Source: an uncultured Granulicella sp.
GTDB lineage: Bacteria > Acidobacteriota > Terriglobia > Terriglobales > Acidobacteriaceae
Assembly: GCA_963693075.2 (NCBI GenBank)
Contig: CAXMMP010000001.1
Coordinates: 1,044,471-1,108,470 of the forward strand
DNA length: 64,000 bases
Direction of reading: 5' to 3'
Under the pieces are notes generated by a model. That model worked only from the letters and a program-made list of their open reading frames with translations. It had not been told where the DNA came from and searched no databases. Every line of letters begins with the position of its first letter. Within the stretch, counting starts at the first letter, position 1. A program made the translations under genes and the position numbers. Shown in pieces: positions 1 to 64,000 of the stretch.

Positions 1-252
1 CGCCTTATTCGCCTGTTCAGTCCGGATAACACCTTCGACCAACGTTATGTCTTTCCCGACGCTTTTCAGGTTCTGCTCTATCTCCTGGTCGAGCGCCTCC
101 TCCAGCCGATGCAACTGGTGCAAATGGTGGAAGTGTTCGACTGTCTGTTCAATGCCAACGGCGATGATGAGGCCGCAGACGATCGTGGCGATGTGGATGA
201 AGAAGTCTTTCCAGGTGTGCGTTGGGCCGTGGGGCGGGTGGACGTCGAGCAT
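1..252 (-). CDS. HPPH-module single-pass membrane protein, paralog P1 (N-terminal 84 codons only; gene runs off the left edge)
   Basis: Manual minus-strand translation from ATG at 250-252 gives MLDVHPPHGPTHTWKDFFIHIATIVCGLIIAVGIEQTVEHFHHLHQLHRLEEALDQEIEQNLKS... with no stop down to position 1. AGGAG lies 6 nt upstream. It is absent from the ORF track because no stop lies in the window. It has the same N-terminal module as the six complete paralogs. Confidence 0.8.
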   Translation of the reverse strand, partial: MLDVHPPHGPTHTWKDFFIHIATIVCGLIIAVGIEQTVEHFHHLHQLHRLEEALDQEIEQNLKSVGKDITLVEGVIRTEQANKA

Positions 253-261
253 GGCGGGCTC

Positions 262-447
262 CTAGGGGGTGGACTCGGGATGCGGGTGGATCGGTTCGAG
301 GGTGTGGGAGGGTTGGGGGGACTGGAGGTACTCGCAGAAGTCGATGATGACGAGGAGAACGAGGGCCGCGATGGCGATGGTAGCGACGCGCATGAAGAAG
401 CCACGCCAAGTATTGGAAGGGTAACGTGAGGGGATGAGTTCGCGAAT
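262..447 (-). pseudogene. Degenerate, truncated eighth copy of the HPPH-module family (start codon position is ATT, all module histidines lost, 61 codons)
   Basis: Manual translation gives IRELIPSRYPSNTWRGFFMRVATIAIAALVLLVIIDFCEYLQSPQPSHTLEPIHPHPESTP*. It aligns without gaps to MLDVHPPHAPTHSWKDFFIHVGTICVGLLIAVALEQAVE (P, P, W, FF, V, T, I and L are shared). Its leader CCGCTACACTG...CCCC..GGAG is homologous to the leader of paralog P5 (3781-3792). An internal ATG at 393 would give a 43-aa TM peptide. Confidence 0.4.
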
Positions 448-533
448 GGCCGGCAGCTCCTTGGGGATGAGAGCAGTGTAGCGGAGGCGATGCCGTAAAC
501 CCGCTCACGCCCCAAAGTACGTGTCATGAACGT

Positions 534-1253
534 CTAGGGCGCGGAGGCGGACAGGGCTTTGTCAACGTAGGTGTCGACCTCGGCGTGGGAGCGGGCGTTG
601 TGGGCGATGGCGTCGCTACATCCGTGCCAGACAGAGGTCCAATAGATGTAGACGTTGATGATGGCGAGATATTTGGCGTAGGCGCGGGCAAGTTCGTCGC
701 GAGCGGGGGCGGCGAGATGGACGGTGGTCCCGGCGTCGAGGCTGACGGCGAAGCGGACTTCGGCGGCGCTGGCTTCCGCTTCGGCGTTGATGGCGTCGTG
801 GTAGCTGGCGAACTCCTCACTCGCATTGGCGTCGCAGCGATCGTAGACCTCGGCCATTGGCTCATCGACAAACGCGGCTTTGCCATTGGCCTTGGCAACA
901 GGCCAGACGGCGCGATCGGGAGAGTGGTCGCCGGCGACCTGGCCACGCAGAGGCAGGCCGATGGTCAAGGTGACGCCGGAAAGCGGTGCGCTCTGCATGG
1001 CGTCGAGGACGCCCTGGGCCCAGCGCCGCTTGGCGAAACTGATCTGCTGATCGCGGTCGAGGACCTGGAGATTGCGCTCGGCCTCATCGTGCATGTTGCG
1101 AACCAGTTCCTGAGACTCACGCTGGTGGTGAATGGCTTCGACGGATTGCTCCAGCCCGACGGCGATGAGGAGGCCGACGCAGATGGTGCCGACGTGGATG
1201 AAGAAGTCTTTCCAGGTGTGGGTCGGGGCGTGGGGTGGGTGGACGTCGAGCAT
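534..1253 (-). CDS. HPPH-module single-pass membrane protein, paralog P2 (class A C-terminal domain)
   Basis: 239-aa ORF starting MLDVHPPHAPTHTWKDFFIHVGTICVGLLIAVGLEQSVEAIHHQ. GGAG lies 7 nt upstream of the ATG. Class A motif: SPDRAVWPVAKANGKAAF...AEVYDRCD. Confidence 0.85.
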   Translation of the reverse strand: MLDVHPPHAPTHTWKDFFIHVGTICVGLLIAVGLEQSVEAIHHQRESQELVRNMHDEAERNLQVLDRDQQISFAKRRWAQGVLDAMQSAPLSGVTLTIGLPLRGQVAGDHSPDRAVWPVAKANGKAAFVDEPMAEVYDRCDANASEEFASYHDAINAEAEASAAEVRFAVSLDAGTTVHLAAPARDELARAYAKYLAIINVYIYWTSVWHGCSDAIAHNARSHAEVDTYVDKALSASAP

Positions 1254-1275
1254 ACAGAATCTCCGAGGTGCGGGA

Positions 1276-2004
1276 TTAGAACTTTGAGGCCTGTTTGTCT
1301 TCTTCGAGCATGAACTGCAACATCTGGTCTACGGAGTGTGCGCCGTGGAGCACGCCGCGGCAAGCGCCAGCCTCGTTGAGCTCGAGCAGGATGGTGATTC
1401 TCAATGCGTTGGAGAGGCTTGCATAGGCCTGTAAGAATTCTTCCCGCTGTGCGAGGTTCAAGGAGAGGGCTTCGGAAGGGGGCAGGCCCTGCCGCGATCG
1501 ATTGATGATGGCAAGGCTTCGTCTCGCACCACTGAGAGCGGTTTCCTGCGCGAGCACGTCGGCCTCATGATCGAGGCGGGCGTAGACCTGGGCTGCGTCT
1601 TTGGGCAATAAGGCGATCGTGCCACTCGACCTCGCAACCGTCCATGCAGTCTGGGAGGGCTGGAACACGTTAATCGCAAAGAGCTGCGGCCGAGGTTGGG
1701 GGAGTGCGCTGGTGTCAATGCGGCCTGCGGAGACGGGTGCCGTATTCAACGCGACGATGGAGGCGTCGACGAATGCGCGCTGCTCGTGGAGGCGCGCCAG
1801 GTTTTCCTGGACGAGATCGAGATTGTGTTCGGCCTCAGCGTGGAGTTGTTCCTCAAGCTCGTGACGCAGATGGCGGTGGTGAATGGCCTCGACCGTCTGC
1901 TCCAGCCCGACGGCGATGAGGAGGCCGACGCAGATGGTGCCGACGTGGATGAAGAAGTCCTTCCAGGTGTGGGTGGGAGCGTGGGGCGGGTGGACGTCGA
2001 GCAT
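1276..2004 (-). CDS. HPPH-module single-pass membrane protein, paralog P3 (class A)
   Basis: The ORF track gives 1276..2052. The conserved MLDV start is the ATG at 2004, with GGAG 6 nt upstream. Sequence begins MLDVHPPHAPTHTWKDFFIHVGTICVGLLIAVGLEQTVEAIHHRH. Class A motif: PSQTAWTVARSSGTIALLPKDAAQVYARLD. Confidence 0.85.
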   Translation of the reverse strand: MLDVHPPHAPTHTWKDFFIHVGTICVGLLIAVGLEQTVEAIHHRHLRHELEEQLHAEAEHNLDLVQENLARLHEQRAFVDASIVALNTAPVSAGRIDTSALPQPRPQLFAINVFQPSQTAWTVARSSGTIALLPKDAAQVYARLDHEADVLAQETALSGARRSLAIINRSRQGLPPSEALSLNLAQREEFLQAYASLSNALRITILLELNEAGACRGVLHGAHSVDQMLQFMLEEDKQASKF

Positions 2005-2093
2005 GGTGGGCTCCGATGTGTGGTTGTCCTTAGAGTATGCGAACCCGCTCATAACGATGAAAGCGTCATGAACGGGGCACCATGGCGAGGTTG

Positions 2094-2888
2094 CTACTTC
2101 TTTTCGGCGGCGTCGCTGGCGGCGTTGGCCGCGGCTTTGAAGGGATTCACACGAGCGTCGGTCTGCTGTTGTGCGGGTTGCAGTCTTTGTACGTCCTGCG
2201 GTGTGCGGGCAACGCCTATGAGCGCATGCAGTTCGGAGACTGTGGGTCCCGGCGTGAAGTCGTTGAAATCAGCGTTGAAGTTTTGGAGCGCGACTCCCGA
2301 GCGGAAGATTGCGGTGAGATAGTCCTGGGTCAGCTTGATCTGCACGTCGATCTGCGCCGGCGTGAGGTGGGAGAGATCGGGATCCAATGAGTTGTATTGA
2401 CCCGCCTTGGAAGATGCGGTAAATAGATCCTCGTCGCTGTCGCCAATTCTGGAGACGTAGTGATAGAGCGCTTCGTCCTCGGTAACCTCATCGCGCGACA
2501 TGAACTCGGTGACGTTGGTGCGCTGGGCCGTCTTCCATGCGGCGTTCTCCATGAGTTCGTGACTCGTTGTGTATCTGAGGACTCCGGGAAGCTTTTCTTC
2601 CGGCGTTCCGGGATGCTGCCGCAGGTAACGGAGGACCAGGAGGTCGTTTTGGGCAAGCGCTGCCTTTTCGTAGAAGAAAGCCGTGTTGGCAGCGAAGTTC
2701 TTGCGGTTCTGCTCGCGTTCGAGGCGCAGGGATTCGCGGATCTCGGAGAGCTGATGGCGGTGGTGGATGTATTCCACGGCCTGCTCCAGACCGACGGCGA
2801 TGAGGAGGCCGACAACGATGGTAGCGATGTGGATGAAGAAATCTTTCCACGAGTGGGTGGGAGCGTGGGGTGGGTGGACGTCGAGCAT
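2094..2888 (-). CDS. HPPH-module single-pass membrane protein, paralog P4 (class B)
   Basis: The 419-aa ORF 2094..3353 runs into the neighbouring gene in another frame. The conserved MLDV start is residue 156, ATG at 2888, with AAGGAA upstream. Sequence begins MLDVHPPHAPTHSWKDFFIHIATIVVGLLIAVGLEQAVEYIHHRH. Class B motif: LRYLRQHPGTPEEKLPGVLRY. Confidence 0.85.
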   Translation of the reverse strand: MLDVHPPHAPTHSWKDFFIHIATIVVGLLIAVGLEQAVEYIHHRHQLSEIRESLRLEREQNRKNFAANTAFFYEKAALAQNDLLVLRYLRQHPGTPEEKLPGVLRYTTSHELMENAAWKTAQRTNVTEFMSRDEVTEDEALYHYVSRIGDSDEDLFTASSKAGQYNSLDPDLSHLTPAQIDVQIKLTQDYLTAIFRSGVALQNFNADFNDFTPGPTVSELHALIGVARTPQDVQRLQPAQQQTDARVNPFKAAANAASDAAEKK

Positions 2889-3030
2889 AGTGAATTCCTT
2901 GAGGTCTGAGAGCAGTTTAGCTGAGAGGTCCTGCGAACTCCCCATCTCAGAATCGAGATAGGGGGCACCCGGCGGAGGCATCCTACGACTGGGATAAAGT
3001 GCGATCAATGGGCCACCCGGAGTTGGGCTC

Positions 3031-3759
3031 TTAGTGTGGGGCACTGGCTTCGTAGCGTTCGAGGTAGGGACGGACCTCAGCCCTTGATCGGACATCGTGC
3101 AGAATTGCGTCCGATGTGGCGGCCCACTTGACGGTGGCGTTGGCGAGTGCGCTGAGAGTTGCTTTGTATTCTGTGAGGGCGTCGACGAGCTTGTCGCGTT
3201 CTGGTAGCGAGATGCGCAGCGTGACGCCGGGCTGGATGCGTTGGTGGATGCGGGCTTCGATTGCGTCCAGGTGCTGACTGACGATGTCGATGCGGTCCTG
3301 CGCCTTGTCACAGTTTTCAGCGTCGAATTCGAGACGGTCGTAGACTTCGGCAAGGTTCTCGGGAAGGAGAGCGATGGTTCCCTTAGCCGTCGCCATCTTC
3401 CAAACAGCGCGGGAGGGCTCGAGGCCTTGGTGGGAGTGGTTAGCAGGCAGGCTTACAGCGATGATGCCATCTTTATTTCCGGCTGCGGGCGTGGCTTGCT
3501 GGAGCTGATCGATGACGGTCTGCGTCCACGAGAGAAAGGTATAGGCGCCGGCGAAGTCGTCTTGAAGTATGGGGAGGTTGCTCTGTGCTTCCGCGTGCAT
3601 GCTTTCGATGAGCTCGGTCCTTTCGTGGCGGTGGACCATCGCTTCGACAGCCTGCTCCAGCGCGACGGCGATGAGCAGGCCGACGCAGATGGTGCCGACA
3701 TGGATGAAGAAGTCTTTCCATGAGTGAGTGGGAGCGTGGGGCGGATGGACGTCGAGCAT
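3031..3759 (-). CDS. HPPH-module single-pass membrane protein, paralog P5 (class A)
   Basis: The ORF track gives 3031..3810. The MLDV ATG is at 3759, with GGAG 6 nt upstream. Sequence begins MLDVHPPHAPTHSWKDFFIHVGTICVGLLIAVALEQAVEAMVHRH. Class A motif: EPSRAVWKMATAKGTIALLPENLAEVYDRLE. Confidence 0.85.
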   Translation of the reverse strand: MLDVHPPHAPTHSWKDFFIHVGTICVGLLIAVALEQAVEAMVHRHERTELIESMHAEAQSNLPILQDDFAGAYTFLSWTQTVIDQLQQATPAAGNKDGIIAVSLPANHSHQGLEPSRAVWKMATAKGTIALLPENLAEVYDRLEFDAENCDKAQDRIDIVSQHLDAIEARIHQRIQPGVTLRISLPERDKLVDALTEYKATLSALANATVKWAATSDAILHDVRSRAEVRPYLERYEASAPH

Positions 3760-3857
3760 GGGTGTCTCCGGGGTTGCGGACAGTGTAGCGGAAGAGTTCT
3801 GCAAATTCATGTCTCAGAAACGAGAGGGGGGTCACCCGTCGACAGTTCGGGTCGCGG

Positions 3858-4688
3858 TTAGTGGTTCGGCTGGTGTGCGCTTGCCTCGGCGGCATCTTCG
3901 GCATCTTTCCGTTGCTGGGCTGCAAGCGCGGCAGATCCAAAGGGTGTGAGCTCTTTTTGGGTGATCGCAATGGCACCCGCGAGCCGTGCCTCGTCTTCCG
4001 CCGAGCGAACCCACCCGGCGCTCTGAAACATCTCTTCTCCGGTGATACCGGCCGGGAGATCGGGGCTTTGCTTCTGCAGGACAAAAAGCCAGATCGCCCA
4101 TTCATAGTTTTCCGTGAAGGAGTTCAGCAGGAACTCCTCCTGCCTCTGTAGCTTCGCAGCAGAGAGATGCGACGGATTGGGATCGATGGCGGCGAAGTCC
4201 GCGGCATTTTGGATCTTGAGCGCCGAAGCGGAGGCGTAATCCTGTGCAAGCTTCAGCGAGTCGTAGAAGGCGGTCAGCGACTCGGCTTCCTTTTGCGGCA
4301 GGAGACCGATGGTCTGCGTCTGTTGAGCGTTGACATAAGCTGTCGTGACCACAAGCTTATACGTAGCCCGCCAGCGTAGTACGCCGGGCAGCTTCTCTTC
4401 GGGCGTGCCGGGATGCTGCTCCAGATATTCAATGACGCGCAGATCGTTGAGAATTAGCTCCCGGTCGTAACGATACCAGGCGACGTTTGTCAGGTAGATG
4501 CGGGCATTCTCTTCATGTTCCTTCTGGAGCGCCTCTCTCAGCTCTTGCCGCTCGTGCCGCCGGTGCATCCATTCGACAGATTGCTCGATGCCCACGGCAA
4601 TGAGGAGGCCGACGCAGATGGTGCCGACGTGGATGAAGAAGTCTTTCCACGAGTGGGTGGCGGCGTGGGGCGGGTGGACGTCGAGCAT
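3858..4688 (-). CDS. HPPH-module single-pass membrane protein, paralog P6 (class B)
   Basis: 276-aa ORF starting MLDVHPPHAATHSWKDFFIHVGTICVGLLIAVGIEQSVEWMHRRH. Class B motif: IEYLEQHPGTPEEKLPGVLRW. AAAGGTG lies upstream of the ATG. Confidence 0.85.
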   Translation of the reverse strand: MLDVHPPHAATHSWKDFFIHVGTICVGLLIAVGIEQSVEWMHRRHERQELREALQKEHEENARIYLTNVAWYRYDRELILNDLRVIEYLEQHPGTPEEKLPGVLRWRATYKLVVTTAYVNAQQTQTIGLLPQKEAESLTAFYDSLKLAQDYASASALKIQNAADFAAIDPNPSHLSAAKLQRQEEFLLNSFTENYEWAIWLFVLQKQSPDLPAGITGEEMFQSAGWVRSAEDEARLAGAIAITQKELTPFGSAALAAQQRKDAEDAAEASAHQPNH

Positions 4689-4714
4689 GGGCGCACCTTT
4701 CTTAGATGGAGCCG

Positions 4715-5470
4715 TTACTGATCAGAGCTTTGGATGGACAGCACCCGCCTGTCTAGGCCTTCAATCTCATCGCCCTGAATGGGATTGCCAGGAATTCCAA
4801 GGAGAGTATCCATATATCGAATGGAGTTGCCGGGACCAAAGTTTGGGTGGCGGCGGACGAACAGGTCTTGTATCAGCGCAACTCTGCCGTGTAGCACCAA
4901 GACTTCGCTCATGGCCTTGATGGCCTCATCGAGGACAGCCGGGTCGGCCTTGCCGAGATCCGGGTAGAGGAACATGATACGTCGCGCCTGCTCGATCGCA
5001 TGCAACTCGTCGTTTTGAATTTCGTAGAGCCGCTCGAGACGACGGTAGGTATCGTCGAAGTTTTGCACTTCCTGGGTGGGCATGTGTTCGATGACGCCGT
5101 CCAACTTTGCGGTCGCCCAATTCGCTTCGGGATAAAACGCGCCGTGCCATCGCCAGTCCATTTTGCCAGGCCAAGTCGATGGGGTGGCACCGGGATGGCT
5201 CCGCAGATACATCAGGACGTCCAGATCCATGCGGTAGACGGGAGCCTGCTGGCGCAGCATGTCTCGTTCGAGGGCAAAGAACTTGATGTTCTTCTCCTCT
5301 TCGAGACGGAGTGCCTCACGGGTTTCTTTGACTTGATGGCGGTGATGAAAGTACTCGACCGTTTGTTCGAGTCCGACAGCGATGAGCAGACCGACGCAGA
5401 TAGTGCCCACATGGATGAAGAAGTCCCTCCAGGTGTGGGTGGGGCTGTGGGGCGGGTGGACGTCGAGCAT
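4715..5470 (-). CDS. HPPH-module single-pass membrane protein, paralog P7 (class B-like)
   Basis: 251-aa ORF starting MLDVHPPHSPTHTWRDFFIHVGTICVGLLIAVGLEQTVEYFHHRH. Class B-like motif: LMYLRSHPGATPSTWPGKMDW. GGAG lies 7 nt upstream. Confidence 0.85.
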   Translation of the reverse strand: MLDVHPPHSPTHTWRDFFIHVGTICVGLLIAVGLEQTVEYFHHRHQVKETREALRLEEEKNIKFFALERDMLRQQAPVYRMDLDVLMYLRSHPGATPSTWPGKMDWRWHGAFYPEANWATAKLDGVIEHMPTQEVQNFDDTYRRLERLYEIQNDELHAIEQARRIMFLYPDLGKADPAVLDEAIKAMSEVLVLHGRVALIQDLFVRRHPNFGPGNSIRYMDTLLGIPGNPIQGDEIEGLDRRVLSIQSSDQ

Positions 5471-5686
5471 AGGTCGTCTCCGATTCGGTGTGAATCAAGA
5501 GTATGCGAACCGGCTCATGACGCAAAATACCGAGCTCGGGTAAGAACCACACCTCGTGAAGCGGGATGTGGGGCTATCAGTTCGAAGTTATGGACGCGCC
5601 CGCAGTTTGAGCAGGCTTTAGCGCTTTCTCATGACTGCGTCGACTTCGAATCTGGCATACGTAGGCTCATTAAATTCTTTTATGCC

Positions 5687-5968
5687 ATGACCCTCGGGCG
5701 TCGCAACGAATCCGCCTTCCGACCGCGGTAAGCCTCGCCCGTGATGATGCTGCGTACCGATGTCTTTACGCTGCTCCTCACAAACTTGAACGACGCCGAG
5801 GCCCTTTATACGGAAATCGACGAAAAGCTCGCCGCCTGGAAGCAGTTGATCCACTCGGTGCGTTTATCTGGACACGGAGAAGACGAAACTCGTTTTGCCG
5901 AGATCTTCGGTACAAAACCCGCGACCGTGCTAGTGCGGCCTGACGGCTTATGCGGCGTTCGTGGGTAA
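5687..5968 (+). pseudogene. Possible C-terminal remnant of an FAD-dependent monooxygenase, with an in-frame stop at 5729-5731
   Basis: The single frame reads ...AFRPR*ASPVMMLRTDVFTLLLTN...KPATVLVRPDGLCGVRG*. The ending resembles the thioredoxin-like C-terminus of aromatic-ring hydroxylases (...LVRPDG...). No N-terminal Rossmann part is present. The match is weak and by eye only. Confidence 0.2.
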
Positions 5969-6151
5969 CGATCGCAGTGTGTCGGAGCTTGCAGGTTACA
6001 TGGCGGCTTGGTTTCCGAGCGCGTCGACCCGAGTTTAGATTTCTTTGTTGCTGAAATCTACCAAGGACAAACCCATCTCGTTGCAACTTGATAACGTGCG
6101 TAGTGACCTATAACGGGGCGCGTTGTCGAAGACGGGTCGTCCTCTGCGCAC

Positions 6152-6598
6152 TTAGAACCTCGCAATGAGCGTTATGCCTCCAACCAATAGCAATGCACCA
6201 ACCGCACGGAAACCATTGATCGGGTGGGTTTGCAAGCGGAACCAGCCAAAGTGATCAATCACGAGTGACGTAATCAGAGCGGCAGTGACGGTGAATCCCA
6301 TGAACGGCCCGGCCCCCACTTTTTGAATCTGGGTGAGGGATGCGTAGACCTGAACTGCTCCTACCAAACCACCCAGCACTGCCCACCAGGGCATCGCTGC
6401 GAGGTCGTCCACAGTTGGGAGCGGGGTCGGCATAACGAAGAACGCCCCAGTGAAGAAGAACGCAATGAGAAAGAACGAAACGGCTGAAGCCAGGTATGGG
6501 TTGACGAGGGAGTTTTTGAGTTGTGCATTCATGGCGCCGCCGCAAGCCTGCAGAGCGCCGCCTACGATGATGAAGGGTATGATCCAGCCGATTTTCAT
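6152..6598 (-). CDS. DMT-superfamily small transporter (YdcZ/DUF606-like)
   Basis: 148 aa with about five TM segments. The sequence is typical of the YdcZ family: MKIGWIIPFIIVGGALQACGGAMNAQL...VIDHFGWF...GALLLVGGITLI. Confidence 0.75.
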   Translation of the reverse strand: MKIGWIIPFIIVGGALQACGGAMNAQLKNSLVNPYLASAVSFFLIAFFFTGAFFVMPTPLPTVDDLAAMPWWAVLGGLVGAVQVYASLTQIQKVGAGPFMGFTVTAALITSLVIDHFGWFRLQTHPINGFRAVGALLLVGGITLIARF

Positions 6599-6627
6599 AG
6601 GTCACCTTTTGGAGTCGAATCGAGTTA

Positions 6628-7902
6628 TCAGTTGCCAAACATTGCATGCGCGGCCAGCAGGCCAGCAACAGAGGCGAGCATCGCGACAGGCATCGCGAGC
6701 GTTCCCGCTTTGAGGAAGTCCCAGGCACTGACGTCGAGCTTTTCTTTGCGCAGAGCAAGCAGCCACAAGATGGTTGCCAGCGATCCGGTGACGGAGAGAT
6801 TCGGCCCCAAGTCCACCCCCACAAGCACGGCGTGCGCCAGCAGTCCCTGCAGATGTGTAGCCTGCACCGTGGCACCAGCCACTAGCCCTAAGGGCAAATT
6901 GTTGAAGATGTTGTTCGCAACACCTACGCTCAAGGCGACGATGGTGGTCCCGAAAGAAGGAGCCAGAGACTTGCACCACTCGAGAGCCATTTGCGTATAT
7001 CGCAAGAGCCCCAGGCTCTCCGTAGCGTCGACGAGGATAAATAAGCCCGCCACTAGAAAGATCGTCGGCCAGCTTAGAGCCTTGGCAAGCTTTACGGGGC
7101 TGGCCCTTTCTTTGATGGAAATGACTGCAGTAATGAGGAGAGCTGCCAGGCATGTCGGAAGGCCAAGGTCTTTCTTGAATGCCGAAGCTGTCAGGAGAAC
7201 GACCACAACGAACGCCAGCCCCCATAGAACCATTTTGCCAGCTGGCTTGAGTTCACAGTCTTCGACCTCTTCTTCGATTCGCTCGCTCAGGTCCTTGCGG
7301 AAATAAAGTCGAAGGACAAGGAATGTAGCCACGATGGAGCACAATGAAGGAACACCAAACGAAGCTAACCATTGCCCTAGCGGCGGCATGCCCTGGTGGA
7401 AGACAACCAAATTAGCGGGGTTGGAGATTGGAAGGACGAATGACGCCGCGTTCGCGATCATCGCGCACGCAAATAGATACGGCATCGGCTGAACTTTAGC
7501 CTTGCGCACGGCGGACAGAACCGCGGGCGTCAACACCACGGCGGTTGCGTCGTTGGACATAAAGATGGTCGTAAGCGTTCCGACCCCGTAGATGAGTAGA
7601 AAGAGCCGAGTGCATTCACCTCTCGCTCCACGGGCTGACTTGGACGCGACCCAGTCGAAGACCCCATACTCACTACCGAGTTCCGACAGCAGCATCATGC
7701 CGATCAGGAAAAGGTAAACGTCTGAGCCTTCCGTCACCGCTTTCCCAGCGAGCCGAAGGGGGATCAGTCGAAGGACGATGAGAAGCAGCGCACCTGAACC
7801 AACCCACCAAACTTCGGGGATATTCCGGGGCCGCACCAGCATGAGCAAGATGCTGAGGGCGACGATGGCGACGATGAGCATGTGGCTGAGAATGGGAGCC
7901 AT
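6628..7902 (-). CDS. ArsB/NhaD-superfamily (SLC13-like) anion permease
   Basis: Polytopic membrane protein whose sequence is typical of ArsB/NhaD permeases. The ORF track starts at 7968, but that start overlaps the upstream gene. The ATG at 7902 (MAPILSHMLIVAIVAL...) lies 2 nt after the upstream stop. Confidence 0.75.
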   Translation of the reverse strand: MAPILSHMLIVAIVALSILLMLVRPRNIPEVWWVGSGALLLIVLRLIPLRLAGKAVTEGSDVYLFLIGMMLLSELGSEYGVFDWVASKSARGARGECTRLFLLIYGVGTLTTIFMSNDATAVVLTPAVLSAVRKAKVQPMPYLFACAMIANAASFVLPISNPANLVVFHQGMPPLGQWLASFGVPSLCSIVATFLVLRLYFRKDLSERIEEEVEDCELKPAGKMVLWGLAFVVVVLLTASAFKKDLGLPTCLAALLITAVISIKERASPVKLAKALSWPTIFLVAGLFILVDATESLGLLRYTQMALEWCKSLAPSFGTTIVALSVGVANNIFNNLPLGLVAGATVQATHLQGLLAHAVLVGVDLGPNLSVTGSLATILWLLALRKEKLDVSAWDFLKAGTLAMPVAMLASVAGLLAAHAMFGN

Positions 7903-7904
7903 AT

Positions 7905-9074
7905 CTACCACTTCCGCCCATTCTTGTTGGGGCCTAACTGGGTTCCCAGCAGACCACGTTCTTCCCAAGCTTCGAGAGCGTTATCCAGGTCCGTGTGTTT
8001 CCGATTGCGTGGCGAGTAAGAGTTGCGACCGACTACGATTCGGACCGTGTCCGTCGCCTTGCGTTGCGCTGTGTCCTCTGCCGTTACGGTGAGCTCGTAC
8101 CTTCCGTCAGGTAATGTCCAAGGTTGCTGGCTCTCCCACGTAGTTCCTGCGGAACTCTGTGCCAGTGTCAATTTCTTTCCATCGACCTCTGCGGTAACTG
8201 AAAGCACTGGCGAGTCTCCCCAGACACCGGCTCGTACGCGCAATGCCCCCTCCACAATGCCTTCCATATTGGCTTCGGTAAGAAGCCGTTCATCGACTGG
8301 TGAGGTTACGACAACGACAGGTCCTTCCTGCGGTTCGAGGAAATGCCAAGAGACGGAGCCCTGGTCAAACGTCACCAGACTGTAACCGGCGTTACCCTCC
8401 TCGATCTGGCCCGTCGAACGAGTCGCGGCATAGAGGGTGGTGCCATCATTGCTCACCTCGTTGTAATGAGTGTGTCCCATATCCACAAGCCTAACGTCGA
8501 ATCGGTGTAGCAACTCGGCAAGGCGGCCCGCTCCTTCTTTTAGTTCGCTGGGATAGCAGTGCATCAGGACAACGGACGTCTGTTCGCTTTTCTCTGCCGT
8601 CTGAAGCTCGCCTTCTAGCCAAGCGAACTGCTCATCCCCTAGCAGGAATGCGTCGGGACGGGGTTCCGCGAAGACGTTGAGACGGATGAACCGCAAGGTT
8701 CCAACCTGAAAACTGTCATTGAGCGAATCTGCTATCGCTTCGCGGAAGTTGGCGAAGCTCTTTTCATGAACGTCGTGATCGCCCACGATGCCACACCAGG
8801 GCACTTTCAGCTCGTCCACGCAATCACGCACCGCCGAGTAGGCGCTACGGCTACCGTCATCGGCGATGTCCCCGGGGAGGTACACGAAATTCAAGCCGCT
8901 CGTGAACGTCCGGTTGATGTGCCGCACGATGCGGAGTAGATCTTGAAAGTTTTGTTGTGAACGATCCATCATGTGGAGATCGCCGATGTGGATGTAAGCG
9001 ACCATTCCATCGTGACCAACGGGCAGGGGCGAGAAGTTATGGCGAGAGATGCGTATGGAATTCGAATTGGACAT
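7905..9074 (-). CDS. Metallophosphoesterase (calcineurin-like) with a C-terminal Ig-like beta domain
   Basis: The ORF track gives 7905..9533. The real start is the ATG at 9074 (MSNSNSIRIS...), with GGAGG upstream, 2 nt after the MFS stop. Motifs present: GDLHM, LPGDIADDG, GDHDVH, GHTHYN. Confidence 0.85.
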   Translation of the reverse strand: MSNSNSIRISRHNFSPLPVGHDGMVAYIHIGDLHMMDRSQQNFQDLLRIVRHINRTFTSGLNFVYLPGDIADDGSRSAYSAVRDCVDELKVPWCGIVGDHDVHEKSFANFREAIADSLNDSFQVGTLRFIRLNVFAEPRPDAFLLGDEQFAWLEGELQTAEKSEQTSVVLMHCYPSELKEGAGRLAELLHRFDVRLVDMGHTHYNEVSNDGTTLYAATRSTGQIEEGNAGYSLVTFDQGSVSWHFLEPQEGPVVVVTSPVDERLLTEANMEGIVEGALRVRAGVWGDSPVLSVTAEVDGKKLTLAQSSAGTTWESQQPWTLPDGRYELTVTAEDTAQRKATDTVRIVVGRNSYSPRNRKHTDLDNALEAWEERGLLGTQLGPNKNGRKW

Positions 9075-9076
9075 CG

Positions 9077-10315
9077 TTAGGCCTCCTGAGCCTGGGGAGT
9101 TGTGGATACTTTGGTTTCGGGAACACCGAAGAGAAGCAGAGCGAATGCTGCGAGAGCGAGAGCGCCCAAGACCCAAAAGGATACGTTGGCTCCGCGATGT
9201 TCCATGAGCGAACCGCCAACGGTCGTGCTTAAGGCTGCGCCTAGAGCCACGGCGGTTGCGACTGCACCTTGTGTCAGGTTGAAGCGACCGGTATCTCGTG
9301 TGCGATCCGCAACCACGAGGATAGAAACCACGCCGAAGATAGCATTGGCTACGCCGTCCAAGAGCTGGACCGCGATGAGCGCACCAACTCCATGCACAAT
9401 CGTGTAGAGCAATGCGCGTAGCGGTAGGACGCCGAAACCGACGAGCAGAAGCGGCTTTCGTCCGCAAGTATTTGCGGCGCGCCCGATCCATGCGGCGGAG
9501 AGCATGATGACCGCTTGCGTGACGGCGATGCAACCGGACATGAACGGTGCGGCCGCCCTCGCAGAACCATGGGCTAGTAATTCACCGAGTTGTGGAAGCA
9601 TTGCCGCATTCGCCAGATGAAAGAGAAAGCAACACACCAGGAAGACGAGTAGCACTTTGTCGTGGAGTAAAGAAAGCACAACCTCTTTTCCACTCCCTGC
9701 AATATCTTCGTTTTCGCAGCCACCTCTCGCTAACTCCGGATCGATATCTTCTCTACGAATCAAGAGAGCGGAAACAATCGTCGGGATGACAAGGACAGCC
9801 GCCGCGAGGAAGATCGCTCGATTCCCGAAGAAGTGACTGGTGACAGCAATCAGTCCGGCAGCGAAAAGATTGCCAGCCGAGTTGAACCCCTGATTTCTGC
9901 CGAACTGCCGATCGAAGGCTGCCACACCGACAATCCCCATGGTGATCGCCGCGAGAGTCGGTCCAAGGAAAGGCCCGGTTCCACCGATTAGTATCTGCGA
10001 AGCATAGACAATCGATGGTGACGTGGACACGGTAAGCAGCAGAGCCCCCGTCCCAAGGACCAAAGCCGCAGAAATCAGGAGAAGTCGCTTGCGAAGCACG
10101 TTATCAACAATCCATCCGGCAGGGGTCTGCAGGACGACGGTGACGATTCCAGCAACCGTGAGTGCATGACCGACCGCCCCGGCCTTCCAGCCACTTGCTG
10201 CCAGATAGGCGGCAACAAAGGGACCGAGGCCAGTTTGCACGTCCGCAAGAAAAAAGTTAGTCGCTTCCATTGCGTGTGTGCTTTGAGCCTTCGTCTTGTT
10301 GGTGGAGTGAGTCAT
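9077..10315 (-). CDS. MFS transporter
   Basis: 412 aa with 12 predicted TM-like hydrophobic stretches and MFS-type loop motifs. Confidence 0.85.
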   Translation of the reverse strand: MTHSTNKTKAQSTHAMEATNFFLADVQTGLGPFVAAYLAASGWKAGAVGHALTVAGIVTVVLQTPAGWIVDNVLRKRLLLISAALVLGTGALLLTVSTSPSIVYASQILIGGTGPFLGPTLAAITMGIVGVAAFDRQFGRNQGFNSAGNLFAAGLIAVTSHFFGNRAIFLAAAVLVIPTIVSALLIRREDIDPELARGGCENEDIAGSGKEVVLSLLHDKVLLVFLVCCFLFHLANAAMLPQLGELLAHGSARAAAPFMSGCIAVTQAVIMLSAAWIGRAANTCGRKPLLLVGFGVLPLRALLYTIVHGVGALIAVQLLDGVANAIFGVVSILVVADRTRDTGRFNLTQGAVATAVALGAALSTTVGGSLMEHRGANVSFWVLGALALAAFALLLFGVPETKVSTTPQAQEA

Positions 10316-10620
10316 GAGCGCCTTCGCTACGGGGTCGAGTCTGCTGACGATAAGGAATCAGGTTTTGTTATGGAATCTGTCTAGGGCAGGAGTAGGTTTT
10401 GGCGGGCGACTGAGAAGTTGCTTCACCTCGTTGCTGACGTGAGCTGAGGCTTCGGCTCGGCGTCCCTTCTCTATCGCATATAGATACTTCTTCGTTTTCG
10501 TGGCGGACGCCGGAGGAAGAGAAACTAACTCTCTCTTCAAAGGGATGATGGGATGTGCAGCCCGCGTGAGCAGAGGCTGCACTTGTGCTCTTCGATAAGA
10601 AGAACCTTTCGGCGCGGTGT

Positions 10621-11280
10621 TTACGGCTGCGGCTGCGGCGCGCCTACTGGAGGAACCGGAGCGCCCTCGGGCAGAGGTGCCGATGCACCGATAACTGGAG
10701 GAACCGGAGACCCAGCACCCACGGGAGCAGGCTGAACAGCGCAAGGTGGCGGAGGCGGCGGCGCCGCTCCGCGAAGGCCATCACGCGGTGCAGGAGGCGG
10801 CGGCGGAGTAGCCGGGCCTGCGGCTGGAACAGGTGGAGGAGGACCTCCGGGGCCAGCATCGGGAGTAGGAGGGCCGCCTGCCGGGGGTGCAGCGACGCCA
10901 GGTCCGCCATTCATCGCTGCCATAGCCATGTACGTTTGCGAACCGACGCGCACCGTTGAAGCGTCGATCGTGCGCTGGTTCGCAACTCTCGTGCTCATTC
11001 CCGTGACTTCCACATGCTCTCCTTTGCGTAACGCGCCCGAAGAGAGATGATCAAAATGAGGGCCAAGTTCGACGGCATCCCCGTTGGATAGAAAGAGCGT
11101 GCGTGGAGCCCCATCTAGTCCGGCGCTAAACCCACGGATGCTGGAGCGCGTGGTAACAAGCTGTGCGTTTGAGGCTTCTAAAGCGGGTGTCGGTGTAGGG
11201 AGCAGGCCGGGTTGTTGTGCGGTTGCGACCATCAGGGTTGAACCAATAATCAGAATTGCGGAAGAAGCAAAAGGCTTCAT
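10621..11280 (-). CDS. Secreted protein with a proline-rich C-terminal tail (function unknown)
   Basis: The ATG at 11280 gives the signal peptide MKPFASSAILIIGSTLMVATAQ, with GAGGTG upstream. The C-terminus is PPPPVPAAGPATPPPPPAP... The track ORF 10621..11385 starts further upstream, inside the promoter region. Confidence 0.7.
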   Translation of the reverse strand: MKPFASSAILIIGSTLMVATAQQPGLLPTPTPALEASNAQLVTTRSSIRGFSAGLDGAPRTLFLSNGDAVELGPHFDHLSSGALRKGEHVEVTGMSTRVANQRTIDASTVRVGSQTYMAMAAMNGGPGVAAPPAGGPPTPDAGPGGPPPPVPAAGPATPPPPPAPRDGLRGAAPPPPPPCAVQPAPVGAGSPVPPVIGASAPLPEGAPVPPVGAPQPQP

Positions 11281-11304
11281 AGGATTCACCTCGATTCTGA
11301 CGAA

Positions 11305-11320
11305 TGCAATCCCTGCACCA
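11305..11320 (-). promoter_or_regulatory. Sigma-54 (-24/-12) promoter candidate for the proline-rich protein gene
   Basis: The minus strand reads TGGTGC-AGGGA-TTGCA, against the consensus TGGCAC-N5-TTGCW, with GG and GC at the correct spacing. The predicted TSS is about 14 nt upstream of the ATG at 11280, and the short leader contains GAGGTG. An NtrC-type activator gene lies next door. Confidence 0.5.
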
Positions 11321-11414
11321 ATCCCTCCGGCTTCCGGACCATGTCTAACACCCTTTGTTTTCCATGCATCTAAACTCATCCGCAAGAAAGTGCGAAGAGC
11401 GGGAGAGCGCGGAG

Positions 11415-11455
11415 TGTACGGTTTGCATCCGACATGCTGTACGGAAAGCGTACGG
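11415..11455. promoter_or_regulatory. Three (T/C)GTACGG repeats, candidate enhancer (UAS) for the sigma-54 activator
   Basis: TGTACGG occurs at 11415 and 11438, and CGTACGG at 11449. These lie about 100-150 bp upstream of the -24/-12 element, which is the usual distance for bEBP binding sites. Confidence 0.3.
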
Positions 11456-11570
11456 TCATCTCACGCCGCTTGCCGCATCCTTCTGGTTTTGTGGCTGCTT
11501 TGCATTGGCGCACAAGTTGCTCCCTAAATTCGAAATACAGCTATGTCAGCACGGCACGAAAAGGGAGCCA

Positions 11571-13265
11571 ATGCAAGCGAGCACGCAGGTGGTGAATCTT
11601 TCGCGACGTAGGGGCTTTCGCCTGAGGAGCCTTCGTGTGCGGATTGTGCTGTTCGCAGCGCTCGTGTGCCTGATCCTGCTCGTCCTTATCGGTGTGGTGA
11701 TCGGAGTTCTAGGCAATACGCAAAGCGCGAGCCTGCGCACTGCAGAGCGGCACCTACATACGGTTGCGTTATCGGTCCAGCAGGGGTACAACGCCAACTC
11801 AAAATATTCTGTTCCTCTCGCCCAGCTCAATGGATTAGACCCGCACCCGCCAGCGATGCCAAATCCTGGTCCGGACCGTTTAGCTCCACCTCCTGGGGCG
11901 ACTCATCCTCTGCCACCCGTTCCACCGCCGCCACGCTCACCGCAAGCGACAAACTCGCCCCTCGAGCAACTAATGTCGGATACTCTCAACTCAGAGCCGG
12001 GGGTCGAAGGCGGGTTCTTTCGTTTGGAAAACGGGGCGCTTGGTGGGTATTCGTTCCCGACACATGAGGCTCCTGGCCCTCCGAAAGAGATGCCTGTCCG
12101 AGAACGGCCGACGATTGAAGGACTCGCCCGTTCGGCCGCAATAAGTGGCGTTGAAAAAAGTCTTCGGTTCCAAGGACAGCACGACGCCGTGCTTTTCGAT
12201 GCCATACCTTTGCGAGCCTCCAGTGCTCCGGCTTCTCCGGTCATTGGTGCGGCGTGGCTGATGGAACGCCTGCCGGGTGCCGAAGCCGAACAGCATCGTC
12301 AATTGCTCTGGGGGGCTTTTGGGTTCGCGTGTGTTGCGTTGCTGATTTGCGCAGCGGCGTTCGTAATTCTTTCGGAAGTGCGCGGAGGCCTGCAGTCGGT
12401 TTCGAGTCGTCTCGCTGCCGTCGTTTCTGGAGCGGATATGCCTGCGGACCTCGACAGAACAACGACACTAGAGGAGTTCGACAACGTTCTATCCGGGATC
12501 GATCAGATGGCCCACGAGCTACAGGAAAAGATCGATAGAGAACGCACCTTTGAAGCGCAGATGGCTCATCGAGAACGGCTTGCGGCTGTCGGACAGTTCG
12601 CCGCCGGAATCGCTCATGAACTGCGGAACCCTTTGGCTACCATCCGGCTTCGGACGCAGATGTCTCAGAATGCAGACAGCAGCGAATTGGCGGCAACGAA
12701 CGCCAATGTAGTCCTCATCGAGATCGACCGACTCAACGCGATGATCGGCAAGCTTCTTTATTTTTCGCGTCCCAGTCTTAGACACGAAGTTCTCCTTGAT
12801 CTCAGCGCCGTGGCACGTGATCGCGTTCAACGTTGGAATGAAGAGTACGGTACCGACGTCGCCCACTTGCAAGAACCTGCCGAACCGGTAATTGTCTCCG
12901 GCGACGGTGAGGAGTTTCGTCGCGTCTTCGACAATTTACTTGAGAACGCTCTTCAGGCATTCACAGCACATAAGAATGCTCCGTTCGCAGAGGTCACGCT
13001 GCGTTTATCAGGACCGAATGCTATTGTTCATGTCCTCGATCAAGCTCCTGGCTTTGACGAAGAATCTCTGCGTAGAGCTCTGGACCCCTTCTACACGACG
13101 AAGGAACGCGGTACCGGGCTTGGACTTTCCATCGTCAACGAAATACTTCGCGCTCATGGCGGGACTCTCTTCACTGAAAACGGCGAAGGTGGCGGCGCGG
13201 ACGTCTGGTTTGAAATCCCAGCATATGTTCCGAGCGCGCCGTCGGAGGGAGGAATCCATGCCTGA
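11571..13265 (+). CDS. Sensor histidine kinase (HisKA + HATPase_c), NtrB/AtoS-like
   Basis: The H-box is AAGIAHELRNPL. N and G boxes are present in the C-terminal part (DNLLENAL, GTGLGLSIV). One N-terminal TM is present (IVLFAALVCLILLVLIGVVIGVLG). The start was picked at ATG 11571, after AAGGGAG. The track start at 11355 would cover the divergent promoter. Confidence 0.85.
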   Translation: MQASTQVVNLSRRRGFRLRSLRVRIVLFAALVCLILLVLIGVVIGVLGNTQSASLRTAERHLHTVALSVQQGYNANSKYSVPLAQLNGLDPHPPAMPNPGPDRLAPPPGATHPLPPVPPPPRSPQATNSPLEQLMSDTLNSEPGVEGGFFRLENGALGGYSFPTHEAPGPPKEMPVRERPTIEGLARSAAISGVEKSLRFQGQHDAVLFDAIPLRASSAPASPVIGAAWLMERLPGAEAEQHRQLLWGAFGFACVALLICAAAFVILSEVRGGLQSVSSRLAAVVSGADMPADLDRTTTLEEFDNVLSGIDQMAHELQEKIDRERTFEAQMAHRERLAAVGQFAAGIAHELRNPLATIRLRTQMSQNADSSELAATNANVVLIEIDRLNAMIGKLLYFSRPSLRHEVLLDLSAVARDRVQRWNEEYGTDVAHLQEPAEPVIVSGDGEEFRRVFDNLLENALQAFTAHKNAPFAEVTLRLSGPNAIVHVLDQAPGFDEESLRRALDPFYTTKERGTGLGLSIVNEILRAHGGTLFTENGEGGGADVWFEIPAYVPSAPSEGGIHA

Positions 13266-14655
13266 GATTCTTGTCGTAGACGATGACACGAGCTTGCGGG
13301 AGACCGTCCGCGATCTGTTGATCTCGGCAAATTACGAAGTCGTTGAAGCTGCCGATGGACGCGCGGCCCTTGAAATCATTCGAGAGCATCAACCCGACGC
13401 GGTGTTGTGCGACTGGAAGATGCCGAGAGCGGGTGGTGACTTCGTGCTCCAACAACTTAGGCAGGACGCAGTGCTGCCGGGCCTGCCTGTGATCGTCTTC
13501 ACGGCATTTGGCGATGGTGAGAGCGCCATGATTGCGATGCAGGAAGGAGCCTATGACTTTCTCGTAAAGCCGGTAGATGTGGATGCAGTTCTTCTCTCTC
13601 TCAGACGCGCGCTTCATCACAGCAGACTCACCAAAGAACTCGAGCTTCTCCAGAAGGATCGCTTTCGTGACGAGCATATGGCACCGCTCCATGACGACGC
13701 ATCACGTCTAATTGGGAGTTCGCCAAGCTGGATTGAGGTGTTCAAAGGTATTGGACAAGTCGCTCGAACCGATGTCACGGTACTGCTCCAAGGTGAGACG
13801 GGCACAGGCAAGGAAGTCGTCGCTCGTACGATTCACCAGAATAGCAACCGCAAACAGCGACCGATGATTACGGTGAACTGCGCCGCGATACCAGCAGAGT
13901 TAGCCGAATCAGAGCTTTTTGGTCACGAGCGCGGCTCGTTCACCGGCGCGATATCCCAGAAGATCGGTCGTTTCGAAGCGGCAAATGGTGGGACGATTTT
14001 TCTGGATGAAATCGGTGAACTGCCTCTCGCTCTCCAACCAAAACTCTTGCGAGTCCTCCAGGAGCGCACGTTCGAGCGCGTAGGATCGGCGACCTCGCAA
14101 AAAACGGATGTACGCATCATCGCAGCAACCAATCGAGATCTCGCCACCGAGGTGGCTCAAGAGCGATTTCGCTCCGACCTCTACTATCGTCTGAACGCGT
14201 TCTCTATTCGCTTGCCGCCTTTGCGCGAGCGCCTCAATGATATCGCCCCTCTCGCGAGATATTTCCTGTCCCGGTTTGCCAGACGCAACGGATCGGTTGA
14301 GTCTGCCTTGTCTCACGAGTGCATCCAGATACTGGAACAACACCCCTTTCCCGGTAATGTCCGCGAACTCGAGCAACTCATGGACCGCGTGGCTGTCAAG
14401 GTTGCTGGCCGCCCTATAGCCAGCGATTTGCTGAAGTCAGAGTTGAGTGCTCAAACAGGCGAGGGGTCCTCCCACTTCGAAGATTGGGAAGCTTTACCCT
14501 TTCACGACGCCGTTAGTAAGTGGGAGAGGCATCTCATCGATAGAGCCATGCGCCACGCAGGAAATAACAAAGCGGAGGCCGCCCGTCTGCTAGGAATTCA
14601 ACGAAGATTGCTCTATGAAAAGCTGGAACACTTTGGTGGCGGCAAGCGGAAATAA
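13258..14655 (+). CDS. Sigma-54-dependent response regulator (receiver + AAA+ + Fis-type HTH), NtrC family
   Basis: The ATG at 13258 overlaps the kinase stop by 8 nt. Features: MPEILVVDDD receiver, GETGTGKE Walker A, ELFGHERGSFTGA (GAFTGA variant), and a C-terminal HTH NKAEAARLLGIQRRLLYEKL. Confidence 0.9.
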   Translation: MPEILVVDDDTSLRETVRDLLISANYEVVEAADGRAALEIIREHQPDAVLCDWKMPRAGGDFVLQQLRQDAVLPGLPVIVFTAFGDGESAMIAMQEGAYDFLVKPVDVDAVLLSLRRALHHSRLTKELELLQKDRFRDEHMAPLHDDASRLIGSSPSWIEVFKGIGQVARTDVTVLLQGETGTGKEVVARTIHQNSNRKQRPMITVNCAAIPAELAESELFGHERGSFTGAISQKIGRFEAANGGTIFLDEIGELPLALQPKLLRVLQERTFERVGSATSQKTDVRIIAATNRDLATEVAQERFRSDLYYRLNAFSIRLPPLRERLNDIAPLARYFLSRFARRNGSVESALSHECIQILEQHPFPGNVRELEQLMDRVAVKVAGRPIASDLLKSELSAQTGEGSSHFEDWEALPFHDAVSKWERHLIDRAMRHAGNNKAEAARLLGIQRRLLYEKLEHFGGGKRK

Positions 14656-14880
14656 CCTCTAAGACGAATTTGGGATTGCAGCCATCTATGGACGAGCGAT
14701 AACAAATTCCGAGCGCAAGGTAAACAGCCAACTTGCCGGGCTTGTCTTTGGCGAACCACTAATATTGGAAAGGGGACTCAAAACACGAAAGACCTTCGAG
14801 AGAGAAGGTCTTCTGGGAGCCATTTCCGATCAGGCACCACCGGCACTTGCTTGGAATTCTAGTGTCGATAACTCGTAATC

Positions 14881-14927
14881 TTTGGTTGCGGGGGTAGGAT
14901 TTGAACCTACGACCTTTGGGTTATGAG
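14881..14927 (-). repeat. att direct repeat (distal copy): 3'-terminal 45 nt of tRNA-Met plus 2 nt
   Basis: Identical to 41043-41089 (TTTGGTTGCGGGGGTAGGATTTGAACCTACGACCTTTGGGTTATGAG). Identity breaks at 14928 (A versus C) and at 14880 (C versus A). Confidence 0.85.
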
Positions 14928-15057
14928 ACGACGAAAACACCTGTAAGTCATAGAAAACAATGGGCACAAGTGGTAACCCATCGGAACGATCGGAAATGGT
15001 CTAACTGGCACATTTGGAAAGGTTTAGGAGCAAACAGGAACTTTTGGGAGTGGGTCA

Positions 15058-15125
15058 ATGGGGACTTAACGGGGACTTAAAATTCCCTTGCCCAAACGAC
15101 ATTTAAGTCCCCAATGGGGACTTAA
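15058..15125. repeat. Cluster of GGGGACTTAA motifs (three direct, one inverted): candidate integrase/Xis arm-type sites
   Basis: ATGGGGACTTAA at 15058-15069, CGGGGACTTAA at 15070-15080, TTAAGTCCCC (inverted) at 15103-15112, and AATGGGGACTTAA at 15113-15125. The same 13-mer recurs at the other island end (40995-41007). Confidence 0.5.
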
Positions 15126-15296
15126 AGAATGTCAAAAGTCGGCCAACTTCAAGAATGTTTGTTCAGCTTTTGGCGTTGGGCCTATTTCCCAACGGCCCTA
15201 TGCCCAAAGACTCTTATCTCTGCCCAAAGGCCGTTCTGACGACATCGTTGCCGTCGTCTTAGCCCGCGCGAGAGTCATCTCGCGCCCGGAGACGCC

Positions 15297-15707
15297 ATGA
15301 CTTCATTCCCCGATATACCTTGCGAACCGACGAGCTTGTTGCTCGAACTCGCCAGCCTTCCGCCGAAACCCCCACGCTCAAAACTCGAACCACACCGCGA
15401 ACTGATCCGGGAACTCCGCCGCAAGGGCCGGACGTATCGGGAGGTCGCGAGGCTGTTTGAGGAGCGAGTCGGCTTCCACGTCGCTCCGAGCACCCTGCAC
15501 TCCTTCGTCAAGGTCCGCGCCCGTCATCGCAAGCAAGTTCAGTTCGAGCTTCCCTCTGCTGATGTCGTGCGCGAAATAGCGCCAACTCCGACCAGTCGCG
15601 TCGCGGCCTTCAAGGCGAAGCCCACGGTCCAGGAAGAGAAGCGGTCCCGCTTCGTCTTCCGCGAAAACGAACCGTTAACCCTCAGCACTCAGGGAGGTGC
15701 TCAATGA
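15297..15707 (+). CDS. Small HTH-like protein (function unknown)
   Basis: 136 aa. The segment ELIRELRRKGRTYREVARLFEERVGFHVAPSTLHSFV looks like a helix-turn-helix. Its stop overlaps the next start (ATGA at 15704-15707). Confidence 0.55.
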   Translation: MTSFPDIPCEPTSLLLELASLPPKPPRSKLEPHRELIRELRRKGRTYREVARLFEERVGFHVAPSTLHSFVKVRARHRKQVQFELPSADVVREIAPTPTSRVAAFKAKPTVQEEKRSRFVFRENEPLTLSTQGGAQ

Positions 15708-16426
15708 CGAATTCCAAGCGCGTAGTTTTCACGATGGGCGGCAAAGGAGGCGTCGGCAAGACTGGCGTCATGGTCGCCCTTGCCGAATGGTTTGAAGCGA
15801 ATGAAATTCCGGTTACGCTGCTCGATCTCGATACAGAGAACAAGGCTCGCGGCTCGCTCAAGCATTTCTTCAACGGCACGGTAACGAAGGTGAACATTCA
15901 CACGCCTGCCGGCCTCGATGCTTTCGTCGATCATCTTGATAGCGGTTCGGAGATCATCCTGGCCGATATGGGGGCAGGAGCTGGCCAAGTTGCCGCCGAC
16001 TGGTTCGAGTCGATGTACCAGGATGTAGCCGCGACGGGCGTCAGCTTCACGGCAGTTGGTGTGGTCACGCCTGATCCGGCAAGCGTGGAGAGCATCCTTG
16101 CTTGGGCGAACAGGCTTCAAGATCGCGTCGAATATGTCGTCGTCGAGAATGCCACCAGCACTCTCTCGGACTTCACCTACTGGCGATCAACGGAGCAGGC
16201 CAAGAAGTTTCGAGACGCCTTCGCCCCAACAGTTCTGCAGATGGAGTTCCGGCTTGCAGAACTAGAGAACCCTGTGCGCCAACATGGCATCAAGCTCGGT
16301 GATGTGGCAGATCGCAAGTCGACGGTGTCTGAGTTGAAGAGGGCATCGCTCATCATGCGAGCGCAGAGCTACCGCCGTCGCCTCTTTTCCGAGTTTGATC
16401 GGACGAAGGAGGTGTTTCTGCCATGA
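15704..16426 (+). CDS. ParA/MinD-family P-loop ATPase
   Basis: The deviant Walker A GGKGGVGKT is near the N-terminus. A Walker B-like IILADMGAG is present. The size of 240 aa is typical of the family. Confidence 0.85.
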   Translation: MTNSKRVVFTMGGKGGVGKTGVMVALAEWFEANEIPVTLLDLDTENKARGSLKHFFNGTVTKVNIHTPAGLDAFVDHLDSGSEIILADMGAGAGQVAADWFESMYQDVAATGVSFTAVGVVTPDPASVESILAWANRLQDRVEYVVVENATSTLSDFTYWRSTEQAKKFRDAFAPTVLQMEFRLAELENPVRQHGIKLGDVADRKSTVSELKRASLIMRAQSYRRRLFSEFDRTKEVFLP

Positions 16427-17235
16427 GCATCTCAACGGTATTGCCACAACTTGAGGAAACGGAGGCGGGAGAGTCGAGTCTGTTCGACTCTCTCGCCCGC
16501 CTTGTGCCGCCAGAACTGCAAACGGCATACTACCGCGTCTTAGCACACACACGAACACTCGGCCCGGATGACGAGATGCTTCGCATCCTCGAAGCGATGG
16601 GCGTCCTCGCGTTGCTGACTCGGCACACTCCAAAGGACATCGCTGATGAGCGCGAGCGCATTCAGGAGATGTTGGATTTACATCTTCAGTTCTCCGATGA
16701 ATCGCAACAAAAGATGTTGGAGTATGTCCATTTCATCGAAGGCCGTTTGGCTGAGCTGCCTTCCGAGATTGAAGTAGGTCTCGATCCTCAGCAGATTGCA
16801 AAGATTCTAGGCGAGAGCCTGCGTCAGCACTTCGTGCAGTCCGGTGTCCCGGATACTGTTGCAGGACTGCAGGCCACGACTGCTGCAATGGGAAACGTCC
16901 AGAAGCAACTGAGCGGAGTTTTGCGCGATCTGACGGACAGAGATAGCGGAGTTGCGGCAAGAGTCGAATCCGCAAATCGCAACGTTTTTCAATCACTGGA
17001 GCGCCGAACGAAGGCGCTGGACGAGCTCTTGCATGAATTCAAGACGGACTTGCTCCGCATATGGATTCCGTTGGCCACTGCTGCGACGATGCTTATCGGG
17101 CTGTTCGCCGGGATGGAAATACAAGGGTGTAGAGACACGGGACCGGGGTCGGCGACCCAGTCATTGCCTCCCTCGATTGCGGTGCCCTCTGTTCCTGACA
17201 CCCTGGCAACTCCACGTCGGGCAAGGCAAAAGTAA
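16423..17235 (+). CDS. Hypothetical protein, mostly helical, with one C-terminal TM segment
   Basis: 270 aa. ATGA overlap with the ParA-like gene. A hydrophobic stretch IWIPLATAATMLIGLFAGM lies near the C-terminus. No recognisable motif. Confidence 0.6.
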   Translation: MSISTVLPQLEETEAGESSLFDSLARLVPPELQTAYYRVLAHTRTLGPDDEMLRILEAMGVLALLTRHTPKDIADERERIQEMLDLHLQFSDESQQKMLEYVHFIEGRLAELPSEIEVGLDPQQIAKILGESLRQHFVQSGVPDTVAGLQATTAAMGNVQKQLSGVLRDLTDRDSGVAARVESANRNVFQSLERRTKALDELLHEFKTDLLRIWIPLATAATMLIGLFAGMEIQGCRDTGPGSATQSLPPSIAVPSVPDTLATPRRARQK

Positions 17236-17417
17236 CGCAGCGTCTCCGTCCACAACGCAATAGAACAGCCACCTCACTTTGTGAGGTCTTGGGATCAGCC
17301 GATGATGGCAAAGCCCTCCGCTCTTGACCATATATCGGGGCTCCTGGTGTTCGCTTTCAGTGGTATGTTCTGTCCCTTGGACAGTCCTTAGAACATTCCG
17401 GTATCCTCAGAGGCAAT

Positions 17418-18515
17418 ATGTCAATGCTCCAAGACAATCCGGGAGTGGGATCGTCTGTGAGGGTAAAGCCAAAGACTCAAGTGCCGACGAAGGTCACTAC
17501 AGAATCTGGCACAGTTCGCTCATTGCCCCACGTCGTGAGCCTTTTTTGCGGGGCAGGGGGACTCGATTGGGGATTCAAGAAGGCGAACTTTCCCGTTGCT
17601 GTTGCTTTTGACAAATCCAGCGCGGCAATCAAGTCACACAAACACAACTTCCCTGATACCAAGAGTATTCGCGCAGATTTGCGCGAACTGACATCACAGG
17701 GAATGATTGATCATGTGCTCGGCGTACTCGATGCCGGTTCATGCATAGGTGTAATTGGTGGTCCGCCTTGCCAAGGCTTTTCGCGAGCGAACGCGGGGTC
17801 TACAACCGCCGATCCGCGAAATAGTTTAGTTCAACTTTACCTCGACACAATCAAAGCGCTTCAAACGAAATTTAAAGTAGAGTTTGTAGTTTTCGAAAAT
17901 GTTCTAGGTATCAAGGACAAAAAACACCTCCCAACATTCCAATCGCTGCTCGATGGACTCAAGGCACTCGGCTTTGATGCTGTAGATGCCGAATACTGCG
18001 CACTTGACTTCGGAGTTCCTCAGAACCGAAGACGAATCATCGTCACGGCCATGGCGCGTGGTCGCGGATATCCGCCTATAAAGGTCAGGAAGAGAACTGG
18101 GCCGAGGAATGTCGAGGACGTGATCCGGAAGCTCTGCGCGCCAGCCTTCTTCTCGCGCAAATTGCAGACGGAAGACATTCCAGGTCATGCCAATCACTGG
18201 ACGATGCGGCCAAAGTCAGCCAGATTTTCGCAGCTTCCTTCGGCTTGGCGAGCCACGCGCAGTTTCAGGCTTACCAAATGGGATGCTCCTAGCCCCACAA
18301 TCGCATTCGGGCATAGAGAGATACACGTACACCCGTCATGTACTCGTCGCCTGAGCATATACGAGGCGATGCTGCTTCAAGGGTTTCCGAAGGTCTTCAT
18401 CTTGAAGGGAACTCTCTCCGATCAGGTTGAGCAAATCTCCAATGCTGTCCCACCTCCCTTGGCACTCGCCATCGCGCAAGGCATTCGTCGTGCGGTTCTA
18501 GGAGTGCAGCCATGA
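17418..18515 (+). CDS. dcm: DNA (cytosine-5)-methyltransferase
   Basis: The canonical C5-MTase motifs appear in order: LFCGAGGLDWGF (I), GGPPCQGFS (IV, catalytic Cys), ENV (VI), QNRRR (VIII) and NAVPPPLA (X). Confidence 0.92.
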   Translation: MSMLQDNPGVGSSVRVKPKTQVPTKVTTESGTVRSLPHVVSLFCGAGGLDWGFKKANFPVAVAFDKSSAAIKSHKHNFPDTKSIRADLRELTSQGMIDHVLGVLDAGSCIGVIGGPPCQGFSRANAGSTTADPRNSLVQLYLDTIKALQTKFKVEFVVFENVLGIKDKKHLPTFQSLLDGLKALGFDAVDAEYCALDFGVPQNRRRIIVTAMARGRGYPPIKVRKRTGPRNVEDVIRKLCAPAFFSRKLQTEDIPGHANHWTMRPKSARFSQLPSAWRATRSFRLTKWDAPSPTIAFGHREIHVHPSCTRRLSIYEAMLLQGFPKVFILKGTLSDQVEQISNAVPPPLALAIAQGIRRAVLGVQP

Positions 18516-20494
18516 CCCAGACCGGTGAGGTGATTCTTGATGAGCAGCGCCTAATTGCCCGAATCTTGGAGAGCCAAAATAGCGGTGATTTTGTTTCAAC
18601 TCGGTTGCAAACGGACGAGAGAGTAATTGCCCGTGTGACGGATGGCATATACCGTCAGCCTGCGTCAGCTCTGCGGGAGCTTATTTCAAACGCTTACGAT
18701 GCGGACGCAACGCGTGTTGTAATTCAAACTGACGCCCCGAGATTCGACCGCATCAGCGTGGAAGATGATGGTGTCGGAATGACGCCGGCTACACTCGCTC
18801 ATCTCTTGCGTCATATTGGCGGGAGTGCTAAGCGGAATGATGAAGGACGTGGTCTTGGTGTTACCTCACAGACTGACCTGACTTTGAGTCCCGGTGGTCG
18901 GAAGCTAATAGGAAAGATTGGCATCGGGCTTTTTTCCGTTTCACAACTCACCCATTCATTTCAGATCGTCACTAAGATCGCTGGAGACCCCTACCGTACC
19001 ATCGCAACGGTTACGCTCAGGCAATATTCAGATGAGCATTCTCAGACAGCGTCTGGTGATCTTGGTTCCGAATTCGAAGCCGGGAAGGTAAACATATGGC
19101 GTGAAAAGGCCGCTGACACAGATGTTCATGGCACGACAATAATCCTCAATAGTATTCGCCCCCAAGCACGCGATACCCTACGAAGCCGTGAGATTTGGGC
19201 CGCGATTGAGGAAGCTGAGGGGCAGTCAACTAGCGGGGAGAAACATGATCTCGAACCGCCTAAATATCACATAGGCAGAATTGATCCAGCATCAGGCGAG
19301 TTACTCAAAAAGACAGCACAGAGGTTTTCAAATACCCCTTGGAGTGAGTCGGATAGTCCAAAAGAAGCATTCGATGCTCTAGTCAATTGCGTTTGGGATG
19401 AGATACGGCAAGGAACGGATACAAATCCACGACTTGAACGTCTGTTCGACTACTACTTGCGGATGATTTGGCAGTTGAGTCTTGCCATCCCGCTCCCTTA
19501 TGTAGATGGACACCCCTTCGACATCGCACTCACTGAGGTTGGAGCTGCTTACAAACTATCAAATCAGGGTAAGGTACAAGCCTCGTTGCTTGCAGATGTC
19601 GAGGGGTCTTTGCGCGATCGTCTCAACTTGCAGGATGCCACAGTACGCGACGACGAATTCAGTGTCTTCATAGACCAGCTAAAGCTGGGGCGGCCCCTGC
19701 GTTTTACCGGTCTTCCTAGCACGTCACATGCATTGAAAAGGCCACTCATCTTCGCGGGTCAATGCCTACAAGAATTTACCAATGTTGCTCCAGAATTAAG
19801 TGGTGGCCCGCTTGAATTCGAGGCGTACTTGTTTTGGGCTCCCAAAATTGCACCGGTAGAGCATCAAGGTTCACTGATTAGAATCCACGGTTCTAGTGGG
19901 ACACTCTTCGATCCGACCTTTATGCGCTATCAGGTTTCCGAACAGACACGACTTAGACAGATTACTTGCGAAATTTTTGTACACCGAGGACTTGATAGCG
20001 CCCTCAATATTGATCGGGAATCATTCAACGCCGCACATCCACACTCTGTATACATAACCAAATGGCTTCATAATGCCCTTCGTCAGGTCGCGTCCGCGCA
20101 AAAGAGGCTAGCAAGCGAGATTCGAAACGAACAACGAGAGGGGAGCCGACAAGCTACGCTCTCTGGAATCCAGGAGATCGCATACGACGTATGGACGGAG
20201 GAAGCGTCTGACGAAGGATCAAGCCCGCCTCCTGTCAAGTTTGTTGCTGCTGGCGACGAGCCATCTGCATCGCCAGACAGCGACACCTTTGTTTTCTCTC
20301 GTGCTACTGTAATGCCGGAAAGTCTGAATACAAAGACGGCGAAGGCTAGAGCAAAAGACTCTGTAGTGGAGGAAAAGCTTCGGGCGATTGTCCAAGCGCT
20401 ATCGTCATACCATCTCTTGGATAGTCTTAGTAAACGTAAGCGTGAGCGGTTACTTCGTGCCATTTATCAAATTCTGGTGAGTGAGGACGAATGA
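18512..20494 (+). CDS. GHKL-superfamily ATPase (HATPase_c_3 / MutL-MORC-like N-terminus) with a roughly 450-aa C-terminal region of unknown function
   Basis: Bergerat-fold motifs are present: LRELISNAYDADA (N box), VEDDGVGM (G1) and GKIGIGLFS (G2). ATGA overlap with dcm at 18512-18515. I could not recognise any nuclease motif in the C-terminal two-thirds. Confidence 0.8.
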   Translation: MTQTGEVILDEQRLIARILESQNSGDFVSTRLQTDERVIARVTDGIYRQPASALRELISNAYDADATRVVIQTDAPRFDRISVEDDGVGMTPATLAHLLRHIGGSAKRNDEGRGLGVTSQTDLTLSPGGRKLIGKIGIGLFSVSQLTHSFQIVTKIAGDPYRTIATVTLRQYSDEHSQTASGDLGSEFEAGKVNIWREKAADTDVHGTTIILNSIRPQARDTLRSREIWAAIEEAEGQSTSGEKHDLEPPKYHIGRIDPASGELLKKTAQRFSNTPWSESDSPKEAFDALVNCVWDEIRQGTDTNPRLERLFDYYLRMIWQLSLAIPLPYVDGHPFDIALTEVGAAYKLSNQGKVQASLLADVEGSLRDRLNLQDATVRDDEFSVFIDQLKLGRPLRFTGLPSTSHALKRPLIFAGQCLQEFTNVAPELSGGPLEFEAYLFWAPKIAPVEHQGSLIRIHGSSGTLFDPTFMRYQVSEQTRLRQITCEIFVHRGLDSALNIDRESFNAAHPHSVYITKWLHNALRQVASAQKRLASEIRNEQREGSRQATLSGIQEIAYDVWTEEASDEGSSPPPVKFVAAGDEPSASPDSDTFVFSRATVMPESLNTKTAKARAKDSVVEEKLRAIVQALSSYHLLDSLSKRKRERLLRAIYQILVSEDE

Positions 20495-21660
20495 CAGCCA
20501 ACGGAGAGCAGGGTGATGATCTCGCAGAAGATATAGTCGGAGTTGAAGCCTACGAGGCACCAAGGCCACCACAAAAAGAGTTTCAGCCATGGCATCGCCC
20601 GCGGAAGCAATTCGTCCGTAAGGAACAATGGGCAGTTCAGTTAGAGGCTTTGCTAGACGCCAGAAGCGTAAAGCCAGAAGTGCTTCGTTACCTCGGGTTG
20701 CCCGGTATTGATCTACTAGATCTACGGCACGTACATGATATTGTGTGTCACCCGAGGAGCATTCAACTCGCATTCTTGGGGTTCAATAGCGCCATTTCTT
20801 CAAATAGCGACCAACAGACAGAGATCAATATCTCTTTGGATGAAGTGTTGCGTCTACCTAATGTGGCGACGCAATCGAAAATCATTCCAGATGATATTCG
20901 TCGGCTATCGAATCCTTTGTCGATTGGGAATCAGACGGCCCGTCGTCTTGGCCCATTTGACGTAGTGAATCTTGATCTATGTGACGGTTTTGGTAAGCAG
21001 GAGCCTGGGGTTGTTGATGACTCGCACTACAACGCATTAGCTCAGATTCTTTCAATTCAACTGCTGAACCCCAACCCTTGGTTGCTCTTCCTGACGACCA
21101 GGGTAGGGCATGCAGATGTCCATGTCGAGTTGCTTAAGAAGTTCCAGGACATCTATGAGAAGAACTTGACAGACATAAAGGCGTTTCGAGATTTATCTAC
21201 CGAAAAGTTCGGAGTGAATGACAGAGACAGCATTAACTCCGTTTGTGCTACAGAGAGAGGACACGCAGACGTATTCTTGACAGGCCTGTGCAAGTGGATG
21301 TCTCAACTGGTTCTCAATACGAACCCTCCCGCACAGCTTGAGGTCACGAGTGTGCTCGGATACAAAGTATTGCCAACTGCTACAAGCGAAGACCTAATTT
21401 CCTGCGCGATCCGATTCACGCCACGACCCGGTGTAGTGAATGATCCGGTGGGGGTTGCTGGGATTCTCAACAATCGACAAACAGACGAAGGAGCGATTGC
21501 GGTCAGAGCGCTGAAACGGATCGCAAATCGAGGCGATGTTGATACGATTTTAGCCGACGATGTCGACTTGCAAAAGAAAATGCTAGAGGAGATGGCGGGG
21601 CTTCTTGAACTTGCACGCTACGACCGTACCGCGTTTCTTACGTGGGCTACTAGTAGCTGA
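20491..21660 (+). CDS. Hypothetical protein, third gene of the dcm-GHKL operon (possible degenerate Rossmann/MTase-like fold)
   Basis: 389 aa. ATGA overlap with the GHKL gene at 20491-20494. Segments YLGLPGIDLLDL and FDVVNLDLCDGFG resemble motif I and motif IV regions of Rossmann-fold transferases. No confident family assignment. Confidence 0.65.
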   Translation: MTANGEQGDDLAEDIVGVEAYEAPRPPQKEFQPWHRPRKQFVRKEQWAVQLEALLDARSVKPEVLRYLGLPGIDLLDLRHVHDIVCHPRSIQLAFLGFNSAISSNSDQQTEINISLDEVLRLPNVATQSKIIPDDIRRLSNPLSIGNQTARRLGPFDVVNLDLCDGFGKQEPGVVDDSHYNALAQILSIQLLNPNPWLLFLTTRVGHADVHVELLKKFQDIYEKNLTDIKAFRDLSTEKFGVNDRDSINSVCATERGHADVFLTGLCKWMSQLVLNTNPPAQLEVTSVLGYKVLPTATSEDLISCAIRFTPRPGVVNDPVGVAGILNNRQTDEGAIAVRALKRIANRGDVDTILADDVDLQKKMLEEMAGLLELARYDRTAFLTWATSS

Positions 21661-21845
21661 CAGGCAAACCGCAATTGCTTTTCTGGTCAGTATGATTGAG
21701 CTTCTAAAGTCCATCCCTAGATTCTTTTCTGATACCCATCGAACTGACCTCGAACATCTTCGAATCGCGTTCGACCCTGTTCGATGACCGTTCGTGATGT
21801 ACTTTTATGGTGGCATTCCTAAGCCGACAGACTTAGGGATGGTGT

Positions 21846-22526
21846 CTACTTCTTCCTTTCGTTTTTCGCGTCGGCTGATTCCGCTGTCTCGCGGAGTCGT
21901 GCAGATGCTGCATTTCGTCCCATAAATGGCGTCTGCGGCTGACACACTCGCTGCAAAGCATCCTGGAGCCACAAAGGAAAGAGTGAGGTGTGCCGCTGGA
22001 GTTCACGGATCGCTTCCTCGGGAACTATTTCGACAAGTTGGCCGAGGACTTTGCTTACCTCGGCGGGGCCAGCCCACGCCAGCGCCCGTACCAACTCCCC
22101 CGGAGGCTCATTCCAGAGGACAAGCTGCCAGTTAGGAGCGTGCTGGAAGTAAATCATCAACTTGCCCATCTTGTACGAACGAGTTCTACCGGAAGTCCAA
22201 TAAACGGTGTGCATGGGAACCTGAGTGGTCAAGCCAAGAGCGTTGGCGCAAAACGCTCCAAAGGGCGCTATCGCCTCTCCTGATTGGTTCGCGATCTGTT
22301 CGATGAAGACGTCAACTCCGGGTCCATAACGGCCAAAGCGGCTGATGATGGTGGCTACGTAGACTCCGCGAGAAACTCTGAAAATCTCGCCGCCCTTTGC
22401 TAAGGCGCAGAGCGTCCGGGATATAGTCTCCCGATCTGCGAGATGGAGGAACGTTGCCACCGTAACGGGTTTCCCTTCGTGCATCTTGGCGAGTTCCGCA
22501 GTGATGGCTTTGGCTAGCTCTCGCAT
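21846..22526 (-). CDS. AbiEi-like / DUF6088-like wHTH protein (orphan; no AbiEii partner visible)
   Basis: 226 aa. The pattern KPVTVATFLHLADRETISRTLCALAKGGEIFRVSRGVYV...GAFCANALGLTTQVPMHTVYWTSGRTR matches my recollection of the DUF6088/AbiEi antitoxin N-terminal architecture. Confidence 0.6.
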   Translation of the reverse strand: MRELAKAITAELAKMHEGKPVTVATFLHLADRETISRTLCALAKGGEIFRVSRGVYVATIISRFGRYGPGVDVFIEQIANQSGEAIAPFGAFCANALGLTTQVPMHTVYWTSGRTRSYKMGKLMIYFQHAPNWQLVLWNEPPGELVRALAWAGPAEVSKVLGQLVEIVPEEAIRELQRHTSLFPLWLQDALQRVCQPQTPFMGRNAASARLRETAESADAKNERKK

Positions 22527-22750
22527 CCCACCAGAAGTATAAAGATGCGGTTGGGTCTGCTTCCAGTCTGGATCGATGTTCAGCCCGTCGGGTGGGCAAA
22601 TTCAGGCGCTCTCGCTCTTTTGAGAGCGACCTTCAGGGCGGGAAGACGGGCGCTTTTGGGTCAGAGGAATCTGGGAATGACAGGAGCAGACTCTATGGCA
22701 CGCAAAGGGACTTCCACTCTCACCGGCTTCGTTCGTGCTTATAGAGTGAA

Positions 22751-22772
22751 GCGGGCGGCGTAAGCCGCCCGC
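22751..22772 (-). terminator. Stem-loop downstream of ardC
   Basis: GCGGGCGGC-GTAA-GCCGCCCGC, a perfect 9-bp GC stem with a tetraloop, lies 12 nt after the ardC stop. The T-tract on the minus strand is weak. Confidence 0.4.
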
Positions 22773-22783
22773 CGAGAATAACC

Positions 22784-23713
22784 CTAACTAGCTTTCGCCA
22801 GTTGAGGGATATTCGAGAACGCTATCTCTGCCTTTGATTCAAGAGCAGACAGGATCACAGCGGAAGTTTTCTGGATGACCTCAAGGCTTTCGGTGAGGAG
22901 CGCCGCATTACCGTGGTAGAGGTGGATGTAGTCAGCCGAAGCTCTGCCCGTCGATAGGCCGATGGTCTTGCCGACGACAAAGGCGATTGCCTCGGCCTCC
23001 GTCTCGCGTACTGTCTTTGTCGTGGCTGTGCGCCGCTCGGCCTTGTGCAACATCTCGTGTGCGAGTTCGTGAACGAGGGTGGAGAACTCCTCGGGTGCGG
23101 ACTGCCCCGACAGAATCGCAATCTTTCCGCCGTAGCTCATCCCCAACGCGGGAGCGATGCTCTCTTTCCACTCAAGCGACACTCCCTGAGCGATCACAAA
23201 ATCGACCAACCGTTCCCGGTACTCGCCAACATTGCCTGTGACGCGCTCGGACAGTTCGGGAAGCCCCTTGCCTTCCGTCTGCGAGACATCAAAGACGTAG
23301 GCGGAGCGGAACCCGACCAACACGGCTTGATTCTGGGTGCGGATGTCCTTCTCCGCTTCAGCATCCTTCTTGCGCTTTACGCCAATGACCGGGGCGAGAA
23401 TGCGGATGCCGCGCTCTCCCTTCTTGACCTTGCGGCCAAGCTGGTTCCACGCATAGAGCCCGGCTACTCTCTGAGCATCTGGCCTTTGTCGGGCGATCTC
23501 CAAGATGTTCCCAAAGCTGTAATTGTGAAATCTTCCCATCGCCGTGAGGTACGCGGTGAGTCCTTCCGAGTGTCCCTGCTCCAACTGCTCGATGAGGGCT
23601 TGGACGTTGGCCGCGATAGCTTCCTTCGCCGTCTGCTGCTTCTGTTGCTGCTGTTTGAGGTTTTGGGTGAACGGGGTGACGGTGGATGCGGTGGTAATGG
23701 ATGCGGTGTTCAT
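22784..23713 (-). CDS. ardC: ArdC-type antirestriction protein (ssDNA-binding N-domain + HExxH metalloprotease domain)
   Basis: The N-terminal domain is typical of ArdC/DUF1738: FHNYSFGNILEIARQRPDAQRVAGLYAWNQLGRKVKKGERGIRILAPV. The C-terminal zincin motif is LVHELAHEMLH. A strong AAGGAGG precedes the ATG at 23713. Confidence 0.85.
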   Translation of the reverse strand: MNTASITTASTVTPFTQNLKQQQQKQQTAKEAIAANVQALIEQLEQGHSEGLTAYLTAMGRFHNYSFGNILEIARQRPDAQRVAGLYAWNQLGRKVKKGERGIRILAPVIGVKRKKDAEAEKDIRTQNQAVLVGFRSAYVFDVSQTEGKGLPELSERVTGNVGEYRERLVDFVIAQGVSLEWKESIAPALGMSYGGKIAILSGQSAPEEFSTLVHELAHEMLHKAERRTATTKTVRETEAEAIAFVVGKTIGLSTGRASADYIHLYHGNAALLTESLEVIQKTSAVILSALESKAEIAFSNIPQLAKAS

Positions 23714-23747
23714 GGGTGTTTCCTCCTTGGCGGTTGCCGTTGTTTTT

Positions 23748-23765
23748 CATGCCATGCGTGGCATG
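23748..23765. promoter_or_regulatory. 18-bp palindrome 35 nt upstream of the ardC start (operator candidate)
   Basis: CATGCCA-TGCG-TGGCATG with perfect 7-bp arms. Confidence 0.35.
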
Positions 23766-24083
23766 TACCTACATGCCGAACGCCACCTGGCGAAGGTGGG
23801 GCGGCAAGGCGCAAGGGAGGGGTATCGCCCACCCGAAGGGCGAGCGGAGCGAGTGATTTTTACGCAGGAAAAATTATGGGGACACCCTTGTCGCCGCGCC
23901 AGGGCAGCGCCCTCAGCGAGGTTTGGTCTCCTAATTCGCGCTCGTCAGAGCGCCTGACTTCAGGGAGGGCGTTGCGGGAAGGAACAGCCCGCAGAGGTGG
24001 GAAACGGAGAACCGCAGGATCGAAGCGCGGGAGGAGGCCTACTCCCGGCAGTCATGGATTTCGTGCATCCCGGAAGGAAAACC

Positions 24084-24112
24084 CAATTGTGTCACCAGTG
24101 ATGACACAATTG
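24084..24112. other. Perfect 11-bp stem-loop inside the 0.7-kb ardC-hsdR spacer
   Basis: CAATTGTGTCA-ccagtga-TGACACAATTG. No adjacent T-tract on the plus strand. Function unknown. Confidence 0.35.
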
Positions 24113-24434
24113 CTGTGGTTACGCCACCGCATCATCTCAGTCCAGAGCGAGTGGGCGGAAGACCGTGGAGACCCCGTGCGCACACCTGTAACGGAGCTTG
24201 TTGGGAGTTTATTTCTTTGGTGGTTGTGAAGGCGGAAAAGATCCGTTTGCAAGTGTCGTAGGGGAACGTGACGGCAGGAACAGGCCCGCTGCGGAGGGTG
24301 GCGACGGAATAACTAGCCGTAGAAATGGAGGAATATCCTCCTTCAAGACACGCTCGAATCGTCGCTAACCATAACACTGACGCTTTGACGTTCTATTGTG
24401 TAGGCTTAGAAGCAAGCCATCACTGCTGTTCTCT

Positions 24435-27200
24435 ATGTCCATAACGCCTGAACAACTCGCGCGCGAAGAGATTGACCGCTTGCTCATCTTGGCTGGCTGG
24501 GTCCTCCAGGACAAAGATCAGTTTGATCGGAATGCTTCAGAGGGCGTCGCTGTTCGTGAGTTTTCGCTGCCCAATGGAGAGTGTGATTACCTCTTATTTG
24601 TGGCAGGTAAAGCTGCTGGGGTGATCGAAGCGAAGAAGGCAGGCTCGACGCTTAGCGGGGTAGAAACACAGTCTGAGAAATACATCGCAAAGCTACCGGA
24701 GCATCTGGCGCGATGGAGCGATCAACTCGTCTTCCACTACGAATCGACCGGCTCAGAAACATACTTCTGCGACCGCCGTGATCCCAAGGCCCGTTCGCGA
24801 GCGCTGTTTGCTTTTCAAAAGCCCGCCACATTGCACGCTTGGCTCAAGGACGATCAGACACTACGAGGCCGCCTCAGACAGATGCCTCAACTCGATGTCT
24901 CCGGTTTGCGGGACTGCCAAATCGAGGCGGTAAAGGGTCTGGAAACTTCATTGGCTCTGGACAATCCAAGAGCCTTGATTCAGATGGCGACCGGGGCCGG
25001 CAAGACGTTCACTGCCTGCACGTTCAGTTGGCGTTTGCTGAACTTTGCGAAGGCAAAGCGCATCCTCTTTCTAGTGGATAGAAACAACCTCGGCGATCAA
25101 ACGCTCAAGGAATACCAGAACTACGATCCTCCCGGCTCCGGGCGCAAATTCACCGATACCTATATCACGCAGCATCTGCACAGCAACCGGATCAACCCCG
25201 ATGCCAAGGTCGTCATCACGACGATCCAGCGTCTCTATGCCATGCTGCAAGGTCAGGAACTGGACGAATCGGCGGAAGAGGCATCCGCCTTTGAGACATG
25301 GACGAATGAAGATGGCGACCTAAGCCCGGTCGCTTACAACCCTGCCATCCCTATCGAGCATTTTGACTTCATCGTCACGGATGAATGCCACCGGTCAATC
25401 TATGGTGTCTGGCGTCAGGTGCTCGAATACTTCGACGCCCATCTGATCGGCCTCACGGCTACCCCTTCCTCGCATACGCTTGGCTTCTTCAAGCAGAATC
25501 TTGTCTCCGAATATCCTTACGAGCAGTCCGTGGTAGACGGCGTCAACGTCGGCTTTGAGGTTTTTCGCATTCGTACGCTGGTCAGTGAGCATGGCGGCAC
25601 AGTGAACTCGGAATACCACGTCCCGGTGCGCGACAGGCGGACACGGGCTATCCGTTATCGCCAGTTGGACGACGATCTGGAGTACACCAAGAAGCATCTC
25701 GATGAGGCCGTCACTGTTCCGAACCAGATTCGCGCTGTGCTGCAGTGCTACAAAGACAAGCTGTTCACGGAGCTGTTTCCAGGCAGAACCGGCGAATGGG
25801 TGCCGAAGACGCTGATCTTTGCCAAGGACGACAACCATGCCGAGGAGATCGTCCATGCTGTACGGGAGGTCTTTGGGCAGGGCAACGACTTTGCCAAGAA
25901 GATTACCTACCAGACGACCGAGAAGCCGAAGGAACTGATCGCTGCCTTCCGCGTAGACCCCTTTCCCCGCATCGCGGTCACGGTGGACATGATCGCCACC
26001 GGCACGGACATCAAGCCGGTCGAGTGCCTCATCTTCATGCGCAATGTGAAGTCCGAGGGCTACTTCGAGCAGATGAAAGGGCGCGGCGTTCGCACTCTCA
26101 AGGACGCCGACCTGCGGCAGGTCACGCCCGACGCACAGACGAAGACACGCTTCGTCATCATCGACGCGGTAGGAGTTACCGAGGGCAAGAAGACGATCTC
26201 TCAGCCCCTCGAACGGAAGCGCAACGTGGCCTTCGATGCGTTGATCGATCAGGTGGCCCAGGGCCGCCACGACTTCGATGCCATCTCCTCGCTCGCCGGC
26301 CGGCTGGCCGCGTTGGACCGCAGGATCGACGACGAGGACCGCCAGCGCCTCAGGGAGCTTGGCTTCCCGGGTGGGACCACGCTGAAGGAGATCTCCAGTG
26401 CGCTGCTCCAGTCCATCAGCCCGGATGTGATCGACGCGGAAGTCATCGCGCGGCATGGCAGCCTAGAAGCGGCGACTCCGGAGCAGATCACCGCAGTCGA
26501 GGAAGAGTTGAAGGATCGCGCTTGCAAGCCCATTGACAACGCTCCACTGCGAACGCTCATCAAGGTCATCAAGCAGAAGTCCGACATCGTCATCGACGAA
26601 GGTACGGTCGATCAGGTCATCTCCGCCGGGTACGACCTCAAGCAGGCGGAGCTGCGCACCACCGGCTTCCGCGAGTTTATTGAGACCCACAAGAACGAAT
26701 TGCTGGCGCTGGAGATTCTCTACAGCAAGCCATATCCCAAACGGCGGCTGACGTACCAGAGCATTCAGGAGCTGGCCCAGCGGCTCACCGATCCGCCCTA
26801 TCACCTGACGACGGCGGACGTATGGCAGGCCTACCGTCGGCTGGAGTCTTCCCTGGTGCGCGGCACACCGGCAGACAAGGTGCTGACGGAGATCATCTCG
26901 CTAGTGCGCTTTGCCACCGGCCAGGCTGAGATACTGGAACCCTACGCAGGCCGCGTCACGCAGCGCTTCAATCTCTGGATCGGGCGACAGAAGAACGCAG
27001 GCCGCACCTTTACTGGGGATCAGATGAACTGGTTGGAAGCCATCCGCGACTACCTTGCGGTGAATGTAGAGATCGCCCCCGCAGACCTGATGCGGGACAA
27101 CCCCTTCAGCGCCTGGGGCGGCGTCGTGGCCGCACGGCAGGTCTTCGGGCCGGAGTTGAATGGCTTGCTGGATGAGTTGAGTGAGGCGTTGGCGGCGTGA
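24435..27200 (+). CDS. hsdR: Type I restriction enzyme R subunit
   Basis: The N-terminal nuclease-type region begins MSITPEQLAREEIDRLLILAGW...GECDYLLF...IEAKK. SF2 motor motifs are MATGAGKTFT (Walker A) and TDECHRS (DEAH). The C-terminal region is EcoEI-R-like. The track start at 24396 is a TTG; the ATG at 24435 is preferred. Confidence 0.9.
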   Translation: MSITPEQLAREEIDRLLILAGWVLQDKDQFDRNASEGVAVREFSLPNGECDYLLFVAGKAAGVIEAKKAGSTLSGVETQSEKYIAKLPEHLARWSDQLVFHYESTGSETYFCDRRDPKARSRALFAFQKPATLHAWLKDDQTLRGRLRQMPQLDVSGLRDCQIEAVKGLETSLALDNPRALIQMATGAGKTFTACTFSWRLLNFAKAKRILFLVDRNNLGDQTLKEYQNYDPPGSGRKFTDTYITQHLHSNRINPDAKVVITTIQRLYAMLQGQELDESAEEASAFETWTNEDGDLSPVAYNPAIPIEHFDFIVTDECHRSIYGVWRQVLEYFDAHLIGLTATPSSHTLGFFKQNLVSEYPYEQSVVDGVNVGFEVFRIRTLVSEHGGTVNSEYHVPVRDRRTRAIRYRQLDDDLEYTKKHLDEAVTVPNQIRAVLQCYKDKLFTELFPGRTGEWVPKTLIFAKDDNHAEEIVHAVREVFGQGNDFAKKITYQTTEKPKELIAAFRVDPFPRIAVTVDMIATGTDIKPVECLIFMRNVKSEGYFEQMKGRGVRTLKDADLRQVTPDAQTKTRFVIIDAVGVTEGKKTISQPLERKRNVAFDALIDQVAQGRHDFDAISSLAGRLAALDRRIDDEDRQRLRELGFPGGTTLKEISSALLQSISPDVIDAEVIARHGSLEAATPEQITAVEEELKDRACKPIDNAPLRTLIKVIKQKSDIVIDEGTVDQVISAGYDLKQAELRTTGFREFIETHKNELLALEILYSKPYPKRRLTYQSIQELAQRLTDPPYHLTTADVWQAYRRLESSLVRGTPADKVLTEIISLVRFATGQAEILEPYAGRVTQRFNLWIGRQKNAGRTFTGDQMNWLEAIRDYLAVNVEIAPADLMRDNPFSAWGGVVAARQVFGPELNGLLDELSEALAA

Positions 27201-28798
27201 ACGAAGAACAGAAACCGGATAATCTAGAGCCAGGAGAGATAAACGTTCCAACTATTCCTAGTTCATGGGAGCTGGTCGATTTTGAACTCGCTTTCGAGCT
27301 GGTTTCGACAAACGATCGAAAGGTACCAAGCGGCGATTATCTGTCTGAAGGACCGCTTCCGGTAGTTGACCAAGGACGGCAATTCATCGGTGGCTTCACC
27401 GATAAGGTTGATTTTGCAATCGAACCGGGCGACGGACTTCTTGTTTTCGGTGATCACACACGAGCGTTCAAAGCCGTTGACTTCTCATTTGCAGCTGGGG
27501 CGGATGGAATCAAAATATTGAGGCCGAGGATGACAAGCATGAAATATGCGTTTTACGCTTGCTCATCTCTCCGCTTTCCTAATAAAGGGTATGCCCGACA
27601 CTTCTCACACTTACGCAAATGTAAGTTTCCCGTGGCCCCATCAGAAGAACAGAAACGCATCGTATCCAAGCTTGATGAGCTGTTCAGTCAGATTGAAAAT
27701 GGCGAGCGGACGCTGGAGCAGGTGCGGAAGCTGGTGGAGCGGTATCGCCAGTCGGTGCTGAAGGCTGCTGTGACGGGCGAACTGACGCGAGAGTGGCGCG
27801 AGCAGCACGCAGGCGAGTTGGAGTCCGGCGAAGCCCTCCTTACCCGCATCCTCGAAGCCCGCCGCCAAGCCTGGGAGTCCGCCGAACTCGCCAAGATGAC
27901 GGCGAAGAACCAGCGGCCTAACAATGACGCATGGAAGAAGAAGTACAAAGAGCCCCCTGTTCCCGATTCGTCTTTGCTGGCTGAATTGCCTTTTGGGTGG
28001 ATGTGGGCAAGTGTAGAGCAGCTATCTTCTGCGGTCGTCGATGGCGTTCATAAGAAACCAAACTATGTTTCGAGCGGAATACCTTTCGTGACTGTTCGAA
28101 ACCTTACGGCTGGACCGGGGATTAGCCTTGAAAAGTTGAATTACATCACTGCAGAAGATCATGAAGAGTTCACGAAGCGAACAAAGCCGGAACGAGGTGA
28201 CGTACTTGTATCCAAAGATGGAACATTAGGCACGATCAGGCTAGTGGATACCGACGTTAATTTCAGTATTTTTGTGTCGGTCGCTTTGGTGAAACCCGTT
28301 GAACGAAAGATGGGACGATTCATGGAGGTTGCGCTCAGTTCTCCTTCAGTGCAAGCACAAATGGTTCCCAAAGGCACCGGTCTCCAGCACATCCATCTCG
28401 AAGACCTAAGGCAGGATTGCTTACCTTTGTGTTCCGTTGCCGAGCAATCGGTAATCGTAGACCTGGTGGCACTCCGCCTTTCTCAAATCGATCAGATTGA
28501 CAGCTACCTTCAGGGACAAGTCCGCCAAGCCACGAGTCTCAGACAAGCAGTGCTAAAAGCTGCTTTTTCAGGGTGTCTGGTTCCTCAAAATCCAAGCGAT
28601 GAACCCGCCTCCATCCTCCTCGAATGCATCGCCGCACAGCGCGCGGCTGCCGCATCGGATGCAACCGCCGCGAAGGAGCGAAAAAGCCAAAGCAGATTTC
28701 CTTCGGGAATGACAATGAAGAGGGCGACCCCAAAAGCCTCTGCGGGAAAAACTACACCGAGAAAACCGAAAGCAAGCAAAGGCAAAGCCAAAGCATGA
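27197..28798 (+). CDS. hsdS: Type I R-M specificity subunit with two TRDs and an unusual Lys/Ala-rich C-terminal tail
   Basis: The GTG start overlaps the hsdR stop (GTGA). There are two target-recognition regions separated by the conserved helical spacer (LDELFSQIENGERTLEQVRKLVERYRQSVLKAAVTGELT, repeated as LRQAVLKAAFSGCLV). The tail is ...KRATPKASAGKTTPRKPKASKGKAKA. Confidence 0.9.
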   Translation: MNEEQKPDNLEPGEINVPTIPSSWELVDFELAFELVSTNDRKVPSGDYLSEGPLPVVDQGRQFIGGFTDKVDFAIEPGDGLLVFGDHTRAFKAVDFSFAAGADGIKILRPRMTSMKYAFYACSSLRFPNKGYARHFSHLRKCKFPVAPSEEQKRIVSKLDELFSQIENGERTLEQVRKLVERYRQSVLKAAVTGELTREWREQHAGELESGEALLTRILEARRQAWESAELAKMTAKNQRPNNDAWKKKYKEPPVPDSSLLAELPFGWMWASVEQLSSAVVDGVHKKPNYVSSGIPFVTVRNLTAGPGISLEKLNYITAEDHEEFTKRTKPERGDVLVSKDGTLGTIRLVDTDVNFSIFVSVALVKPVERKMGRFMEVALSSPSVQAQMVPKGTGLQHIHLEDLRQDCLPLCSVAEQSVIVDLVALRLSQIDQIDSYLQGQVRQATSLRQAVLKAAFSGCLVPQNPSDEPASILLECIAAQRAAAASDATAAKERKSQSRFPSGMTMKRATPKASAGKTTPRKPKASKGKAKA

Positions 28799-30267
28799 CC
28801 ACCATCGATTACAGCAGTCTCGTCTCCAAGGTCTGGAGCTACGCGCATGTTCTGCGCGACCAGGGCATCAGCTACGGCGACTACGTCGAGCAGATCACCT
28901 TCCTGCTCTTCCTCAAGATGGATCAGGAGCGCACCGACCTGCTGGGCGAGCCCTCCATTATCCCGCCCCGTTGGCGCTGGGATAAGATCGCGCCACTTGC
29001 GGGCGACGACCTGGAGCTGCAGTATCGGCACACGCTCGAAAACCTGGGCAAGGAGAAGGGCCTGATCGGCACCATCTTCCGCAAGGCGCAGAACAAGCTC
29101 ACCGACCCGGCCAAGCTGAAGCGGGTCGTCTCGTTGATCGATGCCGAGACGTGGATCGGCATCGGCGTCGATGTGAAGGGCGAGATCTACGAGGGTCTGC
29201 TCGAAAAGAATGCCGGTGAGGTGAAGTCCGGCGCTGGCCAGTACTTCACGCCGCGCCCGCTGATCAACGCCATCGTGGACGTGATGGACCCGCGCATCGG
29301 CGAAACGGTGCACGACCCCGCCTGCGGCACCGGCGGCTTTCTGCTCTCCGCCTACGACCACATGAAGGGCCAGTCGCAGGACCGCGCCCAGCAAAGGAAG
29401 CTGCGTGAGAAGTCGCTCTCCGGCGTGGACATTGTGGATGAGGTCGTGCGCCTCTGCGGGATGAACCTTTACCTGCACGGCATCGGCAACGGCGAGAGCC
29501 CGATCCGCTCCGCCGATGCGTTGGCGACAGACCCTGGCGAACGTTTCAATGTGATCCTGACGAATCCGCCGTTCGGTCGCAAGTCCAGCTATCGGGTGAT
29601 AGGGGAAGACGGCGGCGTCGATACAGAGCGTGAGGACTACGAGCGCGAGGACTTCAAGTTCACCACCTCGAACAAGCAGCTGAACTTCTTGCAACACATC
29701 ATGACCATCATGGACAGCGCAGGCCGCGCCGCCGTGGTGCTGCCTGACAATGTGCTGTTTGAAGCGGGAAGCGCCGGGGAGGGCATCCGCAAACGGCTGC
29801 TGACCCAGTTCGACTTTCACACGCTGCTGCGGCTGCCGACCGGCATCTTCTACAAGCCTGGCGTGAAGGCGAACGTGCTCTTCTTCGACAAGCATCCGCC
29901 GCGCTCGGACGGGAAGGCGAATACGAAGGCGCTCTGGATTTACGACTTCCGCACTAATCGCCACTTCACGCTGCGGAAGAATACGCTGAAGGCGTCCGAC
30001 CTGGATGACCTCCGTTCCTGCTACTCGGCGAGTAATCGAGCCAAGCGCAAAGAGTCAGAGCGCTTCCACCGGTTCTCGGCGGACGAGTTGCTCAAGCGGG
30101 ACAAGATCAATCTGGATATCTCTTGGCTGAAAGACGACAGCTTGGATGATGTAGATAGTTTGCCGCCTCCGGATGAGATCGCAGCCGAGATCGTAGAGAA
30201 CTTGCAGGCGGCTTTGGAACAGTTCCTGGCCGTCGCTGAAGCCCTCGCCGCGCCGAAGGAAACCTAG
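28795..30267 (+). CDS. hsdM: Type I R-M N6-adenine DNA methyltransferase subunit
   Basis: The ATG at 28795 overlaps the hsdS stop (ATGA). The N-terminal HsdM_N region is VWSYAHVLRDQGISYGDYVEQITFLLFLKM. The SAM motif is DPACGTGGFL and the catalytic motif is NPPFG. The track start at 28624 is an out-of-context extension. Confidence 0.92.
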   Translation: MTTIDYSSLVSKVWSYAHVLRDQGISYGDYVEQITFLLFLKMDQERTDLLGEPSIIPPRWRWDKIAPLAGDDLELQYRHTLENLGKEKGLIGTIFRKAQNKLTDPAKLKRVVSLIDAETWIGIGVDVKGEIYEGLLEKNAGEVKSGAGQYFTPRPLINAIVDVMDPRIGETVHDPACGTGGFLLSAYDHMKGQSQDRAQQRKLREKSLSGVDIVDEVVRLCGMNLYLHGIGNGESPIRSADALATDPGERFNVILTNPPFGRKSSYRVIGEDGGVDTEREDYEREDFKFTTSNKQLNFLQHIMTIMDSAGRAAVVLPDNVLFEAGSAGEGIRKRLLTQFDFHTLLRLPTGIFYKPGVKANVLFFDKHPPRSDGKANTKALWIYDFRTNRHFTLRKNTLKASDLDDLRSCYSASNRAKRKESERFHRFSADELLKRDKINLDISWLKDDSLDDVDSLPPPDEIAAEIVENLQAALEQFLAVAEALAAPKET

Positions 30268-30388
30268 GCTTAGATCAGGATCAACCGATATCAACTTATG
30301 GGACGGTCGTCTTGATGATCTTCACGGGCAACAACTATTGAAGATTTCAAAACACAATGGGTGTTTGCACAAGTCATCCCGACTCTGA

Positions 30389-30413
30389 ATTGGCCAGACA
30401 AAGTCTGGCCAAT
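30389..30413. terminator. Perfect 11-bp hairpin between convergent hsdM and the Xis-like gene
   Basis: ATTGGCCAGAC-aaa-GTCTGGCCAAT. No clear T-tract on either side. Confidence 0.4.
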
Positions 30414-30434
30414 GTCGGAATGCTACTCAAGTAG

Positions 30435-30659
30435 TCAGGACGCGACTTTGACTGAGTTGATTTTGACGAGATCGGACGCACGAAACCGCCAGAGCTTGCC
30501 AAGCTGGTAGCCTCTGACTTCACCCCTTCGCGCCATGCGCTGGAGGGTTTTCGGGTGAATCCGCAGCAGGGCAGCGGCCTCTTCGGTGCCGATCAATGGC
30601 TCGAATGCTGATCGAACATAGCCATCGGCCCTGGCTGGTGGCTTCTTGGGGACATCCAT
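30435..30659 (-). CDS. Excisionase/MerR-type HTH protein (Xis-like paralog 1)
   Basis: Contains EEAAALLRIHPKTLQRMARRGEVRGYQLGKLWRFRASDL. The ATG at 30659 has AGGAG 8 nt upstream. The track start at 30668 is a GTG. Confidence 0.75.
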   Translation of the reverse strand: MDVPKKPPARADGYVRSAFEPLIGTEEAAALLRIHPKTLQRMARRGEVRGYQLGKLWRFRASDLVKINSVKVAS

Positions 30660-30841
30660 GGCGAACACTCCTAAATCTCAACGAGTCGGCCCATCACCGT
30701 GCGATCACCGCATTACCTAGATTGTAAGCAATTTCCCAATGTGTCCAATACTTCCTAATTATCGGGTGATAACCGGGAGGCATCACCTCCCGACTCGGAT
30801 CGGGCTTGCATCGGGAATTCGAACAGCCGTAGCGTCGCCTT

Positions 30842-33556
30842 ATGTTGACGATTCGGGCGATGACTGGCGGCGCTGGCTATGCACAGAAACATCTGGAGCA
30901 TAGCGACTACTTCGATCAGAACCGGACGGTGCAGGGTGAGTGGCATGGCCGGGGAGCGGAGCTGCTCGGGCTGAATGGCGCGGTCACACATGGGCAGTTT
31001 GAAGCCGTACGTGCGGGCCTGCATCCTGATACGGGGGATTTCCTGCGTCCGCGCCACAGTGCAGACCGGCTTGCGACTGATGGGGAAGTTGAGAGCAAGG
31101 CGCGATCCCTATACGACCTTACCTTCTCGGCCCCGAAGTCTGTCTCAGTCCAAGCCCTGGTGGGTGGGGATGACAGGCTGCTTGAGGCGCATCGTCACGC
31201 CGTCAACGTGGCATTGCAGGAAGCGGAACGGTACGCCGGTGCAAGGGTGCGCCTGGATGGAGCCAATCATAATCGGGAGACTGGCAATCTCGTCGTCGCG
31301 GCTTATACCCATGACAGCAGCCGTCAGCTTGATCCGCAGCTCCATACGCATGCAGTCGCCGCGAATCTGAGCTATGACGGAGTGGAAGGGCGATGGAAAG
31401 CACTCCAAGCCTCGGGAATCTATGAGCGTCGTGCGTACATCACGGAGGTTTATCGGAACGAGCTGGCGCGGGAGGTGCGTGGGCTTGGATACGAGATTGA
31501 GAGTCAGAGAAATGCAAAGGGAGTCGATAACGGATTCGAAATTAAAGGCATTTCAAAAGACGTGCTGGAGCGGTACTCACAGCGCAGCGAGCAGCGGGAT
31601 GAGTCCATTCGGCAGTTTGCAGCGGAGCATGGACGGAAGCCTACGGACAACGAGGTCGCTGTTCTCGTGCGGGAATCTCGCCCGGACAAGTTGCATGAGA
31701 TTAGCTCGGCGGAAGTGCATCGTCTTCAGGTAGACCGCATCTCTCCACAGGAGCATACCAGCCTGCTCGACCTTCGAGAGCATTCTGTCGAGCGCACTCC
31801 TGAAAGAGCACCAGCTATCCAATCTCTTCACCACGCGGAGGAGCACTTATTTGAACGTAAGACTGTTTCCAAGGATCACGAACTGATGACGGAGGCATTG
31901 CGTTATGGTCGGGGTAAGCTCGACCTTAGCGACTTGCGCGGGAGCTATGAGTTTGAGGTATCGCAGGGCAAACTGCTTCAAGTCGGCGGCAACGTCGCAA
32001 CCCAAACCAGCCTTGAGCGCGAGCGCAGTATGGTTGCTGTTGTCGATCGTGGCATTCATCACTACCCGGCTCTGGGTGGCCATAATCACTTTGAGCCAAA
32101 GGCCAGCCTTCGAACGGAGCAACGTCACGCTGTAGAGACAATCCTTGCATCTCAAGATTTCGCTATCAACTTGCGCGGTGCCGCAGGAACCGGGAAGACG
32201 GCGACCTTACAGGAGATCGATCGCGGCTTGCGCGCTGCGAGGCATGAGGTCTTGGCTGTAGCTCCAACGCGGAGTGCTGTCGAGGAATTGCAAAAAGTGG
32301 GCTTTGGAAACGCTATGACGATCTCTCGGTTGCTGGAGGACCAAACCGCCCAGCAAAGCCTGCGGGGAAATGTGCTGATCGTGGACGAGGCAGGCATGGT
32401 CTCGGGGCGGCAGATGGAAGGGCTACTCGACCTGGGCCGTCGTGAGGATGCGCGGATTCTTTTCTCAGGTGACACACGCCAGATACAGAGTGTTGAGTCC
32501 TCCGATGCCCTGCGGATTTTGGAGCGTGAGTCGCGAATGACGAGTGTTTCCCTGACTGGCATCCAACGACAGTCAAACCTCGAATATCGAGACGCTATCG
32601 AAACGTTTCGGAAGTCGCCCGATCAAGGCTTCGAGAAGTTGCAAGGTATGGGAGCCGTGCGCGAGGTTCCCTATATGGAGCGAGCGCAAGCCGTGGCGAA
32701 TGTATATCGAGAAATGACGGCAGAGCAGGGTCGCAAGGTGCTCGTCGTTGCGCCAACGCATGAAGAGATCGGACGTGTTACGCAGGCGATCCGCGAAGAT
32801 TTGAAGCAGCGGTCTGTCCTGGGTAATGGCGAAACACTCCAGCGACATATTCCGTTGCAATGGACGGAAGCGCAAAAGAAGGACATCTCCAACTATCAAC
32901 CCGATCAGGTGCTGGTGTTCCATCGTGCCTCACATGGAATCGAAAAGCATGAGGCGCTGACGGTCACTGGCGTTTCCGGTTCCAGCATCCGCGCGATGAA
33001 TGAGCGTGGTGAGGAAAAGCCGGTTAGCCTGACGCAAGCGAGATCGTTTTCCGTACATGAGCGCACGGAGATTGAAGTCGCTGCCGGGGATATGCTCCTG
33101 ATGATGGGCAATCGCAAAGAGCCAGGATTTCGCGCGACGAACGGAGAGCTTACAACCGTGCGGAGCGTAGAGCGAGGCATCATCAACTTGGAAGATGGTC
33201 GAAGCGTGCCGGCAAACTATCGTGAGTTCACGCATGGCTACGCGGTCACGGCGCACCGGAGCCAAGGCAAGACCGTCGATCACGTCATTGTCTCGGCGGA
33301 CGTTATGAAGCAGGAGCTGTTTTACGTTGCCGCGTCGCGTGGCCGTGAGGGCATTTCTATCGTCACGTCTGATGTAGAGCGTCTGGGCGAATCGCTGGGT
33401 GTTTCGATGGCGCGTCCTTCTGCGATTGAACTGGCGAACGACATAGCCCAACAAAAGGTATCGCCCAATCAGGACATCGGGCAGGGCCTCAAGCAGGAGA
33501 TCAAGCCTCCCATCAAGGCTCAGGAGATCGGTTTCGAGATGGGACTGAGTTTGTGA
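30842..33556 (+). CDS. MobF-family conjugative relaxase (TrwC-type relaxase domain + RecD-like helicase domain)
   Basis: The N-terminal TrwC domain begins MLTIRAMTGGAGYAQKHLEHSDYF. The histidine triad is YTHDSSRQLDPQLHTHAV. The helicase part has GAAGTGKT, IVDEAGMV and YAVTAHRSQGKTVDHVIV. Confidence 0.9.
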   Translation: MLTIRAMTGGAGYAQKHLEHSDYFDQNRTVQGEWHGRGAELLGLNGAVTHGQFEAVRAGLHPDTGDFLRPRHSADRLATDGEVESKARSLYDLTFSAPKSVSVQALVGGDDRLLEAHRHAVNVALQEAERYAGARVRLDGANHNRETGNLVVAAYTHDSSRQLDPQLHTHAVAANLSYDGVEGRWKALQASGIYERRAYITEVYRNELAREVRGLGYEIESQRNAKGVDNGFEIKGISKDVLERYSQRSEQRDESIRQFAAEHGRKPTDNEVAVLVRESRPDKLHEISSAEVHRLQVDRISPQEHTSLLDLREHSVERTPERAPAIQSLHHAEEHLFERKTVSKDHELMTEALRYGRGKLDLSDLRGSYEFEVSQGKLLQVGGNVATQTSLERERSMVAVVDRGIHHYPALGGHNHFEPKASLRTEQRHAVETILASQDFAINLRGAAGTGKTATLQEIDRGLRAARHEVLAVAPTRSAVEELQKVGFGNAMTISRLLEDQTAQQSLRGNVLIVDEAGMVSGRQMEGLLDLGRREDARILFSGDTRQIQSVESSDALRILERESRMTSVSLTGIQRQSNLEYRDAIETFRKSPDQGFEKLQGMGAVREVPYMERAQAVANVYREMTAEQGRKVLVVAPTHEEIGRVTQAIREDLKQRSVLGNGETLQRHIPLQWTEAQKKDISNYQPDQVLVFHRASHGIEKHEALTVTGVSGSSIRAMNERGEEKPVSLTQARSFSVHERTEIEVAAGDMLLMMGNRKEPGFRATNGELTTVRSVERGIINLEDGRSVPANYREFTHGYAVTAHRSQGKTVDHVIVSADVMKQELFYVAASRGREGISIVTSDVERLGESLGVSMARPSAIELANDIAQQKVSPNQDIGQGLKQEIKPPIKAQEIGFEMGLSL

Positions 33557-33707
33557 CGTTCGTGGCGAAATATATTTTCGGGTAACGCCTAGCAACGCGG
33601 AGCAACACATTGCGCTCAGGTGCAACCGCGAGCAACTCGTTGCCCTCTGTGGCCCTCTGGACAAGTCTTGTCGTTCGCGGCATGGTGGATGTAGGGAGTC
33701 GTGAGCC

Positions 33708-33938
33708 ATGCCAAATCCTTCCATATCCAACGAAGCCTTCATGAATACCGACGAAGCAGCGGAGATGCTCGGTGTCCACCCGAAGACATTGCAGCGACTG
33801 GCACGTTCAGGGCGCATCACGGCGTACCGGGTCGGTAAGCTATGGAGATTCCAAGCTCGCGACTTGTGGGTCGATGTTGCCGTCAAGGTCGCGCCTTTGA
33901 ATCGGTTGTACGAGCATGTTGCTATGCCCAGCATTTGA
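33708..33938 (+). CDS. Excisionase/MerR-type HTH protein (Xis-like paralog 2)
   Basis: Contains DEAAEMLGVHPKTLQRLARSGRITAYRVGKLWRFQARDL. Confidence 0.75.
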   Translation: MPNPSISNEAFMNTDEAAEMLGVHPKTLQRLARSGRITAYRVGKLWRFQARDLWVDVAVKVAPLNRLYEHVAMPSI

Positions 33939-33965
33939 ATCTCTCGTTGGTCCGGGCTTTGCTGG

Positions 33966-35162
33966 TTAAACTTGCGGGTATAACTTCGGGAATAGTTCTT
34001 CTAGTGCGCTCTCTGGAAAGCGAAGCGAGACGGAACCTTTTGGTGTCGCGGACGCAAGTAATCCAAGCTCGGTCACTTCAGTGAGCACTCTGCGTGCGGT
34101 GCGCTCTGGAAGGCCAGTGATACGGGCGACCTCTCCTCGTTCGAATTCGCCCCGCATGAGTGCTTCTTCCAATAGAGCAGCGGCTTGCGGCTTTAGAGTG
34201 TTGCTTCTCTCAGCAAGAGTCCGAAGCCTCTGCTTCAACTCATTCAAGTCGAATAGCCCGGACATAAACTGCACTTGATCCAGGCAGACCTTAAGAAACC
34301 ACAGCACAAACTCTTTCAGTGCTCTTAGCGATAAGTTTCCTCGTCCGTCGAGGTCTCCTTGTCGCGGCATATCGGCCAGGTCCATCATGCGTTTGTATTC
34401 GCCGCGACTCTCAAGGCCCCGTGCAAGGCCACGCGAGATTGACCATAACCCATGCGCTCCGATGCCTGTCTGATGTGCCATTGCATGGCTCATCAAACGA
34501 CTCACGCGACCGTTTCCATCAGGAAATGGGTGAATATAGTTCAAACGATGATGAGCCGCTGGGATGGCCATGATTCGGCTAGCTGTTCCAAGCTGAGAGA
34601 GGTTGTAGCGCTGTTCGAAATGCCGCATGAAGTCCGCCACGCGCTCACTTGAGGGCGGAAGGTGACGACCGACGGCATTATCGTGTTCTGGCCTCGAACG
34701 CCATTGTCCAGGGGCCATCACGATTTCACGAGATTCGTTCTTGAGGGTGAGCATCGCCGGGGAAGCATCTCGATAAAACTCGTCGTGAATCCACCGAATG
34801 AATTCAGCGGATGTTGCGGTAGGCAATGTACCTTGGAGGAACATTCGGTCGATTTCCGTCTGCACTCGAACATGCGCAGCCGCTTCGATTTGCAGATTAC
34901 GGCGTTCTTCATTCTGATCTAACTCGCCCGATAGGGCGAGTTCAATGTCGCGTGGCCGCGTATTGTGGCCTTCGATCAGATTGCTGTAATAGGTATTCAT
35001 GATGCGCACAGCATTGGCCAAGTTCGCGGCTGTAAGCGGATGCAAGAACTTACCGAGGATGGATACGGCTGCCGTCAGATCTGCAACCACATCCGCGATA
35101 GCGGATGTGGGCTCGTCGATGAGAGCGGGTTCGATTCGACTTGGAATCTCAATATCTGACAT
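33966..35162 (-). CDS. Fic-family protein (AMPylase-type active site, N-terminal inhibitory-helix motif, C-terminal wHTH)
   Basis: The Fic motif [14 protein letters not shown] matches HxFx(D/E)GNGRxxR. The N-terminal [11 protein letters not shown] matches the (S/T)xxxE(G/N) inhibitory motif. Confidence 0.9.
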
Positions 35163-35296
35163 GGGTTATTTGGCCGAAGTCATCCTAGAGGAATGTCCTT
35201 TATCCATTGATAATACGCCATATTGATAGTCGGAATTGGCCGATGTCGTGGCCGATGTTGAAAGATCTCAACCTTGTAAAGAAACGGCCTACACTC

Positions 35297-37852
35297 CTAC
35301 AGTCTTGGATCGACTGGTTCGCTCTCTAAGGCGAGAACTCCAAAGACGCACTCATGCGTAAGGCGTAGAGGTTCCTTGCGAACGAATCGCTCCAGTGCCT
35401 CGATGCCCAGTGCAAACTCACGGCTCGCCAGAGATCGCTTAGCTCCCACGTTCCGCGAACGCAGCCGTTCAAGGTTCTCTGGGAGGAGATACTCCGGGCC
35501 GTAGATGATCCGAAGGTATTCCGCGCCCCTGCACTTCATGGCCGGTTGGGTGATGCCGCGTCTGCCTTCCGCGATAAAGTTGAGCGGCTTGACGACCATG
35601 CCTTCTCGACCTTGAGCCGTCATCTCCGTCCACCAGGCAACTGCCTCCGAAGTGCTCGTCTCATCTTGAAGATCAACAACCTTGAATGGAGTAGCGAACA
35701 GTATCTCCGAGTCTGCCACGCAAAGTCTGGCAATCGTCTCCATGTGCCAAGTGTGCGGCTTGTCAGTATGGACTGTGCCTTCACTTGCCAAGATGTGGAA
35801 CGGTGCAAGTTTGAGACCGCCTAACGAGCTGACCGGCCAGCAATACTGCCGGTAGGCCTGTGTGTAGTGCTCGACGGCATCTAGGCGCGCAGTGGTTTGC
35901 CCAGAGAGAGTTTCCAAACCAGAGACGCGCTGCATGGCCTTAGTGATGATGTCGCTCTCAGCCTGCAATGCACGAACGCCAGCATTGCCAACAGGCGCGT
36001 ATTGCTTCTGTAGCAACTCCTGCGCCTTCGCTGACCACGGCATTAGCTCGCAATCAAGGCAAAGCCAATCGGTTTCGAGCTCGTCCCATAGTCCTGACTT
36101 TTCGACTGCTGTTTGCAGCCGAGTAAGGAACTGACGTTCCAGAGCCTCATCCGTAAAGAACCGGCGACCAGTGCGGGTGTAGACCGTTCCAAGCGACGCT
36201 TGTACAACACCGAAGCGCTTCTGCGATACAGCCTCGTCTTTGCAGAGGACGACGACAGCTCGCGAGCCCATATGCTTCTGTTCGCAGACTACGGTAGTGA
36301 TCCCTTCCTTGCGATAAAAGGCGAATGCTTCGTCGGGATGTTCGAGCAGGTTCTCGTGTTTGCTCGTCTCTGTGGGAGACATCGTCGGCGGAAGATAGAT
36401 GAGCCATTTGGGGTCACTCGCGAACCGGCTCATAACCTCAAGCGCAGCGATGGCGTTCTCTTCCCGGATCGTAATCTTCGGCTTCAACCGCGTGTCGATG
36501 AGACGTTTGCCGACCACGTCGGCAAGGTCGAGCACGTCGTCCTGAGCGTGCTGCAAAGGCCGCTCCGTCCCAATCGTTTCGGGAAGGAAAGGGCGAGCAG
36601 GTTCGTAGTAAGTTTGGCGCGCTTTGACGGAGACGATCTCGCGCTCGGGATAACGCAGGGCCGTAAGTTGACCTCCGAAGACGCAGCCGGTATCGAGGTT
36701 GACCGTGTTGTTCAGAAAGAGCGGTTCGGGCACGGGAGTATGTCCATAGACCACGAGAGCCTTCCCGCGGTAGTCCGTCGCCCAGTTGTAGCGCACGGGC
36801 AAGCCGAACTCATCTGTCTCTCCTGTCGTCTCGCCGAAGAGGGCGAACTCGCGTACCGCTCCTGATCCACGACCGTGCATGGACTCCTTCAAGCCAGCAT
36901 GGGCAACGACTAGCTTCCCGTCGTCGAAGACGTAGTGGCTCACAAGGCCGTCGAGGAACTTGGCGACTTCAACGCGGAACTCATTCGATTCCACGCCGAG
37001 TTGTTCCATTGTCTCTGCAAGACCGTGCGTACGCTTTACATCTCGGCCTCGCAACGCCCTCACCAGCTTCATATCGTGATTGCCGGGAACACAGAAGGCT
37101 TGGCCGGATTGCACCATGCTTGAGACCAGACGAAGGACTTGAACAGTCCCTGGGCCGCGATCAACAAGATCGCCCACAAAAACTAACTTGCGGTCTCCAG
37201 GGGACGAAACCGAATAGGTGCCATCCGTTTGATTCACGGCGTAGCCGAGCTGCGCCATAAGCTCGACAAGCTCATCGAAGCATCCATGAACGTCTCCGAT
37301 AATGTCGAATGGCCCGTGCTCGGTCTTCTTGTTATTCCAGAGAGGGTGACGCTCAATAGTTACGGCATCCACTTCCTCGGGGCTGGAGAGTTTGAAGACG
37401 TGACGGATGCCTTCGCGCTCCAATCCACGCAAGGAACGCCGGAGCTGCTGGGACTGGTTGCGAATGACGTGCGGCCCAAACTGCCTGTCGGGGCGAAGCA
37501 CATTGCGGTCCTGACACACGCGCTCCGAGAGATCGAAGACAATGGCCTCTGCGAAGAGGTGGAACTCCTTCGCCAGCGCGATGAGAGACTTCCGTGCCTC
37601 TGGCTGGACGTTCGTCGCATCGACTACAGTTAGTCGTCCGCGAGCAAGCCGCTTGCGCACGATCTCATGCAGAAGATCGAAAGCGTCTCCAGTCGCAGAC
37701 TGGTCGTTCTCGTTATCGGAGACGAGTGCTCGGCAGAAGTCTGAGGACACGACCTCTGTGGGAAGAAAGTGCTTTCGTGCGAAAGAAGACTTCCCGGAAC
37801 CGGAGGGGCCAACCAGGAGAACGAGCGACAGTTCGGGAATGCTGATCTTCAT
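35297..37852 (-). CDS. pnkp: Polynucleotide kinase-phosphatase (kinase + metallophosphatase + ligase-like domains), RNA repair
   Basis: The N-terminal P-loop kinase starts MKISIPELSLVLLVGPSGSGKSSFARKHF. The central calcineurin-type phosphatase has GDVHGC, GDLVDRGP and GNHD. The large C-terminal adenylyltransferase-like domain and the size of 851 aa match bacterial Pnkp. Confidence 0.9.
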   Translation of the reverse strand: MKISIPELSLVLLVGPSGSGKSSFARKHFLPTEVVSSDFCRALVSDNENDQSATGDAFDLLHEIVRKRLARGRLTVVDATNVQPEARKSLIALAKEFHLFAEAIVFDLSERVCQDRNVLRPDRQFGPHVIRNQSQQLRRSLRGLEREGIRHVFKLSSPEEVDAVTIERHPLWNNKKTEHGPFDIIGDVHGCFDELVELMAQLGYAVNQTDGTYSVSSPGDRKLVFVGDLVDRGPGTVQVLRLVSSMVQSGQAFCVPGNHDMKLVRALRGRDVKRTHGLAETMEQLGVESNEFRVEVAKFLDGLVSHYVFDDGKLVVAHAGLKESMHGRGSGAVREFALFGETTGETDEFGLPVRYNWATDYRGKALVVYGHTPVPEPLFLNNTVNLDTGCVFGGQLTALRYPEREIVSVKARQTYYEPARPFLPETIGTERPLQHAQDDVLDLADVVGKRLIDTRLKPKITIREENAIAALEVMSRFASDPKWLIYLPPTMSPTETSKHENLLEHPDEAFAFYRKEGITTVVCEQKHMGSRAVVVLCKDEAVSQKRFGVVQASLGTVYTRTGRRFFTDEALERQFLTRLQTAVEKSGLWDELETDWLCLDCELMPWSAKAQELLQKQYAPVGNAGVRALQAESDIITKAMQRVSGLETLSGQTTARLDAVEHYTQAYRQYCWPVSSLGGLKLAPFHILASEGTVHTDKPHTWHMETIARLCVADSEILFATPFKVVDLQDETSTSEAVAWWTEMTAQGREGMVVKPLNFIAEGRRGITQPAMKCRGAEYLRIIYGPEYLLPENLERLRSRNVGAKRSLASREFALGIEALERFVRKEPLRLTHECVFGVLALESEPVDPRL

Positions 37853-39258
37853 GCCGCCACCTCCTTATGAGTGAATACTGCCATTTGTGTTGGAGCTCCT
37901 CGTTCTGCATCGACTGGGCCTACTGGCTCAAATCGAACTCCGTATCCAAACCGCTCTGCAACTCCACTTGCCCAACCTTCAAACTCAGCACGTTTCCACT
38001 CAAAACGGTGGTCGCCATGCCGGAACTCGCCCGCTGGAAGAGTTTCAAAGACAGCGTTGTATTCCGCGTTTGGAGTAGTCAGGACTACATTCGTCGGTCG
38101 GGCAAACTCGAAGACAATGCGTTCAAAGGTCGCCAGACGCGGCGCGTCCAAATGCTCGATCACCTCCACGATGGCGGCTGCTTCAAACCCGTTCAGGCGT
38201 TGATCGCGGTATGTTAGCGATCCTTGAATCAACTCGATTCGACTGCGCTGGCGTTCCGGTAGTTCGTCGAGTCTCAGACGTTCCTTCGCCGTCTCAAGCG
38301 AGCGATAGGAGACATCCATGCCGAGGATCGTCTCGAACTGCTTCTCAGACAGAAGCAACTTAAGCAGCTTGCCCTCACCGCAGCCGAGATCGACGACGCG
38401 CTTCGCACCTGTATCCCGGATGACTGATAGCACCGTCTGCAAGCGCTGGTCATGCAGGGAAGGTGCTCGCTCCGACGCAGGCGATTCCAGCGAAGGCAAC
38501 TCGTCCGCTTCATCGCTCGGTGTGTCCTCTGCCAACAAACGGCTCAATGCTTCTCGCGTAAGACTCCGCTGGCGCTTTAGGTAGCGCGAGACAATCAGGT
38601 CTTTCTCCGGGTGGGAGCCAAGCCAGCCTTCGCCGCGCTTCAGGAGCTTCTCGATCTCGTCCTTGGCTACCCAGTAATGCTTGTCATTGTCGAGAACAGG
38701 AATCAAGACATAGAGGTGTGTGAGCAAATCCTGTAGTCGAACAGTTCCTGTGATCGTTAAGGCGACATGGGGAGACGCACCCCACTCAGGAAAATTGTCG
38801 TCAAGCTGTGAGCCCTGCGTTTCGACGGAGTAGCCTAGCGGCTCGAACAGCCGCTTGACCAAATCCTCACCACCACGGGCTGCAATGACCGGTAGATGAG
38901 CAGTCAAGGGAATTGCCATCTCCGCAAGCTCAGGCCGATCCTTGCTTCGCCCGCTCATTGCAGTGCTGAATATCCGCCCCAGTGCGACACTCAGGAACGA
39001 GTTTGCAGCGTAAGGACGGTCATTCACGTACTGCTCCAATTGACCGCCCTCACCGGCTGGTCCACGACCGCGTACCAGCGCCACCGGATCGATCTCGACC
39101 AGCAGAGCTGCCGTGCAGAGGGCGGCAGATGCGTCGGGATAGAACACGTAGGCCTTTCCAAACGAAAGCTCTTCCGTCTGGAGACGTGCTGGGTTCTTGT
39201 GCAGCAGGTAGCCGAGGTCTGTTGCCGGTTGATGAGTCGTGGATATGGTGAGGAGCAT
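37849..39258 (-). CDS. hen1: Bacterial Hen1 3'-terminal RNA ribose 2'-O-methyltransferase
   Basis: The N-terminus MLLTISTTHQPATDLGYLLHKNPARLQTEELSFGKAYVFYP is typical of bacterial Hen1. The C-terminal SAM-MTase has VVDLGCGEGKLL and IVEVIEHLD. Its stop overlaps the pnkp start (ATGA). Confidence 0.9.
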   Translation of the reverse strand: MLLTISTTHQPATDLGYLLHKNPARLQTEELSFGKAYVFYPDASAALCTAALLVEIDPVALVRGRGPAGEGGQLEQYVNDRPYAANSFLSVALGRIFSTAMSGRSKDRPELAEMAIPLTAHLPVIAARGGEDLVKRLFEPLGYSVETQGSQLDDNFPEWGASPHVALTITGTVRLQDLLTHLYVLIPVLDNDKHYWVAKDEIEKLLKRGEGWLGSHPEKDLIVSRYLKRQRSLTREALSRLLAEDTPSDEADELPSLESPASERAPSLHDQRLQTVLSVIRDTGAKRVVDLGCGEGKLLKLLLSEKQFETILGMDVSYRSLETAKERLRLDELPERQRSRIELIQGSLTYRDQRLNGFEAAAIVEVIEHLDAPRLATFERIVFEFARPTNVVLTTPNAEYNAVFETLPAGEFRHGDHRFEWKRAEFEGWASGVAERFGYGVRFEPVGPVDAERGAPTQMAVFTHKEVAA

Positions 39259-39516
39259 TGAAAGCTAAGTTTACGTGACAGAGAAGGATCACCCTAAATC
39301 GCAGTTTGGAACATCTCCGAGACGGGCTCTCCAACTATTTCTTGCTGTTTTTCCACAGGCGCAACCTGTCCGAAGAGTTCCCATGAGTTCCTTAGAAGAC
39401 ACTGTAGCGACAATGAGAGCCTTAGAGTCCTAAAGACTGATGTCTATTGGGCTTCGTGAGCATCTGGACAAGACCTTACGCATTGTTTCATTGTGTGTTC
39501 AGGAGGCGTACGAACC

Positions 39517-39762
39517 ATGTCCGATTTCAAGTTTTCAACGGAGCCGTTCCTGGATAGCGATCAAGCCGCCGCTATCCTTCGCATTCACCCGAAGACCCTT
39601 CAACGCCTCGCGCGGTGCGGTCGCGTCACCGGCTACCGCATTGGAAAGCTGTGGCGCTTCCACGCCTCCGACCTCGAAGGTCACCGCGAAAGCTTTTCTT
39701 CCACACTCGACTCCGACACTGCCCAGCGGTACGCTTTAAGTACCACTTGTGCCCGCAACTAA
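39517..39762 (+). CDS. Excisionase/MerR-type HTH protein (Xis-like paralog 3), directly upstream of the integrase
   Basis: Contains DQAAAILRIHPKTLQRLARCGRVTGYRIGKLWRFHASDL. The ATG at 39517 is preceded by AGGAGG. The track start at 39493 is further upstream. Confidence 0.75.
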   Translation: MSDFKFSTEPFLDSDQAAAILRIHPKTLQRLARCGRVTGYRIGKLWRFHASDLEGHRESFSSTLDSDTAQRYALSTTCARN

Positions 39763-39776
39763 CAGGAGGAATATCC

Positions 39777-40958
39777 ATGTTTGTTCGGTCACGATTTCAA
39801 TATGGCAGTCTGCGGCTACGGAAGCGCGAGCGGAGTACAGACGTGTGGGAGTTTCGTTATTACGAGACCAGCCCGGTTGGCAAACGGATCAGGCAGAGCG
39901 TCATCCTTGGGGATCAGGCTCTCTACCGGACCGAGGCCGACGCACGGAAGGCGACGCAAGCTCTTCTCATGCGGCTCAACGACGAAGCTCCACGCGCTGA
40001 GATGGAAGCTCCGACGTTCGGGGCTCTGCTCGATCGGTACATCGAGCATGAGTTGCCAGAGCGACACTCGACTCAGAGGTCGCATCTCTCGAACATTCGG
40101 AAACACATCAGGCCGCGCTGGAGCGATCAACCAATAAACAGGATGAAGCCGATGGCGATGGAGCAGTGGCTGCGTGATCTGCCGCTTGCGCCAAAGTCGA
40201 AGGTTCACATCCGAAGCCTGATGCACCTGGTCATGAAGTGCGCGGAACGCTGGGGAGTGATCGAGATCGGCAAGAACCCCGTCGCTCTGGTGCGCGTCAA
40301 GAACGCAAGCAAGCGGCTGAAACGGCCCCAGATCCTCGAAGTAGCTCAGTTCTTCGAGATGCTCAAGCATCTCGCGGAGCCGTACCGAACGATGGTGATG
40401 GTGGCGCAGTGTACGGGACTTCGCATCAGCGAAATCCTGGGCCTGCAATGGGGCGACTTCGATTTCGAAGCGCACACCTTCATGGTTCAGCGCAGCGTTG
40501 TCAGCGGAAGGATGGATGCGGTGAAGACGGAATATTCAAAGGACTACGTTCCGCTCGATCCGCGTCTTGAAGGACTGCTGCTGGAATGGCGGACCTTCAG
40601 CGCATATCCCAGCGATGCAGATTGGGTCTTCGCCAATCCGCAGACCGGAAAGCCCTTCCACCAGGAGAGCCTCAAGAAGCATCAGCTGCACCGGGTTGCC
40701 GAACTCATCGGCCTGCCGGACGGGATCGGGTGGCATACCTTCCGCCACACCTACCGTTCATGGCTGGACGAGACCGGCGCTCCCATGAAGGTGCAACAGG
40801 AGCTGATGCGACACGCCTCGATCCAGACGACGATGAACATCTATGGACGGGCGATGAACGATTCCAAACGTAAAGCCAACAGCCAGGTCGTTGGGCTGGC
40901 CTTCGGCGAATCGATGGAGTCGGGAAGGGAGACGTTAAGCACAACAGCCCTTCAGTAG
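39777..40958 (+). CDS. Tyrosine-type site-specific integrase
   Basis: The ATG at 39777 follows AGGAGGA. Catalytic-residue contexts are present: TGLRISEILGLQW (Arg), GWHTFRHTYRS (HxxR) and TMNIYGRA (Tyr). It lies adjacent to the target tRNA. Confidence 0.9.
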   Translation: MFVRSRFQYGSLRLRKRERSTDVWEFRYYETSPVGKRIRQSVILGDQALYRTEADARKATQALLMRLNDEAPRAEMEAPTFGALLDRYIEHELPERHSTQRSHLSNIRKHIRPRWSDQPINRMKPMAMEQWLRDLPLAPKSKVHIRSLMHLVMKCAERWGVIEIGKNPVALVRVKNASKRLKRPQILEVAQFFEMLKHLAEPYRTMVMVAQCTGLRISEILGLQWGDFDFEAHTFMVQRSVVSGRMDAVKTEYSKDYVPLDPRLEGLLLEWRTFSAYPSDADWVFANPQTGKPFHQESLKKHQLHRVAELIGLPDGIGWHTFRHTYRSWLDETGAPMKVQQELMRHASIQTTMNIYGRAMNDSKRKANSQVVGLAFGESMESGRETLSTTALQ

Positions 40959-40994
40959 AAGGGCTGAATCAGTGGCCATTTCCGATTGGGGGAT

Positions 40995-41007
40995 AATGGG
41001 GACTTAA
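40995..41007. repeat. AATGGGGACTTAA motif copy at the integrase-proximal island end
   Basis: Identical 13-mer to 15113-15125. It lies 36 bp from the att repeat at 41043. Confidence 0.45.
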
Positions 41008-41042
41008 TTGGGTTTTACGTTTCTCGTAACTTGTTGATTTGA

Positions 41043-41121
<79 letters not shown>

Positions 41122-41244
41122 TAGCTAGTGTAGCGCGGATGGCCCCGAGGGTCAAAATCGCGGGCAGGCGCAACTTTTTCCCGGCGCTGGAGTCTGGATA
41201 AGTGGCAGTTCAGTGCTTGAAATGGTTGCTGGAGGAATTGAAAC

Positions 41245-42609
41245 ATGCGGAACGAATCGCTTCTATGTGCGGTTTTTTTGGTTGGAATGGCCGGGGTTGC
41301 GGGGGCGCAGAGCAGTCTGCCGGACTCGCAGGTTGAGGCGAATGTGCTCAAGGCTTTGGCGGGTGCTCCTGACCTCGCAAATCAGTCGATTTCGACGAAC
41401 ACAGTATATGGAGTGGTCACACTGAGCGGGTCGGTGACGGATGATGCTTCGCGAGTAAAAGCCGAAAATCTGGCGGCGAACGCACAAGGCGTGAAAAAAG
41501 TGGTGGATCAGCTTTCGGTCGGGGCGGCTGTGGCCCAAAACGGAGATCAGAGTCAGCCGGGACCAGGGATGGTCTTACAGTCGGATGGAACGTACGCGCC
41601 GGCCCAGCCGGATCCGAATGCTGATCCCAGCAAGCCCGCTCCTGGAAGCGCGCCGGCGACAGGTGCTGTAATGAACGATCCGGACAACGATCAGGCGCAG
41701 TATCAGCCGCAGGGCACACCCTCAAATGGGACAACAGGGAACACGGCACAGCCTTCGATGCAGCCGCCTCCGGCGCAGCCTGCGAATGGTCAGCCAACGT
41801 ATCCTGCTCAAGGTCAGTATCCTCCGCAGGGGCAGTATCCGCAGCGCGGCCAGTACCCTCAGCAAGGTCAATATCCGCAGAATGGCTATCCTGCTTATCC
41901 TCAGCGTGGAGCCTATGCGCAAAACGGCGGACAGCCGTGGGGCGGTCAAGAAGGTGGCCAGGGCGTGACGATCCCGGTTGGCACGCTCGTTCGAGTTCGC
42001 GTGAACCGGGCGATCTCCAGCAAGCAGGAGAAGCCGGGCGACGTATTTGATGGATTTGTAGCGAATGATGTGGTTGCTGGCGGGTTTGTGGCGATTCCGC
42101 GTGGCGCTGCAGTGCAGGGAACAGTGGTCGATGCGAAGACTTCCGGTGCCATCTCGGGCCGCGGCGAGCTGTCGCTGAACATCACGTCTGTGACGCTTGG
42201 CGGCAAGGTTTATCCTGTTCAATCGGACGTCTGGGCGCAGGCAGGTCCAAGTAAGACGGGGAACACGGTCAGCAACGCTGCCGGATTTGGCGTTGCCGGC
42301 GCGCTGATTGGTGCGATCGCCGGGCGTGGCGCTGGGGCGGCAATCGGCGCTGGCGCGGGAGCGGCGGCAGGTGTCGGCGTCTCAGCGGCGGAACGGAAGG
42401 GGCAGGTCGTCATTCCGCCCGAAGGCATGGTCAGCTTTCACCTGGCGTCTCCGGCTGCGGTGACGACGGTGTCGGAGCAGGAGATTCAGCGGCTGGCCTA
42501 TGGGGCGCCGCAGGGTGGTCCGGGAGGCTACCGGCAGCCGATGTATGCGCGACCGTACGGATATCCGGCTTATCCGCCGCCGGCTTATAACTATCCTCCG
42601 CCCCAGTAA
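41245..42609 (+). CDS. BON-domain protein with a Q/P/Y-rich linker, a beta-rich domain and a glycine-zipper segment
   Basis: A signal peptide is present (LLCAVFLVGMAGVAGAQ). The BON domain is VEANVLKALAG...VYGVVTLSGSVTDDASRVKAENLAANAQGVKKVVDQL. The glycine zipper is GFGVAGALIGAIAGRGAGAAIGAGAGAAAGVG. GGAGGA precedes the ATG. Confidence 0.8.
   Translation: MRNESLLCAVFLVGMAGVAGAQSSLPDSQVEANVLKALAGAPDLANQSISTNTVYGVVTLSGSVTDDASRVKAENLAANAQGVKKVVDQLSVGAAVAQNGDQSQPGPGMVLQSDGTYAPAQPDPNADPSKPAPGSAPATGAVMNDPDNDQAQYQPQGTPSNGTTGNTAQPSMQPPPAQPANGQPTYPAQGQYPPQGQYPQRGQYPQQGQYPQNGYPAYPQRGAYAQNGGQPWGGQEGGQGVTIPVGTLVRVRVNRAISSKQEKPGDVFDGFVANDVVAGGFVAIPRGAAVQGTVVDAKTSGAISGRGELSLNITSVTLGGKVYPVQSDVWAQAGPSKTGNTVSNAAGFGVAGALIGAIAGRGAGAAIGAGAGAAAGVGVSAAERKGQVVIPPEGMVSFHLASPAAVTTVSEQEIQRLAYGAPQGGPGGYRQPMYARPYGYPAYPPPAYNYPPPQ
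41797..41925 (+). repeat. Low-complexity (G)QYPQx tandem peptide repeats inside the BON protein
   Basis: Encodes YPAQGQYPPQGQYPQRGQYPQQGQYPQNGYPAYPQRGAYAQNG. Confidence 0.8.
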
Positions 42610-42630
42610 TGCGTCTGTTTTTGCAGAAAT

Positions 42631-42662
42631 AAGCCCGAGGCGAAGAGTCTCGGGCTTTTTCG
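42631..42662 (+). terminator. Rho-independent terminator after the BON gene
   Basis: AAGCCCGAG-gcgaagagt-CTCGGGCTT followed by TTTT. Confidence 0.65.
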
Positions 42663-42876
42663 TCATGATGCTTAGACACAAGACAAACGCTCTTCCATGC
42701 GAAGAGTTTGGGCGGCGATTCGGTGTCCGGATGACGGAAGCTTTGATGGGCCATAGTCGGTCCCGCTGATTTATACTCTAGGCTTGTCCAGCGAGTGGCG
42801 GAGCGTGCGGCTTGCCGCGCCTGTCTTAGCGTGTTCCCCGACAAAATAAGCTCCTAGTGAAGGTCGTCAACCGAGC

Positions 42877-44850
42877 ATGATTCGCATTCTGCAGCAGAAC
42901 AACAAGATCGTTAAGGTATTTTTCGCCATCATCATCGGGGCTGCTGTGATCACGATGGTCATTACGCTCGTTCCCGGAATCTTCGACAATGTTGGAGCCA
43001 ATGGCGACACGACCAACTACGCCACGGTGCATGAGCCGGGGGTCTTTGGACGGGTCTTCGGACAAAGCGTTCCGGTGACACAGTCGGAAGTTGCTCGGCT
43101 GGCGCAGCAGCAAGCGCAGCGGCAGGGATTACCGGCGATGTATGTGCAGTTCATGATGCCGCAGGCTGGGCAGGCGATGGTGCAGCGCGCGATCCTGCAG
43201 ATTGAAGCAGAGCGAATGGGCTTGACGCCGACCGATGCGGACCTGGTGCAGGAGCTTCATCAAGGGCAGCTTGGGCAAATCCTCTTTCCCGATGGCAAAT
43301 ACATCGGCGACGAAGCCTACATGAACTTCGTCCAGAATCAGGTCGGAATGTCACGGTCGGACTTCGAAGGCCTGGTGAAGAAGGGCATGGAGGTCGATCG
43401 CCTGCAGTCGCTCATCACGGGTGGCGTGACGGTTCCGGACAACGAAGTTCGCGCTTCGTACCTCATCCAGGGTACGAAGGTGAAGTTCGACTATGCGGTG
43501 CTTTCGGCTGACGATATCGGCAAGTCGCTGAACCCGAGCGATGCGGACCTGCAGACGTTCTTCAAGTCGAACGGCGCGCGATATGCGACTGCCGCCCTGG
43601 AGACGCGGAAACTCGAGTACTTCTCGTTTGGACCGGATGACCTTCCGGGTGGCGCCCCGCAGGTTTCGGATGCGGACATTCAGGCCTACTACAACGCCCA
43701 TCTCGCCGACTATCAGGTGAAAGAGCAGGTCCGGGCGCGGCATATTTTGATCGCGGTGCCGGAAGGTTCGAGCGCTGCCGTGGACGCTGCGGCAAAGACG
43801 AAGGCAGAAGGGCTGCTAAAGCAGATTCGAGGCGGCGCGGATTTCGCGGCGCTGGCGAAGGCGAACTCAGACGACCCGGGTAGCAAGGCCACAGGCGGCG
43901 AGCTTGGCTTCTTTCAGAAGGGCAAGATGGTTCCCGCGTTTGAGCAGGCAGCCTTCGCGTTACAGCCGGGACAGACCTCTGACCTCGTCAAGACGTCATT
44001 TGGCTACCACATCATTAACGTCGAAGAGAAGCAGACAGCGCACACCAAGACGCTCGCTGAGGTGAAGTCGACGATTCTGCCGGTATTACAGCAGCAGAAA
44101 CTGGGCGCAGCCGAGCAGACGTACGCGACGACGTTGACGAACGAAGCGAAGAAGAATGGCATCGACAAAACGGCTGCAGCACATAACTTGCATGCCGTTA
44201 CGACCGACTACCTGGGCAAGGATGGTGTGATCGCCGGGGTTTCGGATGGTGCAAGCATGCTGACGCAGGCTTTCACGACACCGAAGGGAGCCGCGCCGGC
44301 ATCTGCTTCGACAGGCGATGGTTACGCAATCTTCCAGGTGACGGATGTGAAGCCCGCGCACGCGCCCACCTTCGACGAATGGAAGTCGCACATCCTGACG
44401 GACTATCGTGAGCAGCAGGTTCCCGCGATGTTAAATGCGCAGTTGAACAGGCTGGATGCGCGCGCGAAAGAACTTGGCGATCTGCATAAAGCCGCGGCTG
44501 AAGTGGGCGCGACTGTGAAGACGAGCGATCTGGTTGGCAAGGACGCTCAAGTTCCGGATGTCGGGGCGATGACGGGACCGGCAGCTGTGGCCTTCACCTT
44601 GGCGAAGGGTGCGATTTCAGGGCCAATCAACACCGGGACCAACGGGATTGTTCTGCAGTTGACCGACAAGCAGGAGCCGAGCGCCGAGGAGATTGCGAAG
44701 AACTTTGAGCAGACGCGGGCGACGATTCTGGATGAACGCCGCGAGGAAGTCTTCCGGATCTACCTTGGAACCCTGGCTGCGAAGTATCAGGCTGCCGGAG
44801 CGATTCGGATGAAGGTAAAGCAGCCCGCTGGTCTGCCCATTGGCAGTTAG
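42877..44850 (+). CDS. PpiD/SurA-like periplasmic chaperone with a parvulin PPIase domain
   Basis: An N-terminal TM anchor is present (KVFFAIIIGAAVITMVITLV). The parvulin core is ARHILIAV...GGELGFFQKGKMVPAFEQAAFAL...SFGYHII. Confidence 0.85.
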   Translation: MIRILQQNNKIVKVFFAIIIGAAVITMVITLVPGIFDNVGANGDTTNYATVHEPGVFGRVFGQSVPVTQSEVARLAQQQAQRQGLPAMYVQFMMPQAGQAMVQRAILQIEAERMGLTPTDADLVQELHQGQLGQILFPDGKYIGDEAYMNFVQNQVGMSRSDFEGLVKKGMEVDRLQSLITGGVTVPDNEVRASYLIQGTKVKFDYAVLSADDIGKSLNPSDADLQTFFKSNGARYATAALETRKLEYFSFGPDDLPGGAPQVSDADIQAYYNAHLADYQVKEQVRARHILIAVPEGSSAAVDAAAKTKAEGLLKQIRGGADFAALAKANSDDPGSKATGGELGFFQKGKMVPAFEQAAFALQPGQTSDLVKTSFGYHIINVEEKQTAHTKTLAEVKSTILPVLQQQKLGAAEQTYATTLTNEAKKNGIDKTAAAHNLHAVTTDYLGKDGVIAGVSDGASMLTQAFTTPKGAAPASASTGDGYAIFQVTDVKPAHAPTFDEWKSHILTDYREQQVPAMLNAQLNRLDARAKELGDLHKAAAEVGATVKTSDLVGKDAQVPDVGAMTGPAAVAFTLAKGAISGPINTGTNGIVLQLTDKQEPSAEEIAKNFEQTRATILDERREEVFRIYLGTLAAKYQAAGAIRMKVKQPAGLPIGS

Positions 44851-44869
44851 CCTCCGGCTATTGTGAGGG

Positions 44870-44903
44870 AGCCCTGAGCTTTGGCTTGGGGCTTTTTCTT
44901 TTA
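44870..44903 (+). terminator. Rho-independent terminator after the PpiD-like gene
   Basis: AGCCCTGAGC-tttg-GCTTGGGGCT (8 of 10 positions paired) followed by TTTTTCTTTT. Confidence 0.6.
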
Positions 44904-44923
44904 ACGGCGGCCCGGGTGAATGG

Positions 44924-45292
44924 CTACTTGCCTGCGAAAAGAATAAGGTTCTTGTCGGGATCGCGAATGACGAACGTCCGAGCGCCCCACGATTCCAGCC
45001 TCAAAGGCTGATGGAAGGGTGTGGCTGCCGCCTGGAACTCCTCGTTCAACGCGTCGATGTTGTCGACCGTAACGGTTGCTGCAAGAAGCTCCTCGTCCAG
45101 GGATCGACTGGGGACTTCGTCAAGTTGACGGAGGTTGAGGCTGGCTCTGTCGCGGGCAACCTGCGCATAGAAGGGCGGGCTCCCGTAAGTGAAAACTATC
45201 TGAAAACCGAGATGGTTGGTGTAAAAAGCGATGGAGGCTTCAAGGTCCGTGGTAAAGAGTTGGGGTTCGGCAGCGAGAAGGGTGGCTTTCAT
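44924..45292 (-). CDS. VOC-family (glyoxalase/bleomycin-resistance fold) protein
   Basis: 122 aa with a beta-alpha-beta-beta-beta type pattern: LFTTDLEASIAFYTNHLGFQIVFTYG...RTFVIRDPDKNLILF. Confidence 0.75.
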   Translation of the reverse strand: MKATLLAAEPQLFTTDLEASIAFYTNHLGFQIVFTYGSPPFYAQVARDRASLNLRQLDEVPSRSLDEELLAATVTVDNIDALNEEFQAAATPFHQPLRLESWGARTFVIRDPDKNLILFAGK

Positions 45293-45388
45293 GGGTTTCC
45301 TCGCTGCTGAGTATAGGTCAGAGCGGAAAGAGTAGAACCCTCAACAGGACAATGATCATGTAGCGGCCAGGCGTTTCCGCTGGTTCAG

Positions 45389-47308
45389 CTAGGGCAGAAT
45401 ATGGAGGGCGGCGATGCGTTGTGCGGTCAGGATGGAGCCAGCTTCGGTGACGTGGCCGTAATCGTTTTGGAGTGGGGTGGTGGGATTGGCGTATTCGACA
45501 CAGCTTCCCTTGCTGCACAAGATTTCGTAGAGCGAGATGTAGAGCGTTGGACCCGTAGCGGCTGACAGCGTCGCCATCTGATGGTCCAGCGGTTCGATCG
45601 GGGCGAGACGGTGGCGGCCAGGGATTGTGGGGTCATGCTGCAGGAGAGACTGCGTCAGCAGGCGCGGCAGGCTGGCGTCGTACTGGACGATCGGGCCGAC
45701 AAGGATCGTGGGAACGTTGTGCTGGTGAAGGTAGACGAGGGTTTCAGTGAGGGAGGGCAGGTCGCCGTCGTCCCAGTGAGCGGCGAGAAGCAAGGCGTCG
45801 ACGTGGTGGGTCAGGACAAAGTCGCGTAGAGCGTAAGCCATGATTTCGCTGCAAGGTGAAAGCTGGCGCGGCCGCTGGTTGAGAACCGGTTTGCAGCCGG
45901 AGGCGGTGGCCTGAAGGACATGGGTATGGGGAAGTGTGTGGGCGAGGCCCCAGTACAGGTCGGCGGCATGGCTATCGCCGATCAGGAGGATGTTTTTCTT
46001 GCCCGGCTGGATGGTGAGGCAGGGGTCGGTGTGGAAGTCAGCCAGGGTGCCGGAGTTTTCCGAGATGAAGCAGGTGAACTGCCGATATTGTTCGACGGTG
46101 ACGCTGGTGTCTTCGACGATGTACGACGAGATAGCAGCGGCCTGGGGTGAGAGACGGGATTGCCATCCTGCGTGCGTGGCCACGGTAATGGCGAACGCGG
46201 CGGAGGCGGTCAGGACGGTAGCTGCTCCGGCAAAGAGCGGGCGGCGACCGGTGCGGAGTGCACCGGTGCGGAAAGGCACCTCGATGAATCGCCAGGAGAG
46301 GATGGCGAGGACAAGCGAAAGCACAAGCAGGTACGCCTGCGATTGGTGACGGGTCAGGCCGTGGATCAGCGTGAAGCCGTAGTTGTAGAAGACGAACACC
46401 GGCCAGTGCCAAAGATAAAGCGAGTAGGAGATCAGTCCAACGAAGACGACGGGCCGTAGCGCAAGGAGGCGTCCGGCGAGATTCGGACCGGAGCGTCCGG
46501 CTGCGATGAGCAGGGCGGCGCCGAGACAGGGTGGTAGGGCGGCGAGGCCGGGGAACACTGTCCAGGAGTGGTACAGGAAGACGGCGAAGGCGATGAGTCC
46601 CAGGCCAGAGAGACCGGCGACTTCACGGAGAATCGGTTTGCGGATGCGGGGGCAGGATTCGAGCGAGAGGACCGTGCCGAGGAGCAGCTCCCAGGCGCGC
46701 GTGTGCGGCCAGTAAAAAGTGGCGGAGGGATGGTAGTAGGCACCCGGAATCGCGACCGCGAAGGAGACGACGGCAAGCGCATAGAGAGCCAAGTCGACGC
46801 GGCGCGGGAGGTAGCGGCGAAGCAGCACCAAAAGGATGGGAAGCAGAATGTAGAACTGCTCTTCAACGGCGAGCGACCAGGTATGGAGCAGGGGCTTCGT
46901 AGCGGCATCGGTATCGAAGTATCCCGACTGGAAGAAAAAGAAGATGTTGGAGAACGAAAAAGCTGCGGCTACCAGGGACTTTGAATAGGTGACAAGTTCG
47001 AGCGGCAGCAGGTACTGGAAGGCGAAGATGCTGGAGACCGCCAGCATGACAAAGAGCGCGGGGAAAATGCGGCGGATGCGTCGCTCGTAGAAGCCCGCGA
47101 AGGTGAAACGTCGTTCGGCCGTTTCGCGCAGGATGATGGTGCCAATAAGGAAGCCCGAGATGGTGAAGAAGATATCGACGCCGACATAGCCGCCGTGGAC
47201 TGGCAGGCCGAGGTGGAAGAGCACGACAGAGAGGACGGCGACGGCGCGCAGTCCGTCGATATCTGGGCGGTACTTGAGTGGGGTGTCGACGCCGGGGGGT
47301 GTCAACAA
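45389..47308 (-). CDS. Acyltransferase-3 family membrane protein with a C-terminal SGNH domain (OafA-like)
   Basis: Contains YRPDIDGLRAVAVLSVVLFHL, followed by about 10 TM segments and then an SGNH-like part (ILLIGDSHA). The start is uncertain. GGAG-cca-c-TTG-TTG at 47308/47305 fits the usual short N-terminus. ATG alternatives are at 47467 and 47509. Confidence 0.85.
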   Translation of the reverse strand: MLTPPGVDTPLKYRPDIDGLRAVAVLSVVLFHLGLPVHGGYVGVDIFFTISGFLIGTIILRETAERRFTFAGFYERRIRRIFPALFVMLAVSSIFAFQYLLPLELVTYSKSLVAAAFSFSNIFFFFQSGYFDTDAATKPLLHTWSLAVEEQFYILLPILLVLLRRYLPRRVDLALYALAVVSFAVAIPGAYYHPSATFYWPHTRAWELLLGTVLSLESCPRIRKPILREVAGLSGLGLIAFAVFLYHSWTVFPGLAALPPCLGAALLIAAGRSGPNLAGRLLALRPVVFVGLISYSLYLWHWPVFVFYNYGFTLIHGLTRHQSQAYLLVLSLVLAILSWRFIEVPFRTGALRTGRRPLFAGAATVLTASAAFAITVATHAGWQSRLSPQAAAISSYIVEDTSVTVEQYRQFTCFISENSGTLADFHTDPCLTIQPGKKNILLIGDSHAADLYWGLAHTLPHTHVLQATASGCKPVLNQRPRQLSPCSEIMAYALRDFVLTHHVDALLLAAHWDDGDLPSLTETLVYLHQHNVPTILVGPIVQYDASLPRLLTQSLLQHDPTIPGRHRLAPIEPLDHQMATLSAATGPTLYISLYEILCSKGSCVEYANPTTPLQNDYGHVTEAGSILTAQRIAALHILP

Positions 47309-47528
47309 GTGGCTCCGTGGCCGGTCGTGAGGCGGAACATGGTGGAAGTTTACGTGGGCTGATCCGGTGGGGGGATAGCTCTTTGGTGGGTTAACCTCGC
47401 AGGCAAACGCTTTCGTTGACCGGGTTGTGGGGGTGTGGTCTAATTCGGCCTGCTTTGTGGCGGTCATTTTCTCACGCTGAGAAATTCGGGGCCCACGTCG
47501 AGACGACATTTCAGGAGGGGTTTACTTC

Positions 47529-49838
47529 ATGCATCTAGGGCTTTTGGCTGTGGCGATGTTGGGTGTTCAGGATGTTCCTGTGACTTCGGTGGCAAGTAGC
47601 GACGCGATGTGGCTTTGGATAGCGATGGGGGTTGGGGTGCTGGCGCTCCTGGCGGCGTTGCTGCTGGCGCGGAGTGTGCTCTCCGCGGATACCGGGACGG
47701 CGGAGATGCAGGCGATCTCGAACGCCATCCGCGAGGGGGCGGAAGCGTTTCTGTCGCGGCAGTATCGAACCATCGGGATTTTGGCCCTTGTGCTCGCAGT
47801 CGTGGTCTTCGCCGGCTATCATGCGTCACCGCGGACCGCTCCGCTGGCGCTGAAGACGGTCATCAGCTTCCTGGTAGGCGCGGTATGTTCCGGGCTCGCG
47901 GGTTTCACTGGCATGTATGTTTCGATTCGCGCGAATATCCGGACTGCTGCGGCGGCGCGGAACTCACTGAATGGCGCATTGCAGGCAGCGCTGCGTGGCG
48001 GAGCAGTGACCGGACTCGTGGTCGTGGCATTATCGCTGCTTGGTGTCGGAGCGTTGTTCTTCTTCTTTGGCGGGCTGGATCATCCGCAGGAGGTGCCGTA
48101 CCAGCTGGTGGGATTTGGTTTCGGCGCGTCGCTGGTGGCGCTGTTTGCGCAGTTGGGAGGCGGAATCTATACCAAGGCTGCCGACGTTGGCGCGGACCTC
48201 GTGGGCAAAGTGGAGGCCGGCATTCCGGAGGACGATCCGCGCAACCCGGCCGTGATCGCGGACCTAGTCGGCGATAACGTTGGCGACTGCGCGGGGCGTG
48301 GCGCGGACATCTTCGAGTCGACGGCGGCGGAGAATGTTGGAGCGATGATCCTTGGCGCAGCGCTTTACCCGGTCTTTGGCGTGAAGGGAATCCTCTTCCC
48401 GCTCATCGTCCACGCAATCAACCTGATCGCCTCGATTGTCGGCGTCGCCGTAGTCAAGACGACGGATACCGAAGACCCGATGAGCGCATTGAACCGCGGG
48501 TTCTATGTGACAGCGGTCCTGGCGATGGCAGGCTTTGCCTTTGCCGTCTTCCAGATGCTGAACGGAACGAATGTTCATCCGGGCTGGCTGCTGTCGTGCG
48601 GTGCCGTGGGCATGGCGACGGCGTTCTTATTTGTCTGGATTACGCAGTACTATACCGAGTCGAAGTATCGACCGGTTCAGTCGATCGCCGAGGCTTCGCT
48701 GACCGGACCCGCGACAAACATCATCAGCGGCATTGCGGTCGGGATGGAGACGCCGGCTGCTCCGGTGATCGTGATCTCGGCGGCGCTGCTGCTGAGCTAC
48801 TACTTTGGCGTGCGTGGATTGGAGGACGTGCATATCGCGGGAATTGCGACCTATGCCAAGGGCATCTATGGGACGGCGATCGCGACGATGGGCATGCTGT
48901 CCTGCGCGGCCTACATCCTGGCCATGGACACCTTTGGACCGATCACGGATAACGCTGGCGGCATCATTGAGATGTCGAATCAGCCGGATGCAGTGCGGGA
49001 TAAGACCGACAAGCTGGACTCGGCGGGGAATACGACCAAGGCGCTGACCAAGGGTTATGCGATCGGGTCGGCATCACTTGCAGCATTCCTGCTCTTCTCG
49101 GCTTATCTCGAAGAGATCAAGTCCATTGTGACGGCCAAGGTGAATGTCCCGGGAGGCTTTATGCCGACGAACTGGTCGTTCACGAATATCAATCTGGCCG
49201 AGATTCCGGTGTTTGTCGGCGCTCTGCTCGGCGCGATGCTGACGTACCTCTTCTCTTCGCTTGCCATCAAGGCTGTCGGGCGTACAGCCCAGATGGTCGT
49301 CAAGGATGTCCGCGATCAATTCCGTGAGAATCCGGGCATTATGCTTGGAACTTCGAAGCCAGACTATGCACGATGCGTGTCGATCGTGACCGGCGCGGCG
49401 TTGAAAGAGATGGTGCTGCCGGGCTGTCTTGCAGTCGGTCTGCCGGTCGCCGTAGGGTTGATCTTCAAGAACCTGAGTTCAAGCTATCGCAGCGGAGCAG
49501 AGATCTTGACCAGTGGCTCGTCGATGACAGTGCCCGCGATCAACGGGGTTCCGGTGAATCTCGCAGGAGCCTCCGCAGTGGCTGGGTTGCTGATGGTCGG
49601 GACCATCTCAGGCATTCTGCTGGCGATGCTGATGAACAACGGCGGCGGAGCATGGGACAACGCGAAGAAGTGGATTGAGACCGGGCAGTACGGCGGCAAA
49701 AAGTCGGACGCACACAAAGCTGCTGTCGTCGGCGATACCGTCGGAGATCCGTTCAAGGACACGGCTGGACCTTCGCTGCATGTTCTGATCAAGCTGCTCG
49801 CGACCATCACACTAGTCCTGGCCCCCTTGTTCCTGTAG
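47529..49838 (+). CDS. hppA: Membrane-bound proton/sodium-translocating pyrophosphatase
   Basis: Diagnostic motifs are GGGIYTKAADVGADLVGKVE, DNVGDCAGRGADIFES and VGDTVGDPFKDTAGPSL. The ATG at 47529 has AGGAGG 10 nt upstream. An internal ATG at 47607 (MWLWIAMGVGV...) would give the N-terminus length usual for this family. Confidence 0.92.
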   Translation: MHLGLLAVAMLGVQDVPVTSVASSDAMWLWIAMGVGVLALLAALLLARSVLSADTGTAEMQAISNAIREGAEAFLSRQYRTIGILALVLAVVVFAGYHASPRTAPLALKTVISFLVGAVCSGLAGFTGMYVSIRANIRTAAAARNSLNGALQAALRGGAVTGLVVVALSLLGVGALFFFFGGLDHPQEVPYQLVGFGFGASLVALFAQLGGGIYTKAADVGADLVGKVEAGIPEDDPRNPAVIADLVGDNVGDCAGRGADIFESTAAENVGAMILGAALYPVFGVKGILFPLIVHAINLIASIVGVAVVKTTDTEDPMSALNRGFYVTAVLAMAGFAFAVFQMLNGTNVHPGWLLSCGAVGMATAFLFVWITQYYTESKYRPVQSIAEASLTGPATNIISGIAVGMETPAAPVIVISAALLLSYYFGVRGLEDVHIAGIATYAKGIYGTAIATMGMLSCAAYILAMDTFGPITDNAGGIIEMSNQPDAVRDKTDKLDSAGNTTKALTKGYAIGSASLAAFLLFSAYLEEIKSIVTAKVNVPGGFMPTNWSFTNINLAEIPVFVGALLGAMLTYLFSSLAIKAVGRTAQMVVKDVRDQFRENPGIMLGTSKPDYARCVSIVTGAALKEMVLPGCLAVGLPVAVGLIFKNLSSSYRSGAEILTSGSSMTVPAINGVPVNLAGASAVAGLLMVGTISGILLAMLMNNGGGAWDNAKKWIETGQYGGKKSDAHKAAVVGDTVGDPFKDTAGPSLHVLIKLLATITLVLAPLFL

Positions 49839-49866
49839 TACAAGTCGCTACGCTTACCAAGACAAA

Positions 49867-49918
49867 GGCCATGAGCGATCAACCGGGTGTCTCCTGGCTG
49901 GTCACTCATGGCCGTTTT
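49867..49918 (+). terminator. Stem-loop with a T-tract after hppA
   Basis: GGCCATGAG ... CTCATGGCC (9-bp stem, long loop) followed by GTTTTA. Confidence 0.4.
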
Positions 49919-50119
49919 ATCCAGAAGACGCCTCATACGTTGGCTGGACGCAGGTCGAAGCACTATGCCGGCAATCACTCGTCTCAATGCCCAGGATCAC
50001 CTTGATGGGGTGAAGAGGCGAATTGGTGCGTGGCCCGGCGAGGCGTAAAGTTAAGGTTTGCCAAGGTGCACAAGACGGCCTCGGCGGGGACGTTACGACT
50101 TATCTTTTCGAGGATTTCT

Positions 50120-51748
50120 TTGAACACGAATCTGTTGCCGATTGAAGCAATTGCCGCAAAGCTGGATCTGCCGGACGACCTTTACGAAAAGCGCAGCCCG
50201 GTGAGCGCGAAGCTATCTCTGAAGCTGCTGGACGATGCGCGCTTTGACCGGAAGGGCAAGATGATCCTGGTGACTGCGACGACGCCGACAGTCTCGGGCG
50301 AAGGCAAGACGGTGACGTCGATCGGTCTAGTGCAGGGCTTAGAGAAGATTGGCAAGCGGGCGATCCTGACCTCGCGCGAGCCTTCGCTGGGGCCAGTCTT
50401 TGGGATGAAGGGTGGCGCTGCGGGCGGCGGACGTTCGCAGGTTGAGCCGGCAGACAAAATCAACCTGCATTTTCACGGCGACTTTCACGCCGTTACGAGC
50501 GCGCACAACCTGCTGGCGGCGCTGATTGATTCGCACCTGTTCCATGGGAATGAACTTGGGCTCGACCCTGCGGCGATTACCTGGCCGCGCGCGATGGACA
50601 TGAACGACCGTGCTCTGCGGGCGATCACCGTGAGCCTTACCGCTCCCGATAAGCGGCAACGCGATGGCAGCAACCGGACTGCAGGGTTCCTGATTACGGC
50701 CGCAAGCGAGATTATGGCGATTCTGTCGTTGGCTGAAGGCCGCGAGGACCTGCGAGTAAGACTGGCGCGGATTGTGATCGGCGCGACGCGCCAGGGGCAG
50801 CCCGTCACCGCAGATGAGCTTGGCGCAACCGGCCCGATGATGGCGCTGCTCGCTGAAGCGATTGAGCCAAACCTGGTTCAAACCTCAGAGGGCACACCGG
50901 CGATGGTGCATTGCGGACCATTCGCGAACATCGCGCACGGTACTAGCTCCGTGGTCTCGCAGAAGATCGGGCTGCGGTTGGCAGATTACGCGGTTAATGA
51001 GACTGGCTTCGCATCGGACCTCGGTTTCGAAAAGTACATGGACTTGGTGATGCCTTCGTCGGGCATCAAGCCGGCGGCTGCGGTGTTGGTGACGACGGTG
51101 AAGAGCGTACGCGAACAGGGGCAGGGAAGTCTCGAGGCGGGATTCGAAAACCTGAAGAAACATATCGGAATTGTGCGCGGCTTTGGCTTGCCGGTCGTCG
51201 TGGCGATCAATCGCTTCCCGGACGATATCGACTCGGATCTTGAGACGCTGGAGACCTTCTGTACCGGGAACGGCGCCTCGTTCGCGCTATCCGAAGCGTA
51301 TGCAAAGGGCGGCGAAGGAGCGTCGGCGCTCGCACGGAAGGTGGTTGAGGTGATCGACGCGAATCCCGCGCCCAGCCTTGCCACCACGTATGTCGCGGAC
51401 GATTCGGTCGAGGAGAAGATCACCAAGGTGGCGCGTCAAATCTACGGCGCAGATGGCATCGAACTGAGCGATAAGGCCAGGGCTGCGCTGGCAAGATATG
51501 AAGGCTGGGGCTTTGGCGCGCTGCCGGTGTGCATCGCCAAGACGCAGTATTCACTGACGGATGATCCAAAGCGCCCCGGCGCTCCGACGGGCTGGACACT
51601 CCATGTAACGGATGTGGCATTGTCCGCGGGTGCTCAGTTTCTGGTGGTGATCTCGGGTTCGATGATGCTGATGCCCGGACTTCCAAAGAGTTCACGGGCT
51701 ATGGGGATTGATGTGGATGCCGACGGAAACATCACAGGGATGTCTTAG
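50120..51748 (+). CDS. fhs: Formate-tetrahydrofolate ligase
   Basis: Contains VTATTPTVSGEGKTVTSIGL (P-loop). The overall sequence is typical of Fhs, including the ending LPGLPKSSRAMGIDVDADGNITG. The start was picked at TTG 50120, with GAGGA 6 nt upstream. The track start at 50030 is a GTG that adds 30 non-conserved residues. Confidence 0.92.
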   Translation: MNTNLLPIEAIAAKLDLPDDLYEKRSPVSAKLSLKLLDDARFDRKGKMILVTATTPTVSGEGKTVTSIGLVQGLEKIGKRAILTSREPSLGPVFGMKGGAAGGGRSQVEPADKINLHFHGDFHAVTSAHNLLAALIDSHLFHGNELGLDPAAITWPRAMDMNDRALRAITVSLTAPDKRQRDGSNRTAGFLITAASEIMAILSLAEGREDLRVRLARIVIGATRQGQPVTADELGATGPMMALLAEAIEPNLVQTSEGTPAMVHCGPFANIAHGTSSVVSQKIGLRLADYAVNETGFASDLGFEKYMDLVMPSSGIKPAAAVLVTTVKSVREQGQGSLEAGFENLKKHIGIVRGFGLPVVVAINRFPDDIDSDLETLETFCTGNGASFALSEAYAKGGEGASALARKVVEVIDANPAPSLATTYVADDSVEEKITKVARQIYGADGIELSDKARAALARYEGWGFGALPVCIAKTQYSLTDDPKRPGAPTGWTLHVTDVALSAGAQFLVVISGSMMLMPGLPKSSRAMGIDVDADGNITGMS

Positions 51749-51788
51749 GGCAGGAAACCGGGCTCTGGAAACTGTTGACCGGAAAAAC

Positions 51789-51825
51789 GAATGCCCACCG
51801 TTAGGGGGTGGGCATTCTGGTTTTT
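51789..51825. terminator. Bidirectional rho-independent terminator
   Basis: GAATGCCCACC-gttaggg-GGTGGGCATTC, a perfect 11-bp stem. It is flanked by AAAAA upstream and TTTTT downstream, between convergent genes. Confidence 0.75.
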
Positions 51826-51838
51826 CCTGCAAATCTTT

Positions 51839-52474
51839 CTAAGCGTTGCGACCGCAGCCATGGCTCATAACGATCTGTTTGCGCCACTCTTCCATCGTCG
51901 CGTAAATAATGCAGGAGCGGCCAGTGGTCGTATCGACCCGCCACGTCAGATTGCCCTGGCGATACCATTGATAGCTGCCAGAGCCGGCGAACTTCATGCC
52001 GTTGCTGGGATTGGGTGAGACGCTGTCGGCAACCGGCAGGCCCGGCTGATAGGGTGCGGCATAGGGTGTCGTCGTCGTGGCCGTCGTGCCTGCGTATGGA
52101 TTGGTGGGCTGGCCGACCGTCGGGATGGTGACGGGTGCCGTACTCGCCGAGGGCGCTTGCATGGAAGAGGTAGTCGAGGAATAAGTGCTGGTGGTTGACG
52201 GCGTTGCGCTTGTGGGGGCGGTCGTGGGCAGACTGCCATTGGCGGCCTCTTCCGCAGCCACGCGGGCGGAGGCTGTCTTATGCTCGCTGTTGCCGTCGGC
52301 GGTCTCGCCTGAGTTTTCCTTCAGATAGTTGGCCTTGGCATCGCCCTCCAGGCAGCCCGTGCAGGTTACATCTCCGCTATCGAGCTTCGCCTTCTCCTCG
52401 TGACCCTTGTAGATCAACCAGCCCGCATACACGCAGATGCAGAGCACTATCAGGATCAAGATGTTCCTTACCAT
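51839..52474 (-). CDS. Membrane-anchored Ser/Thr/Pro-rich hypothetical protein
   Basis: The ATG at 52474 is preceded by GGAGGT. The N-terminal TM is MVRNILILIVLCICVYAGWLIY. A T/S/P-rich linker precedes a small Cys-containing C-terminal domain. Confidence 0.6.
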   Translation of the reverse strand: MVRNILILIVLCICVYAGWLIYKGHEEKAKLDSGDVTCTGCLEGDAKANYLKENSGETADGNSEHKTASARVAAEEAANGSLPTTAPTSATPSTTSTYSSTTSSMQAPSASTAPVTIPTVGQPTNPYAGTTATTTTPYAAPYQPGLPVADSVSPNPSNGMKFAGSGSYQWYRQGNLTWRVDTTTGRSCIIYATMEEWRKQIVMSHGCGRNA

Positions 52475-52677
52475 CACCCATACCTCCAGAAGTTTCGTGG
52501 AAACGCCAGCGCAAAGTTGCACTAAAGCTGGTGCACACTGTACCCACTATCCAGCATTCAGGGGCGTTCCGTCGATGGAAAACTCGGGAGTTTCCGTTAA
52601 TCATTTGACTACGATCAAGTTTGACCGTCGCTCGCCCCATCTTGAGGCGGCCTCGGGGCCTGTCGCGCTATGATTGA

Positions 52678-53670
52678 ATGGTGCTGAAATATTCCATCGT
52701 CGTGCCGTTTCATAATGAAGAAGATAATGTCACCACCCTATACGACCGGCTGAAAGCGGTGATGGAGATGGTGATGGCAGACACGCGTGACACGTTTGAG
52801 TTGGTCTTTGTGGACGATGGCTCGCGCGACCGCACCTACCGTCTGCTGGAAGAGATTGCGGCAGTCGATTCAAGGGTTTTGGTGGTGAAGCTGCGCCGCA
52901 ATTTTGGTCAGACTAGCGCGCTGGCGGCCGGATTTGATCATGCGCAGGGAGAGTTCATCCTCGCGATGGATGGAGATCTGCAGCACGATCCTTTGGAGGT
53001 TCCGCAGTTTCTGGCGAAGCTCGAAGAGGGCTACGACGTGGTCTCCGGCTGGCGTTCGGAGCGCGGCGACAACCTGGTCATGCGGCGAATTCCTTCGCGC
53101 GCCGCCAACTGGTTGATGGCAGCGCTCTCCGGCGTGGACATTCACGATTTCGGTACGACCTTCAAGGCGTACCGGCGCGAAGTAATTCAGAACATTCCGC
53201 TCTATGGCGAGATGCACCGCTTTATTCCGGCGCTGGCAAGCTGGTATGGCGCGAGCATCTGCGAGATTCCAATCTCGAACCCGGCACGGACCGCTGGTAA
53301 GAGCCACTACGGGATTTCTCGCACATTTCGGGTGTTCTTCGACCTGCTGACCATCCGGTTTTTGCTGAAATACATGACGCGTCCGCTGCACTTTTTCGGA
53401 ACAATTGGCGCGCTGGGAATGTTCGGCGGTGGCGCTCTCGCTGTGTTTCTTCTGGTTCTGAAGCTCGTAACGCGCGAGCCGGTCCATTCAGACCACGCGC
53501 CGCTGTTTTATATCGCTTTGGTGCTGATCCTGGGTGGCATTCAAATGATGGGGATTGGGCTGCTCGGCGAGCTGCAGGTACGGCACTTCCACACGGCGGA
53601 TCGGCGTGCTCCGTATGCGGTAGATCGGATTCTGCGGCTGCGGAGTTCGGAAGAGTCGATGCTTCACTAA
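52678..53670 (+). CDS. GT2-family glycosyltransferase (polyprenyl-phosphate sugar transferase type, two C-terminal TMs)
   Basis: Contains YSIVVPFHNEEDNV, VDDGSRD and LAMDGDLQHDP (the DxD region). The C-terminal hydrophobic helices are typical of ArnC/GtrB/DPM1-like enzymes. Confidence 0.88.
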   Translation: MVLKYSIVVPFHNEEDNVTTLYDRLKAVMEMVMADTRDTFELVFVDDGSRDRTYRLLEEIAAVDSRVLVVKLRRNFGQTSALAAGFDHAQGEFILAMDGDLQHDPLEVPQFLAKLEEGYDVVSGWRSERGDNLVMRRIPSRAANWLMAALSGVDIHDFGTTFKAYRREVIQNIPLYGEMHRFIPALASWYGASICEIPISNPARTAGKSHYGISRTFRVFFDLLTIRFLLKYMTRPLHFFGTIGALGMFGGGALAVFLLVLKLVTREPVHSDHAPLFYIALVLILGGIQMMGIGLLGELQVRHFHTADRRAPYAVDRILRLRSSEESMLH

Positions 53671-53801
53671 AAATAAGTCCGTTCACGGTTCTCACGGATT
53701 CAAATGGCTTAGGAACCGGCAAATGACTCTTGCCCGGTGTTCGCATGCTTGCTTGTGTGCGGCTTGGGTGAAAGGGTCGGTCGCGTGAGAAACTAGGGAT
53801 T

Positions 53802-54902
53802 ATGCCTCTTAACGTCGGAATTGTAGGGTTGCCCAATGTGGGCAAGAGCACCATCTTCAACGCACTCACTTCGGCGAAAGCTCAGGCCGCGAACTATCCG
53901 TTTTGTACGATCGACCCGAATGTCGGCGTGGTGCAGGTGCCGGATGCGCGCATGGAGCGCATCGTTTCCATGGTCAAGCCGGACTCGATCGTGCCGACGA
54001 CGATGGAGTTCATCGATATCGCCGGCATCGTCGAGGGTGCGTCGAAAGGCGAAGGTTTAGGAAATCAGTTTCTTGGTCACATTCGCGCGACGGATGCCAT
54101 CCTGCATGTCGTGCGCTGCTTTACGGACGCGGAGGTAATCCACGTTGCGGGTAAAGTCAGCCCGTTGGACGATATCGACGTGATCAATACGGAACTGCTG
54201 CTGGCGGACCTGGATACGGTCGAGAAGCGCGTAGTGAAGGCGGAGAAGGCGGCGAAATCGCAGTCGGCGACGGCCCAGGCGAAGACTGAGCTTTCAGCGG
54301 TCCAGAAGGTGCAGGCAGTCTTGAATGCAGGCAAGCCGGCCCGCACGGCTGAGCTCGAAGAGGACGAGAAGATAGTTGCCCGCGACCTGTTCCTCATCAC
54401 GATGAAGCCGATGCTCTACGTCGCCAATGTCGATGAAGCGGGCATCGCTGACGGCAATGAATATACGAAGCTGGTCGAGCAGCGAGCGGCTGAAGAAGGG
54501 TCTGAAGTCGTTCGCATCTGCGGTGCGATGGAGGCCGAGATTGCCCAGCTTGAGCCGGAGGAGCGCGCTGAGTTTCTGTCGGAGATTGGCCTCGAAGAGC
54601 CGGGGCTGAATCGCTTGATTCATGCCGCCTACCGGCTGCTCGGGCTGATCACCTATTTCACCAGCGGCGTGCAGGAGGTACGGGCCTGGACGATCAAGCG
54701 AGGCACCAAGGCGCCCGGGGCTGCAGGAGTCATTCACTCCGACTTCGAGCGCGGTTTTATCAAGGCGGACACCTATCATTGCGAGGATCTGTTCACCTAT
54801 GGGAGCGAGCAGGCGGTCAAGGAAAAGGGACTTCTCAAGTCCGAAGGCAAGGAATACGTCGTGCGCGATGGCGATATCCTTTTCTTCAAATTCAATGTGT
54901 AG
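53802..54902 (+). CDS. ychF: Redox-regulated ribosome-binding ATPase YchF
   Basis: Starts [23 protein letters not shown], has [10 protein letters not shown] and [10 protein letters not shown], and carries the C-terminal TGS-like YchF domain ending [13 protein letters not shown]. Confidence 0.93.
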
Positions 54903-54914
54903 CGCGCAGCGTAT

Positions 54915-57128
54915 CTATTGATCGCCAGGGCGGTAGATTTTCTCGATGTGTCCAATCAGCTGGTCGGGGTAGAAATAGACGTCGCGGAGGTTTCCGTCTG
55001 CGTAGCGCTGCGCTTCGTCGTTGAAGTGGGTTGAGCCCGGGTGGCCGGATTCGCCTCCGGCGGTAATCGCGACGGCGCGGACTTTGGCGCCAAATTCGAC
55101 GACCGCCATGAAGCTGTTGCCGTAGGTTCCGTACCAGCGCTTGGTGCCGGGGTACTGACGAGCGACGAAGGCGGCGAGCGAGCCCCATATGGACGCGGCG
55201 AAGGGGACCGGGATGCTGGGCGCGGCATCCGAGAAGGGCTGGTTGACGTCGTCGGAGAGTCGTTGGAAGCGGTTGACCTGGCCCCACTGGGTTTTCCATG
55301 TTCCGAAGTCGACGCTGAGGTTGACGGAGGCTGCGCTCAGGGCGTCAAGGAGTTCCTGCGCAGTCAGCCTGGTGGCCACCCACTCTTCCGTGGGGATCTT
55401 GGCAGCGCGGGCTGGTGCAGCAACGGTCTTCATCAACTCCGTGCCCCAGTAAATGGCGAGCGAGGTGGGAATAGAACTCTTCGACCAGCGGAAGTTCCAC
55501 TTGCGCAGCAGCACAATCTGCTGTGCGAGGCTTGCGTTGGCAGCGCTGCTGGCCTTCAGCTCGTCATAAGCCGAGAGCAGGGAAGGGATGGTGCGGGCAA
55601 ACCAAGGCATATAGGAGTCGAAAGCTTCGTAACGCAGCGATTCGAGCTCCCAGCCGGTACGCGGCTTACCGTTGGGGTCGAGCAAGCGAAGCGCATGGAT
55701 GCCGCGTGCGGACTCAATGCCTTGCTCGACGTAAGCGGGGTAGTCGGATCGCTTCAACGAACTGGTGCCGGCCCCGTTCCAGGGCGAGTCGTTGACATTG
55801 AAGACGAAGCCGGAGGCGGGGTTGAGCAGATGCGGAATCTCGTCAAGCGGGGTGAGGCCATGCCAGTCGGTCGCGGGGTCGGTGCCGTCGACGGGCTTGG
55901 TGAAGTCGAAGTGCGGGTCGCGTTTCGGGATGAAGTCACCGTGCCAGTAGGCGATGTCGCCGTCGGCGTCCGCGAAGACAGTGTTGTTGGAGGAGTTGGC
56001 CTGGAGCTCCATCGTCTTTGAGTATTCGGCGTAAGTGTGAGCCTTGGTGCGAAGGTATGACTGCTCGAGGGCCTGGATGGGGACATTCATGAGCTGAATC
56101 GAAACCCATCGACCGTCCGCCTCTTTGCGGATGACGGGGCCATGCTGGGTAGCGTAGGTTGCGAAAGATCGCTGGCGCACGCCGTCGGGGGTTTGGTAGC
56201 TGAGGGTGATCTGTTTCTGGACGAGTGCTTTCGTCTCGTCGCCATAGCGGTAGTGGCCGGAGCCGACCTGCTCGTCATACTCATCGACGGCGTCGACATA
56301 GCTGGAGGTGTGCATCCAGCCGGCGCGCTCATTGAATCCCTGGTAGACGAAGAATTGTCCCCAGGTGACGGCTCCGTAGGCGTTGAGACCTTCGTCGCTG
56401 GTCATCTGGAGTTCCGACCTGAAGAAGAAGGTGGTGTGCGGATTGATGAGCAGAAGGGCGTGGTGTAGGTGCGTGTTCTTGGGTGCGATGGCGATGCCGT
56501 TCGAGCCCTGCGGGTCGAGCGCGGTTTGGGCTTCGTCGAGCGCTCGCGGGGCCGGCTGAGTTTTCGCAGCCTCAGGAGGCAGCGGCTCGTAGAACGCCTG
56601 GAGGTTCTTGAGGTCGACCTTCTCAATGTCGCCTCCGATGGAGCCTTCGGTGAACGAAAGCGCCATCCAGGGTTCGAAGTGGGTCAGAACTTTAGGGTGG
56701 ACGTCAGGGTGCGTCTCCAGATAAAAATTGAGGCCATCGGCCCATGCGTCCATCAACGTCCTGAGCCACGCGGGGCTTAGGGCGTAATCCCGTTTTATGT
56801 CCTCGGGGTCGACGAAGAGGCGTTGGCGCAGATCCTGCCAGATCGCCTTTTCGCCTTCAGCCTCCGCGGTGCGGCCGAGCGCGGCGAGGTAGTTGGCTTC
56901 AACGCGGGAGAAGTCGTCTTCGCATTGCGCGTAGATCATCCCGAAGACCGCGTCGGCATCGCTGTGGCCGTGGATGTGAGCGATGCCCCAGTCGTCGCGG
57001 GTGATGGTGACGCGGGCCGCTTCGCCCTGCAGGCGAGTTTGCGCCGACGTTGGCAACGCTACGAGCAGCGAGAACAGCAAAGGCCCACAGCACGAAAAAG
57101 AGGCGGAGAAGGACAGGGTGGCTTGCAT
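54915..57128 (-). CDS. Penicillin-acylase-family (S45 Ntn-hydrolase) protein, possibly an acyl-homoserine-lactone/beta-lactam acylase
   Basis: The signal peptide from ATG 57128 is MQATLSFSASFSCCGPLLFSLLVALPTSAQ. The alpha-subunit start is RDDWGIAHIHG. The putative autoprocessing site is GSNGIAIAP, with Ser as the nucleophile. The track start at 57173 would overlap the divergent gene. Confidence 0.85.
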   Translation of the reverse strand: MQATLSFSASFSCCGPLLFSLLVALPTSAQTRLQGEAARVTITRDDWGIAHIHGHSDADAVFGMIYAQCEDDFSRVEANYLAALGRTAEAEGEKAIWQDLRQRLFVDPEDIKRDYALSPAWLRTLMDAWADGLNFYLETHPDVHPKVLTHFEPWMALSFTEGSIGGDIEKVDLKNLQAFYEPLPPEAAKTQPAPRALDEAQTALDPQGSNGIAIAPKNTHLHHALLLINPHTTFFFRSELQMTSDEGLNAYGAVTWGQFFVYQGFNERAGWMHTSSYVDAVDEYDEQVGSGHYRYGDETKALVQKQITLSYQTPDGVRQRSFATYATQHGPVIRKEADGRWVSIQLMNVPIQALEQSYLRTKAHTYAEYSKTMELQANSSNNTVFADADGDIAYWHGDFIPKRDPHFDFTKPVDGTDPATDWHGLTPLDEIPHLLNPASGFVFNVNDSPWNGAGTSSLKRSDYPAYVEQGIESARGIHALRLLDPNGKPRTGWELESLRYEAFDSYMPWFARTIPSLLSAYDELKASSAANASLAQQIVLLRKWNFRWSKSSIPTSLAIYWGTELMKTVAAPARAAKIPTEEWVATRLTAQELLDALSAASVNLSVDFGTWKTQWGQVNRFQRLSDDVNQPFSDAAPSIPVPFAASIWGSLAAFVARQYPGTKRWYGTYGNSFMAVVEFGAKVRAVAITAGGESGHPGSTHFNDEAQRYADGNLRDVYFYPDQLIGHIEKIYRPGDQ

Positions 57129-57162
57129 CGTTAGTATGGTCAATCTAGCATCTGACGAAGTG

Positions 57163-58131
57163 ATGGAAGCCATACAAATTTTCGAAACCGGTGGGCCGGA
57201 AGTTCTCAGCCTGCAAACGTTGCCGGATCCAGTGCCCGCTACAGGTCAGGCTCTGGTGCGGATCGAGGCGTCAGGCGTCAACTTTATCGACACGTACTTC
57301 CGCGAGGGCCGGTATCAAGCAACTCTGCCTTACACGCTTGGGCAGGAGGCCGCGGGCACAGTTGTCAGCGTAGCGGAAGGCGTAACGTCTGTGGCGCCGG
57401 GAGACCGGGTGGCATGGTGTCTCGTGCCGGGGACGTATGCGACCTTGGCGGTTGCGCCTGCTGACCGGCTTGTGAAGATTCCGGAAGGCATCACGACGGA
57501 ACAAGCTGCGGCGGCCATCCTGCAGGGGATGACGGCACACTATCTGCTGCACTCCACCTACGCGGTGAAGGCGGGCGACAAAATCCTCATTCATGCGGGC
57601 GCCGGCGGCACCGGGCTGTTGCTGATCCAGATGGCGAAGCGCCTGGGCGCGCATGTGATCACCACCGTCTCGACCGACGAGAAGGCAGAGCTGGCGCGCG
57701 CTGCTGGTGCCAACGATGTCATTCTCTACACGCATGAAGATGTGGTCGCCAGGGTGCGGGATATTACCGGTGGAACGATGCTGCCGGTCGTCTACGACTC
57801 GGTCGGGAAGACGACGTTCGAGGAGTCGTTGAAGTGCTTGCAGCCAAGAGGCCTGCTCGTGCTTTTTGGCGGAGCCTCTGGAGCCGTACCGCCATTCGAT
57901 TTGATTCGGCTTTCGACCATGGGCTCGCTCTACATCACGCGGCCGACGTTGAAAGATTACATCGCGACGCGGGCTGACCTGGAAGAGCGGGCGGATGAGG
58001 TCTTTGCACTGATGGCGGCAGGCCATCTGGATGTGCGGATCTCTGCGAAATACAAGCTGGCCGATGCGGCACAGGCGCAGATTGACCTCGCGGGGCGCAA
58101 GACCACGGGCAAGCTGTTGCTGATTCCTTGA
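57163..58131 (+). CDS. NADPH:quinone oxidoreductase (zeta-crystallin/MDR family)
   Basis: The ATG at 57163 gives MEAIQIFETGGPEVLSLQTLPDPVPATGQALVRIEASGVNFIDTYFREGRY. The nucleotide-binding motif is HAGAGGTGLLLIQ. The size of 322 aa fits the family. Confidence 0.88.
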   Translation: MEAIQIFETGGPEVLSLQTLPDPVPATGQALVRIEASGVNFIDTYFREGRYQATLPYTLGQEAAGTVVSVAEGVTSVAPGDRVAWCLVPGTYATLAVAPADRLVKIPEGITTEQAAAAILQGMTAHYLLHSTYAVKAGDKILIHAGAGGTGLLLIQMAKRLGAHVITTVSTDEKAELARAAGANDVILYTHEDVVARVRDITGGTMLPVVYDSVGKTTFEESLKCLQPRGLLVLFGGASGAVPPFDLIRLSTMGSLYITRPTLKDYIATRADLEERADEVFALMAAGHLDVRISAKYKLADAAQAQIDLAGRKTTGKLLLIP

Positions 58132-58166
58132 GCGGATTGCTTACGAAATGGCGCGGCGTCCATCCT

Positions 58167-60449
58167 ATGAGTATGCGGCGTCTCTTACTTCTGGCCTGTG
58201 TGGCGATGGCGGCGTCGCAGGCGAAGGCGGTCATCGTTCGGGGCAAGGTGACCAGTCCGCTTGGTGTCCCGCTGCCGGGGGCTCGCGTCCAGTTGATCCA
58301 GGGCCCGCGCAGCATCGCAGACACCATCGCCGGTCCGGATGGCGATTACGAAATTCGGATCGATGCCAGTGGTCGTTTTTTGCTGCTGACCGCTCCGCCG
58401 CTCCTTGCGGGAAACTACGCGCCGCAGGTAGGAACGCCTTTCTACGCGGGACGCGCCGATCTGATAAGGATCGACATCACGTTGAACCATGCGGGAATCA
58501 CCCCGCAAGTTTCGACGGAGCCCACGCTCCTGCCGACCAACCCGAAACAGCTGGCTACGCCCCTAACCCAGGTGGCGCATGATGAACTGCTGACGCATGT
58601 TGGGCCTGCCTGGCCTCTGCGCGCAACACCGGGTGAGGTGCTGGTACAGCAAGGGCAGTGGGGTTCCCCGTCATTCTTGTATCTACGCGGAGCGCCCCCC
58701 CAGACGCTGCTCACGACCGTGAACGGGGTCACCGCAAACCCACTCGGGAGCGCCTTCGATCTTTCGAAACTCTCGTCGACAACTCTTGGATCGATCTCAC
58801 CGGAGCCCGCGCTCGAGGTATCCCCGGCCGCCAATCCCCTGTACTTTACGGGGGCGTCCGGTGGGGTGCTCGCAGTTCAATCCACTCGTGCCTTCACCGA
58901 GCGGCCAACGCTTGTCTACACCGGCGACGCCGGTGGGCTGGATGCCCTGCGAAACGAGGCAGTGGCCACCTACGCGCATCGCCGGTACGACTTGCTCGGT
59001 GCGTTCTCGCGATTTGATCTCGCCAACTCCGTGCCAGCCGCGCCGTACCACTTGATCACTTGGGCGGCGGATGCTGGATACCACATCTCGGCCGGGACTT
59101 CGCTGCGCGCTACGGGTCGCTACGACGAATCGGCGGCCGCATTGTCCAGTCCGTTTGAGCTCTTTGGGATCTCTCCGAACGGCAAGCAGGCGGGACAGAA
59201 CGTGTTGGGCTCCGCCACGTTCGAGACGCGGACAGTCAAGGACTGGCACAATCTCGTGCGCTATGGAGTGGCCCGTGAACGCGGACAGACCTATGATTTT
59301 GCAACTCCGGCGACGGGGCTGCCGGTAGCAGTTCGTGGCGCGAACGGCTACGTGGCAAGCGGGACGGCTTTGTTCGATCCGCTTCCTGCACGCGAGGATG
59401 CGGTGACAAACCGCGATGAGGGAACGTGGCAGACAGACTATCCCGTAAAGCCATGGCTGAAGGCGCTGGGAGACTTTCGCTTTCAGGACGAACGTGCGGC
59501 AGATAGATTGCCTGAAGCGAAGAGCGTGTTGGGGCGAACGCACTACTCCATCGCCGGCGCATTTCAAGGTGGCCTTCGCGAGCGGTTCTTCTACGAGGCT
59601 TCAGGGTTCGTCGACCACAGCAACCTCCTGGGTTGGACGGGCTCGCCACGGCTCGGCCTCACCTACGCTCCTGTACGCCCTGGGCTGAAGAAGTTTCGCG
59701 GTACCAGCCTGCATGCGACGCTGGCGACGGGCACACGCGAGCCCTCCTTATTGGAACAGGCTGCAATGCCCTCAGGCTTGCAGACCCCGCGCAGCCGAAC
59801 GTTCGACGCATCCGTCGATCAAAACATCCTGGCACAAAAGCTGACACTCCGTGGCACCTATTTTCATTCGCAGTTCTCGCACGAGTTCGAGCCCATTGGC
59901 CTGTCGGCGATCGCCTCGCAGCCCTTGCTGAGTCAGACGCTTGCACTACGCACGCAGGGGTTTGAATCGGACCTGCGTTACCAGCCGAAGCAGCGGATAC
60001 TGCTCGAAGCTGGATACAACCACCTTGCGTCCCTGACAGAGCGCTCGGCTGAGACGGCGAGCTTGAGCCCGAACCTTCCCGGAGTAGCCATCGGCGCATT
60101 GAGCGCGCTCGCAGGGCAGAGGCCTTTCCATCGGCCCGCCCAGAGCGGATTCTTTCTAGCCGAGTACATCGGGAAGCGGCTGAACGCGTCCATCTCGGGT
60201 ACGGCTGTTTCGCGTGCCGACGGCTCTACAGCCTTGGTCCAATCCCCCTCGTTGTTGCTGCCGAACCGCAATCTTGACCCGCGCTACACGTCGATGGATG
60301 CGCATGTATCCTTCGCCGTTACGAAACGAATCACGGCGATCACTCAACTCACCAACCTCACCGACGATCGCCACACCGTCCCAATCGGCTACCTGGCGAC
60401 GCCGTTTGTCTTTCGAGCAGGGCTTCGCGTGAGGCTTGGCGGCGAGTAA
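58167..60449 (+). CDS. TonB-dependent-receptor-like outer-membrane protein with a carboxypeptidase-regulatory-like N-domain
   Basis: The signal peptide is MSMRRLLLLACVAMAASQAKA. The CarboxypepD_reg-like strand pattern is VIVRGKVTSPLGVPLPGARVQL...GDYEIRI. A plug-like LYLRGAPPQTLLTTVNGVTAN is present. The C-terminus lacks the usual terminal aromatic residue. Confidence 0.6.
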   Translation: MSMRRLLLLACVAMAASQAKAVIVRGKVTSPLGVPLPGARVQLIQGPRSIADTIAGPDGDYEIRIDASGRFLLLTAPPLLAGNYAPQVGTPFYAGRADLIRIDITLNHAGITPQVSTEPTLLPTNPKQLATPLTQVAHDELLTHVGPAWPLRATPGEVLVQQGQWGSPSFLYLRGAPPQTLLTTVNGVTANPLGSAFDLSKLSSTTLGSISPEPALEVSPAANPLYFTGASGGVLAVQSTRAFTERPTLVYTGDAGGLDALRNEAVATYAHRRYDLLGAFSRFDLANSVPAAPYHLITWAADAGYHISAGTSLRATGRYDESAAALSSPFELFGISPNGKQAGQNVLGSATFETRTVKDWHNLVRYGVARERGQTYDFATPATGLPVAVRGANGYVASGTALFDPLPAREDAVTNRDEGTWQTDYPVKPWLKALGDFRFQDERAADRLPEAKSVLGRTHYSIAGAFQGGLRERFFYEASGFVDHSNLLGWTGSPRLGLTYAPVRPGLKKFRGTSLHATLATGTREPSLLEQAAMPSGLQTPRSRTFDASVDQNILAQKLTLRGTYFHSQFSHEFEPIGLSAIASQPLLSQTLALRTQGFESDLRYQPKQRILLEAGYNHLASLTERSAETASLSPNLPGVAIGALSALAGQRPFHRPAQSGFFLAEYIGKRLNASISGTAVSRADGSTALVQSPSLLLPNRNLDPRYTSMDAHVSFAVTKRITAITQLTNLTDDRHTVPIGYLATPFVFRAGLRVRLGGE

Positions 60450-60615
60450 GCGACTCCGCATGTGGTCTATTTCTCCAAATCCTACGTCATACACCTGAAC
60501 GCTTGTTTGGCGCGGAGTTCCCTTCGATCGCGCGCGTCCAAAGAACCTGGAGAGCCTCCGAATCTGCAACTTCAGCGCGATTTCCGTGTCTAACAGATAC
60601 GAAGGATGGAACAAA

Positions 60616-61563
60616 ATGATCAGTAAAAATGCAGCATCTGTACTGGCTTCCGTAGCACTTCTCCTCCCGTTAGGTGCCCTGGCTCAAAATGAAGGGGTCG
60701 TTCCGACACAGATTCTGGCTCGCGCCGACTCCAAGCAAACCGTGATCCCGACGGCCTCCGCAGTGACGCTGCAGTTGAACGGCAAATCCGCTCCCTTGAC
60801 CTCGCTCGCGCCCGTCGTGCCCTCGAATATTCAGGTGGCCTTGCTGATCGACGACGGTCTGAGCCGCTCCGCAGGCATCGAGTTGAACGATCTCAAGGAC
60901 TTCGCAAACATGCTGCCGCCCGGCGCAGAGGTCTACATCGGCTACATGCGTAACGGTACGGTGGAGACGGCCTCGCCGTTCACCACCGATCACGGCGATG
61001 CGTCGAGCAAGGTGCGGCTCCCGCTCGGCTCTCCCGGCATCTCAGCCAGCCCCTACTTCTGTGTCTCGGAGTTCGTGAAACATTGGCCCGGTGCCGCAGG
61101 CGAAGGTGGCACGCCGAAGTCGCGCTTCATCATTCTGGTAACGAATGGCGTCGACCCCTACAACGGTTCGACGTCGGTCTTGAACCAGGACAGTCCCTAT
61201 GTTGCGGCGACTGCGACTGATGCTCAGCGTGCCGGCGTCGTGGTCTCCTCGGTCTATTACTCGGACGCGGGGTTCCGCGGTCGTGGCTCCTTCAGCGGGC
61301 AAAGCTATCTCTCGCAGGTCGCCGAGGCGACAGGCGGGGTTCTCTATAACTCTGGACCGATCAACCCGGTCTCGCTCAAGCCCTATTTCCAGGAGTTCGT
61401 GCATGACCTGTCGGAGACCTATGTCGCGACCTTCAACACGGACGCAGGGGCAGGCGGGCGCGATCATCTACTGCGTGTGAAGCTTTCGACGAGCATCCCG
61501 AAGCTGAAACTGCGTACGCCAGATAATGTGCGGCCCGGCAATCTTGAGGCTGTGCTGCAGTAA
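60616..61563 (+). CDS. Secreted hypothetical protein (possibly a VWA-like fold)
   Basis: The ATG at 60616 follows GAAGGA. The signal peptide is MISKNAASVLASVALLLPLGALAQ. The alternating beta/alpha pattern VALLIDDG...RFIILVTNGVD is reminiscent of VWA, but no canonical DxSxS motif is present. Confidence 0.55.
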   Translation: MISKNAASVLASVALLLPLGALAQNEGVVPTQILARADSKQTVIPTASAVTLQLNGKSAPLTSLAPVVPSNIQVALLIDDGLSRSAGIELNDLKDFANMLPPGAEVYIGYMRNGTVETASPFTTDHGDASSKVRLPLGSPGISASPYFCVSEFVKHWPGAAGEGGTPKSRFIILVTNGVDPYNGSTSVLNQDSPYVAATATDAQRAGVVVSSVYYSDAGFRGRGSFSGQSYLSQVAEATGGVLYNSGPINPVSLKPYFQEFVHDLSETYVATFNTDAGAGGRDHLLRVKLSTSIPKLKLRTPDNVRPGNLEAVLQ

Positions 61564-61591
61564 GAGAAGGCAGACCTTAGGACGCAATGAA

Positions 61592-61644
61592 AATCAGACG
61601 GATCAAAAAGGGGCGTTCCCCGTTCTTGATCCGTCTGATTTTTT
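61592..61644. terminator. Bidirectional rho-independent terminator
   Basis: AATCAGACGGATCAA ... TTGATCCGTCTGATT forms a 15-bp perfect stem. It is flanked by AAA upstream and TTTT downstream, between convergent genes. Confidence 0.75.
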
Positions 61645-61662
61645 CGCCCTCAGAACCTCGTT

Positions 61663-63993
61663 CTAAAAGTGGAACCGGTAACGCACTTCGCCGAAGACTT
61701 GACGTGGATCGTTGTAGTGGAAGCCGCCAAAGGTAAGCGAGTTATCGAGCAGCGTACGGCAGTTGCCGACATTCGTCGAGGTAATCGACGCCGTGATCTT
61801 CTCGCCGAAGGTCTTGCCAATCGACACGTCAACGCTCGTGTTGTACGGCAGATAGCCATTCGGATAGGGGGTTGTGGGGTCCGGGTCGCCGTTGACGAAG
61901 CCTGAACCGTAGTACACGTTCGTCGACGCATACGCGTGCCATGGCAGCGTCGCATCGAAGCCCACGTTCAGGGTATTTCGTTGATCGTGGTCGACAGGCG
62001 TGTAAGCGAAACCGGCATCGCACTGTCCAGGCAGTGTCGTCGCCGGATCGCATATCAGCCCACCGGTAATATTCCCCCGCTGCTCGGCAATCTGGTTGGA
62101 ATAGGCGAGGTGAGCCTGCCCGACCTTCCACAGCCGAGGCGAACGCAGCGTAAGCTCCCACGCGCGAATCAACGCGCCATCCACCGTCACCGGAAAATAA
62201 ATGCTGGACTCGCCAATGTTCGAGTGGTCGAGAAAGTTATTGACGCGATTCTTGAAGGTGTCCGCGTCCAGCAGCCAACCTTTGAACGGGATCTGCACCC
62301 CAAACTGGTGCTCTTCGTCACGCTCCCCATGCAGCGGCGCAAAGTTAACCCCGCTGTTCTGAGCAACCGTCAGAACGCTACACCCGCTCGTGGCGGTAGT
62401 CGAAGAGCCGCCTGCACAGCCCACCGTAACCAGCGGCGGAGGCTGATAGAAGCGGCCATAAAAGCCGCGGAAGACCCAGTTCAGCTTCGGTACAAGCACC
62501 GCCACGCCAAAACGCGGATCGACTTCGTTCTCTGCGAATGCCCCCCGGAACTGCGTTGTCCGTAGTCCGGCGATGAGCGTCAACCATGAGGTGGGCTTGT
62601 AGTTGTCCGACACATATTCTTCCACCACTCCGCCATTCGTCGAATCCGCTTCATGCACCGGTGCGTTGCCGCTGCCATCGTGGAAGAGCAGGCCATACAG
62701 GTAATGGTCATGTTGCCCAAACGAATATATACCGCCCTGAAGGCTATTTCGCGCAATGACCGTGTTGACCGAAACCTGTGCTCCGCCATAGCCCGACGCA
62801 CGATCGTAAGTCGTCGCGATCGGGGTGTCGTTCCGGTTCGACTGGTAGTCCACCTTGTTGTAGTGATAGAACGGCGAAACCTGCAGTACGGTCGAAGGAT
62901 TGAACGTGTGCAGCCACGTGAACGCGTCCGCCACATCCGTCTCTCGTTGCGCGTCGCGCAGCCCACTCGAATCGTATTGCTGATTTTCGAAATCGCCCGA
63001 ATTCGGATCATAGGGAATCTGAAAAAAATCCTCCCGCGCAAGCGAGATGAAGCGAAACTGATCCTTTGGCGTGCGGGTATAAATCAGCGAAGCGAACCCG
63101 CCGTAGCCGTTATCGGCGTCGTGATTCACTGAGGCGACCGGTGGCGCAAGCCCATAATCGCTCCGGTTGCCATTCAGGCTGGCGTAGTAGGCGAACTTCG
63201 CCGTGTGGTCACCAAAATTAAGCTGATCGTTCGTCTGGTTGAAGTTGCCGGCGCTCAGCACAAGCTCGGCTTGGCGGTCGCGCTCGAATCCTGTTCGTGG
63301 CACCACGTTGAAGACTCCATACGTGCGATCGCCAACGTCGGCCGTATAGCTGCCGCGCTGGATCTCGATGTAGTCGATGTCCTTCGGGTCGATCTGCGCC
63401 GCGAGGTTCGACGCGATATTCGTATTGGGAATCTCGACGCCGTCGATCTGCCAGTTCAGCTGGTGCCCGCCCCGCATGTGCAGCATGTCGTGCGTCATGT
63501 ACGCGCCCGGAACGAAATCGGTGATCATCGCGAGCGAGTTGGTCCGATCCGCCCCCGGGGTATGCGCAATGTCCTCGCGGTCGACCAGCGTCGTGGGGGT
63601 CACGGAGTCGACGTTGCCTGTCTCCGGCGTCTTCACATCGACCGTCACCTTCGCGGTTTCGACGGCAAGTTCGAAGTGGAGGACCGGCGAGGTGTCCGAT
63701 GCGAGAGTGAGCGCCTGGCGTTGCGGTTCGAAGCCCGGCTCCATCACCTCCACCGAATAGTCGCCGAGAGGGATGGACTTCAGACGGAAGGTACCGTCGG
63801 CGGCTGTGTTGACAACGACCGAGTAGCTGGAGTGCGCCGCTCGAAGCGTAACGCGAGCGTTGGCTACCGGTCGGTGTTGAGGGTCGTGAACGACTCCCTG
63901 GACCACGCCGTAGATGGAGGCGTGGGCCGTTGAGGCCACGCCAAGACACACCACGGCGCAGGCCGCGGGAAACTTCTGAACAAACAGGCGCAT
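61663..63993 (-). CDS. TonB-dependent receptor with a carboxypeptidase-regulatory-like N-domain
   Basis: The signal peptide is MRLFVQKFPAACAVVCLGVASTAHA. The CarboxypepD_reg-like pattern is IYGVVQGVVHDPQHRPVANARVTL...DGTFRL. The plug motif is HMRGGHQLNWQIDGVEI. The C-terminal beta-barrel signature ends in ...GEVRYRFHF. Confidence 0.8.
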   Translation of the reverse strand: MRLFVQKFPAACAVVCLGVASTAHASIYGVVQGVVHDPQHRPVANARVTLRAAHSSYSVVVNTAADGTFRLKSIPLGDYSVEVMEPGFEPQRQALTLASDTSPVLHFELAVETAKVTVDVKTPETGNVDSVTPTTLVDREDIAHTPGADRTNSLAMITDFVPGAYMTHDMLHMRGGHQLNWQIDGVEIPNTNIASNLAAQIDPKDIDYIEIQRGSYTADVGDRTYGVFNVVPRTGFERDRQAELVLSAGNFNQTNDQLNFGDHTAKFAYYASLNGNRSDYGLAPPVASVNHDADNGYGGFASLIYTRTPKDQFRFISLAREDFFQIPYDPNSGDFENQQYDSSGLRDAQRETDVADAFTWLHTFNPSTVLQVSPFYHYNKVDYQSNRNDTPIATTYDRASGYGGAQVSVNTVIARNSLQGGIYSFGQHDHYLYGLLFHDGSGNAPVHEADSTNGGVVEEYVSDNYKPTSWLTLIAGLRTTQFRGAFAENEVDPRFGVAVLVPKLNWVFRGFYGRFYQPPPLVTVGCAGGSSTTATSGCSVLTVAQNSGVNFAPLHGERDEEHQFGVQIPFKGWLLDADTFKNRVNNFLDHSNIGESSIYFPVTVDGALIRAWELTLRSPRLWKVGQAHLAYSNQIAEQRGNITGGLICDPATTLPGQCDAGFAYTPVDHDQRNTLNVGFDATLPWHAYASTNVYYGSGFVNGDPDPTTPYPNGYLPYNTSVDVSIGKTFGEKITASITSTNVGNCRTLLDNSLTFGGFHYNDPRQVFGEVRYRFHF

Positions 63994-64000
63994 GGGAAGC

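Follow-up and report, generated by a model that had tools for sequence, protein, structure and literature searches.

Consecutive genes that begin almost identically and then part company raise the question of what keeps their beginnings alike, recombination among the copies or constraint on the encoded peptide. Such genes lie at one edge of a 64,000-nucleotide stretch of DNA from an uncultured Granulicella sp., here called the window. The 24-mer ATGCTCGACGTCCACCCGCCCCAC matched the minus strand of the window seven times with at most one mismatch (at 252, 1253, 2004, 2888, 3759, 4688, and 5470), and it gave no matches in shuffled sequence. There are thus seven minus-strand genes with a common 24-nt beginning, as well as a small module-like ORF between P2 and P1 (Table 1). 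The array of co-oriented paralogous single-pass membrane-protein genes is genuine. P7 is its first gene in the direction of transcription. P1 holds the conserved N-terminal module (type 'HIATIVC') and the beginning of the stalk helix, and the array probably extends past the window edge. A longer annotated version of P3, beginning at 2052, is probably a mis-call. The first-pass annotation had assigned each copy its own Shine-Dalgarno sequence, and GGAG or AGGA is indeed present 6-10 nt before every ATG; the gaps of 22-142 nt that it reported between complete copies were also confirmed. Its repeat spacing of 0.75-0.85 kb was too narrow, since the module-to-module distance is 751-1001 nt. No terminator-like site was found on the coding strand within the array, and the array is probably co-transcribed.

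Table 1. Genes, the small ORF, and 5'-UTR motif copies of the array (positions in the window)
Feature	Position	Strand	Description	Evidence
P1	1..252	minus	84 codons, 5' part, truncated at window edge	24-mer exact at 229-252, alignment, HMM match
Small module-like ORF	262..447	minus	~61 aa (…IPSRYPSNTWRGFFMRVATIAIAALVLLVII…), one TM helix	module HMM E = 5e-4
P2	534..1253	minus	239 aa, subfamily A	24-mer, alignment, subfamily HMM
P3	1276..2004	minus	242 aa, subfamily A	24-mer, 2185 homologs, 100% coverage, AF2 pLDDT 94.6
P4	2094..2888	minus	264 aa, subfamily B, module type 'HIATIVV'	24-mer, alignment, subfamily HMM
P5	3031..3759	minus	242 aa, subfamily A	24-mer, alignment, subfamily HMM
P6	3858..4688	minus	276 aa, subfamily B	24-mer, 1629 homologs, AF2 pLDDT 94.9, subfamily HMM
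P7	4715..5470	minus	251 aa, subfamily B	24-mer, alignment, subfamily HMM
21-nt motif, copy 1	2032..2052	minus	ATGAGCGGGTTCGCATACTCT, 28-48 nt upstream of P3 start	
21-nt motif, copy 2	5498..5518	minus	ATGAGCCGGTTCGCATACTCT, 28-48 nt upstream of P7 start	

As the annotation had stated, the modules are alike and the remainder of the genes has diverged: nucleotide identity is 73-92% across the module (135 nt) versus 33-50% elsewhere, and the hand counts of 4/96 nt for P2 versus P3 and 12/96 nt for P2 versus P7 were exact. Concerted evolution, which had been proposed, does not, however, appear to be the main cause of this DNA conservation. At identical residues, the same codon was used at a fraction of 0.73 within the window, which is nearly equalled by the 0.65 observed between genomes; the value was 0.42 for the C-domain, and the expectation from codon usage is 0.39-0.48. 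Third positions are C in 68% of module codons and 49% of C-domain codons. Because the C-domain has a lower third-position C content in its conserved columns (0.53) than in its variable ones (0.62), this codon bias is not accounted for by residue conservation. The mean MFE of the first 105 nt is -20.3 kcal/mol, versus -25 to -30 kcal/mol in later segments, and weak mRNA structure in the start region is a plausible, but not proven, explanation of the bias. Taken from the sequences, the nucleotide likeness of the module appears to be mostly a matter of peptide constraint and C-ending codon bias, both family-wide.

Some gene conversion, which had also been suggested, is nevertheless indicated. The signature HVGTICV is present in five of the seven window paralogs, in both classes of C-terminal domain, and at other loci in just 2 of 160 members; it is absent from the ~80%-identical orthologs of P3. 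Identical tracts of up to 62, 50, and 44 nt link P2, P3, and P6, and tracts of these lengths occur between loci at frequencies of 0.08%, 0.5%, and 1.9%, although part of the within-locus surplus could come from shared genome codon usage. In addition, P3 and P7 have in common a 21-nt 5'-UTR motif (2 window matches, 0 expected) that is absent at 157 other loci. The conversion signal would be superimposed on the family-wide conservation of the module.

The same signature, tracts, and motif, together with a copy number of between 1 and 11 at a single syntenic site, would be consistent with an active cassette system, in which 100-nt direct repeats drive concerted evolution and unequal crossing-over and thereby re-sort two unrelated types of C-domain behind a constant anchor. 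We consider this unlikely. Module codon identity between genomes is nearly as high as the 0.69-0.80 found within arrays, and the window modules differ at 5-16 synonymous sites per 29-40 comparable codons, so that any homogenisation must be old. No recombinase or invertase adjoins the array. Furthermore, the C-domains are mutually homologous. Subfamily HMMs reproduced the two classes, their membership, and their order (B, B, A, B, A, A), but the two are remotely homologous versions of a single domain rather than separate types: hhalign of class A versus class B, using the C-domains alone, gave a probability of 93% and E = 2.5e-7. By this comparison, A and B are diverged subfamilies of a single all-helical domain.

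The relatives of the window genes also speak to the age of the array. Five of the six complete window paralogs have their nearest C-domain in another genome, and P3 and P6 have near-full-length orthologs elsewhere at 60-82% identity. Since the closest relatives are in other genomes, the array is old and is not a shuffling cassette. Copy number at the locus adjoining GSP_synth varies from 1 to 11, and the arrays of two of the loci compared (L001 and L002) are syntenic. Orthologs elsewhere and syntenic arrays together argue for an old birth-and-death family of paralogs and against an active cassette system. Rhs/CDI-type toxin cassettes resemble the array in their constant 5' module, divergent 3' parts, tandem genes, and recombinable short direct repeats. 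Polymorphic toxins are recognized by C-terminal toxin domains that are unrelated to one another and that come with cognate immunity genes. Here, in contrast, the C-terminal parts are homologous, orthologs are stable across genera, Pfam and PADLOC gave no toxin, immunity, or defence matches, and most intergenic gaps are without small ORFs.

The family is unnamed yet very large, and it belongs to soil Acidobacteria. A module profile search returned 2486 cluster representatives (50% identity), all of 200-300 aa or fragments, and nearly all of these have the module at the extreme N-terminus; protein length in the family is given as 200-280 aa. P3 and P6 as queries gave 2185 and 1629 matches, respectively, mostly near full length among the matches listed. 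Of 75 loci, 40 have arrays, in which the copies number 18 at most and are separated by a median of 36 nt, and these arrays belong to Acidobacteriaceae; Proteobacteria of similar habitats have 1-3 copies. The family was found solely in bacteria of acidic peat, tundra, and glacier soils. As the annotation had supposed, the module does not correspond to a named domain, in that no match was obtained in Pfam, NCBIfam, PADLOC, PHROG, or PDB sequences; with the curated cut-offs of Pfam-A the best match was Ly49, whose 16 bits fell short of the 31.5 required, and all NCBIfam matches were far below cut-off. In being unnamed, expanded in one bacterial family, tandem, and variable in copy number at syntenic sites, the family is like other DUF-type lineage-specific bitopic expansions. 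It differs from them in the unusual conservation of ~40 residues at the N-terminus, the complete TM helix among them, and in a family-wide constraint on synonymous sites of the N-terminal segment.

The conserved neighbours of the arrays are GSP_synth-like, SerA, aminotransferase, Cupin_5, and xanthine permease genes; no conserved partner gene was found adjoining the arrays. Tandem, diversified paralogs could supply a set of membrane proteins for immunity or defence, for example as arrayed orphan immunity genes or as effectors of abortive infection, and the proteobacterial copies do adjoin an integrase fragment and HTH/MqsA-like, PIN, and Peptidase_S74 genes. Such a role is highly improbable given the lack of PADLOC and PHROG matches and of nearby toxin genes, the absence of the family from phages and near-absence from plasmids, the syntenic position of arrays beside housekeeping genes, and the retention of orthologs across genera.

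The small ORF between P2 and P1 had been described as a degenerate eighth copy. It lacks an ATG, GTG, or TTG start and a C-terminal domain, but it represents a conserved type of gene and not a product of decay. An ATT at 445-447, 9 nt after AAGGAG, is a possible start. The peptide is kept in another locus (L016, 1551-1760) despite synonymous differences that are visibly many (by eye, uncounted), which argues for its translation. Module-only small proteins are kept inside arrays, and a second type of them has RRRR immediately after the TM helix; in the type found in the window, arginines lie on the N side of the helix.

In the full-length proteins, a short His-rich peptide (MLDVHPPHxxxHTW.D) precedes a single TM helix (FFIH-IATIvvGLLIAxGL), which continues uninterrupted into a polar stalk (EQ.VE..HH.H…E…N) and is followed by an all-alpha bundle of ~180 aa. 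AF2 models of P3 and P6 (pLDDT ~95) have one helix from residue 14 to ~90 and then a helical bundle, for which Foldseek found no structural relative. Among 458 distinct sequences, nearly all of residues 1-39 are at least 90% conserved; H5, H8, and H20 do not vary, and conservation of H12 is 87%. H20 sits within the hydrophobic stretch, and the TM helix is conserved on all faces and not just one.

These histidines, in a family limited to acidic soils, would suit a one-component membrane sensor with an N-out/C-in topology, in which the 13-residue His-rich peptide senses pH or metal in the acidic periplasm, the cytoplasmic helical bundle serves as output, and the paralogs are tuned to different partners. 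The topological evidence is mixed. K+R counts are slightly higher on the C side of the TM helix (1.57) than on the N side (1.04), and RRRR after the helix in the second-type small proteins implies C-in; however, the net charge difference favours N-in, and the N-side arginines of the window-type small ORF likewise tell against the sensor topology. No recognisable output, kinase, or DNA-binding domain was found with Pfam or NCBIfam, and there was no sensor-domain structural match. We view the sensor reading as unlikely. In sensors of the 4HB_MCP/TorS type, the bundle lies between two TM helices and is coupled to a signalling domain. A second TM segment was present in none of 205 members, no Pfam match was obtained, and the Foldseek matches to McpS and TorS reached just E ~0.7 with TM-scores <0.3, so we rejected a four-helix-bundle periplasmic sensor.

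A long N-terminal helix that leads into a globular head, conservation of the entire TM helix, and tandem paralogs recall the type IV pilin and pseudopilin clusters (GspG-K, FimU-PilVWXE), and a few members are labelled 'pseudopilin PulG' by JGI. As pilin-like or surface-assembly subunits, the proteins would pack their hydrophobic N-helices into the core of a filament or lattice and display variable 'lollipop' heads, in tandem like minor pilins. In pilins, the N-terminal leader ends in Gly and is followed by F/M-x-x-x-E and a hydrophobic helix (the N_methyl domain). The window proteins instead begin MLDVHPPH…, carry Glu at the end and not the start of the hydrophobic helix, and lack a class III signal peptide, the prepilin peptidase motif G/A-F…E5, and any N_methyl match. 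Their head is all-alpha and matched no pilin fold, and genes for prepilin peptidase, the assembly or secretion ATPase, and the platform are absent among the conserved neighbours. The resemblance is one of architecture only, and a pilin-like function is very improbable.

Cofactor-binding subunits with a single His-bearing TM helix include PsbE and PsbF of cytochrome b559, in which two TM helices each contribute one His to ligate the heme between them, and CydH of cytochrome bd. Compared with these, the family is similar in having one TM helix with an invariant His just inside the membrane boundary; by analogy, the FFIH-IATI pattern would permit the bridging of a cofactor between helices. The family differs in its 180-aa helical domain and its occurrence in arrays. 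No relationship at sequence level was seen: there was no Pfam match, CydH was the best PDB sequence match (E = 0.5), and membership in cytochrome b559 was rejected, as there was no match to PF00283 or PF00284 at E <= 1.

The reading that we favour, at a probability of roughly 55%, is that the locus is a probably co-transcribed tandem array of ancient bitopic membrane-protein paralogs, all of one unnamed family, that evolved and function as follows. The copies would have arisen through tandem duplication, with birth and death varying their number between genomes, and divergence of the C-terminal bundles would have produced A, B, and further subfamilies. The first ~40 residues have stayed near-invariant in thousands of proteins, which implies that every paralog acts alike in the membrane. 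This peptide constraint would be the main source of nucleotide similarity in the module; C-ending, G-poor 5' codons used family-wide would add to it and keep the start region weakly folded, and occasional short-tract conversion among neighbouring copies would contribute a smaller, lineage-specific homogenisation. From the pattern of conservation, the module probably serves the paralogs as a common site of assembly, which may or may not involve a cofactor or metal. The partners of the module might be the paralogs themselves, the array-encoded module-only small proteins, or one common membrane partner. A His/Asp ring at one membrane face and a Glu/His ring at the other are candidate metal or heme ligands or a proton relay, and the diversified helical domains would provide differing specificities.

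A bolder and decidedly tentative proposal, which we would not expect to hold, is that this is a new membrane assembly/cofactor module, in which paralogs and mini-proteins form hetero-oligomeric TM bundles whose rings (H5, H8, H12, D16, and H20; E35, E39, and H42) would bind metal or heme or relay protons. If true, Acidobacteriaceae would gain combinatorial membrane complexes with varied helical heads, suited to acidic, metal-rich soils.

A 24-nt start sequence, ATGCTCGACGTCCACCCGCCCCAC, is present with at most one mismatch at seven minus-strand sites in the window (252, 1253, 2004, 2888, 3759, 4688, and 5470) and gave 0 matches in shuffled sequence, indicating that the tandem array reported in the first-pass annotation is real and was accurately described. 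All copies carry GGAG or AGGA 6-10 nt 5' of the ATG, in line with the proposal that each gene has its own Shine-Dalgarno. Across the seven copies 29 of the 62 first residues are invariant. Beyond the module (the His-rich N-terminal peptide MLDVHPPH... plus a single TM helix), paralogs share 33-50% nucleotide identity, which bears out the remark that this DNA cannot be aligned by eye. The hand counts of 4 differences in 96 nt for P2 versus P3 and 12 in 96 for P2 versus P7 were exact, and subfamily HMMs reproduced both the membership of the two C-terminal classes and their order, B, B, A, B, A, A. The spacing of the modules, however, is 751-1001 nt rather than the 0.75-0.85 kb given previously. 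The array may continue beyond the window edge.

Features of the array and related elements, with positions in the window unless a locus from another genome is named
Feature	Position	Strand	Description
P1	1-252	minus	ORF, cut by window edge
P2	534-1253	minus	ORF, subfamily A
P3	1276-2004	minus	ORF, subfamily A
P4	2094-2888	minus	ORF, subfamily B
P5	3031-3759	minus	ORF, subfamily A
P6	3858-4688	minus	ORF, subfamily B
P7	4715-5470	minus	ORF, subfamily B
Window-type small ORF	262-447	minus	module-like peptide
Window-type small ORF, L016	1551-1760		module-like peptide
21-nt motif ATGAGCSGGTTCGCATACTCT	2032-2052	minus	28-48 nt upstream of P3 start codon
21-nt motif ATGAGCSGGTTCGCATACTCT	5498-5518	minus	28-48 nt upstream of P7 start codon
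Second-type mini-protein			in L001, L002, L008, L018, L032, L058, L070, L013

Plus-strand GC skew is +0.18 to +0.26 over window 1-4000 and about 0 past 5.5 kb; thus, the sense strand of the array is C-rich. No pseudogene remnants were found in a scan of window 1-7000 and no Rfam matches in window 1-8000. The same-strand genes upstream of the array encode a YdcZ-type exporter, a CitMHS/ArsB-like transporter, a metallophosphoesterase, and an MFS protein. A 680-bp gap (5471-6151) separates P7 from the YdcZ-type exporter gene; it holds no Pfam-matching ORF, Rfam match, or convincing promoter, and is presumably the array's regulatory region. A promoter/terminator scan of the array was uninformative, the sole promoter-like site overlapping the P7 start codon.

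No named family in Pfam, NCBIfam, PADLOC, or PHROGs matched the array proteins, so the earlier statement that the module is not a named domain, the strongest part of that interpretation, stands. PDB sequence searches with family and module profiles returned nothing significant (best module match CydH, E = 0.5), and literature searches found no published work on the family. P3 and P6 have 2185 and 1629 homologues, respectively; among the matches listed, query coverage is mostly 85-100%, and annotation is 'hypothetical' throughout save for a few spurious labels. When a 62-residue module profile was searched against 1.84 billion cluster representatives, 2486 proteins matched at E <= 1e-3 (1237 at E <= 1e-10); the family comprises about 2,500 clusters at 50% identity. 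Every one of the 2486 proteins is 200-300 aa long or a fragment, with the module at the extreme N-terminus in nearly all, indicating a single architecture and not a promiscuous module.

In a survey of one genome per GTDB species, carriers were mostly Acidobacteriaceae (Granulicella, Bryocella, Edaphobacter, Terracidiphilus), including the cultured strains Granulicella sp. L46, Bryocella elongata DSM 22489, and Granulicella rosea DSM 18704. From 1 to 3 copies are present in Oxalobacteraceae, Rhodanobacteraceae, Steroidobacterales, and Rhizomicrobium from similar habitats. At three such loci (L010, L024, and L044; Oxalobacteraceae and Steroidobacterales), 1-2 copies adjoin integrase fragment, HTH/MqsA-like, PIN, and Peptidase_S74 genes, a neighbourhood that suggests horizontal transfer of the proteobacterial copies into variable regions. 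The family is absent from phage records and almost absent from plasmids, where the single match is a module fragment on pACPOL4 of Acidisarcina polymorpha (99177-99290; L157 5001-5114). This unannotated fragment contains module residues 1-38 only, is flanked by genes for an SDR oxidoreductase and a hypothetical protein, and is probably the relic of a pseudogene.

As a rule, family genes occur in tandem arrays: of 75 loci, 40 carry two or more copies, 19 four or more, and 6 eight or more, with a maximum of 18 and a median intergenic gap of 36 nt within arrays. The largest, in an uncultured Acidobacteriaceae MAG (L052 5508-19276), packs 18 family genes in a row into about 14 kb. Several syntenic sites recur, among them one between a GSP_synth-like gene (19 loci) and serA (15 loci) and one flanked by Cupin_5 and xanthine permease genes (8 loci); the window array lies at neither of these two. 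Clustering of neighbours at 74 loci gave no functional partner gene, only synteny with housekeeping genes. In one Acidobacteriota MAG (L002), thioredoxin and multicopper-oxidase genes lie within the array (3943-4374 and 8776-9942, the latter on the opposite strand), and in 5 loci a DsbA/Thioredoxin_4 protein is encoded within about 3 kb of the array. Such neighbours might point to a redox- or metal-related setting in the periplasm.

The first-pass annotation had read the locus as a cassette family in which a constant anchor is joined to variable domains. Judged by the evidence, that reading does not hold: P3 and P6 have near-full-length orthologs at 60-82% identity in other genomes, synteny of the arrays extends across genera, the C-domains are homologous (see below), and no recombinase, toxin, or immunity genes are present at the array. 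Of the 6 complete paralogs, 5 have their closest C-domain outside the array, in another genome. We conclude that the array is probably an old paralog family, maintained by selection and subject to occasional gene conversion, rather than an active cassette. The 1 to 11 copies at the GSP_synth site fit slow birth and death by unequal crossing-over. A metagenome scan yielded no close relative (best match 61% identical). On present evidence, the family is new as a family and not a new kind of genetic system.

Concerted evolution had been proposed from the similarity of the module DNA. Nei-Gojobori dS is 0.29-2.1 in the module; outside it, values are 1 or more or saturate, and the saturation makes this comparison weak. 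C-domain dS, being saturated, was unusable as a yardstick. A fairer measure asks how often identical residues are encoded by identical codons. This fraction is 0.73 for the module within the window and 0.42 for the C-domains, with 0.39-0.48 expected from codon usage. For the module, comparing the window with other genomes gives 0.65, as does comparing unrelated loci, and other arrays have internal values of 0.69-0.80. Given these values, the module's synonymous conservation is mostly family-wide and not the product of local homogenisation.

The source of this conservation is a strong preference for C-ending codons, which are frequent along the whole length of the family genes and most frequent over codons 1-45. 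C occupies 68% of third positions in the module against 49% in the C-domain, and GCC makes up about 90% of Ala codons in the module versus 54% in the C-domain. Selection for translational accuracy, in which bias follows residue conservation, was rejected given that third-position C is 0.53 in conserved versus 0.62 in variable C-domain columns. As a result of the bias, the first 105 nt are rich in C (0.42) and poor in G (0.20), and folding there is weaker (mean MFE -20.3 kcal/mol versus -25 to -30 kcal/mol in later windows). Selection for an open translation-initiation region is well known; the weak folding fits such selection, which is relevant here because each gene in the probable operon bears its own Shine-Dalgarno. 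Peptide constraint and codon bias explain most of the module's DNA similarity.

Atop these, there is a real but smaller signal, probably of gene conversion. Five paralogs of both subfamilies (P2, P3, P5, P6, and P7) share HVGTICV in the TM helix, a variant four nucleotide changes away from the family consensus HIATIV(V/I/L) and found elsewhere in only 2 of 160 members of other loci and 5 of 238 database homologues. P3 orthologs at about 80% identity have the consensus; of the two closest relatives of P6, P0123 (62%) has the consensus and P0122 (68%) has HVGTICV. By nucleotide identity, the nearest module lies inside the window array for all 6 complete paralogs, the nearest C-domain for 1 of 6. 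Identical tracts span 62 nt (P2-P3), 50 nt (P2-P6), and 44 nt (P3-P6), lengths with frequencies of 0.08%, 0.5%, and 1.9% among 13,279 inter-locus pairs with dissimilar C-domains and 2.5%, 4.6%, and 11% among 280 intra-locus pairs.

Outside coding constraint, P3 and P7 have in common a 21-nt upstream motif, ATGAGCSGGTTCGCATACTCT, with no further copies in the rest of the window or in 157 related loci. It includes a -10-like CATACT and could be either a promoter copied by duplication or a leftover of a conversion tract. The 5-16 synonymous differences that remain per 29-40 comparable codons between window modules indicate that homogenisation was not recent. The similarity that concerted evolution was invoked to explain is mostly family-wide (0.65 versus 0.73), and the smaller signal (HVGTICV, the tracts, and the 21-nt motif) may reflect some concerted evolution.

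The module's N-terminus and TM helix are conserved far beyond the needs of an ordinary membrane anchor. In 458 distinct sequences, nearly all of positions 1-39 are at least 90% conserved: M1 L2 D3 V4 H5 P6 P7 H8, T13 W14 (H12 87%), D16 F17 I19 H20 T23 I24 (F18 81%, I21 89%, A22 87%), G27 L28 I30 A31 (L29 83%), L34 E35 Q36 (G33 87%), and V38 E39, with H42 also conserved. Beyond these residues, a stripe follows at 3-4 residue spacing (Q46, L50, L54, E57, N61, N68). Since conservation covers all faces, unlike in an ordinary signal anchor, we infer that the helix makes packing contacts all the way around; its partner could be its own copies, paralogs, module-only mini-proteins, or one common partner. 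The His/Asp cluster at one end and the Glu/His cluster at the other may likewise have a function, perhaps in binding a metal or heme or in relaying protons. K+R counts give 1.04 for the N side and 1.57 for the C side, but N-in is favoured by net charge, so the charge rules disagree on topology.

AlphaFold2 models built with family alignments (pLDDT 94.6 for P3, 94.9 for P6) have non-helical residues 1-13, one unbroken helix from 14 to about 90 that spans the TM segment and stalk, and then an all-helical bundle. Foldseek found no match at E <= 0.001 for either model against the PDB or for the class A model against BFVD (TM-scores <=0.39 in each search); the fold is thus confidently predicted yet without a solved relative. 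Among 205 members, none has a second hydrophobic segment, and the C-domains are acidic (median pI 5.3) with 0-1 Cys. The two C-terminal classes noted earlier exist as subfamilies by HMM, but alignment of their C-domains alone with hhalign (probability 93%, E = 2.5e-7, 111 columns) indicates that they are diverged versions of one domain.

Arrays also contain two kinds of module-only mini-proteins. The copy previously called degenerate is in fact a conserved small gene with a counterpart in another locus, L016, its peptide reading IPSR(Y/H)P(S/A)NTWRGFF(M/F)RVATIA…. Synonymous differences between the two are visibly many (not counted) while the peptide is conserved, which argues for selection acting on the peptide. 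Both copies lack an ATG, GTG, or TTG start codon, and the only plausible candidate in the window is an ATT located 9 nt past AAGGAG. An ATG-initiated ORF (78-527) overlaps it in another frame. The second kind reads HLITICIGLIIAFGLQQIV…RRRR…PPP. Persistence of the mini-proteins would fit co-assembly with the full-length proteins. The best-supported functional idea, tentative and rather less likely than not, is a shared membrane assembly module, possibly cofactor-binding, to which diversified helical domains are attached. For the explanation as a whole, namely an old paralog family with occasional gene conversion and a shared assembly module, we estimate a probability of roughly 0.55.

The locus serves as a case study of how nucleotide identity among paralogs can mimic concerted evolution when it mostly reflects peptide constraint and start-region codon bias. 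In soil, Acidobacteriaceae rank with the most abundant bacteria, and a large share of their genes lacks an assigned function. With its many clusters, large arrays, confidently predicted fold, extreme N-terminal conservation, and cultured carriers, this family is a well-defined and tractable target.
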